In this document: in pieces, positions 1 through 17,866 of the stretch
How positions within the stretch are numbered: position 1 is the first letter of the stretch
How the letters are laid out: the number at the start of each line of letters is the position of its first letter
Assembly (NCBI GenBank): GCA_048939465.1
Contig: JBHLPL010000034.1
Location: 1 to 17,866, forward strand
From: Promethearchaeota archaeon
Lineage (GTDB): Archaea > Asgardarchaeota > Odinarchaeia > Odinarchaeales > JBHLKK01
Direction: 5' to 3'
Length of the DNA stretch: 17,866 nt
The notes under the pieces: model-generated
What the model was told of the DNA's origin: nothing
Database searches by the model: none
The model's input: only the letters and a program-made list of their open reading frames with translations
Made by a program: the position numbers and the translations under genes

Positions 1-58
1 CTAGAGTCGACCTCAGTTCACGGTCCAAGAGCATCTTACTAGCTGGTGGCCTTCTAAA

Positions 59-66
59 TTATATAA
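59..66 (+). promoter_or_regulatory. Putative archaeal TATA box for the acl operon
   Basis: TTATATAA at 59-66, 42 nt upstream of the GTG at 109; SD-like GGGGAGGAG at 94-102. Confidence 0.6.
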
Positions 67-108
67 AGGAGTCATTTCATTAGTAAGCTATTCGGGGAGG
101 AGCAAGCT

Positions 109-1392
109 GTGGCGAGAAAAGCGATTAGGGAGTATGACGCAAAGAGATTGCTGGCACAATACCTGCCAGAATATGCAAAAGGTAAGTTCTCTTACCCGGG
201 AAAGACTGTCTCTGTTGATGGTAAAACAAACATGGAAAACCTCGTCTCCAAAAATCCTTGGTTAAGAACCGAGAAGCTAGTGGTAAAAGTAGATCAATTG
301 GTAGGAAAAAGGCTGAAGAATAACTTAGTTTTACTTAACACTAATCTCGATGAGGCAACTAGATTCATTCGAGAGAAAATGAACAGCTCAGTGACTGTAG
401 GTAATGTAGAAGGGGTCCTTACTCATTTCTTAATTGAACCGTTCGTCCTACATGAAAGGGAGTATTTTGCGGCCATAAGATCAGTACGCGAGGGAGATAT
501 AATAGACTTCTCAACCGAGGGCGGAATAGACATTGAAGAAAAATGGGAAAGCGTCGTTTCTATTAAGATTCCAACACTCGAATCTGTTGAGAATGTCGAT
601 ATTTCAGGGAAGCTTCCGTCAGAACTATCAGACGAAGAGAGGGGGTTGTTTGGCGATTTTCTGAAAGCACTTTACAGGCTTTACAGCGATCTTGGTTTTG
701 TATATCTAGAGATAAATCCCCTTGTCGTAAGCGATAGTACAATCATTCCGCTCGATCTCAAAGCAAGACTGGACGATGCCGCAATTTTTGAAATGGGTGC
801 AAAATGGGGGGATATAGAGTTTCCGGCTCCTTTCGGAAGGGCTCAGACTATCGAGGAGAAGCATGTCAATGATCTGGATGAAACAACTGGAGCTTCACTG
901 AAACTCACAATTCTTAACCCTAAAGGACGCATATGGCTGTTGGTTGCAGGCGGGGGGGCAAGCGTTGTATATACGGATACTGTTACAGATTTTGGCTTCT
1001 CAAATGAACTGGCAAACTATGGAGAATATAGTGGAAACCCTGATGAAGAACACACATACCTCTACGCCAAAACAATCATCGATCTGATGACGAGAGAGAA
1101 AGATCCAGAAGGAAGAGACAAAATACTTCTAATTGGTGGGGGAATTGCAAACTTCACTGACGTCGCTCAGACTTTTAAGGGAATCATAAGAGCCTTGAAA
1201 GAGGCCAAAAAGAAACTGCAGGCTACGGGAGTTCAGATTTATGTTCGACGCGGTGGTCCCAACTATGAGGAAGGGCTGAGACTCATGAGGGAGCTGGGGA
1301 AAGGATTAAACGTCCCCATCCAGGTCTACGGACCTGAAACTCATATGACCAAAATAGTCTCCCTAGCACTCAAAGAACAGAATCGTGGGTGA
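109..1392 (+). CDS. aclB: ATP citrate lyase beta subunit (ATP-grasp plus citrate-binding domain)
   Basis: N-terminal MARKAIREYDAKRLL and motifs LEINP, DLKARLDDAA, VAGGGASVVY, ANYGEYSG, GGGIANFT, VRRGGPNY are typical of ACL-A/AclB. GTG start with SD. Confidence 0.93.
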   Translation: MARKAIREYDAKRLLAQYLPEYAKGKFSYPGKTVSVDGKTNMENLVSKNPWLRTEKLVVKVDQLVGKRLKNNLVLLNTNLDEATRFIREKMNSSVTVGNVEGVLTHFLIEPFVLHEREYFAAIRSVREGDIIDFSTEGGIDIEEKWESVVSIKIPTLESVENVDISGKLPSELSDEERGLFGDFLKALYRLYSDLGFVYLEINPLVVSDSTIIPLDLKARLDDAAIFEMGAKWGDIEFPAPFGRAQTIEEKHVNDLDETTGASLKLTILNPKGRIWLLVAGGGASVVYTDTVTDFGFSNELANYGEYSGNPDEEHTYLYAKTIIDLMTREKDPEGRDKILLIGGGIANFTDVAQTFKGIIRALKEAKKKLQATGVQIYVRRGGPNYEEGLRLMRELGKGLNVPIQVYGPETHMTKIVSLALKEQNRG

Positions 1393-1398
1393 AGGGCA

Positions 1399-3255
1399 AT
1401 GAAGAAGACAGACTACACTCTGTTTGATAAGAAAACCCAAGCATTTATCTACAGCCTCCAAGCTAATGCAATTCAACGCATGCTGGATTTTGACTATATC
1501 TGCAAAAGAGAGACGCCCAGTGTTGCTGCAGTTGTCGATCCTTTCAGACCGGGGCTGCAGAAGGTATTTTGGGGAAGCAAAGAGATCCTGATACCAGTCT
1601 ATGCTACCATAAAAGAGGCCGTAAGGAACCATCCAGACGTTGATGTAATGATCAATTTTGCGTCTTTTAGGTCAGCATATCCTACAACCTATGAGGCACT
1701 AAACGAGAATACTATCAGAGTCATTGTAATCATTGCCGAGGGCATTCCTGAGGCAAAAACAAAGAAGCTGATCGCCATAGCAAAGAAGAACAATAAGATC
1801 ATTATCGGACCATCAACAGTTGGAGGGTTGGTTGCCGGAGGATTCAGGATCGGCAACACCGCAGGAGCTATTGGAAATATCGTTGCTGCTAAATTATATA
1901 GGCCGGGTTCAGTAGGCGTTGTTTCAAAGTCGGGTGGGCTTCTAAACGAGATTTTCAACATGGTTGCATTAAACTCAAATGGGGTTTTTGAAGGAGTGGC
2001 AATAGGTGGAGACAGATATCCCGGCTCCACACTCCTCGACCATATAACAAGATATGAAGCAAACCCTAAAATAAAAATGATAGTTGCTCTCGGCGAGGTC
2101 GGGGGTACAGACGAATACCAAATAGTGGAGGCGCTGAAGCATGGAAAGATTACCAAACAACTTGTCATGTGGGTAATCGGGACGGCCGCAACAGTTTTTC
2201 CAACTGGAGTTCAATTTGGACATGCGGGTGCAATGGCTGAAAGCAGTCTAGAAAATGCTGACGTAAAAAACCGGGCTTTAAGAGAAGCAGGCGCAATCGT
2301 TCCAGATTCATTTGACGACTTCGGAGAGAAAATCCATCAGGTGTACGAAGGGCTGAAGGCAAAAGGTGAGATTCCTGAAATAGAAGAATTTGATGTTCCT
2401 CAGATTCCGATGCCTTATCAAGTAGCCTTATCGAAAGGCATCATAAGAAAACCTGCGAACTTCGTTACCACAATATCGGATGATCGAGGAGAAGAACCCA
2501 CGTACGCAGGAATACCGATAAGCGAGATCATTGAAGAGGACTATTCCATCGGAGATATAATAGGCTTGCTTTGGTTTAGAAAGAAGTTGCCGAAGTTTGC
2601 AACAGGATTCATCGAGATGGTACTGAAAATTGTTGCAGATCATGGACCAGCTGTATCAGGGGCACATAACGCCATTGTTGCTGCTAGAGCCGGCAAAGAC
2701 CTTATCTCTGCACTCTGCAGCGGTCTATTAACAATCGGTCCGCGATTTGGCGGAGCGATCGATGGCGCTGCACGTTATTTCAGTCAAGCGAAGGATTCGG
2801 GTATGAAACCTGCAGACTTCGTAGATGATATGAAGGCTAAAGGAATTTACATTCCAGGAATCGGTCACAGGATAAAAAGCGTGGAGAATCCTGACAGGCG
2901 TGTGGAATTGCTTAAAGATTTTGCGCGCAGAAATTTCCCGAAAACTGACTATCTAGATTATGCTCTTGAAGTCGAGAAGATAACGACCCAAAAAAGAAAC
3001 ACATTAATCCTAAATGTTGACGGGTGCGTGGGCATTCTATTCTTGGATATGCTAAAGGGGACGACTATGTTCACAGATGATGAGATAAGAGAAATGATTG
3101 AGATTGGATACCTCAACACCATGTTTGTGTTAGGAAGAAGCATTGGGATTATTGGGCATATTCTCGATCAAAAACGTCTCAAGGCTGGCTTGTACAGACA
3201 TCCGTGGGATGACATACTCTATTATGTGGAGAGAGGAGAGACTGGTGAGAAGTAA
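1399..3255 (+). CDS. aclA: ATP citrate lyase alpha subunit (CoA-binding/ligase domain with phospho-His, plus C-terminal citryl-CoA lyase module)
   Basis: NFASFRSA, IIGPSTVGG, GDRYPGS, phospho-His motif QFGHAGA, DHGPAVSGAHN, IGPRFGGA, PGIGHRIKS, LNVDG, LYRHPWDDI. Starts 6 nt after aclB. Confidence 0.93.
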   Translation: MKKTDYTLFDKKTQAFIYSLQANAIQRMLDFDYICKRETPSVAAVVDPFRPGLQKVFWGSKEILIPVYATIKEAVRNHPDVDVMINFASFRSAYPTTYEALNENTIRVIVIIAEGIPEAKTKKLIAIAKKNNKIIIGPSTVGGLVAGGFRIGNTAGAIGNIVAAKLYRPGSVGVVSKSGGLLNEIFNMVALNSNGVFEGVAIGGDRYPGSTLLDHITRYEANPKIKMIVALGEVGGTDEYQIVEALKHGKITKQLVMWVIGTAATVFPTGVQFGHAGAMAESSLENADVKNRALREAGAIVPDSFDDFGEKIHQVYEGLKAKGEIPEIEEFDVPQIPMPYQVALSKGIIRKPANFVTTISDDRGEEPTYAGIPISEIIEEDYSIGDIIGLLWFRKKLPKFATGFIEMVLKIVADHGPAVSGAHNAIVAARAGKDLISALCSGLLTIGPRFGGAIDGAARYFSQAKDSGMKPADFVDDMKAKGIYIPGIGHRIKSVENPDRRVELLKDFARRNFPKTDYLDYALEVEKITTQKRNTLILNVDGCVGILFLDMLKGTTMFTDDEIREMIEIGYLNTMFVLGRSIGIIGHILDQKRLKAGLYRHPWDDILYYVERGETGEK

Positions 3256-3549
3256 ACTACTCCTCCCTTGCAGAAGGAGCTTATGACTATGCTTGACCGC
3301 AATTCCCTTGGGGGCTTTGGCTTCATCACACGTCAAATCAGGGGGCAGTTTACAGCGCCCCAGCCAAGTAATCCGCATTTAGCGTCGGGCTATATGATTT
3401 GTCCCATCCATCCCCCACAGGTCATTAACCGTTTCCACATCGGAGAGAGGTGTGCCTTTAGACCTACTGGAATACTCATCCCAGAAGTATTTAAGGACCG
3501 CTCGATCCCTCTCCGTCCTTTCGGACGGAGTCTCCTTGAGGTGGTTTAG
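3252..3549 (-). mobile_element. Non-autonomous IS200/IS605-like element (PATE/MITE type), no transposase or tnpB ORF
   Basis: Two related 20-nt hairpins in the same orientation on the minus strand: CTCCGTCC-GAAA-GGACGGAG (3530-3511) and CTCCTTCT-GCAA-GGGAGGAG (3279-3260), 15/20 identical. The right end reads AAGCTCC...GGAG-TAGT-TTAC, like tnpB-element right ends. The left hairpin starts 19 nt after TCAT. Deleting 3252-3549 gives GAG AAA TGA overlapping the icd ATG. Confidence 0.68.
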
Positions 3550-4788
3550 ATGAATAAGAAATTGCAGCACCTAGAATCTCCGACTGAGGGAGAATGTATC
3601 AGAGTCATTGATAGCAAACTGCAGGTACCGGCCAATCCCATCATTTCGTTTATTGAGGGAGATGGCGTAGGTCCGGATATCACCAAGGCTATGCTGCCGG
3701 TCGTGAATGCTGCGGTCGAAAAAGCATATTACGGACGCAGAGAAATATCTTGGTACGAGATATTTGCAGGCCAGAAAGCCAAAGCCCTGTACGGGGAGTA
3801 TCTTCCTGAAGAAACTCTCGATGCAATTCGGAAATATGTTATAGCAATAAAGGGACCCCTAACAACGCCAGTCGGAGGAGGATATAGGAGCCTTAACGTA
3901 ACTATCAGACAGAAACTCGATTTATACGCGTGTGTGAGACCAGTAAGAGGCATAAGGGGAGTACCTGCACCAATTAAGAGACCAGAGCTAGTAGACATGG
4001 TAGTTTTTCGGGAAAATATTGAAGATGTCTACGCAGGTATTGAATGGGCATCAAATACACCTGAAAGTCGCAAGTTTATCGACTTCCTTAGGAATGAGAT
4101 GGGGGTGTCAATTCCCTTAGATTCAGGAATTGGAGTCAAGCCAATCAGTAAGACCAGAACCTACAATATTGTACGGAAATCAATCAATTATGCAATCGAA
4201 AATAACAGGAAAAGCGTTACGATAATGCACAAAGGCAATATTATGAAGTTCACCGAGGGAGCCTTTAGAGAGTGGGGATACGAAGTTGCAAATAACGAGT
4301 TTGGAGATTATATAGTAACAGAGGAGCAACTGAGGAGCGGTGAATTGCCTGAGGGCAAAGTTGTTATTAAAGATAGGATTGCAGATGCGATGTTTCAGCA
4401 GGTACTACTCAGGCCTAAAGAATACGATGTCATAGTTACGTCAAATCTAAACGGTGATTATATATCGGACGCGTTGGCTGCCCAAGTCGGTGGATTGGGA
4501 ATGGCACCTGGAGGAAACATCGGCGACTACCTTGCTGTTTTTGAGGCTACACATGGGACTGCACCAAAATACGCAGGACTAGACAAAGTGAATCCAGGAT
4601 CACTGATTCTCTCGGCAGTTATGATGCTCCGTTATATCGGATGGAATGAGGCAGGGGATCTAATCGAGAAAGCTCTTGAGAAAACCATACTGCAAAAGAG
4701 GGTAACCTACGATCTTGAACGGCAAATGGAGAATGCAACGCTTCTGAAGACATCAGAATTCGCCAAAGCTGTCGTTGAAAATCTATAA
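3550..4788 (+). CDS. icd: Isocitrate dehydrogenase, NADP-dependent, dimeric prokaryotic type
   Basis: [70 protein letters not shown] and VTYDLER carry the Lys/Tyr/Tyr/Arg residues associated with NADP specificity. SD GAGGTG at 3538-3543. Confidence 0.95.
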
Positions 4789-4796
4789 AAAAGAAA
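4787..4796 (-). terminator. Possible oligo-T terminator for the aminopeptidase (convergent with icd)
   Basis: Minus strand TTTCTTTTTT a few nt after the aminopeptidase stop. Confidence 0.35.
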
Positions 4797-4803
4797 TGAA
4801 GAA

Positions 4804-5964
4804 TTATAGGATAGTCCCTTCTTCAAGAATCAGCCGACTATTGCCATTAACGTAAGTTACTTCCATGGTTGCTCTTGGGACAGTGACGAAATCCCAATGA
4901 ACAGTCGATTCGCTGGTCCCTCCATAGCTTCCAGAATTGAAGCCAACAGCAACATGAACGGATCCACCAATCTTCTCATCTGTAAGAATGTAGCCGACTG
5001 CCTTTTTGATTCTCGGATTAAGGCCGATTCCAAGTTCTCCGAAATTTGTTGTCCTTACAGTCTTGTAGCGTTCAGAATCCACAGCGATTCCTCGTTCTAT
5101 GGCATCTCTGAAGTGTTTTAGACCGACTTCGGCAGTGCATTCATCCATAACGAGACGCCCTTCTTTGAATACAAGTCTCAGGTTACGCACAAATTCTCCG
5201 GTACGACGTTCTCGTGTGAGAGGACAGAAGAGTGTTCCTTCGCCGACGGTTTCATGAGGAGCAATAAAGACCTCCCCAGCAGGGATGTTGCTCCCCGTAT
5301 CGTTATTAGCAATGTCTTCGTCGCTTATTAGTCCATCATCAAGTTTGATGGGTCGTCCTTTAACGTGCAGCGTAAGATCTGTGCCCATATCATCACTTAC
5401 GTGTATCGTGTCGGCGTTCGTCAGAAGCTCTTTGAGCCGCAAGCAGTTGGATGCTAATTCGTCGTAATCTATGAGCATGCCCCCAACTATGAGTTCTTCA
5501 AGTTCTTCGTACGGAATATTGAATTCTTTGGCTGCCTCTGGAGTGGGATAGCCCATGTATAACCATCGTTTATTCTCTAGGATTTCTTTTCTTATTGGCT
5601 CATTCGACTTCTGGTTTGCAATGATCTTCTCTGGCGGGAATCTCTTTTGGATGGCCGGATCTTTGGGAAGTTCCAAGACAATATAGACATCAATTGCTTT
5701 AACCAGCCCCAGATAGTGCCTAGGAGTGGGTTCGATGTATTTGGCCGGTACTTCTCGATAGATTCTCTCAGTTAGATCATCGCTAGTAAAGCTTGTAAAG
5801 GGTCGAGCTCCTTTCATGTAGGAATAAAACGCTATAGCCTCGGCTAGCTCGTAGTTGTGGATTCCGGATCTGACAAACAGATTGTCACCCTCTTTTATGT
5901 TGACAGTTCTTACTGCAACCTTCGCCAATTGCTCAATTTGATCTTTTGTTATCATATTAATCAC
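4804..5964 (-). CDS. Aminopeptidase, peptidase family M29 (AmpS/AmpT-like thermophilic metalloprotease)
   Basis: NIPAGEVFIAP, GELGIG, DEKIGGSVHVAVG and HWDFV motifs. Start is GTG 5964 or ATG 5955. Confidence 0.85.
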   Translation of the reverse strand: MINMITKDQIEQLAKVAVRTVNIKEGDNLFVRSGIHNYELAEAIAFYSYMKGARPFTSFTSDDLTERIYREVPAKYIEPTPRHYLGLVKAIDVYIVLELPKDPAIQKRFPPEKIIANQKSNEPIRKEILENKRWLYMGYPTPEAAKEFNIPYEELEELIVGGMLIDYDELASNCLRLKELLTNADTIHVSDDMGTDLTLHVKGRPIKLDDGLISDEDIANNDTGSNIPAGEVFIAPHETVGEGTLFCPLTRERRTGEFVRNLRLVFKEGRLVMDECTAEVGLKHFRDAIERGIAVDSERYKTVRTTNFGELGIGLNPRIKKAVGYILTDEKIGGSVHVAVGFNSGSYGGTSESTVHWDFVTVPRATMEVTYVNGNSRLILEEGTIL

Positions 5965-6256
5965 AACGAATCATTCTAGTGTATTAATGATAAAAACCAT
6001 ACGGTTACAAGCTTCAGAGGAACAGATTAGATCTCTCGAGAAGAATCAATATAAGGAGCTCAGGAGTTTTCGCCAAATTGCATATTTAAATTCACTTTCT
6101 TCCGCCTCAAGTACCGGCCATCAATTGTCTTCTTCCCGATGCCTTCTGTGATACCTTTGGAAACGACCGTTATTGCACCAGCAATATGTATTTCGATTGC
6201 AGTGGAAGCTTCGTTCTATCCCGCAGGAAAGACGATGGATTTGAAAATGGACGAGG

Positions 6257-7492
6257 CTATGAGAAGGTAGAAGGTAGTTGCACATTGTTTTGTTCTTCCG
6301 TTTCTTTCCTGCGCGAAGACTCAGTTTTCGGATCGCGAACAAAAGCCAGGAGCACAACAGATATCAGTGCCAAAAAAGCCCCATATACGAAAGTAGCAAC
6401 AGGATCTACATACTCCCAGAGTATGCCGGCAAAAATCCCCGCTGGTAACGTTGCCAAGCTTACGGCAGTATGGAAAGTACCTAAGGCTGTACCTCGCAAT
6501 TCGCTTCCTACCAAATCAGAGGCCAAGGCTCTCTGCGTTCCCTCAATCAATGCGTTTACCAAACCATACAGCGTAAAAACGATAATGAGCAACTCAAGAG
6601 AGCTTGGGAGAATAATGGCTACACAAGTCACTCCGAAAAGCACATACCCAAGAAAAAGAACAGATTTACGGCCAATTTTATCTGAAAGTACGCCGCTCGG
6701 CGTGGAGAATGCTGTATATACTATATTAAACCAGATGTATAGAAGAATTATGACGATGTCGGCAGTCTCTGACGGCAGGGCGTCCCACCCTTTAAGTATA
6801 AAGAACATATAGGTGAAGTTGCCGAGGGCAAAAAGCGTGGCTACGAGTATAAAGAATCGAAGATGACTAGGTAACGCTCGCAGACTGATACTAAAGGTGG
6901 TAGGCCTTGGGTCCCTGCGGACCTCCTTCACAAAAAAAAGCGGGACGAGCGCTGCGAAAGCTATTACTGCTGCGACCAAAAGAATAGATGGGAAATCCCA
7001 TTCCAGAAGCCAGTATAGAACCAATGCAAATGAAGATCCAAGGATTGCGCCAGCCGAATCTAGGGTCCTGTGGAGGCCAAAAGCTTTTCCTCTGATTTCT
7101 TGAGCAGCAGAATCTGCGATTATGGCATCTCTAGGGGCAGTCCTCAATCCTTTGCCAATTCTCTCAATCGGTCTTAGGGCGAGCATATGCGCCCAAGCTG
7201 TAGAAGCCGGGAAAAACAATTTTGAAACAGACGAAGATCCGTAGCCTGCGACCACGAAGGGTTTTCTCCTCCCAGTTCTATCAGACATATATCCTGAAAT
7301 TATCTTAAGCACGCCAGCTATGCTATCCCCCAACCCACCAATCAACCCTATAGCTAGACCCGCACCACCAAGTCCGAGTATGAACAAGGGGAGAATGGGT
7401 TGAATCATTTCGCTACTCACATCAGTGATAAAGCTCGCAATCCCCAACAGAATAATATTGATGCCTAATCCGCTCAGGAAACTTTTTTTCAT
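6257..7492 (-). CDS. Major facilitator superfamily transporter
   Basis: About 12 hydrophobic segments; motif A in both halves (GYMSDRTGRRK, GVLSDKIGRK); ERIGKGLRTAPRDAII; RGKAFGLHR. Confidence 0.9.
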   Translation of the reverse strand: MKKSFLSGLGINIILLGIASFITDVSSEMIQPILPLFILGLGGAGLAIGLIGGLGDSIAGVLKIISGYMSDRTGRRKPFVVAGYGSSSVSKLFFPASTAWAHMLALRPIERIGKGLRTAPRDAIIADSAAQEIRGKAFGLHRTLDSAGAILGSSFALVLYWLLEWDFPSILLVAAVIAFAALVPLFFVKEVRRDPRPTTFSISLRALPSHLRFFILVATLFALGNFTYMFFILKGWDALPSETADIVIILLYIWFNIVYTAFSTPSGVLSDKIGRKSVLFLGYVLFGVTCVAIILPSSLELLIIVFTLYGLVNALIEGTQRALASDLVGSELRGTALGTFHTAVSLATLPAGIFAGILWEYVDPVATFVYGAFLALISVVLLAFVRDPKTESSRRKETEEQNNVQLPSTFS

Positions 7493-7671
7493 TCGATCGC
7501 CTGCTACAGAGCTGCTGAAAGTAGGATGAATACCTTATTATTAAATAGTTTACCTAGAACCAAAAGACACTGAGAAGGGACTTCCAAGACAATGTTGCTA
7601 GAAACATTAAATAGATCAAACGCCAATAACTGTACCCTTAGCGGAGCCTTAACACTGTCGGAGGGAAGAAG

Positions 7672-8973
7672 TTGATACTCGGGCGATGGACTAAACCATT
7701 CATTTTGGCTTTAATCCTGATTTCTATGCTTAGTGTCATTCCCGTATCAAAACAGCAAAACCAATGGAGTACGCCCGTAAGAATCGTATCCGGCTCTAGC
7801 CGAAGTATATCCTTAGACAGAGCAATCTGTGTCGATTCTCTAGATAACGTTCATATTGTGTGCTTCGATGCGAGCAACGGTGCTATCCTATATGTATATA
7901 ACAACTCAGGAAGTTTTGCGAACATAGAAGTTGGTACAGGCATCTTCCCGGCCATCGCTATAGACTCCTCCAACAAAATTCATATCACATATGCTGGACT
8001 TGACGGTAGCCCTGATAATGACTTCGAAATCTTTTATACCAATAACACAAATGGATCGTTTCCAATACCGGAAAACCTAACAGAGAATAGCATCATAGAT
8101 GCTCTCCCGGATATTGCAATAGATACCTCAGACATCATTCATCTAGTCTATGAAGCCAATGTAACCAAAGTCGGAATCTTCTATTTGAATAGCAGTGGTG
8201 GCTTTTCAGGAATTCCAATAAGAATTACAAACGAAAGTTATCAGGAGGAATTAATGCCAACAATAGCCGTAAATTCATCACTTGTCTACGTAGTGTACTC
8301 AGGAAACATGACCTCCAATGCAACTGATGTTCTTCACGCAAACAGCTCAGCAGGTTTCTTCCCTAACTCGACTAGAATAGACAGTCCCACTGAAATCAGC
8401 GCCATACCATCAATAGCCATTGATTCCACGGGGGTAATACACCTGGTCTACGAGGGGGTTGGGAGCGACACCAACTATATTCTCTATGTTAACAACAGCG
8501 AAGGTTTCTTTGGAGTACCGACGGTCGTGGTAAGTGGCGATGTTGGCTCACCATCTATCGCAACTGATTCTCTAGGTGGCGTCCATATCGCTTATGTTGG
8601 GTGGGACGGAGAGGATTTTGAGATCTACTATGTGAATGGGACCTCTGGTTCCTTCGGAACACCAACGGCAATAACAGACAACATAGGCGAGCAGGATCTA
8701 CATCCGTCGATTATTGTAGACTTGGCCGGTTATATCCACATTGTTTATGTAAAGGGAGTGTTTATACAGGTGGTAGGAGCCGTTCGGGGGGAGGTATTTT
8801 ACGTAACAACTTCGCCATACCCCCCAAAAGGAATAGCAGAGGGGTTTCCGCTTATAACAATCCTGATGATAACGGTGATCGTTGTGATTATTGTGGCGGG
8901 GGTAGTATTGACTCTGTGGAAACGGAGGCCGAAAGAAGAAGCTCTACTCGGAGGATGGACCAAGAAGGACTAG
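7672..8973 (+). CDS. Secreted, C-terminally membrane-anchored repeat glycoprotein (probable 7-bladed beta-propeller)
   Basis: N-terminal signal-like segment; seven repeats of P-x-I-A-I-D-S-x-G-x-I-H-[IL]-V-Y...Y-x-N-x-S-G-x-F; C-terminal TM helix followed by KRR. TTG start with GGAGGGAAG upstream. Confidence 0.75.
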   Translation: MILGRWTKPFILALILISMLSVIPVSKQQNQWSTPVRIVSGSSRSISLDRAICVDSLDNVHIVCFDASNGAILYVYNNSGSFANIEVGTGIFPAIAIDSSNKIHITYAGLDGSPDNDFEIFYTNNTNGSFPIPENLTENSIIDALPDIAIDTSDIIHLVYEANVTKVGIFYLNSSGGFSGIPIRITNESYQEELMPTIAVNSSLVYVVYSGNMTSNATDVLHANSSAGFFPNSTRIDSPTEISAIPSIAIDSTGVIHLVYEGVGSDTNYILYVNNSEGFFGVPTVVVSGDVGSPSIATDSLGGVHIAYVGWDGEDFEIYYVNGTSGSFGTPTAITDNIGEQDLHPSIIVDLAGYIHIVYVKGVFIQVVGAVRGEVFYVTTSPYPPKGIAEGFPLITILMITVIVVIIVAGVVLTLWKRRPKEEALLGGWTKKD

Positions 8974-9002
8974 TTAGTCTCAACGGTTTGATTCAATAGC
9001 TG

Positions 9003-9518
9003 GTGGGTTTATTGAGGCTCAGTAAGGATGAGTACTACCTAGGAATTGCACAGGCTGTTTCTACCCGTTCAACCTGTCTAAGAAGAAGGTTCGGAGCAGT
9101 TATTGTGAGAGATGATGTTATAGTCAGCACGGGATATAATGGTGCGGCCAGAGGCGTTATTAATTGCCTTGAGGTTGGTTGCCTTAAGGATGAAGTAGGC
9201 GCTCCAGAATACTCAGGGTACGACTTCTGCATAGGAGTCCACGCAGAAGAGAATGCAATCATAAATGCGGCAAGGCACGGTGCTACTGTGAAAGATGGGA
9301 CATTATACATATTTGGGGAGTATGTCAAAGACCGGACATTCACGGAGGCTAGACCCTGCGAGAGATGCAAAAGAGCAATAATCAATGCAGGAATAAAACG
9401 CGTAATCACCAAAAAGATGGACGGGTCTATCGGAAAATACAACGTTGATGACTGGATTAAGGAGGATACGAAGCGATATTTGGAGAGACTAAGAAGGGAA
9501 AAAAAAGAAAGAGACTAG
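9003..9518 (+). CDS. dCMP deaminase / cytidine-deoxycytidylate deaminase family (ComEB-like)
   Basis: Zinc motifs HAEENAI and PCERC; RSTCLRRRFGAVIV; STGYNGAARG. Confidence 0.9.
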   Translation: MGLLRLSKDEYYLGIAQAVSTRSTCLRRRFGAVIVRDDVIVSTGYNGAARGVINCLEVGCLKDEVGAPEYSGYDFCIGVHAEENAIINAARHGATVKDGTLYIFGEYVKDRTFTEARPCERCKRAIINAGIKRVITKKMDGSIGKYNVDDWIKEDTKRYLERLRREKKERD

Positions 9519-9543
9519 CAAGAGTGGCGAGTCAAGACCTCTA

Positions 9544-10395
9544 TCAATGAGTGGGACTCTTCCTCAATACCTTTTCGGCTTCATGAAAGATTTTTTCAAT
9601 CTTGCTGTTTGAAAGCCCTGTTAATTGCGCTAACTCTTCCGTATCTTGTTCTAATAGATCACATAGAAACATTATCCCTAAATCTGAGAGGTGCCTTATA
9701 ACGGCCTTATCTATCGTTCTCAAAACCGTTACTGGATATAGGTTTTTCCGCTCGATTATGTCTCTGATACTGCCGTTATTTGGATAATTCCAGCAAATCA
9801 ACTTAATTCCCCGACATTTAGCGTACTTTTTCACGGCTTGCGAGGCTTTCGCGTTGCTTACAAACCAAACATTGTCAAGCTGCCTGCCTTTGCCCTTTTC
9901 CCAACCCTCCATCAGATCAAGAAAACGGGCATAGGTGAATAACATCTCTTTTAGTTCTATATGCTGCCCTTTCGTATTCCGATATTTGCATTCTATCATT
10001 GAGTGAATCTCTTCACCTTCTGAAGCTTTAACTGCAACCACATCAATCTCATGCTCCACGCATAGGCCTCTTACATTTTGTCGTAATTCGATCTTATAGT
10101 CGTATTTTTTGAGAAGCTCTCCAATGAAGGTTTCAAAAGGGTATCCGGTAGGTCCGAGACGCATAATGGCCTGTTTTAGACCATAACGACAAGCAGAATA
10201 GTGATCTCTCTTAGCCATTAGTTTGCAAGCCATATCCATAATTTTGTCTGTAGTTATCCCATCGTACATCTTCTTGGAGATGCTGTCCACTATTTCATCT
10301 GCCAGTCTCTTGGAGGCTCCTGCGCGCAACAGAGTTCTACGGATCTTGTTAGGTTGAAACTCTTCCATTTTCCCTGAGGCTTTTCTAACCAACAT
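9544..10395 (-). CDS. ATP-cone domain fused to Mrr-like PD-(D/E)XK endonuclease domain, with C-terminal HhH-like helix pair
   Basis: N-terminal LVRKASGKMEEFQPNKIRRTL (ATP-cone); PFETFIGELL...HEIDVVA...IECKY (nuclease motifs). ATG at 10395 preceded by GAGGA is preferred over the ORF-track start at 10440. Confidence 0.78.
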   Translation of the reverse strand: MLVRKASGKMEEFQPNKIRRTLLRAGASKRLADEIVDSISKKMYDGITTDKIMDMACKLMAKRDHYSACRYGLKQAIMRLGPTGYPFETFIGELLKKYDYKIELRQNVRGLCVEHEIDVVAVKASEGEEIHSMIECKYRNTKGQHIELKEMLFTYARFLDLMEGWEKGKGRQLDNVWFVSNAKASQAVKKYAKCRGIKLICWNYPNNGSIRDIIERKNLYPVTVLRTIDKAVIRHLSDLGIMFLCDLLEQDTEELAQLTGLSNSKIEKIFHEAEKVLRKSPTH

Positions 10396-10525
10396 CTTGA
10401 TTCCTCGAAAGCTAGAATCTTTTGGATTCTGTCGGCACAAAGGAGAGTAGCCTGTATAATTCTTATTATTGCCCCTAAAAAAGTCTTTACAGTAAGAGTC
10501 TTAGAGAATTTTACTAATTAGAAAA

Positions 10526-10711
10526 TGGTCCCGCCGACCGGATTTGAACCGGTGACCCTTACTGAAGCATCACCAATTTCAGTAATACTTTCTCGGTGTC
10601 TGCTGTCTGAGCACAGGTTGAGATACACAAGACAGGACGTCAAGCGCTACAGCCGAGTGCTCTGCGACTAAGCTTTCGCCGCCGTAAGCTTCTGCTTATG
10701 GCTACGGCGGG
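10526..10711 (-). tRNA. tRNA-Tyr(GTA) with three introns: 8/9 (10703-10675, 29 nt), 37/38 (10646-10598, 49 nt), about 43/44 (10591-10559, 33 nt)
   Basis: Acceptor stem CCCGCCG/CGGCGGG with C1:G72 and A73 (archaeal Tyr identity); encoded CCA; T arm ACCGG-TTCAAAT-CCGGT; anticodon stem CTCGG/CCGAG with loop CTGTAGA after intron removal. Spliced length 75 nt. BHB-type motifs at all three inserts. Confidence 0.88.
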
Positions 10712-10744
10712 TTGGCGGAACCATAGTTAATTGGTCAAGATTTT

Positions 10745-10756
10745 TTATTTAAACTT
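10745..10756 (-). promoter_or_regulatory. TATA box for tRNA-Tyr
   Basis: Minus strand AAGTTTAAATAA; the TATA box ends about 35 nt upstream of C1. Confidence 0.7.
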
Positions 10757-10790
10757 GTTGCTTCTGACAAGTGAAGAGTACCGTAGAAGA

Positions 10791-10802
10791 AAGTTTAAAT
10801 AA
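10791..10802 (+). promoter_or_regulatory. BRE/TATA for tRNA-Asp
   Basis: AGAAGAAAG-TTTAAATA about 28 nt upstream of G1 at 10830. Confidence 0.75.
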
Positions 10803-10829
10803 GATTTGCTATAGCTAATTCTTAACGAT

Positions 10830-10933
10830 GCCCGGGTGGTGTAGTCCGGTCTATCATCTGGGACTGTCAACATCATAAGTCCAGACAAGGCAGAGCTCCC
10901 AGGACTCGGGTTCAAATCCCGGCCCGGGCGCCA
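10830..10933 (+). tRNA. tRNA-Asp(GTC) with canonical 37/38 intron (10870-10895, 26 nt)
   Basis: GCCCGGG/CCCGGGC acceptor stem, G73, encoded CCA; anticodon stem TGGGA/TCCCA with loop CTGTCAC after splicing; BHB central helix CTGT/GCAG with bulges CA|A and AG|C. Confidence 0.93.
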
Positions 10934-10994
10934 CAATTATCAAAGAATTCTCCAGAAGGACATTGTGAAAAATCTAGTGCCTGAAGCAGCTTTA

Positions 10995-11008
10995 CGATAA
11001 ATTTATAA
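10995..11008 (+). promoter_or_regulatory. Putative BRE/TATA for rpoB
   Basis: CGATAAA-TTTATAA about 145 nt upstream of the ATG; SD GAGGTGGAG at 11142-11150. Confidence 0.5.
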
Positions 11009-11152
11009 GGAATCGGTTCTTCCATTATGCCAACCTTGGCGCTTTTTACATAACTGCTTGTAACTGGAGGCACCCTAAGAAGTTGGCCAGTCCAATAAAT
11101 CGCCTAGAAATGTCGCATGTTAGAAAAGCAGACGACCGTCTGAGGTGGAGCT

Positions 11153-14100
11153 ATGGCTAGGGCAATTGATAGATGGGAATTGATGACAACTTTCTTTGAA
11201 GAAAAAGGATTAGTAAGACAGCATCTTGATTCGTATAACTCCTTCATTAAAGAAGGACTCCAGCAGATTGTAGAAGAAGTTGGTAGAATTGAGCCAGATA
11301 TTGAAGGATTTTGTGTCGAATTTGGCAAGATTAGAGTAGAGGAGCCAAATGTTACCGAGGCCGATGGTTCAGTTAAGAAAGTAAGCCCAAGTGAGGCGCG
11401 TATCCGCAATCTGACATACTCGGCACCGATATACTTGGAAATGACTCCGGTACTCCAAGATTCAGAGACGGGTATTGAAGAACGTGGAGAAACAATCGAC
11501 ATCTACATCGGCAGAATACCTATTATGCTTAAATCGGAAAGATGCGGACTCGCTCACTTAAGTCCGGAGAATCTTGTAAAGGTTAACGAAGACCCGAGGG
11601 ATCCGGGCGGCTATTTCATAGTCAACGGATCAGAACGAGTACTGGTTACTCAAGAGGATCTGGCGCCCAACAGAATCTTAACTGAAGAAGCAGGAAGCAG
11701 TAGTTCCGCAACTCACGTAGCAAAGGTATTCTCGACAGCTCGCGGCTTCAGGGCTCCTGTAACACTGGAAAGAACCAAAGACAATGAATTAAGGGTTTCC
11801 TTCCCGTCGATACCGGGAAAAATCCCCTTGATAATTCTTGTGCGGGCCTTAGGACTTATCACAGACAAGGAGGTCATCGAGACTTTCTCTGAAGATTTTG
11901 AGATTCGGCGTGAGCTCATCCCTACCCTTGAGGCAGCGGCACCCATATACGTCCCTAAGGATCGAGAGGAAACAAGGAGAAATGCCCTAGACTATATCGG
12001 CAGAAGGGTTGCCATCGGTCAAACCATCGAATATCGGTTAAGACGCGCAGAACAGGTTTTAGATCGCTATCTTCTTCCCCACATAGGTATGAGGCAAGAA
12101 GATCGAATTAGGAAGGCATATTATCTTACGCAAATGGCTCAAAGGCTTATTGAACTAATTTTGGGAAAAAGAGCCAAGGACGATAAAGATCATTATTCAA
12201 ATAAAAGACTGAAGCTCGCAGGTGAGCTTCTAACAAGTCTGTTTCGGGTTGCATTTTTGAATCTTGTTAGAGACGTCAAATATCAGCTTGAACGAACTGC
12301 TGTTAGAGGTCGCAAGCCCAACATTCGTACGGCTGTACGAGCGGATGTGATAACAGAACGACTTAAACATGCATTAGCTACAGGGAACTGGGTCGGTGGA
12401 AAAGCAGGCGTAAGTCAGCTACTTGACAGAACAAACTATATATCAACGTTGAGCCATCTGAGAAGAATTGTTTCTCCTCTTAGCAGAAGTCAGCCTCATT
12501 TCGAGGCACGTGACCTTCATCCCACGCACTGGGGCCGGATATGTGTTGCTCCTTCAACCTTGGTAACGATGGCAGATAAGGTGACTCAAACTCCAATATC
12601 TGATTTAGAACAGAACTACTCGGAAAAGACGGTTGCAACGGTGAATCTGGCAGACTTCCGGATAGTTCCGTCAACACTACACGATTATCAGAAATTCTCA
12701 CCAATTAAGCTAAATAAGAGAGTTTACAGGATAACAACAATTAGCGGAAGAACCATTGAGGCAACAGCAGATCATCCATTCTTCACACTTAGAGGATGGG
12801 TTTCTGGAAAAGATCTTAATGTTAATGATAAAGTCTTGGTATTCCCAGGCATCGAGCCGATCGAGATTGAACCCATATTGGAGTCTCAGGGTGAAATCCT
12901 ATCGGAAAAGGAATTCCTTGAAGGTGAGTGGATAACCAAGCTAACAAGCTCGGAGAGAAAGCGATTAGCAGGATACGCTGAAGAATTAAAAGAAAAGGGG
13001 CTTCTGCCGCTCAAAAATACCAACCCCAAGTTGCCCATTGTCGCAAGATTGTTCGGATATATCATTACAGACGGCTCTGTTGGCAAGACAGTCGAGTTCT
13101 ACTGTGGCTGTAGAGAGGATGTTAAAGACATCCAAACAGATCTCCTAGAGCTGGGCTTCAAACCCACAAGCATTAGCACAAAAATCGGGACCTTTCCGGT
13201 TGATGGAGAAGAATTGACTTATACTACAGAAAGAACCACAAAGGGAGGTTCTTTCCTATCCCTCATGCTGGCCTTGGGCTGTCCGAGAGGGAAAAGAGTG
13301 TCACAGCCGTCGGTTTTTCCAAAATGGGTTCCTAATTCAAGCCTTCTAGTTCAGCGAGAGTTCCTTGCGGGCTATCTTGGCGGTGATGGTTCAGCACCTC
13401 GATTCTACAGAAGATCTGAAGAGGATAGAAAAGATAGCTATAAGATCAAGCTGGATAGAATCGCAGGTCACAAGGAGAAAGAGTTCGCATCAACCTTGAG
13501 AGAATTCTTTGAAAAGATGCGGAATTCGTTTAGAAATTTCAACATTAAAACACTTGGGATCGGATCTAAATCCTTAGACGACGAGAAGATTCAGGTTGGT
13601 CTTCAGTTTTCCCAAGAGCATTCTAACATTGTGAAAATCGCTAAGTTGATCGGATTCAGGTACTGTAAAGAAAAGCAAAGCAAAGCGGCGTTGGTTCAAG
13701 AGTATTTGAACTACAAAGAATGGGAGATTTCAATTAGGTCGAAATATGTCCAAGAAGCAATCACGCTATTCAAGAATGGGGTGACAAAACGAGAGATTGC
13801 TAAGCATCTCTCACTAAAGTTCAACAGAAACATCACCCACAGAGCTATTGATGGACTTTTGCTGCGAATTGATGAGCGTAAGAAGCTTGTAATGCCTAAA
13901 TCTTCCATGAATATCAACGACTTCCTCCTAGAAACTTGTGCAGACTTCGATAATGGATTCTTATATTTGCCTATCGATAGAATCGAGGAATCGCGCCTGG
14001 AAGATGTAAGGGATTTCACCACCGTTTCAAAGAATCATAACTTCATTGCAAACGGATTCTTAACACACAATTGTCCCAATGAGACCCCTGAGGGGCCCAA

Positions 14101-17100
14101 CTGTGTTGTGCCCAACACCAGGGTTACCATCTCCGGAGGTAGTACGTATCAAATCGGAGACTTAGAAAAGGATGGAAAGTGGCGGCGCATTAGGTTGATG
14201 TCTTCAACTTGGAATGTGCCAAATAATCATCAAACAGACGCTATCTATCCAACAGTGGCGAGATTCATAAAAAACAAGGCTAACGGACGCCCATTTAAGC
14301 TCTATAACATCAAGACAGATACTGGTCGCACAATATCAGCGACAGCAGACCACCCATTCTATACCGACCAGGGTCGACTGGAAGCTAAGAGACTTACACA
14401 TGGAACGAAAGCTGCCGTATTGCCTGCAGCGCTTCAGCGACCTGACTGGGGGTCGGAGGTCGGTGGTAATGATATTATCATAAGCGAAAAAGGAATTATT
14501 GAGGCTTGCCCACCGCACTCCAAAGTCCAGCTTCACTGTAACTTCCTGAAGAAGCTGGGATTGATCCCCCTCAGGAGAAGCGATCCACGTTATAGAATTC
14601 TGCTTCGTCTTTTGGCCTTCCTTTATGGTGATGGGCACTTATCTTTTAGGATCCGTGAGGGCAGGTCTGGTAAGCCCAAATCGGATGTTTCAGTTCATTT
14701 TGTCGGTCAAGTAGAAGACCTGAAAGATATTCAGACTGATATTGCCATGCTTGGCTTCCGAAGTTCCAAGATATACACTTCAAAGGCCGAATCTGTCCTT
14801 CCAGACAGAATAATTAAAGGCAAGACTTCCAAGATTGTATGTTACCAAAAACCCTTCTGGGTCCTTATGAAGGGGCTTGGTGCTCCTGTTGGAGATAAGC
14901 AAAAGCAAGATTTCTCCGTCCCCGAATGGCTTTTTAATGCATCCGGAGCGGAGATTAGAGAGTTTTTGGCTGCGTTTTTTGGATGTGAAATGCTTAAGCC
15001 GCTAGTTGACAAGAGAACAGGAAAGGTCTTTGTCCCTCCTTCCATCAAGATGTCAAAGGAAATCTCCATGATTGAGTCACTCCGAGAATTCTTTATGGAC
15101 ATAAAGAGACTGGCCGAACGTTTTGATATCCAGTTTCCTGAAAAAGTTATCACTCCTAAAGAAAAATTCGTACGTAAGGATGGGACAGTTACGCAAAAAC
15201 TTCAATTGAACTTCTCGGGCTCAGTTGAAAACCTAGCCAAGCTATGGGGAAAGATTGGCTATACCTATAACAGAGAACGGGAATGTCTCGCTCAACGTGC
15301 TTATGGCTATCTACATAGGCATTTGATGGCTCGTTCTAAACGACAAGAAGCTGCAAGGTATGTTATGGGAAGAAGACGGGTGCTAGATGGAACTCCAACT
15401 GAAAAAGCGAGAATCATTATGAAGGAACTTAAAGATCTAGGACTACTTCAATTTGTTCGTCTTCACGATATCGTCAACTGGATAAAGACTCGTATAGAGC
15501 CCTCCTCAGCTCGTGTATCAGAGATAGATTCTCCATCATTTGATGAATGGGTAGCTCAAGCTGCGATGAATCTAGAAGGTGATGCTGGTCTAATCTGGGA
15601 GACTGTAGAAACTGTTAATATTAAGATTACCGAACCCTCTCAGATTGTTGAAGATGTGACCATGGCGGACAGAAATCATAACTTCTTTGTCAACGGTTTT
15701 CTAACCGGAAACTGTGGTCTCGTCAAGAATCTTGCCCTGATGGCCTACATCTCCGTCGGGACGGATGAGGGGGTTGTCGAAAATGTCCTGTTAAATCTCG
15801 GGGTTTATCCTGCAGAGGAGGTTATTAAAGACAAAACGAAGAGAGGAGCTCAAGTATTTCTGAACGGGAGGCTTGTCGGCGTTCATCCTAAGGCAAAGGA
15901 ACTCGTCACAAAATTGAGAGCGATACGTAGAAAGGGGGAAATTGACGACGAGGTCAACGCAGCATATGACGCTGAAACCAACGAAGTTCAGATCAACTGT
16001 GACTCGGGAAGAGCCAGAAGACCTCTGATAATCGTAGAGGATGGCGTGCCTAAAATCAAGCCAGAGCAAATAGAGCAGTTGAGAAATAGGGAGATAGTGT
16101 TCAGTGACCTAGTGGCAAAAGGAATCGTGGAATATCTAGATTCAGAAGAGGAAGAGAACTCGTTTATTGCGCTTGACCCCAAGGATTTGACCCCTGAGCA
16201 CACACATCTCGAAATAGCGCCTTCCGCGATACTTGGCATAACAGCATCAACGACACCCTTCCCTGAATATAACCAGTCTCCCCGTAATGTTTACCAAGCA
16301 GGAATGAGCAAGCAAGCCCTCGGAATCTATGCCACGAACTATCGACACAGAGTCGATACAAGAAGCCATCTCCTTCATTATCCTCAAAGACCGATTGTAG
16401 AGACTGAGGCAATGGACGCTGTAGGTTTTGCCAGCAGACCAGCTGGCCAGAATCTGATTGTGGCTGTCCTCAGCTTCCAAGGATACAACCTGGAAGATGC
16501 TCTAGTTATTAACAAGGCATCAATAGAACGAGGCGTTGGGAGAGGAACCTTTTTCAGATCATACGAGGCAGAAGAAAGGAAGTACCCTGGGGGTCAGGAG
16601 GATAGATTCGAAATTCCGGAAAAAAGTGTTCGTGGGTATCGTATAGCCGAAGCCTATCGCCACCTGTCTGAGGATGGTATCATTGAGCCCGAAATGGAAG
16701 TAACAGGTGGTGATGTGTTGATAGGACGATCAAGCCCTCCGAGGTTTCTTGAAGAGTATTCCGAATTTGAAGCCATCTCGCCGATAAGGCGCGAGACCTC
16801 GATAAACATGAGACATGGCGAAAGGGGTGTGGTCGATACTGTTATACTTTCTGAAACGATGGACGGGAGTAAGTTAATCAAGATTAAAGTTAGGGATCAA
16901 CGGATACCTGAACTCGGAGACAAGTTTGCGTCCAGACATGGCCAAAAAGGAGTTATTGGTTTAATAGTTCCACAGGAAGATATGCCTTTTACAGGAGAGG
17001 GGATAGTACCAGATCTCATAGTAAACCCGCACGCAATACCGTCCCGTATGACGGTTGGACAGATAATGGAGGGGTTGGCAGGAAAGGTTGGTGCCCTCAG

Positions 17101-17632
17101 AGGAGATGTAGAAGGAATTAACGGCAACGCGTTTAGCGGGGAAAAAGGAGAAGTCCTTTTTAAGATGCTCAAAGAATTGGGCTTTAAGCCCACTGGACGC
17201 GAAGTAATGTACGATGGAATGACTGGCAGAAAATACATCGTAGACGTTTTTATGGCTGTCGTATACTACCAGAAACTGCACCACATGGTTGCAGATAAGA
17301 TGCACGCCCGTGCTCGCGGTCCTGTACAGATATTGACCAGACAACCGACGGAGGGTAGAGCAAGAGAAGGTGGACTACGCTTCGGTGAAATGGAACGGGA
17401 CTGTCTAATAGGGCACGGTGCAGCATTGGTCTTGAAAGAACGGTTACTTGATGAATCGGATAAATACAATATGCTGATCTGCGAAAACTGTGGCACCATT
17501 GGTGTCTATGACAGGAATAAAGACAGATACTATTGTCCTATTTGTGGAGATAAGGGGAAGGTCTCACAGGTTTCAGTTTCTTATGCCTTCAAACTTTTGC
17601 TCCAAGAACTCATGTCTTTCGATTTCCCCTGA
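11153..17632 (+). CDS. rpoB: DNA-directed RNA polymerase subunit B (unsplit) precursor with two inteins; about 1112 aa after splicing; last few codons probably non-native
   Basis: [44 protein letters not shown]|[10 protein letters not shown]|[48 protein letters not shown], zinc site CENC...[17 protein letters not shown]. Confidence 0.97.
12542..14071 (+). mobile_element. Intein 1 in RpoB (510 aa, residues 464-973) with LAGLIDADG homing endonuclease
   Basis: Begins CVAPST; block B ATADHPF; LAGLIDADG-like [11 protein letters not shown] and [12 protein letters not shown]; ends [12 protein letters not shown], +1 residue Cys. Confidence 0.93.
14102..15712 (+). mobile_element. Intein 2 in RpoB (537 aa, residues 984-1520) with LAGLIDADG homing endonuclease
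   Basis: Begins CVVPNT; block B ATADHPF; [11 protein letters not shown] and [10 protein letters not shown]; ends [12 protein letters not shown], +1 residue Cys. Confidence 0.92.
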
Positions 17633-17866
17633 ATGGGGCCATTACTGAATCCCCCCCCTCAGGCGCTATCCCTTCTTTTTTCAAAGTTTTGACTAAAGTC
17701 AGCAAAATTATTTTTATATCCAGAAATAATGAATAATTGTCAACATACCAAACGTCATACTCAAATCGTTGTTGCCAATCAAGAGAATTTCTGCCTTTAA
17801 CTTGGGCCCAACCCGAGATTCCAGGTTTGACTTCATGTCTTCGCGCCTGCTCAGGTGAATACAAAG
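17610..17866 (-). CDS. 3' fragment of a bacterial-type sugar transferase (PglC/EpsL/WcaJ-like phosphoglycosyl transferase), running off the window edge
   Basis: [25 protein letters not shown]...[19 protein letters not shown] is the conserved C-terminus of the Bac_transf family. No true start in the window. Confidence 0.85.

Follow-up and report, generated by a model that had tools for sequence, protein, structure and literature searches.

Introduction

Gene-less members of the IS200/IS605 family have been described in both archaea and bacteria. The name palindrome-associated transposable element (PATE) was first used in Haloquadratum (PMC3119063), and the ISGst families of Geobacillus stearothermophilus include PATE-like elements that lack genes and carry omega-RNAs (Meers et al. 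2023, PMC10055086). Two further systems frame the comparison made herein. In IS608 of Helicobacter pylori, whose TnpA is a Y1 HUH enzyme, a 19-nt spacer separates the left cut from the hairpin foot 3' of it, and positions 1, 2 and 4 of the guide pair with positions 2, 1 and 4 of the cleavage motif (PMC3201880, He et al. 2011). In the cryo-EM structure of the ISDra2 omega-RNA, positions -2 to -6 form a pseudoknot with positions -102 to -106 (PMC10097598).

Here, we analysed a 17,866-nucleotide stretch of a Promethearchaeota archaeon genome (the window), in which 298 bases (3252-3549) separate aclA from icd. These very probably constitute a gene-less, non-autonomous IS200/IS605-family element of the PATE type, derived from a 1243-bp tnpB-only IS through internal deletions. 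The element falls clearly within a known kind, PATEs with omega-RNAs having already been published. Like the ISGst PATEs, it is free of protein genes, has both subterminal hairpins in common with tnpB-bearing ISs in its own genome, lies beside a conserved target motif that covaries with the DNA guide inside the element, and retains a (predicted) omega-RNA that would need TnpB in trans. It differs from them in its Asgard archaeon host, its target (TTCAT) and terminal motif (TTTAC), a TATA-like box of archaeal type that goes back to the tnpB promoter of the parent, and a highly conserved extra 5' block from within tnpB. With IS608 it shares the left cut spacing, the 4-nt guides 5' of the hairpins, the pairing rule, the lack of target duplication and the precise donor joints, whereas its right cut falls 8 nt after the hairpin (10 in IS608), its target is TCAT rather than TTAC, its right guide has a conserved T.T mismatch, and it has no genes. 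Finally, as in the ISDra2 omega-RNA, the putative scaffold joins the 3' end of tnpB to the right end, and the six nt that immediately precede the guide could pair, in a predicted pseudoknot, with a loop ~100 nt upstream. The two are nevertheless unlike in sequence, the structure here is deduced from covariation only, and the RNA would start at its own promoter instead of deriving from the tnpB mRNA.

Results

The element is read on the minus strand of the window and sits 3' of its TTCAT target (Table 1). All motif positions in the original prediction, including TCAT, both guides, both hairpins and the right end at 3252, were as claimed on re-reading. Its proposal that the stretch is an IS200/IS605-type element is borne out by copy number, exact ends, empty sites and a tnpB-bearing parent. 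Specifically, the 1.96-Mb genome holds at least 15 dispersed full-length copies (73-86% identical) with unrelated flanks, together with shorter derivatives. When copies are aligned with their flanks, similarity stops exactly at 3252 and at T(T)CAT; the right boundary is sharp in 15 copies from this genome and 11 from relatives, and contigs of four metagenome runs likewise end their match at 3251/3252 and 3554. Most copies, in this genome and in relatives, are flanked by T(T)CAT, so that the expectation that other copies would follow TCAT held as either TCAT or TTCAT. Target-site duplications and direct repeats are absent around the copies, also as predicted.

Table 1. Features of the aclA-icd locus and of the element within it (window coordinates).
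Feature	Position	Strand	Basis or remark
aclA (ATP-citrate lyase alpha type)	1399..3255	+	Succinyl-CoA-ligase-alpha plus citryl-CoA-lyase architecture
Right-end flank, predicted guide (~16-20 nt) if omega-RNA is made	3232..3251	-	Antisense to aclA 3' end; expected from the TnpB model (PMC10055086)
Right terminus TAGTTTAC	3252..3259	-	TTTAC, transposon-encoded cleavage motif; GUUUAC, predicted pseudoknot 3' arm
tnpB tail and right end (element 157-298), putative omega-RNA scaffold	3252..3393	-	Homology to last ~150 nt of parent IS
Right-end hairpin CTCCTTCT-GCAA-GGGAGGAG	3260..3279	-	G-U pairs possible on minus strand only
Right-end DNA guide TAAG	3280..3283	-	2/3 positions pair with TTAC; T.T mismatch is family consensus
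GUAAAC loop, predicted pseudoknot 5' partner	3348..3353	-	102-97 nt from right end; 6/6 complementary to terminal GUUUAC
Variable, indel-rich linker (element 136-156)	3394..3414	-	Copy alignment
Most conserved block (element 86-135)	3415..3464	-	Collinear with two short stretches within parent tnpB ORF
TATA-like box CTTAAATA	3488..3495	-	Derived from parent's tnpB promoter region
Left-end hairpin CTCCGTCC-GAAA-GGACGGAG	3511..3530	-	Sequence and aligned copies
Left terminus, 19 nt, CTAAACCACCTCAAGGAGA	3531..3549	-	DNA guide GAGA at 3534-3531, 15 nt after TCAT
Candidate element-supplied Shine-Dalgarno sequence GAGGTG	3538..3543	+	Starts 12 nt before icd ATG
icd (NADP isocitrate dehydrogenase)	3550..4788	+	Above curated cut-off; profile starts at residue 7
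Target / transposon-adjacent motif TTCAT	3550..3554	-	ATGAA in reverse complement (icd start codon and the two bases after it); TCAT at 3553-3550

The insertion splits an aclA-icd junction whose stop and start codons overlap in relatives. In this genome, the last base of the final aclA AAG codon and the TAA stop come from the element, and removing 3252-3549 does yield GGT GAG AAA TGA AT, as had been proposed. Empty alleles exist in the congener G002 (...GATGAGTG|ATGAAT, in which the aclA TGA overlaps the icd ATG) and in an environmental strain, where contigs of runs X7 and X9 (the metagenome runs were compared as DNA contigs only) join 3222 to 3550 by 29 diverged aclA-tail letters and end ...AAGTA|ATGAAT. 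The predicted empty allele was thus found, although its overlap was not as foreseen: the natural alleles overlap by 1 nt (TGATG or TAATG), compared with the 4-nt ATGA of the reconstruction for this genome. A second congener, G001, carries the element at the same aclA-icd site. That shared position, and the structured nature of the stretch, would also suit a native, conserved regulatory region or non-coding RNA gene with no insertion at all, but the dispersed copies and the exact empty sites in two relatives refute this reading, which is further opposed by the homology to tnpB IS ends and the lack of an Rfam match (for 3000-3800, with E values up to 10 admitted, the only matches were three weak ones attributable to chance, none of them to an omega-RNA or IS605 family). 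We consider it extremely improbable.

A small protein gene in the 93-codon plus-strand frame at 3268-3549 is more improbable still, to the point of being negligible. This copy does keep the frame open, and many copies have long plus-strand frames, but indels shift the reading frame between copies, the C-terminal halves are unrelated, and variability at codon positions 1, 2 and 3 (0.18, 0.145 and 0.153) has no third-position excess. The unconserved frame and the absence of that excess rule the candidate out.

The mobile-element reading is anchored by a complete parent, the 1243-bp tnpB-only IS G001:C109, which shares its ends and its TTCAT target with the mini-element. Element positions 9-62, 91-102, 112-132 and 157-298 correspond to its positions 9-63, 710-721, 757-777 and 1094-1243, respectively; what the mini-element retains is the left end including the TATA-like box, two short pieces from inside tnpB, and the final ~142 nt (tnpB tail plus right end). 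The anticipated tnpB 3' ends were found both in this IS and in the genome under study, where contig C55 carries the tnpB 3' part with the right end, and C70 the left end with the tnpB 5' part. The parent has ATTAAATA ~23 nt upstream of the tnpB ATG, and cousins of the G024 type have a stronger TATA-like TTTTAAATATAT; judged by sequence, the box may act as the promoter of an element RNA. Intact TnpB copies are present in G001 and G002, and the TnpB RuvC D/E/D residues are present.

Both subterminal hairpins lie on one strand, in place of terminal inverted repeats, and compensatory changes accompany their conservation. The distance from cut to left hairpin foot on the minus strand is 19 nt, and at that spacing the left guide GAGA forms 3/3 pairs with TCAT. 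The IS608 guide rule applied in the original prediction agrees with the published scheme (He et al. 2011, PMC3201880) and is mirrored in guide/target covariation across three sub-families (GAGA/TCAT, AAGA/TTAT and GAAG/TCAC). One proposal fell: the incomplete TAAG/TTAC match had been taken to mark a decayed right end, but the mismatch is the consensus of all copies, the tnpB-bearing parent included.

A Y1 tnpA, also anticipated, is present as one gene in this genome (Pfam E = 7.5e-37). Its catalytic Y and Q align with those of ISDra2 TnpA, and this only TnpA reads Y-F-H where the family has H-U-H. Searches with the C105 protein as query found no TnpA in G001, G002, G024 and G003, the first three being 77-82% complete. 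The tnpA-tnpB IS on C105 ends differently on the right, in TAGTTCAC, and its left boundary could not be placed by the 19-nt rule; that it mobilises the aclA-icd mini-element in trans is an assumption. Directly upstream of the C105 IS is a 47-nt single-hairpin mini-element.

By its homology to the tnpB 3' end and its conserved secondary structure, 3252..3393 is predicted to be a TnpB guide-RNA (omega-RNA) scaffold. The structure was set by hand, a stem search by column-pair statistics having been dropped because its output was mostly G-U noise. In the minus-strand structure, the share of paired cells is 93.6%, falling to 38-46% once partners are slid. Compensatory change is seen in 20 pairs, and none of 500 shuffles attains a single one of the five measures, the covariation score included. 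Compensatory changes extend to the right-end hairpin (helix 9), and many pairs are G-U, making the structure strand-specific. The GUAAAC loop is found at about -102 in 13 of 16 elements that end in GTTTAC. Its 6/6 complementarity to GUUUAC involves pairs that are almost invariant, with one compensatory case only, and the corresponding loop complement, GTGAAC, was found in none of 18 elements ending in TTCAC. The 3415..3464 block, which is conserved in other Asgard lineages, probably corresponds to the 5' portion of any RNA read from the element.

Discussion

Transposition of the element can be pictured from its ends. A Y1 (HUH) TnpA would act in trans, binding both subterminal hairpins while the guides GAGA and TAAG choose the cut sites TCAT| and TTAC|. 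Precise, duplication-free excision would follow, giving the donor joint TTCAT|TTCTCACC. The likely RNA product would be an omega-RNA of ~210 nt from the minus strand, with the flanking aclA 3' end as its guide. This guide (3232..3251) would match the donor joint TTCAT+TTCTCACCAG..., such that a TnpB encoded elsewhere could use the omega-RNA to cut the emptied site (TTCAT plus flank) and thereby restore the element.

Whether such movement continues is doubtful. The highest identity between any two copies in this genome is at most 86%, and hence nothing indicates recent transposition. The Y-F-H motif of the only TnpA and the negative TnpA searches in relatives also speak against current mobility, and the sole indirect sign of excision and insertion by a Y1 TnpA is that the aclA-icd site is polymorphic for presence of the element. 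One alternative is that the insertion is old and immobile, kept by the host or a TnpB system either as an intercistronic spacer (providing stop, Shine-Dalgarno and structure) or as a guide-RNA gene in its own right. The question here is one of present function rather than origin, and the reading partly overlaps the best explanation. The lack of near-identical copies fits it, as do an almost absent, non-canonical TnpA and a deletion architecture and core block kept across several Asgard lineages. In addition, the aclA-icd copies of this genome (G000) and G001 are 85.9% identical where adjoining icd third codon positions reach only 64%, a comparison in which orthology is one of position only, since a tree of 26 copies from three genomes was unresolved and copies with clearly orthologous flanks failed to pair. 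Low divergence, however, is also expected from gene conversion or from two later independent insertions; the orthologous pair G001 C5 / G002 C57 is 76.9% identical, near the 74% of G001-G002 icd third codon positions; and the site is empty in two relatives with a working junction. We regard retention of an immobile insertion as unlikely.

The genome-wide peak of Shine-Dalgarno 5-mers lies at -12/-11, and GAGGTG is thus at the preferred distance from the icd ATG. Given this spacing, the element-supplied aclA stop and the absence of any T-run longer than 3 on either strand, it is plausible, from sequence features, that the operon is read through the element and that icd is translated. About one-third of the copies in this genome lie exactly on gene start codons, and the Pfam matches of proteins whose start is precisely the flank ATG open at profile position 1-3. 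Relatives have just 2-3 of 14 copies on gene starts. Survival of harmless insertions may explain the start-codon pattern without adaptation. A more elaborate and rather unlikely scenario, offered tentatively, is that the PATE lineage is an ancient, self-promoted guide-RNA cassette, spread over several Asgard lineages, nearly TnpA-free and adapted to a start-codon niche (TTCAT being the complement of ATGAA, with the left-end Shine-Dalgarno at host-optimal spacing), whose resident copies are under purifying selection as a partly domesticated intercistronic or guide-RNA module. If this were true, insertions right before essential genes would be tolerated.

For annotation, the aclA-icd gap is to be read as a mobile-element insertion, not a regulatory region, and many similar ORF-free, structured gaps in this genome belong to the same family. 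The three natural guide/target pairs provide covariation data on the code by which TnpA matches DNA guides to targets. Further, the locus offers a TnpB resource, namely a structured Asgard omega-RNA candidate with the TAM TTCAT and intact TnpB partners, from a lineage important for TnpB evolution. Finally, the candidate Shine-Dalgarno sequence in the left end suggests a way in which central-metabolism genes can tolerate insertions exactly at their start codons.

Results

The 298-bp element between aclA and icd is present in multiple copies, and its boundaries are confirmed by two natural empty sites, as the original prediction of an IS200/IS605-type element whose exact removal rebuilds the aclA-icd junction had anticipated; the motifs that it described match the window sequence, each at its position. 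In the congener G002, the junction reads ...GGGAGTGATGAGTG|ATGAATAAG with nothing between, and the aclA TGA and icd ATG share one base. In metagenome runs X7 and X9, a relative's contig (~86-89% identical) joins 3222 to 3550 via a diverged 29-letter stretch of the aclA tail, ending ...GACAAGTA|ATGAAT. In the window, the element supplies the end of aclA (the G of the final AAG codon and the TAA stop). Neither strand of the element has a run of more than 3 T, and two of the pairs in its right hairpin are G-U pairs that can form on the minus strand only. Elsewhere in the window, a 2159-codon open reading frame (11153-17632, plus strand) occupies the final third.

Features of the element, its flanking genes, its parent IS (1243 bp, tnpB only) and its smallest derivatives
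Feature	Position	Strand	Basis
TCAT target	3553-3550	minus	sequence read
19-nt stretch 5' of left hairpin, last 4 nt GAGA	GAGA 3534-3531	minus	sequence read
Left hairpin, perfect 8 bp, GAAA loop	3530-3511	minus	sequence read
Interior between left hairpin and TAAG, ~230 nt		minus	
TAAG guide	3283-3280	minus	sequence read
Right hairpin, GCAA loop	3279-3260	minus	sequence read
Right terminus TAGTTTAC	ends 3252	minus	sequence read
aclB-like ORF	109-1392		
aclA-like ORF	1399-3255		
NADP-icd ORF	3550-4788		
Element 9-62	parent IS 9-63		
Element 91-102	parent IS 710-721		
Element 112-132	parent IS 757-777		
Element 157-298	parent IS 1094-1243		
~47-nt single-hairpin mini-elements, window's own assembly (approximate)	C105:997-1043; C69:17421-17467; C138:78807-78763; C48:18923-18969; C23:14169-14125		

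Searching the 1.96 Mb assembly from which the window comes (G000) recovered at least 15 full-length copies, 73-86% identical, as well as fragments. When copies were aligned with 40-nt flanks, similarity ended precisely at ...TAGTTTAC| on the right and at T(T)CAT|CTAAACC on the left, with TTCAT or TCAT flanking the majority of left ends and TCGT, TTAT and ATAT as variants. At C25:476 and C38:1583, the gene ATG lies 4 nt past the element's left edge (..CAT+TCGT| and ..TCAT+ATAT|), giving the impression of 4 additional bases between target and left end. Profile searches of the assembly added further left ends and shorter derivatives, some of ~110 nt (C84, C41) and some of ~47 nt in which the left 19 nt are joined to a single hairpin and TAGTTTAC; the latter could have arisen by deletion from one hairpin to the other, the left and right hairpins being similar, or could represent a minimal, REP-like mobile unit. 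Across contigs of four metagenome runs compared with the window, summed depth was ~10-fold within 3252-3549, with loose ends at 3251/3252 and 3554.

The source of the element is a tnpB-bearing IS. The assembly encodes one Y1 tnpA followed by tnpB, on C105, and several further tnpB genes. Contig C55 holds a terminal tnpB 3' part (...NSDLNGARNIAQRY...) whose final ~150 nt share homology with the right half of the element and include ...TATAAG-hairpin-TAGTTTAC, and C70 opens with TTCAT|left end and a TATA-like box, the tnpB ATG following ~23 nt further on. The complete IS (1243 bp) occurs in a second congener (G001:C109) as TTTCAT|left end, tnpB (a 387-codon open frame) and right end. The element maps to this parent as four collinear pieces (see table), and the first deletion junction in C70 has an 8-nt repeat, TAAAGGCA. 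The parent TnpB aligns to solved TnpB/Cas12f structures with the three RuvC acidic residues kept, and intact copies are found in G001 and G002.

The element's most conserved block (window 3415-3464, minus strand) derives from inside the tnpB ORF (parent 710-777), ~470-530 nt before the parent's right end, and is nearly invariant among distant Asgard lineages; it may form an RNA 5' domain or pair with the left terminus. A 19-mer of this block has exact matches in MAGs labelled Borrarchaeum, Sifarchaeum, Hodarchaeota and Promethearchaeota, and nearly all matches, including the G001 aclA-icd copy, are ~300-340 bp elements of the same architecture; two single matches in bacterial MAGs did not match the element profile.

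A nine-helix RNA model, set by hand, was tested on an alignment of 33 copies from four genomes. Paired cells reached 93.6%, versus 38-46% with partners slid, 20 of the 43 pairs showed compensatory changes, and none of 500 shuffles reached any of five measures. The abundance of G-U pairs settles the strand of the predicted RNA as the window's minus strand. Further, 13/16 elements ending in TTTAC carry, 102-97 nt upstream of the right end, a GUAAAC that complements their terminal GUUUAC; in the ISDra2 TnpB complex, a pseudoknot joins -2..-6 with -102..-106 (PMC10097598). Because these pairs are nearly invariant, a GUAAAC/GUUUAC pseudoknot remains a prediction.

Discussion

Palindrome-associated transposable elements (PATEs) often encode omega-RNAs, the guide RNAs of TnpB, that need TnpB in trans (Meers et al., PMC10055086). 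Here, the parent's tnpB promoter has passed on a TATA-like box (CTTAAATA, 3495-3488), which would place the start of a putative transcript near 3455-3465. Such an RNA, if made, would take the aclA 3' flank as its guide and, under the model of Meers et al., would target the donor joint left after element excision.

In IS608, the left cut falls on the 3' side of a tetranucleotide, at 19 nt 5' of the hairpin foot, and each foot has its 4-nt guide directly 5' of it, with guide positions 1 and 2 pairing with cleavage positions 2 and 1, and cleavage position 3 unpaired (PMC3201880). The element shares this left-cut spacing exactly, and GAGA/TCAT pairs at 3/3 positions, as had been proposed; the free third position permits the TCGT variant. 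Guide AAGA accompanies TTTAT in a second sub-family of the assembly, and GAAG accompanies TCAC in cousins from other Asgard genomes, making two independent guide/target covariations. The AAGA left ends (e.g., C137:8599, C68:13251, C2:25974, C141:6268) read TTTAT|CTTCTTCTCCGCAAGAAGA-hairpin and go with right ends finishing in TAGTTCAC; none adjoins a start codon, the single exception being a TTCAT-flanked copy (C24). At the right end, the predicted 2/3 match of TAAG with TTAC stands, with its T.T mismatch, but its interpretation as decay does not, since the same mismatch is the consensus across all copies and the parent. Cousins have C or A at this guide position, and right-end motif changes are reportedly tolerated better than target changes (Meers et al., PMC10055086).

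The element also occupies the same aclA-icd site in G001. Flank identity is 84% between G000 and G001 and ~88% between G002 and either, making the two occupied genomes the most distant pair; by this rough clock, therefore, either an ancestral insertion was later precisely lost or the same site was hit by two insertions, and a tree of element copies did not choose between them. The G000 and G001 copies are 85.9% identical, versus 64% at icd third codon positions, while the conservation excess was smaller in a second orthologous pair and absent in a third; these figures are compatible with purifying selection, gene conversion or later independent insertion. Matching flanks in the two congeners (G001:C10:26543 with G002:C115:72, and G001:C5:13991 with G002:C57:1876) mean that those insertions predate the G001-G002 split. 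Current mobility of the family appears doubtful from its sequences. No two copies in the assembly exceed 86% identity; its sole Y1 TnpA (C105:1150-1557; L025:161-568) has D-Y-F-H in place of the metal-binding D-H-V-H (HUH) of ISDra2 TnpA, though with the catalytic Y and Q still aligned, and TnpA was not found in the incomplete assemblies of three element-bearing relatives.

On the plus strand, the left end reads TTGAGGTGGTTTAG|ATG, placing GAGGT from -12 relative to the icd ATG. Genome-wide, Shine-Dalgarno-type 5-mers peak at -12/-11 before long ORFs (24% of starts versus 7% in a control window). About 12 left ends in the assembly adjoin an ATG or GTG opening a long ORF, and these are true gene starts, given that Pfam profiles begin at residues 2-15 in 9 of the 10 proteins tested; for comparison, 13% of all ATGAA sites open at least 140 codons, and in the congeners 2-3 of 14 left ends adjoin such a start. 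The simplest reading is survivorship: with ATGAA, a common start, complementary to TTCAT, insertions would land at gene starts, and the usable Shine-Dalgarno sequence that comes with the element would let them survive there. It is also possible that the left end is adapted for start-codon insertion.

The element is real and of the IS200/IS605 type first proposed, and it belongs to a published kind, the PATE with an omega-RNA. It goes slightly beyond the routine in its clean empty-site proof, its natural guide/target covariation and its start-codon/Shine-Dalgarno arrangement.

Follow-up and report, generated by a model that had tools for sequence, protein, structure and literature searches.

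The results support the reading of the aclA-icd spacer as a 298-base copy, free of protein-coding genes, of a TnpB-type (IS200/IS605) mobile element which, judged by its homologies, retains the counterpart of a guide-RNA scaffold. Positions 3252 to 3549 most likely represent a non-autonomous PATE derived from a tnpB-only, IS1341-type IS200/IS605 element with a putative omegaRNA for homing by a TnpB acting in trans. An earlier note on this DNA had proposed an orphan TnpB omegaRNA at the aclA/icd junction. This overall reading is borne out by the homologous ends of a tnpB-carrying insertion sequence (IS), by the match to the covariance model R1 and by an empty allele in the congener G002. The spacer within the ATP-citrate lyase/isocitrate dehydrogenase cluster is a mobile element on this reading, neither a regulatory region nor a small gene, and should be annotated accordingly.

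The aclA-icd spacer as a member of a dispersed repeat

The window, a stretch of 17,866 nucleotides, is contig C66 of its own genome (G000), an assembly of 1.96 Mb in 152 contigs with 43% G+C. Over the TnpB locus a genome of the same phylum (G026) is identical to a Candidatus Hermodarchaeota MAG, and the host is accordingly an Asgard archaeon. According to Pfam, it encodes aclB (109-1392), aclA (1399-3255, plus strand, with the open reading frame at the same positions) and icd (3550-4788). The spacer between aclA and icd comprises 294 bp and is not unique sequence in the genome, as BLAST and an nhmmer profile revealed. Positions 3252-3549 are one member of a dispersed repeat of about 300 bp, of which these two methods found at least 18 full copies with 68-87% identity in the whole genome. 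In addition, the genome contains forms of about 109 bp which consist of just the two ends, as well as many solitary fragments resembling the left end. ARAGORN did not find a tRNA in the sequence beside the copy on contig C118.

When the copies were aligned together with their flanks, the similarity starts sharply at GTAAAC (3252) and stops at ...GGTGGTTTAG (3549), the family boundaries being GTAAAC...TTTAG, and the flanks are unrelated. Directly beyond the 3549-side boundary most copies are followed by ATGAA. In the window these five bases (3550-3554) lie outside the element and are the start codon of icd plus two nucleotides; on the minus strand they read TTCAT, the putative target and TAM. 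The family alignment and the nhmmer profile match (3252-3554) agree with the empty site of G002 in delimiting the element.

In G002 the junction is uninterrupted (...GATGAGTG|ATGAATAAG...) and represents the exact empty site, in which the aclA TGA overlaps the icd ATG. It reads ...GAGTG|ATGAATAAG, and both the own genome and G001 are filled at this identical bond. In comparison to G002 the insertion is precise, with zero target duplication, and the element lies directly 3' of TTCAT on its top strand. TTCAT is retained in the empty site; the earlier note had placed the flank of the empty allele behind TCAT, which is what G002 displays. Among the 19 members of the own genome, the target adjacent to the left end is TTCAT in ten and a T-Y-R-T-like tetramer in the other nine. 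The copies in G001 and G002 follow the same pattern, and the sites of the family are polymorphic among congeners. Precise insertion 3' of a short target without duplication is a hallmark of the IS200/IS605 family. The missing duplication, the site directly 3' of TTCAT and the subterminal hairpins thus mark the aclA-icd element as an insertion of the IS200/IS605 type.

Parent element and putative guide-RNA scaffold

The minus strand of the window corresponds to the top strand of the transposon, since both ends of the repeat match the ends of an IS of the own genome in that orientation. Position 3252 is the right end (RE), position 3549 the left end (LE). The sequences of this IS are found on contigs C70 and C55, which overlap by exactly 77 nt inside tnpB and, when joined, give a tnpB-only IS of 1251 bp encoding a TnpB of 381 aa. 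In nhmmer searches positions 1-144 of the repeat profile match C55:5721-5871, a stretch comprising the final ~130 nt of tnpB and a tail of 17 nt which terminates in TAGTTTAC, and positions 229-305 match C70:927-1005, which is the LE directly upstream of the tnpB start. Within the window, the last ~150 nt of the parent IS (tnpB 3' end and RE) align with 3252-3400, and the parental LE aligns with ~3473-3549. In comparison to this parent, an internal deletion has cost the element about 950 bp of tnpB. The earlier note had suggested looking in the genome for a tnpB whose right end matches, and the C70/C55 IS provides one.

The C70/C55 TnpB contains the Pfam OrfB_IS605 and TNB domains, the motifs GVDLG, IEDL and NSDLNGARNI, and two CxxC pairs. 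By way of a homologue with 67-71% identity, its motifs can be matched to the catalytic region in solved structures of TnpB/Cas12f. With these D-E-D motifs the protein is predicted to be catalytically intact and is a candidate partner of the element. In total, eight sequences of the own genome match the TnpB TNB domain (PF07282): three are intact TnpBs, one is an unrelated Zn-ribbon protein and the others are short remnants. The genome also contains one Y1 tnpA, on contig C105. All three full TnpBs comprise the Pfam domains of the nuclease region (OrfB_IS605 and TNB domain).

The 298-bp element encodes neither a transposase nor a nuclease, and a Pfam search of its open frame gave no match. Subterminal hairpins are located at both ends, and the ends themselves, GTAAAC... 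and ...TTTAG, are not inverted repeats. The LE hairpin, read from the sequence as CTCCGTCC-loop-GGACGGAG (3511-3530, minus strand), is situated 19 nt from the LE boundary and is homologous to the LE hairpins of the IS copies on C70, C2 and C105. The RE hairpin (3260-3280, minus strand; helix 9 of the fold described below) is the terminal hairpin which had been recognised earlier, and is followed by the eight nucleotides TAGTTTAC (3259-3252), the RE cleavage end. Each of the three IS types in the genome has this hairpin and TAGTT(T/C)AC at its RE. The tnpA-carrying IS (C105) is one of them, and shares the RE hairpin and TAGTTCAC.

OmegaRNAs are encoded at the 3' end of tnpB and the RE, on the tnpB strand. 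By homology this is the place to which positions 3252-3400 (minus strand) correspond, since they align with the tnpB 3' end and RE of the parent. A covariance model (R1) was built from nine tnpB-linked 3' ends, eight of them from Hermod- and Borrarchaeota and one from the IS of the own genome. In the window it matches once, at 3411-3252 on the minus strand and over its full length (model positions 1-169 of 169), with 108.7 bits and an E-value of 4.4e-30, a score of which much comes from primary-sequence similarity and to which one of the nine training sequences contributes from the same genome. The DNA alignment to the parent IS and the R1 match together define 3252-3411 (minus strand) as the homologue of the omegaRNA scaffold, derived from the tnpB 3' end and RE. 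In the whole genome R1 finds 20 loci, of which one lies beside the intact tnpB and one beside a decayed tnpB (C5), while 18 are gene-less. With the R1 match and the 18 or more full copies, the observation is far outside what chance would produce. Rfam cmscan of positions 2800-4000, with E-values up to 10, returned just chance matches outside the element.

RNAalifold was run separately on 30 gene-less copies from three species (A3) and on the nine tnpB-linked 3' ends which also served for R1 (A5). Both folds predict the same set of helices. It consists of a closing helix in which an AAAC motif pairs over a long distance with the terminal GTTT, the helices AGCCC/GGGCT and CGC/GCG, a GGGN/NCCC stem, a long interrupted stem around a variable hairpin, and the RE hairpin. 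Two of the stems named in the earlier note are part of the predicted structure. GGGGCG/TGCCCC is helix 6, the GGG stem, which reads GGGCTT/AAGCCC in the parent IS and has compensatory changes at five of its six pairs among the 30 gene-less copies. TAGGTC/GACCTG corresponds to helix 1, in which 88% of the cells are paired and three pairs have double changes. A third proposed stem, TTGGC/GCCAA, finds no support in either consensus fold; its TTGGC arm pairs with an upstream AGCC in helix 4. Among the tnpB-linked sequences the variable hairpin covaries freely, despite its position inside the tnpB reading frame.

Two helices covary strongly, but over the gene-less set as a whole the covariation is modest: 89.2% of the cells are paired versus 87.9% in shuffled alignments, and 17 pairs have double changes versus 10.6 expected. 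The consensus folds better on the top strand of the element than on the bottom strand. G-U deviations at Watson-Crick consensus pairs exceed A-C deviations by 114 to 81, which is a weak excess. The covariance search proposed as a check in the earlier note has thus yielded a full-length match of a model built from tnpB-linked sequences only, recurring helices and some covariation.

Upstream of the scaffold homologue a further conserved block (3420-3467, minus strand) would form the 5' part of the putative RNA, with helices 1-2 of the gene-less family according to pair counts and with a column identity of 0.8-0.9. It adjoins the deletion junction at which most of tnpB was lost, and has weak homology to the Zn-finger coding region of tnpB. 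We also considered the LNAD peptide at 3382-3371, which the earlier note had tentatively compared to the RuvC-III motif of TnpB. Its reading frame is shifted by one base relative to the TnpB homology, and the resemblance is therefore a coincidence. The parent reads ...QRYTRI... there, and the true motif position is found 20-45 nt upstream of it, in a diverged part of the element.

Proposed transcription and homing, and alternative explanations

An AT box on the minus strand had been suspected to start a minus-strand RNA. This TATA-like box, TTAAATAC, is located at 3494-3487 as described, and is homologous to the box (TTAAATA or TTTAAATA) which precedes the tnpB ATG by about 29 nt in the parent and in all Borrarchaeota copies. 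This implies a leaderless tnpB mRNA. Transferred to the element, the same spacing would place the start of the putative RNA near 3466-3462, in the first conserved block. Purines predominate in the upstream flank of the box when it is viewed on the plus strand, and it could instead fire towards icd.

The 20-mer TTCTCACCAGTCTCTCCTCT (3251-3232, minus strand), which the earlier note had regarded as the spacer, is indeed situated directly 3' of the RE boundary and is antisense to the last codons of aclA. It would serve as the guide if the RNA is read through the RE. It is unique in the genome, and a second genomic target with up to three mismatches was not found. In the filled state GTTTAC, and not a TAM, stands before it, so only the excised donor joint, TTCAT plus guide, would be a target.

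The following course of events is proposed. An internal deletion took nearly all of tnpB and joined the LE, with the TATA-like box, to the final ~210 nt, which comprise the omegaRNA scaffold and the RE in the parent. The element inserted 3' of TTCAT, in front of the ATGAA of icd, and split the overlapping junction of aclA stop and icd start. Transcription from the LE box on the minus strand would give a scaffold of ~214 nt, continue through the RE at 3252 into aclA, and leave the bases from 3251 to ~3232 as guide. Loaded on the C70/C55 TnpB, the putative RNA would recognise only the scarless joint of TTCAT and guide, which would arise upon each excision of the element by the only Y1 transposase (C105). 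This empty joint would be cut by TnpB, and recombination with a filled sister copy would restore the element. On the plus strand the insertion is tolerated because its ends provide aclA with a TAA stop and icd with a GAGGTGG ribosome-binding motif.

The same-site copies of the own genome and G001 are 86.6% identical (89% in the scaffold part), compared to 63-64% at codon position 3 of aclA and icd. Two further same-site pairs, shared by G001 and G002, are 78% and 85% identical versus 69-74% at codon position 3. The similarity between the own genome and G001 may reflect an old insertion under constraint, but it fits independent recent insertions at a permissive site as well. Neither history is favoured, since the closest paralogue of the window copy, on contig C61, is equally similar (86.5%), the same-site copy of G001 being no closer in the same comparison (86.4%), and since the tree of the 30 gene-less copies is star-like.

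The most serious alternative to a putative omegaRNA for homing is an inert relic, which we consider quite possible, although somewhat less than probable. The interior of the PATE would then be a leftover of the deletion, untranscribed or unbound, and the family would persist through copying by TnpA and slow decay. Several observations fit this explanation: the gene-less copies differ by 13-30% in addition to their star-like tree, several loci score weakly with R1 (28-60 bits), and the covariation among them is modest. Furthermore, the genome contains a single intact cognate TnpB element, and the scaffold in the window is just ~68-70% identical to that of this element, so that loading of TnpB in trans is not assured. 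However, simple decay does not account well for the uneven conservation of the family, whose internal scaffold blocks have a column identity of 0.8-0.9 compared to 0.4-0.6 in a hypervariable patch. The C66 copy also keeps every helix and ranks fourth among the 20 R1 loci, and the copy at the same site in G001 is 87% identical to it, compared to 63% at codon position 3 of the flanking genes.

A second alternative is that the element was domesticated as an operon spacer. The plus strand would serve acl-icd by its stop codon, its ribosome-binding site and possibly an internal promoter, and the scaffold would be irrelevant. The aclA stop TAA (3253-3255, plus strand) is indeed provided by the RE, and the Shine-Dalgarno-like GAGGTGG (3538-3544, plus strand), on the complement of the LE, ends 5 nt before the icd ATG. 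Relative to G002 the native ribosome-binding region of icd has moved 298 bp away. Two species carry an element at this site, and the arrangement recurs in the family. In at least 12 of the 19 members a long downstream ORF starts at the LE-side end, or at most 4 nt from it, so that these members share the orientation and the docking at a start codon. In seven of the 19 a long upstream ORF terminates within the first codons of the element. However, the end features are present in all copies, and are therefore properties of the transposon which make its insertion harmless rather than adaptations to this locus. G002 manages without the element, and the most conserved blocks are internal and do not coincide with the plus-strand signals. 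We therefore regard a domesticated spacer as unlikely. Since TTCAT is the complement of ATGAA, the docking pattern fits a combination of target choice and survival of those insertions which do not break genes. Docking at ATGA(A) junctions, together with replacement translation signals, helps to explain how the element could multiply in a compact genome.

A regulatory use was considered as well. The minus-strand RNA could act in antisense on the 3' end of aclA, or guide a nuclease-dead, TldR-like TnpB which represses the operon, as the earlier note had suggested for an inactive TnpB. Only the geometry speaks for it, as any read-through RNA would be antisense to aclA. Among the eight PF07282 matches of the own genome no TnpB with an inactivated RuvC domain, the TldR-type partner, was found, the three full TnpBs having both the OrfB_IS605 and the TNB domain, and the guide match in the filled state lacks a preceding TAM. 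This makes a regulatory use very improbable. The least probable explanation is a conserved small protein gene translationally coupled to icd: an 88-codon plus-strand frame (ATG at ~3283 to TAG at 3547-3549) is open in the window copy, has an AAGGAG Shine-Dalgarno motif and ends directly before the icd ATG, but its N- and C-terminal halves are in different frames or interrupted by stops in most of 18 copies, which rules it out in practice, and the substitutions are without third-position bias and the product without Pfam match.

Returning to the reading as a PATE with a putative omegaRNA, one may speculate that the family as a whole is kept by RNA-guided homing, with one TnpB acting in trans on guides taken from the flank of each copy, and that the ends have also evolved to be silent at ATGA(A) junctions. 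This extension is rather doubtful. If it were true, the filling of the same bond in two species and the 87% versus 63% identity would reflect guided retention or recurrent re-occupation, and not chance.

Comparison with known gene-less elements

PATEs, or palindrome-associated transposable elements, were defined in Haloquadratum walsbyi as IS605-derived, protein-less elements with near-terminal palindromes and without target duplication, some of which retain C-terminal coding remnants (Dyall-Smith et al. 2011, PMC3119063). It was reported later that PATEs "often encode omegaRNAs" which are used in trans by the TnpB of other elements (Meers et al., 10.1101/2023.03.14.532601). In the homing model of these authors the DNA flanking the RE on its 3' side provides the guide, and the TnpA target beside the LE serves as TAM. 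As far as can be told from its sequence, the element described here displays every testable defining feature of these PATE and PATE/omegaRNA descriptions. Gene-less IS605 elements with omegaRNAs used in trans are already known, and our reading is therefore largely an ordinary one which leaves the current picture of TnpB biology unchanged. It adds an archaeal (Asgard) example of a gene-less IS605 element which keeps a promoter-plus-omegaRNA cassette. With about 18 cassettes of this kind and one cognate TnpB, the genome would also be a natural setting in which to test whether many guides encoded in trans can be served by one TnpB.

With the Haloquadratum PATEs (PMC3119063) the element shares the missing terminal inverted repeats, the near-terminal palindromes, the lack of target duplication, a targeting oligonucleotide of 4-5 nt at the 5' end and a length too short for a protein. 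It differs from them by its occurrence in an Asgard archaeon, by the target TTCAT, by the retained promoter box and complete scaffold region, and by the preference of its family for docking on ATGA(A) start/stop junctions. The tnpB-only IS1341-group elements of Hermod- and Borrarchaeota and of C70/C55 have the same LE hairpin, box, omegaRNA helices and RE ending in TAGTTTAC; however, they carry a TnpB of 380-390 aa and have the TAM TTCAC, whereas the window element has lost ~950 bp of tnpB and is adjacent to TTCAT. The PATE-like elements of Geobacillus stearothermophilus (10.1101/2023.03.14.532601) resemble it as gene-less IS with a scaffold region and with the same layout of flank guide and LE-side TAM. 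In contrast to this bacterial and experimentally tested system, the element between aclA and icd is archaeal and its omegaRNA is predicted from the sequence, and the tnpB mRNA of its relatives appears to be leaderless and to be transcribed from a TATA-box promoter.

The intact TnpB element and the solitary ends

The genome contains a single intact TnpB element of the PATE family, which is divided between two contigs (C70, positions 1-1005, and C55, positions 5721-6043) by an assembly break within tnpB. The ends of these two contigs share an exact overlap of 77 nt.

Parts of the element ends are also found on their own. A left-end-like motif of about 40-75 nt, consisting of a hairpin and GAGGTGG, is present at about 45 sites in the genome, for example at C2:25980-26044 and C138:78769-78810. 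It is far commoner than the full element, and on C2 one of its sites precedes another tnpB, distinct from the first. This suggests that the left end is common to other IS/PATE families. Solitary right-end-like fragments (hairpin and TAGTTTAC) are located on C105 (about 1000-1045), where the tnpA-tnpB element follows directly downstream, and on C59 (about 1585-1615), where a full copy without genes does. These two fragments may represent nested or tandem insertions.

Further genes of the window

The window encodes on the plus strand an RNA polymerase subunit B of 2159 aa (11153-17632) with Rpb2 domains 1-7, which is broken up by an insert of about 1000 aa. Since this insert matches Intein_splicing in two stretches and a LAGLIDADG-like domain once, the rpoB gene probably carries one or two inteins. 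For a plus-strand ORF of 433 aa (7672-8973) the Pfam search gave no match. The minus-strand gene at 9544-10440 encodes a 298-aa protein in which an ATP-cone occurs together with a restriction-endonuclease domain of the Mrr type and a C-terminal domain that is AF1548-like.

Clustered copies, mini forms and related elements

Three family members, one partial and two full, are found within 3 kb on C139 (2700-5576), each directly upstream of a long ORF. Two mini forms of about 109 bp (C84:8667-8775 and C41:8641-8752) retain nothing of the element but its first ~58 nt, fused directly to its last ~51 nt; similar PATEs reduced to their termini are known from Haloquadratum. In the tnpB-carrying IS copies from Hermod- and Borrarchaeota (L063-L070) tnpB ends in a TGA that forms part of the right-end hairpin, and the target adjoining their left end is TTCAC, whereas it is TTCAT in the window's family.

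Follow-up and report, generated by a model that had tools for sequence, protein, structure and literature searches.

How far can an archaeal tRNA gene be broken and still work? The question is raised by a tRNA-Tyr(GTA) gene of an uncultured Asgard archaeon in which a 29-nt insert appears to separate U8 from A9, two nucleotides in the core of the tRNA fold, as an intron whose splicing motif would borrow bases of the acceptor stem. The gene occupies positions 10711-10526 on the minus strand of the window, by which we mean the whole 17,866-nt stretch of DNA that was analyzed, and is interrupted by three inserts (all of its features given below are on the minus strand). Exon 1 (10704..10711, CCCGCCGU) comprises tRNA positions 1-8, that is, CCCGCCG and U8, and is followed by the 29-nt insert at 8/9 (intron 1, 10675..10703). 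Exon 2 (positions 9-37, 10647..10674) holds the D arm, the 5′ strand of the anticodon stem and the anticodon GUA, within the anticodon arm sequence CUGUAG. After G37 come a 49-nt insert at the canonical 37/38 site (intron 2, 10598..10646), exon 3 (positions 38-43, ACCGAG, 10592..10597) and a 33-nt insert in the variable region, at 43/44 or 44/45 (insert 3, 10559..10591). Exon 4 (10526..10558) supplies the GGGUC variable loop, a standard T arm, CGGCGGG, A73, and an encoded CCA, and is followed by a TTTT run (10525-10522).

Removal of the three inserts leaves a 75-nt mature form with standard arms. The archaeal tyrosine identity set consists of C1:G72, A73 and the anticodon GUA, all of which this gene has. 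It is the one copy of tRNA-Tyr that we found in a genome that is 91% complete.

As the preliminary description of this locus had anticipated, standard tRNA scanners miss the gene. ARAGORN returned no match to the locus, with or without its intron option, and neither did the Rfam tRNA model at its gathering threshold; with an E-value threshold, the Rfam model gave a partial match of 19 bits to model positions 9-63. Since the only tRNA-Tyr gene of the lineage is invisible to both scanners that were run, tRNA-Tyr would be reported as missing. Annotations of this lineage would thus lack it, and intron censuses of Asgard archaea would undercount the junction positions.

Distribution of the 29-nt insert

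We searched 40 related genomes for orthologs of the tRNA-Tyr gene. Those of the same order comprise this genome (G000), two congeners (G001 and G002) and four members of a sister genus (G003-G006); no further genus of the order was found. The whole three-insert gene, including the 29 nt, is present in G001 and G002 with 92% and 90% identity, and is the sole tRNA-Tyr match in each. In all four sister-genus genomes, CCCGCCGTAGCTTAGTGGCAGAGC is uninterrupted and the 29-nt insert is absent, as it is from five tRNA-Tyr genes of other families in the phylum. The junction CCCGCCGT-AGCT is contiguous in all nine insert-less orthologs (four from the sister genus, five from other Asgard archaea), which fixes the exon junction as CCCGCCGT-AGCTTAG. 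Splicing out the 29 nt restores the contiguous sister-genus sequence. The 29 nt had been read as an intervening sequence before any genome comparison, and the survey of related genomes bears this out by supplying orthologs without them. We also considered whether exon 1 might be a decoy, with the true 5′ strand located elsewhere, and rejected this idea, because the sister-genus genes begin with a contiguous sequence identical to exon 1.

Because the insert is present in three congeneric genomes and absent from nine orthologs, the sequences point, by parsimony, to a gain of intron 1 within the genus after its split from the sister genus. When 400 genomes of the phylum were surveyed with the 5′ strand of tRNA-Tyr followed by 12-48 extra bases and the D arm, only the three genomes of this genus matched. 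Independent metagenome studies yielded contigs of identical sequence in which the 29-nt insert is kept, indicating that the insert is not an assembly artifact. It is also kept in a metagenome strain that is ~90% identical, and no intron-less allele was seen among the contigs. When metagenome contigs were scanned with exon 1 and the intron ends, three chance matches in non-tRNA sequence and no further homologs were recovered. The pattern CCCGCCGT-N12-42-AGCTYAGTSGYAGAGC proved too loose for a scan of genome contigs: it drew chance matches in bacteria, and the useful one among the matches listed was a congener (L094).

To look for signs of transposition, we compared the three introns with the rest of the genome by BLAST and obtained only chance matches of 10-16 bases (no more than 13 nt exact). 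Unlike the transposed intron families of Thermoproteales, the introns of this gene have no sequence-related intron elsewhere in the genome.

The splice motif of intron 1

Owing to an AGC repeat, the 29-nt insert can slide from 8/9 to 11/12 without altering the product, giving four placements and one mature RNA, as had been pointed out in the preliminary description. We scored every placement with a script for bulge-helix-bulge (BHB) geometry, which requires an outer helix, a 4-bp helix and, on each strand, a 3-nt bulge cut after its second base. The script was calibrated on the canonical 37/38 introns of tRNA-Tyr and the neighboring tRNA-Asp, both of which gave a central helix (H) of 4/4 pairs and an outer helix (h) of five. 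At 8/9, the insert forms a 3-4-3 BHB. In the central helix, C3-C6 (CGCC, 10709-10706) pair with GGCG of the intron (10680-10677) at all four positions. The bulges are G7-U8-A, of which G7 and U8 are the first two bases, and A-A-A9, with the intron's AA at 10676-10675. The inner helix consists of GCC/GGC (h′, 10702-10700 with 10683-10681), an A·C mismatch and UAAGC/GCUUA (10698-10694 with 10689-10685), 3+5 bp in all, closing an AGAA loop (10693-10690). The outer helix is the single pair C2:G10. These details reproduce those first read from the sequence alone, as does the finding that 8/9 is the sole placement with a BHB: 9/10, 10/11 and 11/12 give 0-1 of four central pairs, and G001 and G002 likewise yield the motif at 8/9 only.

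This arrangement is rarely matched by chance. Among 20,000 shuffled sequences, a 4/4 central helix with an h′ of at least 3 bp at the exact border occurred in 0.005% (mononucleotide shuffles) and 0.025% (dinucleotide shuffles), and within ±3 nt of the border in 0.07-0.12%. When we moved the 29-nt insert to every position of the mature tRNA, 8/9 alone gave a 4/4 central helix. On sequence grounds, we regard it as confirmed that the 29-nt insert is a true intron of the BHB type, acquired recently at the acceptor/D junction of a tRNA gene that is essential to its Asgard host.

Could the insert instead be removed at 9/10, 10/11 or 11/12, through a relaxed motif and with the acceptor stem kept formed? 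All four placements yield one mature RNA and an identical circular intron; they are not separable by sequence comparison, and for the same reason the test suggested earlier, a tRNA spliced elsewhere, cannot tell them apart. Broad-specificity EndA enzymes do cut relaxed motifs (PMC3239211). However, these placements offer 0-1 of four central pairs, and when the acceptor stem was enforced during folding, no bulge-helix arrangement appeared at the insert borders. We consider removal at any of these three sites very unlikely.

One part of the preliminary description needs correction. It called the BHB strict, but as the outer helix is the single pair C2:G10, the motif is of the relaxed HBh′ type in the nomenclature quoted by PMC3239211, not a strict hBHBh′ motif. 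The one-pair outer helix also places the 3′ splice site in a junction rather than in a closed bulge; in the minimum-energy fold, this site lies in a multiloop. Strict hBHBh′ motifs are the substrates of α4 and α′2 EndA, whereas relaxed motifs are cut by broad-specificity enzymes (PMC3239211).

The genome encodes two EndA paralogs of 204 and 191 amino acids, each with an N-terminal PF02778 and a C-terminal PF01974 domain; by eye, only the 204-residue paralog has His-Ser after the conserved Tyr. Judged from their sequences, the two paralogs are consistent with an (αβ)2 broad-specificity enzyme. Two paralogs fit the (αβ)2 type as described (PMC3239211), and the two-paralog pattern of Asgard archaea has been read in the same way (bioRxiv 10.64898/2026.10.13.758758). 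An RtcB ligase is also encoded. One of the two RtcB matches is a 973-amino acid open frame (contig C31, 2961-5708, minus strand) in which the profile is split into two distant parts, a sequence arrangement that suggests an intein in this RtcB gene.

The intron-bearing sequences (n = 3) share 90-92% identity overall and 97% over the aligned segment from the leader to the D arm. All 13 pairs of the motif are paired in each of the three, with no double change and one one-sided change in this 97%-identical segment. Variation that preserves pairing consists of a U:A/U:G difference in G001 and G002 and a G:C to G:U change in the ~90% identical strain, which are accompanied by one loop change. As the three sequences are too alike, covariation is uninformative and conservation of the leader carries little weight.

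Intron 1 is ordinary in kind. Thermoproteales contain multi-intron tRNA genes with introns at non-canonical positions, including 3/4 in the acceptor stem (Sugahara 2008, as summarized in the review PMC4090602). Like those introns, as far as they are characterized in that review, intron 1 is short, protein-spliced by type, based on a 3-4-3 BHB and located outside 37/38 in a gene with three inserts; the Thermoproteales genes have up to three introns each, some of these introns also use acceptor-stem bases, and their hosts have two-subunit EndA. The preliminary description had drawn this parallel, and multi-intron tRNAs are indeed known in Thermoproteales (PMC4090602), but the host here is an Asgard archaeon, and heavily interrupted tRNA genes have also been published for this group (PMC11291895; bioRxiv 10.64898/2026.10.13.758758). 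Those Asgard genes resemble ours in carrying multiple non-canonical introns per gene that standard annotators often miss, in showing lineage-specific recent gains and in coming from hosts with two EndA paralogs. The focus of the Asgard studies is on Atabeyarchaeia, Freyarchaeia and Jordiarchaeia; Odinarchaeia go unmentioned in the text of the preprint, and no leader pairing is described.

What is unusual about intron 1 is its position, together with its apparent dependence on the leader. The acceptor/D junction 8/9 is not among the Thermoproteales positions named in the review PMC4090602. A full-text literature search that included PMC4090602, PMC4033280, PMC3218864, PMC3728597, PMC8450103, PMC3239211 and PMC2237900 (the primary position catalogs lie outside its range, and "8/9" is not searchable as a string) turned up no mention of the site.

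Leader pairing and a possible order of processing

Since C3-C6 are used in both, the splice motif and the mature acceptor stem are mutually exclusive, as the preliminary description had recognized, and the central helix formed by C3-C6 and the intron's GGCG would have to compete with the acceptor stem. The sequence immediately upstream of the gene bears on this conflict. Separated from C1 by an AA spacer (10713-10712) is a 10-nt segment, UGGUUCCGCC (10714..10723), that is complementary to G67-A76 over 10 bp, one of them G-U. The duplex between this leader and the 3′ end of the tRNA is worth -20.3 kcal/mol in G000 and -20.2 kcal/mol in both G001 and G002. The corresponding values are 0 to -6.1 kcal/mol in the nine intron-less orthologs, and the best among 22 other tRNA genes of this genome is -6.9 kcal/mol. 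Transcription of archaeal genes usually starts ~26 nt from the TATA box. From the TATA-like box read from the sequence at 10746..10753 (TTTAAATA), a start is predicted near 10723, which would include the whole leader segment; together with the AA spacer, the leader would then be 12 nt long.

Folding of the precursor depended on the leader. Without it, or with a leader shorter than 8 nt, the minimum-energy fold contained the acceptor stem and no motif. With a leader of at least 8 nt, the minimum-energy fold of the full precursor paired the leader with the 3′ end and contained the 8/9 motif. This fold was favored over one with the acceptor stem enforced in all three genomes (-81.8 versus -75.2 kcal/mol in G000, -83.5 versus -77.5 in G001, and -87.6 versus -77.6 in G002). 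In these models, then, the motif of intron 1 apparently depends on the leader holding the 3′ end.

We weighed two readings of the leader. In the reading we favor, to which we assign a probability of about 0.78, the 29 nt are a U8/A9 intron that was gained in the genus and is spliced by EndA and RtcB through a relaxed HBh′ motif, while the leader holds the 3′ end. In the other, the intron and its cut sites are the same but the leader has no role: the motif would form only co-transcriptionally, and the complementarity of the leader would have arisen incidentally, in the event that gave rise to the insert. Several observations fit a leader without a role. Among 5′ prefixes of 50-185 nt, which receive no help from the 3′ end, the motif was the minimum-energy fold in all but the 170-nt prefix, so that it should be available during transcription. 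The 3′ half of the intron (AAGCUUACGGCGG, 10677-10690) matches mature positions 2-13 in reverse complement, save for one extra base, and the leader (10714-10723) likewise matches positions 67-76 in reverse complement, save for one change. These sequence relationships hint that the insert and the leader arose from a local inverted duplication, and both could stem from one rearrangement. Lastly, removal of intron 1 leaves the leader duplex still ahead by 2.5-3.7 kcal/mol in nearest-neighbor energy, a result that sits poorly with a purposeful switch. On the other hand, a useless duplex of -20 kcal/mol would impede RNase P and ought to be lost over time, and yet all three species preserve it intact despite differing at 8-10% of positions. 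We judge a leader without any role unlikely.

If the leader does hold the 3′ end, processing could proceed as follows. The transcript would begin near 10723, and the motif would fold from the leader, exon 1 and intron 1. The 3′ end, as it emerges, would be captured by the leader. EndA would then cut at the sites that we infer, after U8 and before A9, and RtcB would join the exons. Once freed, the 5′ strand could take the place of the leader in an acceptor stem, after which RNase P would remove the leader. Given that the leader duplex is still favored after splicing, secondary structure alone does not account for the passage of the precursor to RNase P; formation of the acceptor stem and the RNase P step would have to rely on tertiary folding or on proteins. 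Coupling to the leader predicts a fixed order of processing, with splicing followed by 5′ trimming. Sequestration of the 3′ end by a leader suggests a simple RNA-folding answer to the conflict between splice signal and acceptor stem. Our literature search found no paper in which a leader ties up the 3′ end so that a 5′-proximal splice signal can form.

Pairing of the leader with the 3′ end sets this gene apart from the Thermoproteales introns and invites comparison with the split and permuted tRNA genes of Nanoarchaeum, Caldivirga and Thermofilum (PMC3218864, PMC4033280). There, too, leader or trailer sequence helps to build the helices around the BHB, and EndA acts before the ends mature. Unlike those genes, tRNA-Tyr is contiguous and co-linear, and its leader is not part of the BHB but would sequester the competing 3′ strand. 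A broader proposal is that archaeal tRNAs can accept introns in or beside their 5′ acceptor strand only if a "leader decoy" is present; this near-copy of the 5′ strand, located upstream, would hold the 3′ end and so free the real 5′ strand. It would be a general device across archaeal phyla, with tRNA-Tyr as an Asgard example. We offer this generalization tentatively, at slightly less than even odds. If it were true, splicing would obligatorily precede RNase P cleavage.

Intron 2, insert 3 and other tRNA genes

The canonical 37/38 motif of intron 2, with a CUGU/GCAG central helix and the 5-bp anticodon stem as outer helix, is present in all seven genomes of the order. Insert 3 is also common to both genera, with a length of 33 nt in this gene and 25 nt in the sister genus, and forms a hairpin. 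We placed its borders by comparison with compact Asgard tRNA-Tyr genes that have a 5-nt variable loop, NGGTC. A canonical BHB was sought at 43/44 and 44/45, in both the primary and the spliced context, and none was found; motifs inside the insert that overlap one another are not conserved between the two genera. In the sister genus, insert 3 ends in a repeat of exon positions 40-43, CGAG (one genome has CGGG), and this end has the spacing of a BHB with only 2-3 of four central pairs. Insert 3 may use a relaxed motif or depend on prior splicing and, conceivably, it stays in the tRNA as a long variable arm. Of the triple-intron tRNA-Tyr initially described, the three inserts stand, but the third lacks a canonical motif at its exon borders.

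G18 of the D loop is nearly universal in tRNAs. At 10666, this gene has C in its place, reading AGUCGCA where all six relatives have AGUGGCA. Since the same base is present in contigs of independent studies, the C is not an assembly error, and the sequence change raises a small doubt about full function of the tRNA.

Might the gene then be decaying or non-functional, with the insert left unspliced and a working tRNA-Tyr in the unassembled 9% of the genome? The G18-to-C change, the third insert without a canonical motif and the 91% completeness of the assembly would all accord with such a copy. However, no second tRNA-Tyr was found in this genome, and G001 and G002 each gave a single match, to the same three-insert gene. 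Across the seven genomes of the order, the exon sequences are the same or almost the same, whereas the intron loops differ. Moreover, the gene has kept its promoter, its identity elements, the CCA it encodes and the T-run, all of them intact. We consider a decaying copy extremely unlikely.

A tRNA-Asp(GTC) gene lies divergently from tRNA-Tyr at 10830-10933 on the plus strand. It carries a canonical 37/38 intron with the same CUGU/GCAG central helix. Each of the two genes has one TTTAAATA box, at 10795-10802 for tRNA-Asp and at 10753-10746 for tRNA-Tyr, and the leader predicted for tRNA-Asp is ~5 nt.

Elsewhere in the genome, inserts in the D loop or T arm push tRNA genes below the Rfam threshold at three loci (C118:3949-4062, C24:1209-1340 and C2:10738-10870). 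With only ~30 detectable tRNA genes, annotation of the tRNA complement in this lineage is seriously incomplete.

Neither Rfam nor ARAGORN detected a probable tRNA-His(GTG) gene on contig C46 of G000 (~17969-18140, plus strand). Two copies of its 5′ strand, including G-1 and U8 (GGCCGGGAT), lie 15 nt apart; U8 of the second one is followed by an insert, and a CGGG/CCCG central helix forms there at all four pairs. In the minimum-energy fold that includes the upstream copy, this copy pairs with the 3′ end. On the basis of this modeled fold, we regard the locus as a second candidate for a leader decoy in the genome.

Follow-up and report, generated by a model that had tools for sequence, protein, structure and literature searches.

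The window analysed here – the whole 17,866-nucleotide stretch of DNA – is present as contig C66 in a 1.96-Mb genome, probably that of an Odinarchaeia-related Asgard archaeon, whose nearest relatives are two genomes of the same genus (G001 and G002) and four of the same order (G003–G006), one of them a single contig of 1,418,269 bases. Near-identical DNA occurs in mangrove and sediment metagenomes, and contigs of this DNA (X7 record 23 and X5 record 19) carry the tRNA-Tyr gene described below, with its leader, without differences. A pattern scan of genome and metagenome contigs with the leader and gene start returned chance bacterial matches and no new relative.

Three plus-strand ORFs at 109–4788 resemble the two ATP-citrate lyase subunits and an isocitrate dehydrogenase. 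Another ORF (11153–17632, plus strand, 2159 amino acids) resembles RNA polymerase subunit B, judged from sequence only, and contains two large intein-like insertions (C...HN/C and C...GN/C ends). This rpoB-like frame stops abruptly in the region ~17600–17866, where it is overlapped by a bacterial-sugar-transferase-like fragment, and the contig end may be chimeric. ARAGORN and Rfam, run with default settings, found no tRNA in the window, and tRNA genes were delimited by pattern parsing. A tRNA-Asp(GUC) gene (10830–10933, plus strand) has a canonical 26-nt intron (10870–10895) and no spare acceptor strand; it diverges from the tRNA-Tyr gene, with its TATA box (10794) back to back with the tRNA-Tyr box.

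On the minus strand, positions 10711–10526 encode a tRNA-Tyr(GUA) in four exons separated by three introns, at 8/9, 37/38 and probably 43/44. The features of this gene, in order of transcription, are:

10746–10753, minus strand: TATA box TTTAAATA, with purine-rich BRE-like bases directly upstream; invariant in three genomes
10714–10723, minus strand: segment U-12 to C-3 of the 5' leader, a putative stand-in acceptor strand; identical in G001 and G002
10712–10713, minus strand: two-base linker A-2, A-1; A-1 is G in both relatives
between 10712 and 10711, minus strand: predicted RNase P site, at the -1/+1 boundary
10704–10711, minus strand: exon 1, C1–U8; matches the uninterrupted gene of four sister genomes
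10675–10703, minus strand: intron 1 at 8/9, 29 nt; missing from G003–G006
10647–10674, minus strand: exon 2, A9–G37, with the D arm and anticodon GUA
10598–10646, minus strand: intron 2 at the canonical 37/38 position, 49 nt; of hBH type, with 4/4 central pairs and the anticodon stem as outer helix
10592–10597, minus strand: exon 3, A38–G43
10559–10591, minus strand: intron 3, most likely at 43/44, 33 nt; relaxed BHB with 3/4 central pairs and a long inner hairpin
10526–10558, minus strand: exon 4, G44–A76, with the T arm, 3' acceptor strand and encoded CCA

The spliced tRNA is 75 nt long, is nearly identical to the gene of the four sister genomes that lack intron 1, and has the hallmarks of an archaeal tRNA-Tyr (C1-G72, A73, anticodon GUA and a cloverleaf after splicing). 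No 4/4 BHB placement was found for intron 3, whose 3/4 register was read from the sequence and whose boundary may shift by one base; a fourth mini-intron was considered and rejected. The normally invariant D-loop GG, present in relatives, reads CG here (G18 to C, at 10666 on the minus strand). The C is no assembly slip, since it recurs in contigs from runs X5 and X7, and this G18C gene is the only tRNA-Tyr gene in the genome matched by pattern.

Intron 1 is absent from the orthologues in G003–G006, and its removal restores the gene. It fits a BHB motif whose central helix joins C3–C6 (10709–10706) to an intron GGCG (10680–10677) through 4/4 Watson-Crick pairs, with bulges GU|A and AA|A9 and an inner helix of GCC/GGC (GGC at 10683–10681) plus UAAGC/GCUUA. 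The outer helix consists of C2-G10 alone, with a probability of about 0, which places the motif in class HBh'. Registers 9/10 to 11/12, permitted by a repeated AGC, were rejected because, as read from the sequence, they offer no central helix. A suggestion that leader bases A-2 and A-1 extend the outer helix by pairing with U13 and U12 is not supported, in that it requires a C1xC11 mismatch, has an ensemble probability of 0.00 and involves a U13 that is C in one relative. The intron also carries CGGCGG (10684–10679), which had been singled out as an echo of the acceptor strand; the motif is there, but it consists of the inner-helix GGC and central-strand GG and is largely a by-product of the BHB rather than separate evidence. 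The position of this intron creates a conflict – C3–C6 are required by both the acceptor stem and the BHB central helix.

The preliminary description had proposed that the leader pairs with the 3' end of the same tRNA, and re-reading the sequence confirmed this 10-bp pairing. The leader at 10723–10714 (TGGTTCCGCC) matches G67–A76 at 10535–10526 (GGCGGGACCA, both minus strand) in 10/10 pairs, of which one is G-U (U-8 with G72). Its UGGU pairs with A73-C74-C75-A76, and its UCCGCC, a near copy of nt 1–6, pairs with G67–G72. This complementarity is real and not a chance match: 14 such 10-mers occur in 3.93 million genome positions, equivalent to ~9e-5 (about 1e-4) expected per 35-nt leader, and the duplex energy of -20.0 kcal/mol was matched by 0 of 20,000 shuffles of the same leader. 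The copy is weaker than the native strand, as it lacks G7-C66 and has U-G in place of C1-G72, and it can form a small hairpin together with A-2 when it has been displaced. The TATA box starts 42 nt before C1, compared with 30–32 nt before nt 1 in the genus's other tRNA genes. This spacing suggests that the start site lies at or upstream of 10723, probably at A10724, and that the whole element should be transcribed.

Other readings of the repeat were considered and rejected. An att-site duplication was discarded because the repeat copies the 5' end 8 nt from the original and the neighbours are tRNA-Asp and an ordinary protein gene; a split tRNA because this is a single collinear gene behind one TATA box, with a leader that pairs exon 67–76; and a permuted tRNA because gene order is normal and the leader is complementary to the 3' end rather than a copy of it.

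Folding the precursor with and without the leader gave the outcome anticipated in the preliminary description, with the BHB forming only when the leader was present. The minimum-free-energy structure contains the leader helix and the 8/9 BHB with the leader, and the acceptor stem but no BHB without it. Across the three genomes, the central helix has a probability of 0.56–0.95 with the leader and ≤0.02 when the leader is deleted or mutated, a contrast that persists at 60 and 70 °C. The models thus describe two mutually exclusive folds – leader helix plus BHB, or acceptor stem plus leader hairpin. For the complete precursor, the leader form is favoured by 6.6–10.6 kcal/mol when the CCA is included, and the balance becomes -1.4 to +2.6 kcal/mol without the ACCA pairs, so nearly all of the margin is due to pairing with the encoded CCA. 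A slipped, non-BHB helix between nt 2–7 and the intron CGGCGG makes up 26–35% of the ensemble in two genomes.

What happens after splicing is less favourable to the original proposal, under which removal of the first intron would lift the block. In 2D models, the leader helix retains a margin of 2.9–7.1 kcal/mol with intron 1 removed and 0.7–4.9 kcal/mol with all three introns removed. Splicing is thus predicted to weaken the leader's hold without reversing the preferred fold, and release would need forces outside the model.

All 3/3 genomes that have the 8/9 intron share an identical leader. None of 23 tRNA-Tyr genes lacking this intron has the leader, and their best duplex reaches -8.5 kcal/mol, compared with -20.0. 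Two forms of support had been anticipated from such a comparison. The first – absence of the leader where the intron is absent – was found; the second – compensatory change – was not, as the promoter-to-leader stretch is almost invariant across the three genomes and leader conservation alone consequently says little.

The combination of an awkward intron and a spare strand recurs in other Asgard tRNA genes. We collected 303 tRNA genes from 43 Asgard genomes by a T-loop-to-CCA pattern, with genes interrupted between these two elements escaping the census. The genes were ranked by how strongly the 35 nt upstream can pair with nt 66–76. The top 27 duplexes (-20.0 to -15.5 kcal/mol) all belong to genes with an intron at 7/8, 8/9 or 10/11. 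None of the other 276 genes in the census reaches -15 kcal/mol – the next values are -14.5, from a match in G036 that is rich in G-U pairs and lies 30 nt upstream, and -12.6 – and no intron at 12/13 or earlier was found among them (203 by a common nt 8–15 pattern, 73 by eye). Because a leader-blind automatic intron classifier was either too strict (calling 8 of the 27) or noisy, the remaining genes were judged by eye. The 27 genes form six lineage/isotype groups, namely tRNA-Tyr and tRNA-His in the study genome's family, tRNA-His in family f12, tRNA-iMet in f19, tRNA-iMet in G032 and one gene in G012, and represent about six events rather than 27 independent points. Introns at about 13/14–14/15, whose central helix does not use nt 1–7, have no spare strand as judged by eye. 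Together with the folding results, this co-occurrence strongly supports the earlier idea that leader capture of the 3' strand frees C3–C6 for the BHB.

Within the census the Tyr leader forms the strongest duplex and is the sole one to pair through A76, though a copy of nt 7 is omitted. Most other spares reach 73–74, and those of G012 and G032 stop at 72 or 73. In one genus, the tRNA-His of G136 has both intron and spare, and those of G137, G026 and G036 have no intron and no adjacent spare. Across 13 tRNA-His leaders the flanks vary, and the spare strand is invariant apart from a C-to-U substitution, which leaves a G-U pair in place. The study genome's own tRNA-His (C46, about 17955–18140) is interrupted by an intron at 8/9 and has, 15 nt upstream, a spare (GGCCGGGAU) that is conserved in G001 and G002. 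Elsewhere, a tRNA-Ser at G040:C1 (about 1598107–1598400, minus strand) has a normal anticodon arm, T arm and CCA, but the 300 nt upstream contain no recognisable 5' acceptor strand; it could be multiply interrupted, split or decayed.

A mirror-image arrangement is found in tRNA-iMet. The study-genome gene (C63, minus strand, about 4640–4360) is interrupted at 71/72 by an intron that borrows C66–C69 for its central helix, and its trailer contains a second CCCCGCU(A/G)CCA behind a small hairpin. Both the 71/72 intron and the trailer spare are present in 6/6 Odinarchaeia genomes having the gene, and none of 301 other trailers has an exact copy of its own acceptor strand. Folding gave a probability of 0.90–0.98 for spare-strand pairing and 0.01–0.09 for the exact BHB register. 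The spare lies on the same side as the strand borrowed by the intron, as predicted if spares serve as stand-ins. A tRNA-iMet at G017:C1 (about 463700, minus strand), with an intron near 64–66, has a 3'-acceptor repeat directly after its CCA that is possibly another trailer spare.

The study genome has two genes with an EndA domain (PF01974), at C90:9287–9538 and C139:31376–31636; the two frames have lengths of 213 and 206 amino acids. The C139 product apparently lacks the region of the catalytic histidine, which would suit a structural beta subunit, and the pair is consistent with an alpha/beta, probably two-subunit EndA. Also encoded is an archaeal RNase P RNA that has P15/L15, the L15 loop containing a GGU. 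Binding of the 3' RCCA by L15 is established for bacterial-type RNase P RNAs. In Methanopyrus kandleri, tRNA ends are trimmed before introns are removed, and RNase P is needed to expose C1 of tRNA-Tyr, which in archaea must start with C (PMC3695527). An ends-first order would lock the 8/9 intron out of its BHB, providing a reason for the leader to exist. Bacterial RNase P is inhibited by leader–RCCA pairing (PMC9433436), and two RNase Zs from methanogens require both a mature 5' end and an acceptor stem in the precursor and cleave it behind an encoded CCA (PMC7479834).

Sequence and folding lead us to the view that the Tyr leader most likely substitutes in cis for the 5' acceptor strand and so allows splicing of an intron that invades the acceptor stem. 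EndA cleavage of the 8/9 intron needs C3–C6 paired with the intron, which is impossible while these bases sit in the acceptor stem. In the precursor, the leader would pair with G67–A76, leaving no acceptor stem and allowing C3–C6 to form the BHB central helix, with the extra pairs to the encoded ACCA tipping the balance toward the weaker leader copy. EndA, probably in its two-subunit form, would then remove intron 1. Meanwhile the bound leader, by leaving neither an acceptor stem nor a free ACCA, would bar RNase P and RNase Z from trimming the ends prematurely and thereby locking the intron in. That RNase P is blocked in the splice-competent conformer is a reasonable inference, given that this conformer lacks an acceptor stem and that the genome's RNase P RNA has an L15 loop.

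Release is the least secure step. Splicing would end the intron's grip on C3–C6 and narrow the gap by about 3–7 kcal/mol; strand exchange starting from the free G7-C66 pair, the leader hairpin, tertiary folding and irreversible RNase P cleavage could then yield the cloverleaf. An RNase P checkpoint of this kind is plausible, with a release step that the 2D energies leave unexplained. Release by trimming the 3' end to A73 would be energetically workable, but we do not favour it because the two methanogen RNase Zs cut after an encoded CCA and need a matured 5' end (PMC7479834). As to origin, the nine bases at the 3' side of the leader resemble the start of the intron-less sister gene plus three upstream bases. 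The simplest account would be a short duplication of the gene's 5' end and first leader bases, later extended to match the CCA and retained because the intron thereby became removable.

Such a duplication also underlies an alternative in which the leader has no role – a neutral scar of intron gain, with the BHB forming co-transcriptionally or by breathing on the enzyme. This reading draws on the G136 spare, which sits where the gene starts in its sister G137, on the resemblance of the Tyr leader to the ancestral AGU-CCCGCC start of G003, G005 and G006, and on the head start of about 140 nt that the intron has over the 3' strand during transcription. We nonetheless think it unlikely. Spares remain intact, or change only in ways that keep pairing, while their flanks diverge, and a copy of the ancestral start does not supply the UGG that matches CCA in tRNA-Tyr. 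In tRNA-iMet the intron borrows the 3' strand and the spare is likewise 3', a situation in which folding during transcription favours the acceptor stem, and introns outside the acceptor-invading range have no spare. A useless leader gripping the 3' end at -20 kcal/mol should, moreover, be harmful.

The reach of the leader over A73–A76 suggests another function, that of quality control, in which the discriminator and CCA are masked from RNase P, RNase Z, exonucleases and TyrRS, and EndA could cut regardless. Coverage to 73–74 by most other spares, the L15 loop of the genome's RNase P RNA and the inhibition of bacterial RNase P by leader–RCCA pairing (PMC9433436) would all suit such masking, yet we judge it very unlikely, since the BHB is almost unpopulated without the leader, the G012 and G032 spares reach just 72 or 73, and genes with several introns elsewhere lack such a leader, which instead tracks acceptor-invading introns. 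We give almost no credence to a further alternative – that the leader copy is the true 5' exon in front of a small intron, or that EndA rather than RNase P removes the leader at a BHB-like site – even though UCCGCC can pair with 67–72 and A-2, A-1 and C1 would then form a three-base bulge cut exactly at -1/+1. The intron in question would be 8 nt long and without a BHB, the opposite strand has no matching bulge, EndA cleavage leaves a 5'-OH, and an RNase P RNA is encoded in the genome. Its product would also start with U, and archaeal tRNA-Tyr must start with C (PMC3695527).

Several known systems resemble parts of the stand-in arrangement that we prefer. Multi-intron Asgard tRNAs have been published (PMC11291895; bioRxiv 10.64898/2026.10.13.758758), and archaeal non-canonical introns in Thermoproteales and Asgard archaea share with tRNA-Tyr three protein-spliced introns, a central helix of 4 bp with a pair of 3-nt bulges, variants of the HBh' and hBH types and, probably, a two-subunit EndA. 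The text of review PMC4090602 names 3/4 as the extreme position, with others from 20/21 onward, and 8/9 is not among them. That review, PMC11291895 and bioRxiv 10.64898/2026.10.13.758758 describe no leader or trailer element that aids splicing of acceptor-invading introns; in the last of these the word 'leader' does not occur, and acceptor-stem and junction introns are pooled as 'other'.

Split and permuted tRNAs (Nanoarchaeum equitans, Caldivirga maquilingensis, Thermofilum pendens and Cyanidioschyzon merolae) similarly use flank pairing to make a splice-competent precursor and are the sole tRNAs for which PMC4090602 describes it; in these the leader pairs with the trailer and is part of the BHB that EndA removes. 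The Tyr leader, in contrast, pairs with exon 67–76, lies outside the BHB, acts in cis on a collinear gene and would need RNase P for its removal. Control of RNase P access by leader pairing is shared with leader–RCCA pairing, an anti-determinant of the enzyme (PMC9433436), and with RNase P riboswitches of synthetic origin (PMC7897497, PMC8925977). Those cases are either an acceptor-stem extension of a few pairs or engineered and ligand-controlled, whereas the Tyr leader is natural, takes the place of the 5' acceptor strand along 10 bp and has splicing as its proposed trigger. We found no published account of a leader pairing in place of an acceptor strand, though older work on archaeal introns, such as the 3/4 introns of Thermoproteales, may mention it.

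A BHB intron adjoining the acceptor stem presents a folding paradox, as the same bases are needed in two pairings. The tRNA-Tyr locus offers a solution that is small and concrete and can be tested in full with a 200-nt transcript, EndA and RNase P. In it a tRNA leader – usually deemed disposable – would gain a structural role. It also carries a warning for annotation, in that a spare strand can be mistaken for the end of the gene. Whether the reading extends further is, in our estimation, evenly balanced: Asgard pre-tRNAs with acceptor-invading introns may share a natural, repeatedly evolved strand-exchange switch, in which a leader or trailer spare enables splicing and holds RNase P and RNase Z off until the fold is restored. 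The finding bears on the order of archaeal tRNA maturation and adds a rule on intron gain in Asgard tRNA genes and on the positions at which introns can persist. If the switch is real, the order would be reversed relative to the ends-first pathway of Methanopyrus, and gain of a spare strand would be a precondition for intron survival at such positions.

Follow-up and report, generated by a model that had tools for sequence, protein, structure and literature searches.

Two different inteins ten residues apart in the RNA polymerase subunit B gene of a Promethearchaeota archaeon

Anatomy of the interrupted rpoB gene

The window, i.e., the whole stretch of 17,866 nucleotides analysed here (Promethearchaeota archaeon, GCA_048939465.1, JBHLPL010000034.1:1-17866), carries an unsplit archaeal rpoB precursor gene (RNA polymerase subunit B, or Rpo2) at positions 11,153–17,632, which is open over 2159 codons plus a stop and lies on the plus strand, as do all the features described below. 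Pfam recognises Rpb2 domains 1 to 7 in the precursor, together with Intein_splicing. The N-extein (residues 1–463; 11,153–12,541) ends in ...HPTHWGRI and is 93–94% identical to residues 1–465 of the RpoB of the congeners. It is followed by intein 1 (12,542–14,071; 1530 nt, 510 aa), which begins with the TGT codon at 12,542 and ends with the AAT codon at 14,069–14,071, then by a micro-extein of 10 residues (14,072–14,101; 30 nt), by intein 2 (14,102–15,712; 1611 nt, 537 aa) and finally by the C-extein (residues 1521–2159 and stop; 15,713–17,632). The latter opens directly 3' of intein 2 with TGT GGT CTC GTC (CGLV), bears Pfam Rpb2 domains 4 to 7 and is 92% identical to its counterpart in congener G002. 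In the upstream intergenic region (10,400–11,200), neither a tRNA nor an Rfam family was found, despite some translations that look tRNA-like.

The insertion site of intein 1 (S1; WG../C.ETPEG) falls between WGRI and CPNE, and that of intein 2 (S2; ETPEG../CGLVKN) between EGPN and CGLV. The precursor thus reads ...HWGRI, intein 1, micro-extein, intein 2, CGLVKN..., the micro-extein serving both as the C-extein of intein 1 (with its +1 residue, Cys974) and as the N-extein of intein 2. Two congeners (G001 and G002) have the same stretch uninterrupted (21 residues compared), and they and about 25 other relatives continue from ...THWG(R/K)(I/V) through the next 26 residues without any insert. Because removal of both inserts restores the intact sequence of these genomes, they are precise in-frame insertions. 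The ETPEG stretch, to which the micro-extein maps, belongs to the conserved fork domain adjoining the active centre, and aligns with residues ~454–463 of Sulfolobus RpoB, ~523–532 of yeast Rpb2 and the 507–580 region of E. coli beta. An earlier note on this DNA had described two full-length inteins around a 10-residue micro-extein, next to the active centre and opposite a named segment of E. coli beta; its coordinates are exact, the frame is open and the three alignments agree with the placement. The same note held that both splicing events are needed for a working polymerase. Since a single rpoB was found in the 91%-complete assembly, both would indeed be required.

Splicing domains

Both inteins have the features of class 1 inteins with a HINT splicing domain, to judge from their motifs. 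The N-terminal nucleophiles would be Cys464 (TGT at 12,542) in intein 1 and Cys984 (TGT at 14,102) in intein 2, and block B reads TADH in both, with T and H (nearly) invariant in alignments A1 and A2. Each C-terminal end is followed by a +1 Cys (...THN/C in intein 1, ...TGN/C in intein 2), and the C-terminal Asn is invariant across 112 relatives. The penultimate residue is His in intein 1 and Gly, not His, in intein 2; the same Gly is conserved in the clade of intein 2, being found in the other Asgard and in several DPANN S2 inteins. Replacement of the penultimate His is tolerated in other inteins, where the residue is helpful rather than obligatory (Chen, Benner and Perler 2000, as cited in PMC4031507), while the Gly–Asn end of intein 2 could make its splicing slow or conditional.

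The Pfam profile Intein_splicing (PF14890) matches intein 1 with an E-value of 5.4e-19 (69 bits), along with LAGLIDADG_3. For intein 2, it yields 9.5e-08 and 32.4 bits, slightly below the curated cut-off of 35.8, and 40.7 bits in the genome scan, where intein 2 was taken with its neighbours. When the profile of alignment A1 was compared with PDB sequences, the DnaB, VMA and RecA mini-inteins were matched; in this search by intein sequence profile, only splicing domains were hit and the endonuclease part found no match. Intact motifs and catalytic residues in a single-copy essential gene suggest that both inteins still splice.

Endonuclease domains

In intein 1, the first LAGLIDADG motif (14 residues; 13,043–13,084) has its acidic Asp in ...ITDGS, with G/D/G columns nearly invariant in alignments A1 and A2, and the second (15 residues; 13,355–13,399) has an Asp in ...GGDGS (alignment A1). 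In intein 2, the first motif (14 residues; 14,603–14,644) reads ...YGDGH, its D177 and G178 being nearly invariant in alignment A2, while in the second (15 residues; 14,957–15,001) a Glu replaces the usual Asp (...FGCEM; alignment A1), as it does in all the sampled Asgard-clade S2 inteins. This Glu resembles E117 of I-DmoI, which is the second catalytic acid there according to the titles of the structure entries. An acidic catalytic residue is thus present in all four motifs, and their integrity points to endonucleases that are still active. Behind the endonuclease core, intein 1 has a helical module (13,769–13,861) with a helix-turn-helix-like sequence pattern; the AlphaFold model places helices at residues 376–441, where S1 inteins share a conserved G..x..IA..L pattern. 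A Pfam scan returned no match for this module, which may provide an extra contact with DNA.

The AlphaFold models are of high confidence (pLDDT 89.9 and pTM 0.87 for intein 1; 96.5 and 0.94 for intein 2), and the secondary-structure elements come in the same order in both, the Foldseek search having been run with intein 2 only. Its top matches were TliVMA (7qss), PI-PfuI (1dq3), PI-TkoII (2cw7), PhoVMA and PI-SceI (1vde, 1lws), with E-values down to 5e-15, and it further matched the meganucleases I-DmoI and I-OnuI, i.e., the double alpha-beta-beta-alpha-beta-beta-alpha core. PI-PfuI, TliVMA, PI-TkoII and PI-SceI combine a HINT domain with a double LAGLIDADG core, as predicted for intein 2. The solved intein endonucleases match the intein 2 model with E-values of 5e-15 to 2e-08 and a probability of 1.0, at 10–16% identity, the global TM being just 0.25–0.28 as a result of differences in domain orientation and in extra modules.

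Two separate intein lineages

The two inteins are homologous throughout, endonuclease region included (E 2e-41), and both are inserted before a +1 Cys. Along with the spread of an intein to new sites within one protein in Anaeramoeba (PMC10710043), this would fit a local duplication, in which one intein was copied ectopically into a neighbouring Cys codon ten residues away, leaving two recent paralogues. Such an origin is very hard to reconcile with their 27% identity over the full length, as allelic inteins elsewhere are far closer: intein 1 is 40–44% identical to Asgard S1 inteins and intein 2 is 59–66% identical to the S2 inteins of other Asgard lineages. It is also contradicted by the phylogeny, where the two inteins fall on opposite sides of a split supported at 100/100. 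On one side, intein 2 belongs to an Asgard S2 clade (100/100) nested among archaeal RtcB, uS12 and RpoA' inteins; on the other, intein 1 groups with Asgard S1 inteins and inteins of giant-virus-like RNA polymerases, its placement within this major clade being a polytomy. Distant paralogues across such a split argue against both a local duplication and a co-homing unit.

Intein 2 appears to have spread horizontally, since the S2 inteins of two other alleles, P0002 and P0004, are 79% identical for exteins that are only 69% identical. On a more speculative reading, for which we see a limited chance, the Asgard S1 lineage itself moved between Asgard archaea and a pool of giant viruses and eukaryotes at a homologous polymerase site, and micro-exteins of 10 residues, as here, and of 7 residues elsewhere may be the shortest natural exteins between inteins. 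Here, Asgard S1 inteins would share their major clade with giant-virus-like S1–S4 inteins, and not with other archaeal inteins, and this clade would probably include the eukaryotic RPB2-c-type inteins. If so, such micro-exteins would allow the fidelity of splicing by two neighbouring, homologous inteins to be tested in a natural setting.

Allelic states and order of invasion

RpoB was found in 367 of the 400 Asgard species genomes surveyed. At least eight genomes have an intein at S1 only and at least two at S2 only, while the double allele was seen only here among the matches listed; these counts are lower bounds, because the two intein-specific queries miss mini-inteins and unrelated inteins at either site. 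About 97% of the surveyed genomes lack both inteins, and both congeners are empty. The earlier note had proposed a survey of archaeal RpoB for alleles with zero, one and two inteins: empty, S1-only, S2-only and double alleles all occur in public data, RpoB inteins at the two sites being found in Asgard, DPANN, Bathyarchaeia and Nitrososphaerales. Further double alleles come from a second Asgard family, from one genome of the DPANN group (Iainarchaeum) and from giant-virus-like RNA polymerases, of which at least five have both sites filled. These alleles (P0002, P0022, P0024, P0027, P0046/P0174, P0087 and Ca. Iainarchaeum JACQPB010000035.1) combine S1 and S2 around a 10-residue micro-extein as well (30 residues of such micro-exteins were recorded, among others), but they differ in host (Asgard family, DPANN, giant-virus-like contigs) and in the combination of intein lineages, some including mini-inteins. 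In the Iainarchaeum allele (L048), for instance, the S1 intein is of the DPANN type and its S2 partner is archaeal.

Each site is thus widely used, and the pairing is rare but not unique, as it recurs in other lineages. The earlier note had considered tandem RpoB inteins this close unusual, which is overstated given that doubles recur in two or more additional archaeal lineages and in several giant-virus-like polymerases; as to its reservation that the sites and their co-occurrence might both be common, this holds for the sites, whereas co-occurrence is rare, though not unique. Our search of the literature on archaeal RpoB inteins, tandem inteins and micro-exteins did not find the arrangement described, nor the other doubles.

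A chimera of two single-intein strains, produced by assembly or binning, was also considered, as the metagenome assembly is fragmented (152 contigs) and synteny is broken in the last ~247 nt of the contig. It was rejected as practically negligible, in view of independent contigs: between 78 and 97% of sampled words recur in contigs of several other studies, and in one of another study (run X3, record 24; 4180 nt), positions 13,114–16,300 are covered with 11 differences, from inside intein 1 over the micro-extein and all of intein 2 as far as the C-extein. Because this contig bridges the two inteins, the double arrangement is real and no assembly artefact, and independent double alleles exist elsewhere.

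In a sediment metagenome (run X13), positions 12,541 and 14,072 are adjacent in a contig of 920 nt (depth 14.6, ~91% nucleotide identity), which lacks precisely the 1530 nt that make up intein 1 and reads on through the micro-extein into intein 2; the latter and the C-extein both occur in this run at ~93% identity. Since this close relative keeps intein 2 while lacking exactly intein 1, a stepwise invasion with site 2 first is favoured, even though the allele could reflect a precise loss of intein 1 rather than its later gain. No foreign tract indicative of co-conversion was found, either when the codons of the spliced rpoB were compared in sliding windows with those of the two congeners or in the 45-nt flanks over 17 alleles, where the flanks of the present allele remain nearest to those of its congeners. 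As the exteins carry no co-conversion tract, there is no direct footprint of recent homing.

The earlier note had argued that each homing site probably overlaps the insertion point of the other, so that homing would have to be ordered or joint; on this model, joint spread would move a single cassette of 3.1 kb. The spacing of just 30 bp speaks for this, as do the extra helical modules modelled past the LAGLIDADG core in both inteins, which could lengthen the DNA footprint; some intein endonucleases, among them PI-SceI and PI-PfuI, recognise ~30 bp, and if two breaks 30 bp apart were repaired on a template with both inteins, the two would be copied. Conversely, the target of a LAGLIDADG core is typically ~20–22 bp, which, centred on either site, would fall short of 30 bp. 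Further points against forced order or joint spread are the existence of all four allelic states, the relative that has intein 2 without intein 1 and the separate phylogenies: the intein lineages combined in the double alleles differ among three archaeal lineages, and between two Asgard doubles, P0002 (from another family) and the present one, divergence is unequal (identity of 36% for intein 1 and 62% for intein 2, with exteins at 68%). Moreover, neighbouring inteins co-home inefficiently in Haloferax (PMC10643990). Altogether, we regard such a constraint as improbable.

Even less credit can be given to the idea that the tandem inteins, one of them a slow Gly–Asn intein on this view, are kept as a domesticated switch, in which conditional (e.g., redox-dependent) splicing would gate RNA polymerase assembly. 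Its supporting points are the four junction cysteines (Cys1 and the +1 Cys at each intein), the six or more inteins that this genome has in genes for information processing and the conditional, stress-responsive splicing documented for other inteins (PMC6195587, PMC5790916). Against it, both congeners and ~97% of surveyed Asgard genomes have neither intein, and the seemingly intact endonuclease domains are what mobile parasites would be expected to have.

Interpretation and significance

Considering the anatomy, splice residues, folds, allelic states and separate phylogenies together, the likely explanation is that a single essential rpoB was invaded independently and stepwise by two different inteins, which form neither a local duplication nor an obligate co-homing unit. 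The two would be selfish elements, each a class 1 intein with a nested LAGLIDADG endonuclease, that settled at neighbouring and widely used sites of the fork domain. Translation would yield one precursor of 2159 residues, from which intein 1 would be excised through Cys464 and the +1 Cys974, and intein 2 through Cys984 and the +1 Cys1521, the flanks being ligated each time, so that only the doubly spliced product of 1112 residues would form the active-centre fork. Intein 2 is probably the older in this lineage, intein 1 having probably entered an allele that already held it.

The ETPEG segment of the fork emerges as a double landing pad, repeatedly colonised by inteins in Archaea and giant viruses, and the RpoB pair as an extreme natural example of neighbouring inteins, with 30 bp between sites. 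Cloned material would make it possible to test whether two homologous inteins ten residues apart splice faithfully, without skipping the micro-extein, and whether closely spaced homing endonucleases aid or impede their mutual spread, as asked for the haloarchaeal MCM. In practice, inserts occur in ~3% of surveyed Asgard RpoB genes and need to be removed before these are used as phylogenetic markers.

Comparison with known systems

Inteins are known from the same fork domain in eukaryotes and viruses, under two InBase allele names: the RPB2-c allele in RPB2 of Batrachochytrium dendrobatidis and as a mini-intein in CroV, and the RPC2-a allele in RPC2 of Dictyostelium discoideum (Goodwin, Butler and Poulter 2006, PMC1635734). 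In the alignment of the second-largest subunits given there, the two sites stand at columns 843 and 853, hence 10 apart, like S1 and S2; according to the paper, a +1 Cys follows the D. discoideum intein, and in the supplementary alignment (20 residues) the region has just two Cys, which match S1 and S2. Alignment columns and Cys positions are therefore consistent with S1 being RPB2-c and S2 being RPC2-a. The same source describes the inteins of the two alleles as each other's closest relatives, at ~20% identity and with weak support. In the cases it describes, however, each host gene, whether viral or one of different eukaryotic paralogues, has a single intein and never the two together, whereas here both occupy one archaeal gene.

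The nearest parallel is the MCM-a/MCM-d pair of Haloferax mediterranei (Turgeman-Grott et al. 2023, PMC10643990), likewise two full-length LAGLIDADG inteins at neighbouring sites of an essential archaeal gene, with all allelic states in nature, independent phylogenies and double alleles thought to arise via singly occupied ones. Each of the Haloferax inteins homes on its own, whereas joint homing into empty alleles is poor and has left no trace in their phylogenies (PMC10643990). The RpoB pair differs in its host gene and in its spacing of 10 codons, where a double cut would free a fragment of 30 bp; and while the MCM pair is known from experiments, the RpoB pair is known from sequence and models.

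Structure and Position of the Two Inteins

The rpoB gene of the window is an open precursor frame of 2159 codons (11153–17632, + strand), whose product carries all seven Rpb2 domains (1–7) and an intein splicing domain according to Pfam. Reading the DNA at the junctions places intein 1 at 12542–14071 (510 aa, from Cys to His-Asn), a host micro-extein of ten residues at 14072–14101 and intein 2 at 14102–15712 (537 aa, from Cys to Gly-Asn, then CGLVKN), all on the + strand; the insert coordinates of the earlier note are correct to the base at the three junctions checked. The whole RpoB was used as a query and 40 relatives were compared. Neither insert occurs in the rpoB frames of two congeners (1124 aa in one, interrupted by a contig end in the other), both of which read through the insertion region as the same uninterrupted 32-residue sequence. 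Since this sequence equals that of the window minus both inserts, the two insertions are precise and in frame.

Aligning the uninterrupted RpoB of a congener to solved structures maps the ten micro-extein residues to about 454–463 of Sulfolobus RpoB, within a stretch that aligns to yeast Rpb2 453–617 and E. coli beta 507–580. Using two giant-virus-like homologues, S1 (the site of intein 1, WGRI/CPNE) falls after yeast Rpb2 residue ~522 and S2 (the site of intein 2, EGPN/CGLV) after ~532. In textbook numbering, the micro-extein corresponds to E. coli beta C559–N568, overlapping rifampicin cluster II, so that the alignment to E. coli beta first proposed is correct. Inteins in this region of RNA polymerase have been argued to need removal before assembly (PMC1635734). 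Because the 91%-complete assembly holds one rpoB only, we strongly infer that both splicing events are required, in line with the initial claim that transcription depends on them.

Both inserts display the hallmarks of class 1 inteins (Cys1, TADH in block B, terminal Asn and +1 Cys) and two LAGLIDADG motifs each, with the acidic residues kept. Both acids are Asp in intein 1, while intein 2 has Asp in the first motif and Glu in the second; I-DmoI likewise uses Glu as its second catalytic acid. Intein 2 has no penultimate His, a trait shared with the other Asgard and several DPANN S2 inteins; this residue is described as dispensable in some inteins (PMC4031507). Confident AlphaFold models were obtained, with a pLDDT of 89.9 and a pTM of 0.87 for intein 1, and a pLDDT of 96.5 and a pTM of 0.94 for intein 2 (112-sequence alignment). 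In Foldseek, the nearest folds to the latter are solved intein endonucleases (TliVMA, PI-PfuI, PI-TkoII, PhoVMA and PI-SceI), followed by free-standing LAGLIDADG enzymes. Both predicted models feature a helical module C-terminal to the endonuclease core, which, in S1 inteins, looks helix-turn-helix-like in sequence. Elsewhere, the S1 intein of the database protein P0006 has both LAGLIDADG acids replaced (LTNGT, GGKGV), in contrast to the intact motifs of the window, which probably makes it a fixed intein whose endonuclease is dead.

Taxonomic Distribution of the Sites and of the Double Allele

A search of the junction region against 5.8 billion proteins returned 17 RpoB proteins, which were sorted by junction. 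An intein at S1 only was found in 11 of them (the named ones from Heimdall-, Thor- and Helarchaeota), at S2 only in five (one from Ranarchaeia) and at both sites in a single one, P0002 (2149 aa), of which a second full-length cluster member lies on another contig. A profile search over 1.84 billion representatives yielded 530 relatives at E < 1e-30; these form a large intein family, other hosts of which are two further RNA polymerase sites, RpoA', RtcB, uS12 and a thioredoxin-like CGPC site. Among the top profile matches, five further representative proteins have S1 and S2 both filled around a 10-residue micro-extein. The contigs of two of these look giant-virus-like in their gene content, which includes orphan genes, a protein kinase, Rpb5, a capping-type methyltransferase and an HNH-interrupted polymerase. 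Scanning named genomes brought in one more double allele, from Ca. Iainarchaeum (DPANN), as well as alleles with one intein from Woese-, Nano- and Micrarchaeota, Bathyarchaeia and Nitrososphaerales.

Across 400 Asgard species genomes, RpoB was detectable in 367, and the intein counts are lower bounds: at least eight other genomes have an S1 orthologue and at least two an S2 orthologue, while, among the matches found, both sites are filled in the window's genome only. Tandem RpoB inteins this close are rare but less unusual than first thought, as doubles recur in P0002, Iainarchaeum and the five further representatives. Separately, six DPANN loci (L044, L046, L047, L067, L068, L072) have intein-bearing frames of ~980–1020 aa that stop within a few dozen residues past the ETPEG/GLVKN segment, which suggests a split RpoB in these genomes, with the first gene ending just past the intein sites.

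Separate Histories of the Two Inteins

Inteins 1 and 2 are homologous over their whole length (27% identity). Three trees (123 rows, 138 rows and a careful one of 59 rows) agree on the overall picture, in which a 100/100 branch splits a clade A (archaeal S2 inteins, DPANN S1 inteins and the inteins of RtcB, uS12 and RpoA') from a clade B (Asgard S1 inteins and giant-virus-like S1–S4 inteins). Intein 2 lies inside a 100/100 Asgard S2 clade, and intein 1 in clade B beside other Asgard S1 inteins, with no firm exact placement. Since the two belong to different clades, the pair did not arise by local duplication. One point of interest is a possible link between the Asgard S1 lineage and the polymerase inteins of giant viruses.

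The exteins of P0002 are 88% identical to those of the genome G016 and 68% to those of the window, which assigns this protein to another Asgard family. Its intein 1 is 36% and its intein 2 62% identical to those of the window; moreover, the intein 2 of P0002 is 79% identical to that of the database protein P0004, for exteins that are only 69% identical. These differences in identity indicate that intein 2 spread horizontally and that the two Asgard doubles were assembled independently. In Iainarchaeum, the S2 intein is paired with yet another S1 lineage.

Public sequencing runs from several other studies (mangrove, sediment) contain the window stretch nearly intact. In run X3, a 4180-nt contig bridges, with 11 differences, the stretch between the interior of intein 1 and the C-extein, micro-extein and intein 2 included, which rules out an assembly chimera as the source of the double allele. 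The sediment run X13 is of interest for a close relative without intein 1 alongside low-depth intein 1 pieces. There, a 920-nt contig (depth 14.6, ~91% identical) joins 12541 to 14072, so that the 1530 nt missing from it are precisely those of intein 1; the next 59 nt read through the micro-extein and enter intein 2. The same run has intein 2 and the C-extein at ~93% identity (depth 10.9), but intein 1 only as pieces at depth 2–3.5, and a further contig (depth 3.7) connects the N-extein with the micro-extein. Another loose end of X13 goes from the micro-extein directly into CGLVKN and so points to an empty allele in addition.

As the congeners are ~84% identical to the window, i.e., more distant than the X13 relative, the junction contig represents a relative closer than both congeners that has intein 2 without intein 1. 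A precise loss of intein 1 could possibly account for this allele as well. The simplest reading of these sequences is nonetheless that intein 2 is older in the lineage, and that intein 1 would later have inserted into an allele already occupied at S2.

Homing at Neighbouring Sites

The earlier note had reasoned that overlapping homing sites would force ordered or joint homing. All four allelic states occur, however, and the inteins have separate histories, which together argue against an obligate order or a joint transfer. The core footprint of a LAGLIDADG endonuclease is typically ~20–22 bp; with one such footprint centred on each site, an allele filled at one site would still offer a complete core target at the other. 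Homing interference is possible through the extra helical modules, should these extend the DNA contacts. No co-conversion tract was found in the exteins.

For neighbouring MCM inteins in Haloferax, experiments and phylogeny led to the conclusion that each homes by itself, that an empty allele acquires both together only inefficiently, and that doubles come about via single-intein alleles (PMC10643990). These stepwise conclusions fit the history proposed here for the window's RpoB.

Other Inteins of the Genome and of the Family

The window's genome has further inteins in MCM, ribonucleotide reductase, RtcB and the PolD large subunit DP2 (contigs C111, C78, C31, C91; loci L001, L003, L004, L005), for a total of at least six in information-processing genes. 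Full-length inteins of the same family as the window's interrupt uS12 at a conserved QPNSA.RK/CVRVQL motif across numerous genomes of DPANN and other archaea (proteins P0045, P0048, P0051, P0054–P0056, P0062, P0078; loci L050, L051, L063, L066, L076, L081, L084, L089, L100, L111); to our knowledge, uS12 has not been reported as an intein host. In P0113, P0142 and L062, an intein lies within a thioredoxin-like active site (W/CGPC), its +1 Cys being the first redox cysteine. RtcB can hold a pair of full-length inteins from this family, ~25 residues apart, at GYGF/CIGGV and GFDIN/CGVR (L091, L095, L103; Methanocaldococcus sp. 28A and others).

Flanking Regions of the Window

Homology to the congener rpoB stops ~13 nt before the window's rpoB stop codon (17620–17866 region), and the last ~247 nt of the contig resemble, on the − strand, a fragment of a bacterial-type sugar transferase. 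In the congener G002, rpoA' directly follows rpoB. The 3′ end of the window thus reflects either a rearrangement or chimerism at the end of the contig, and the last few RpoB residues may be non-native. Upstream, the two subunits of ATP-citrate lyase and isocitrate dehydrogenase are encoded together (109–3255, 3550–4788), consistent with a predicted reductive TCA capacity, while 9544–10440 (− strand) encodes a 298-aa protein combining an ATP-cone, an Mrr-type restriction endonuclease core and an AF1548-like C-terminal domain.

Comparison with Known Intein Alleles

Goodwin et al. catalogued the alleles RPB2-c in a chytrid and RPC2-a in Dictyostelium, both in the fork domain and ten alignment columns apart, their inteins being weakly paired in the tree (PMC1635734). 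RPB2-c was later found in CroV (PMC3423634), and inteins are known in giant-virus polr2b (PMC5871332). In this stretch of the supplementary alignment of Goodwin et al., the only two Cys stand at S1 and S2 (PMC1635734), and it is very probable from the aligned sequences that S1 is RPB2-c and S2 RPC2-a. In the literature, we found no description of archaeal RpoB inteins at S1/S2, nor of a micro-extein between two inteins; as sequences, RpoB inteins at S1/S2 are abundant in public databases. Two giant-virus-like RNA polymerase subunits 2 have an even shorter micro-extein of seven residues, SPRNTYQ or SPRNIYQ, within a DHNQSPRN..YQ..MGKQA motif (P0030, inteins 797–1297 and 1305–1793; P0032, inteins 179–658 and 666–1162; all full-length). 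The feature is real, exactly as described, and is a case of an essential gene with several inteins at adjacent sites, of which the extreme 10-codon spacing is the distinguishing mark. The pair offers a natural setting in which to test how faithfully such inteins splice and whether their homing interferes.
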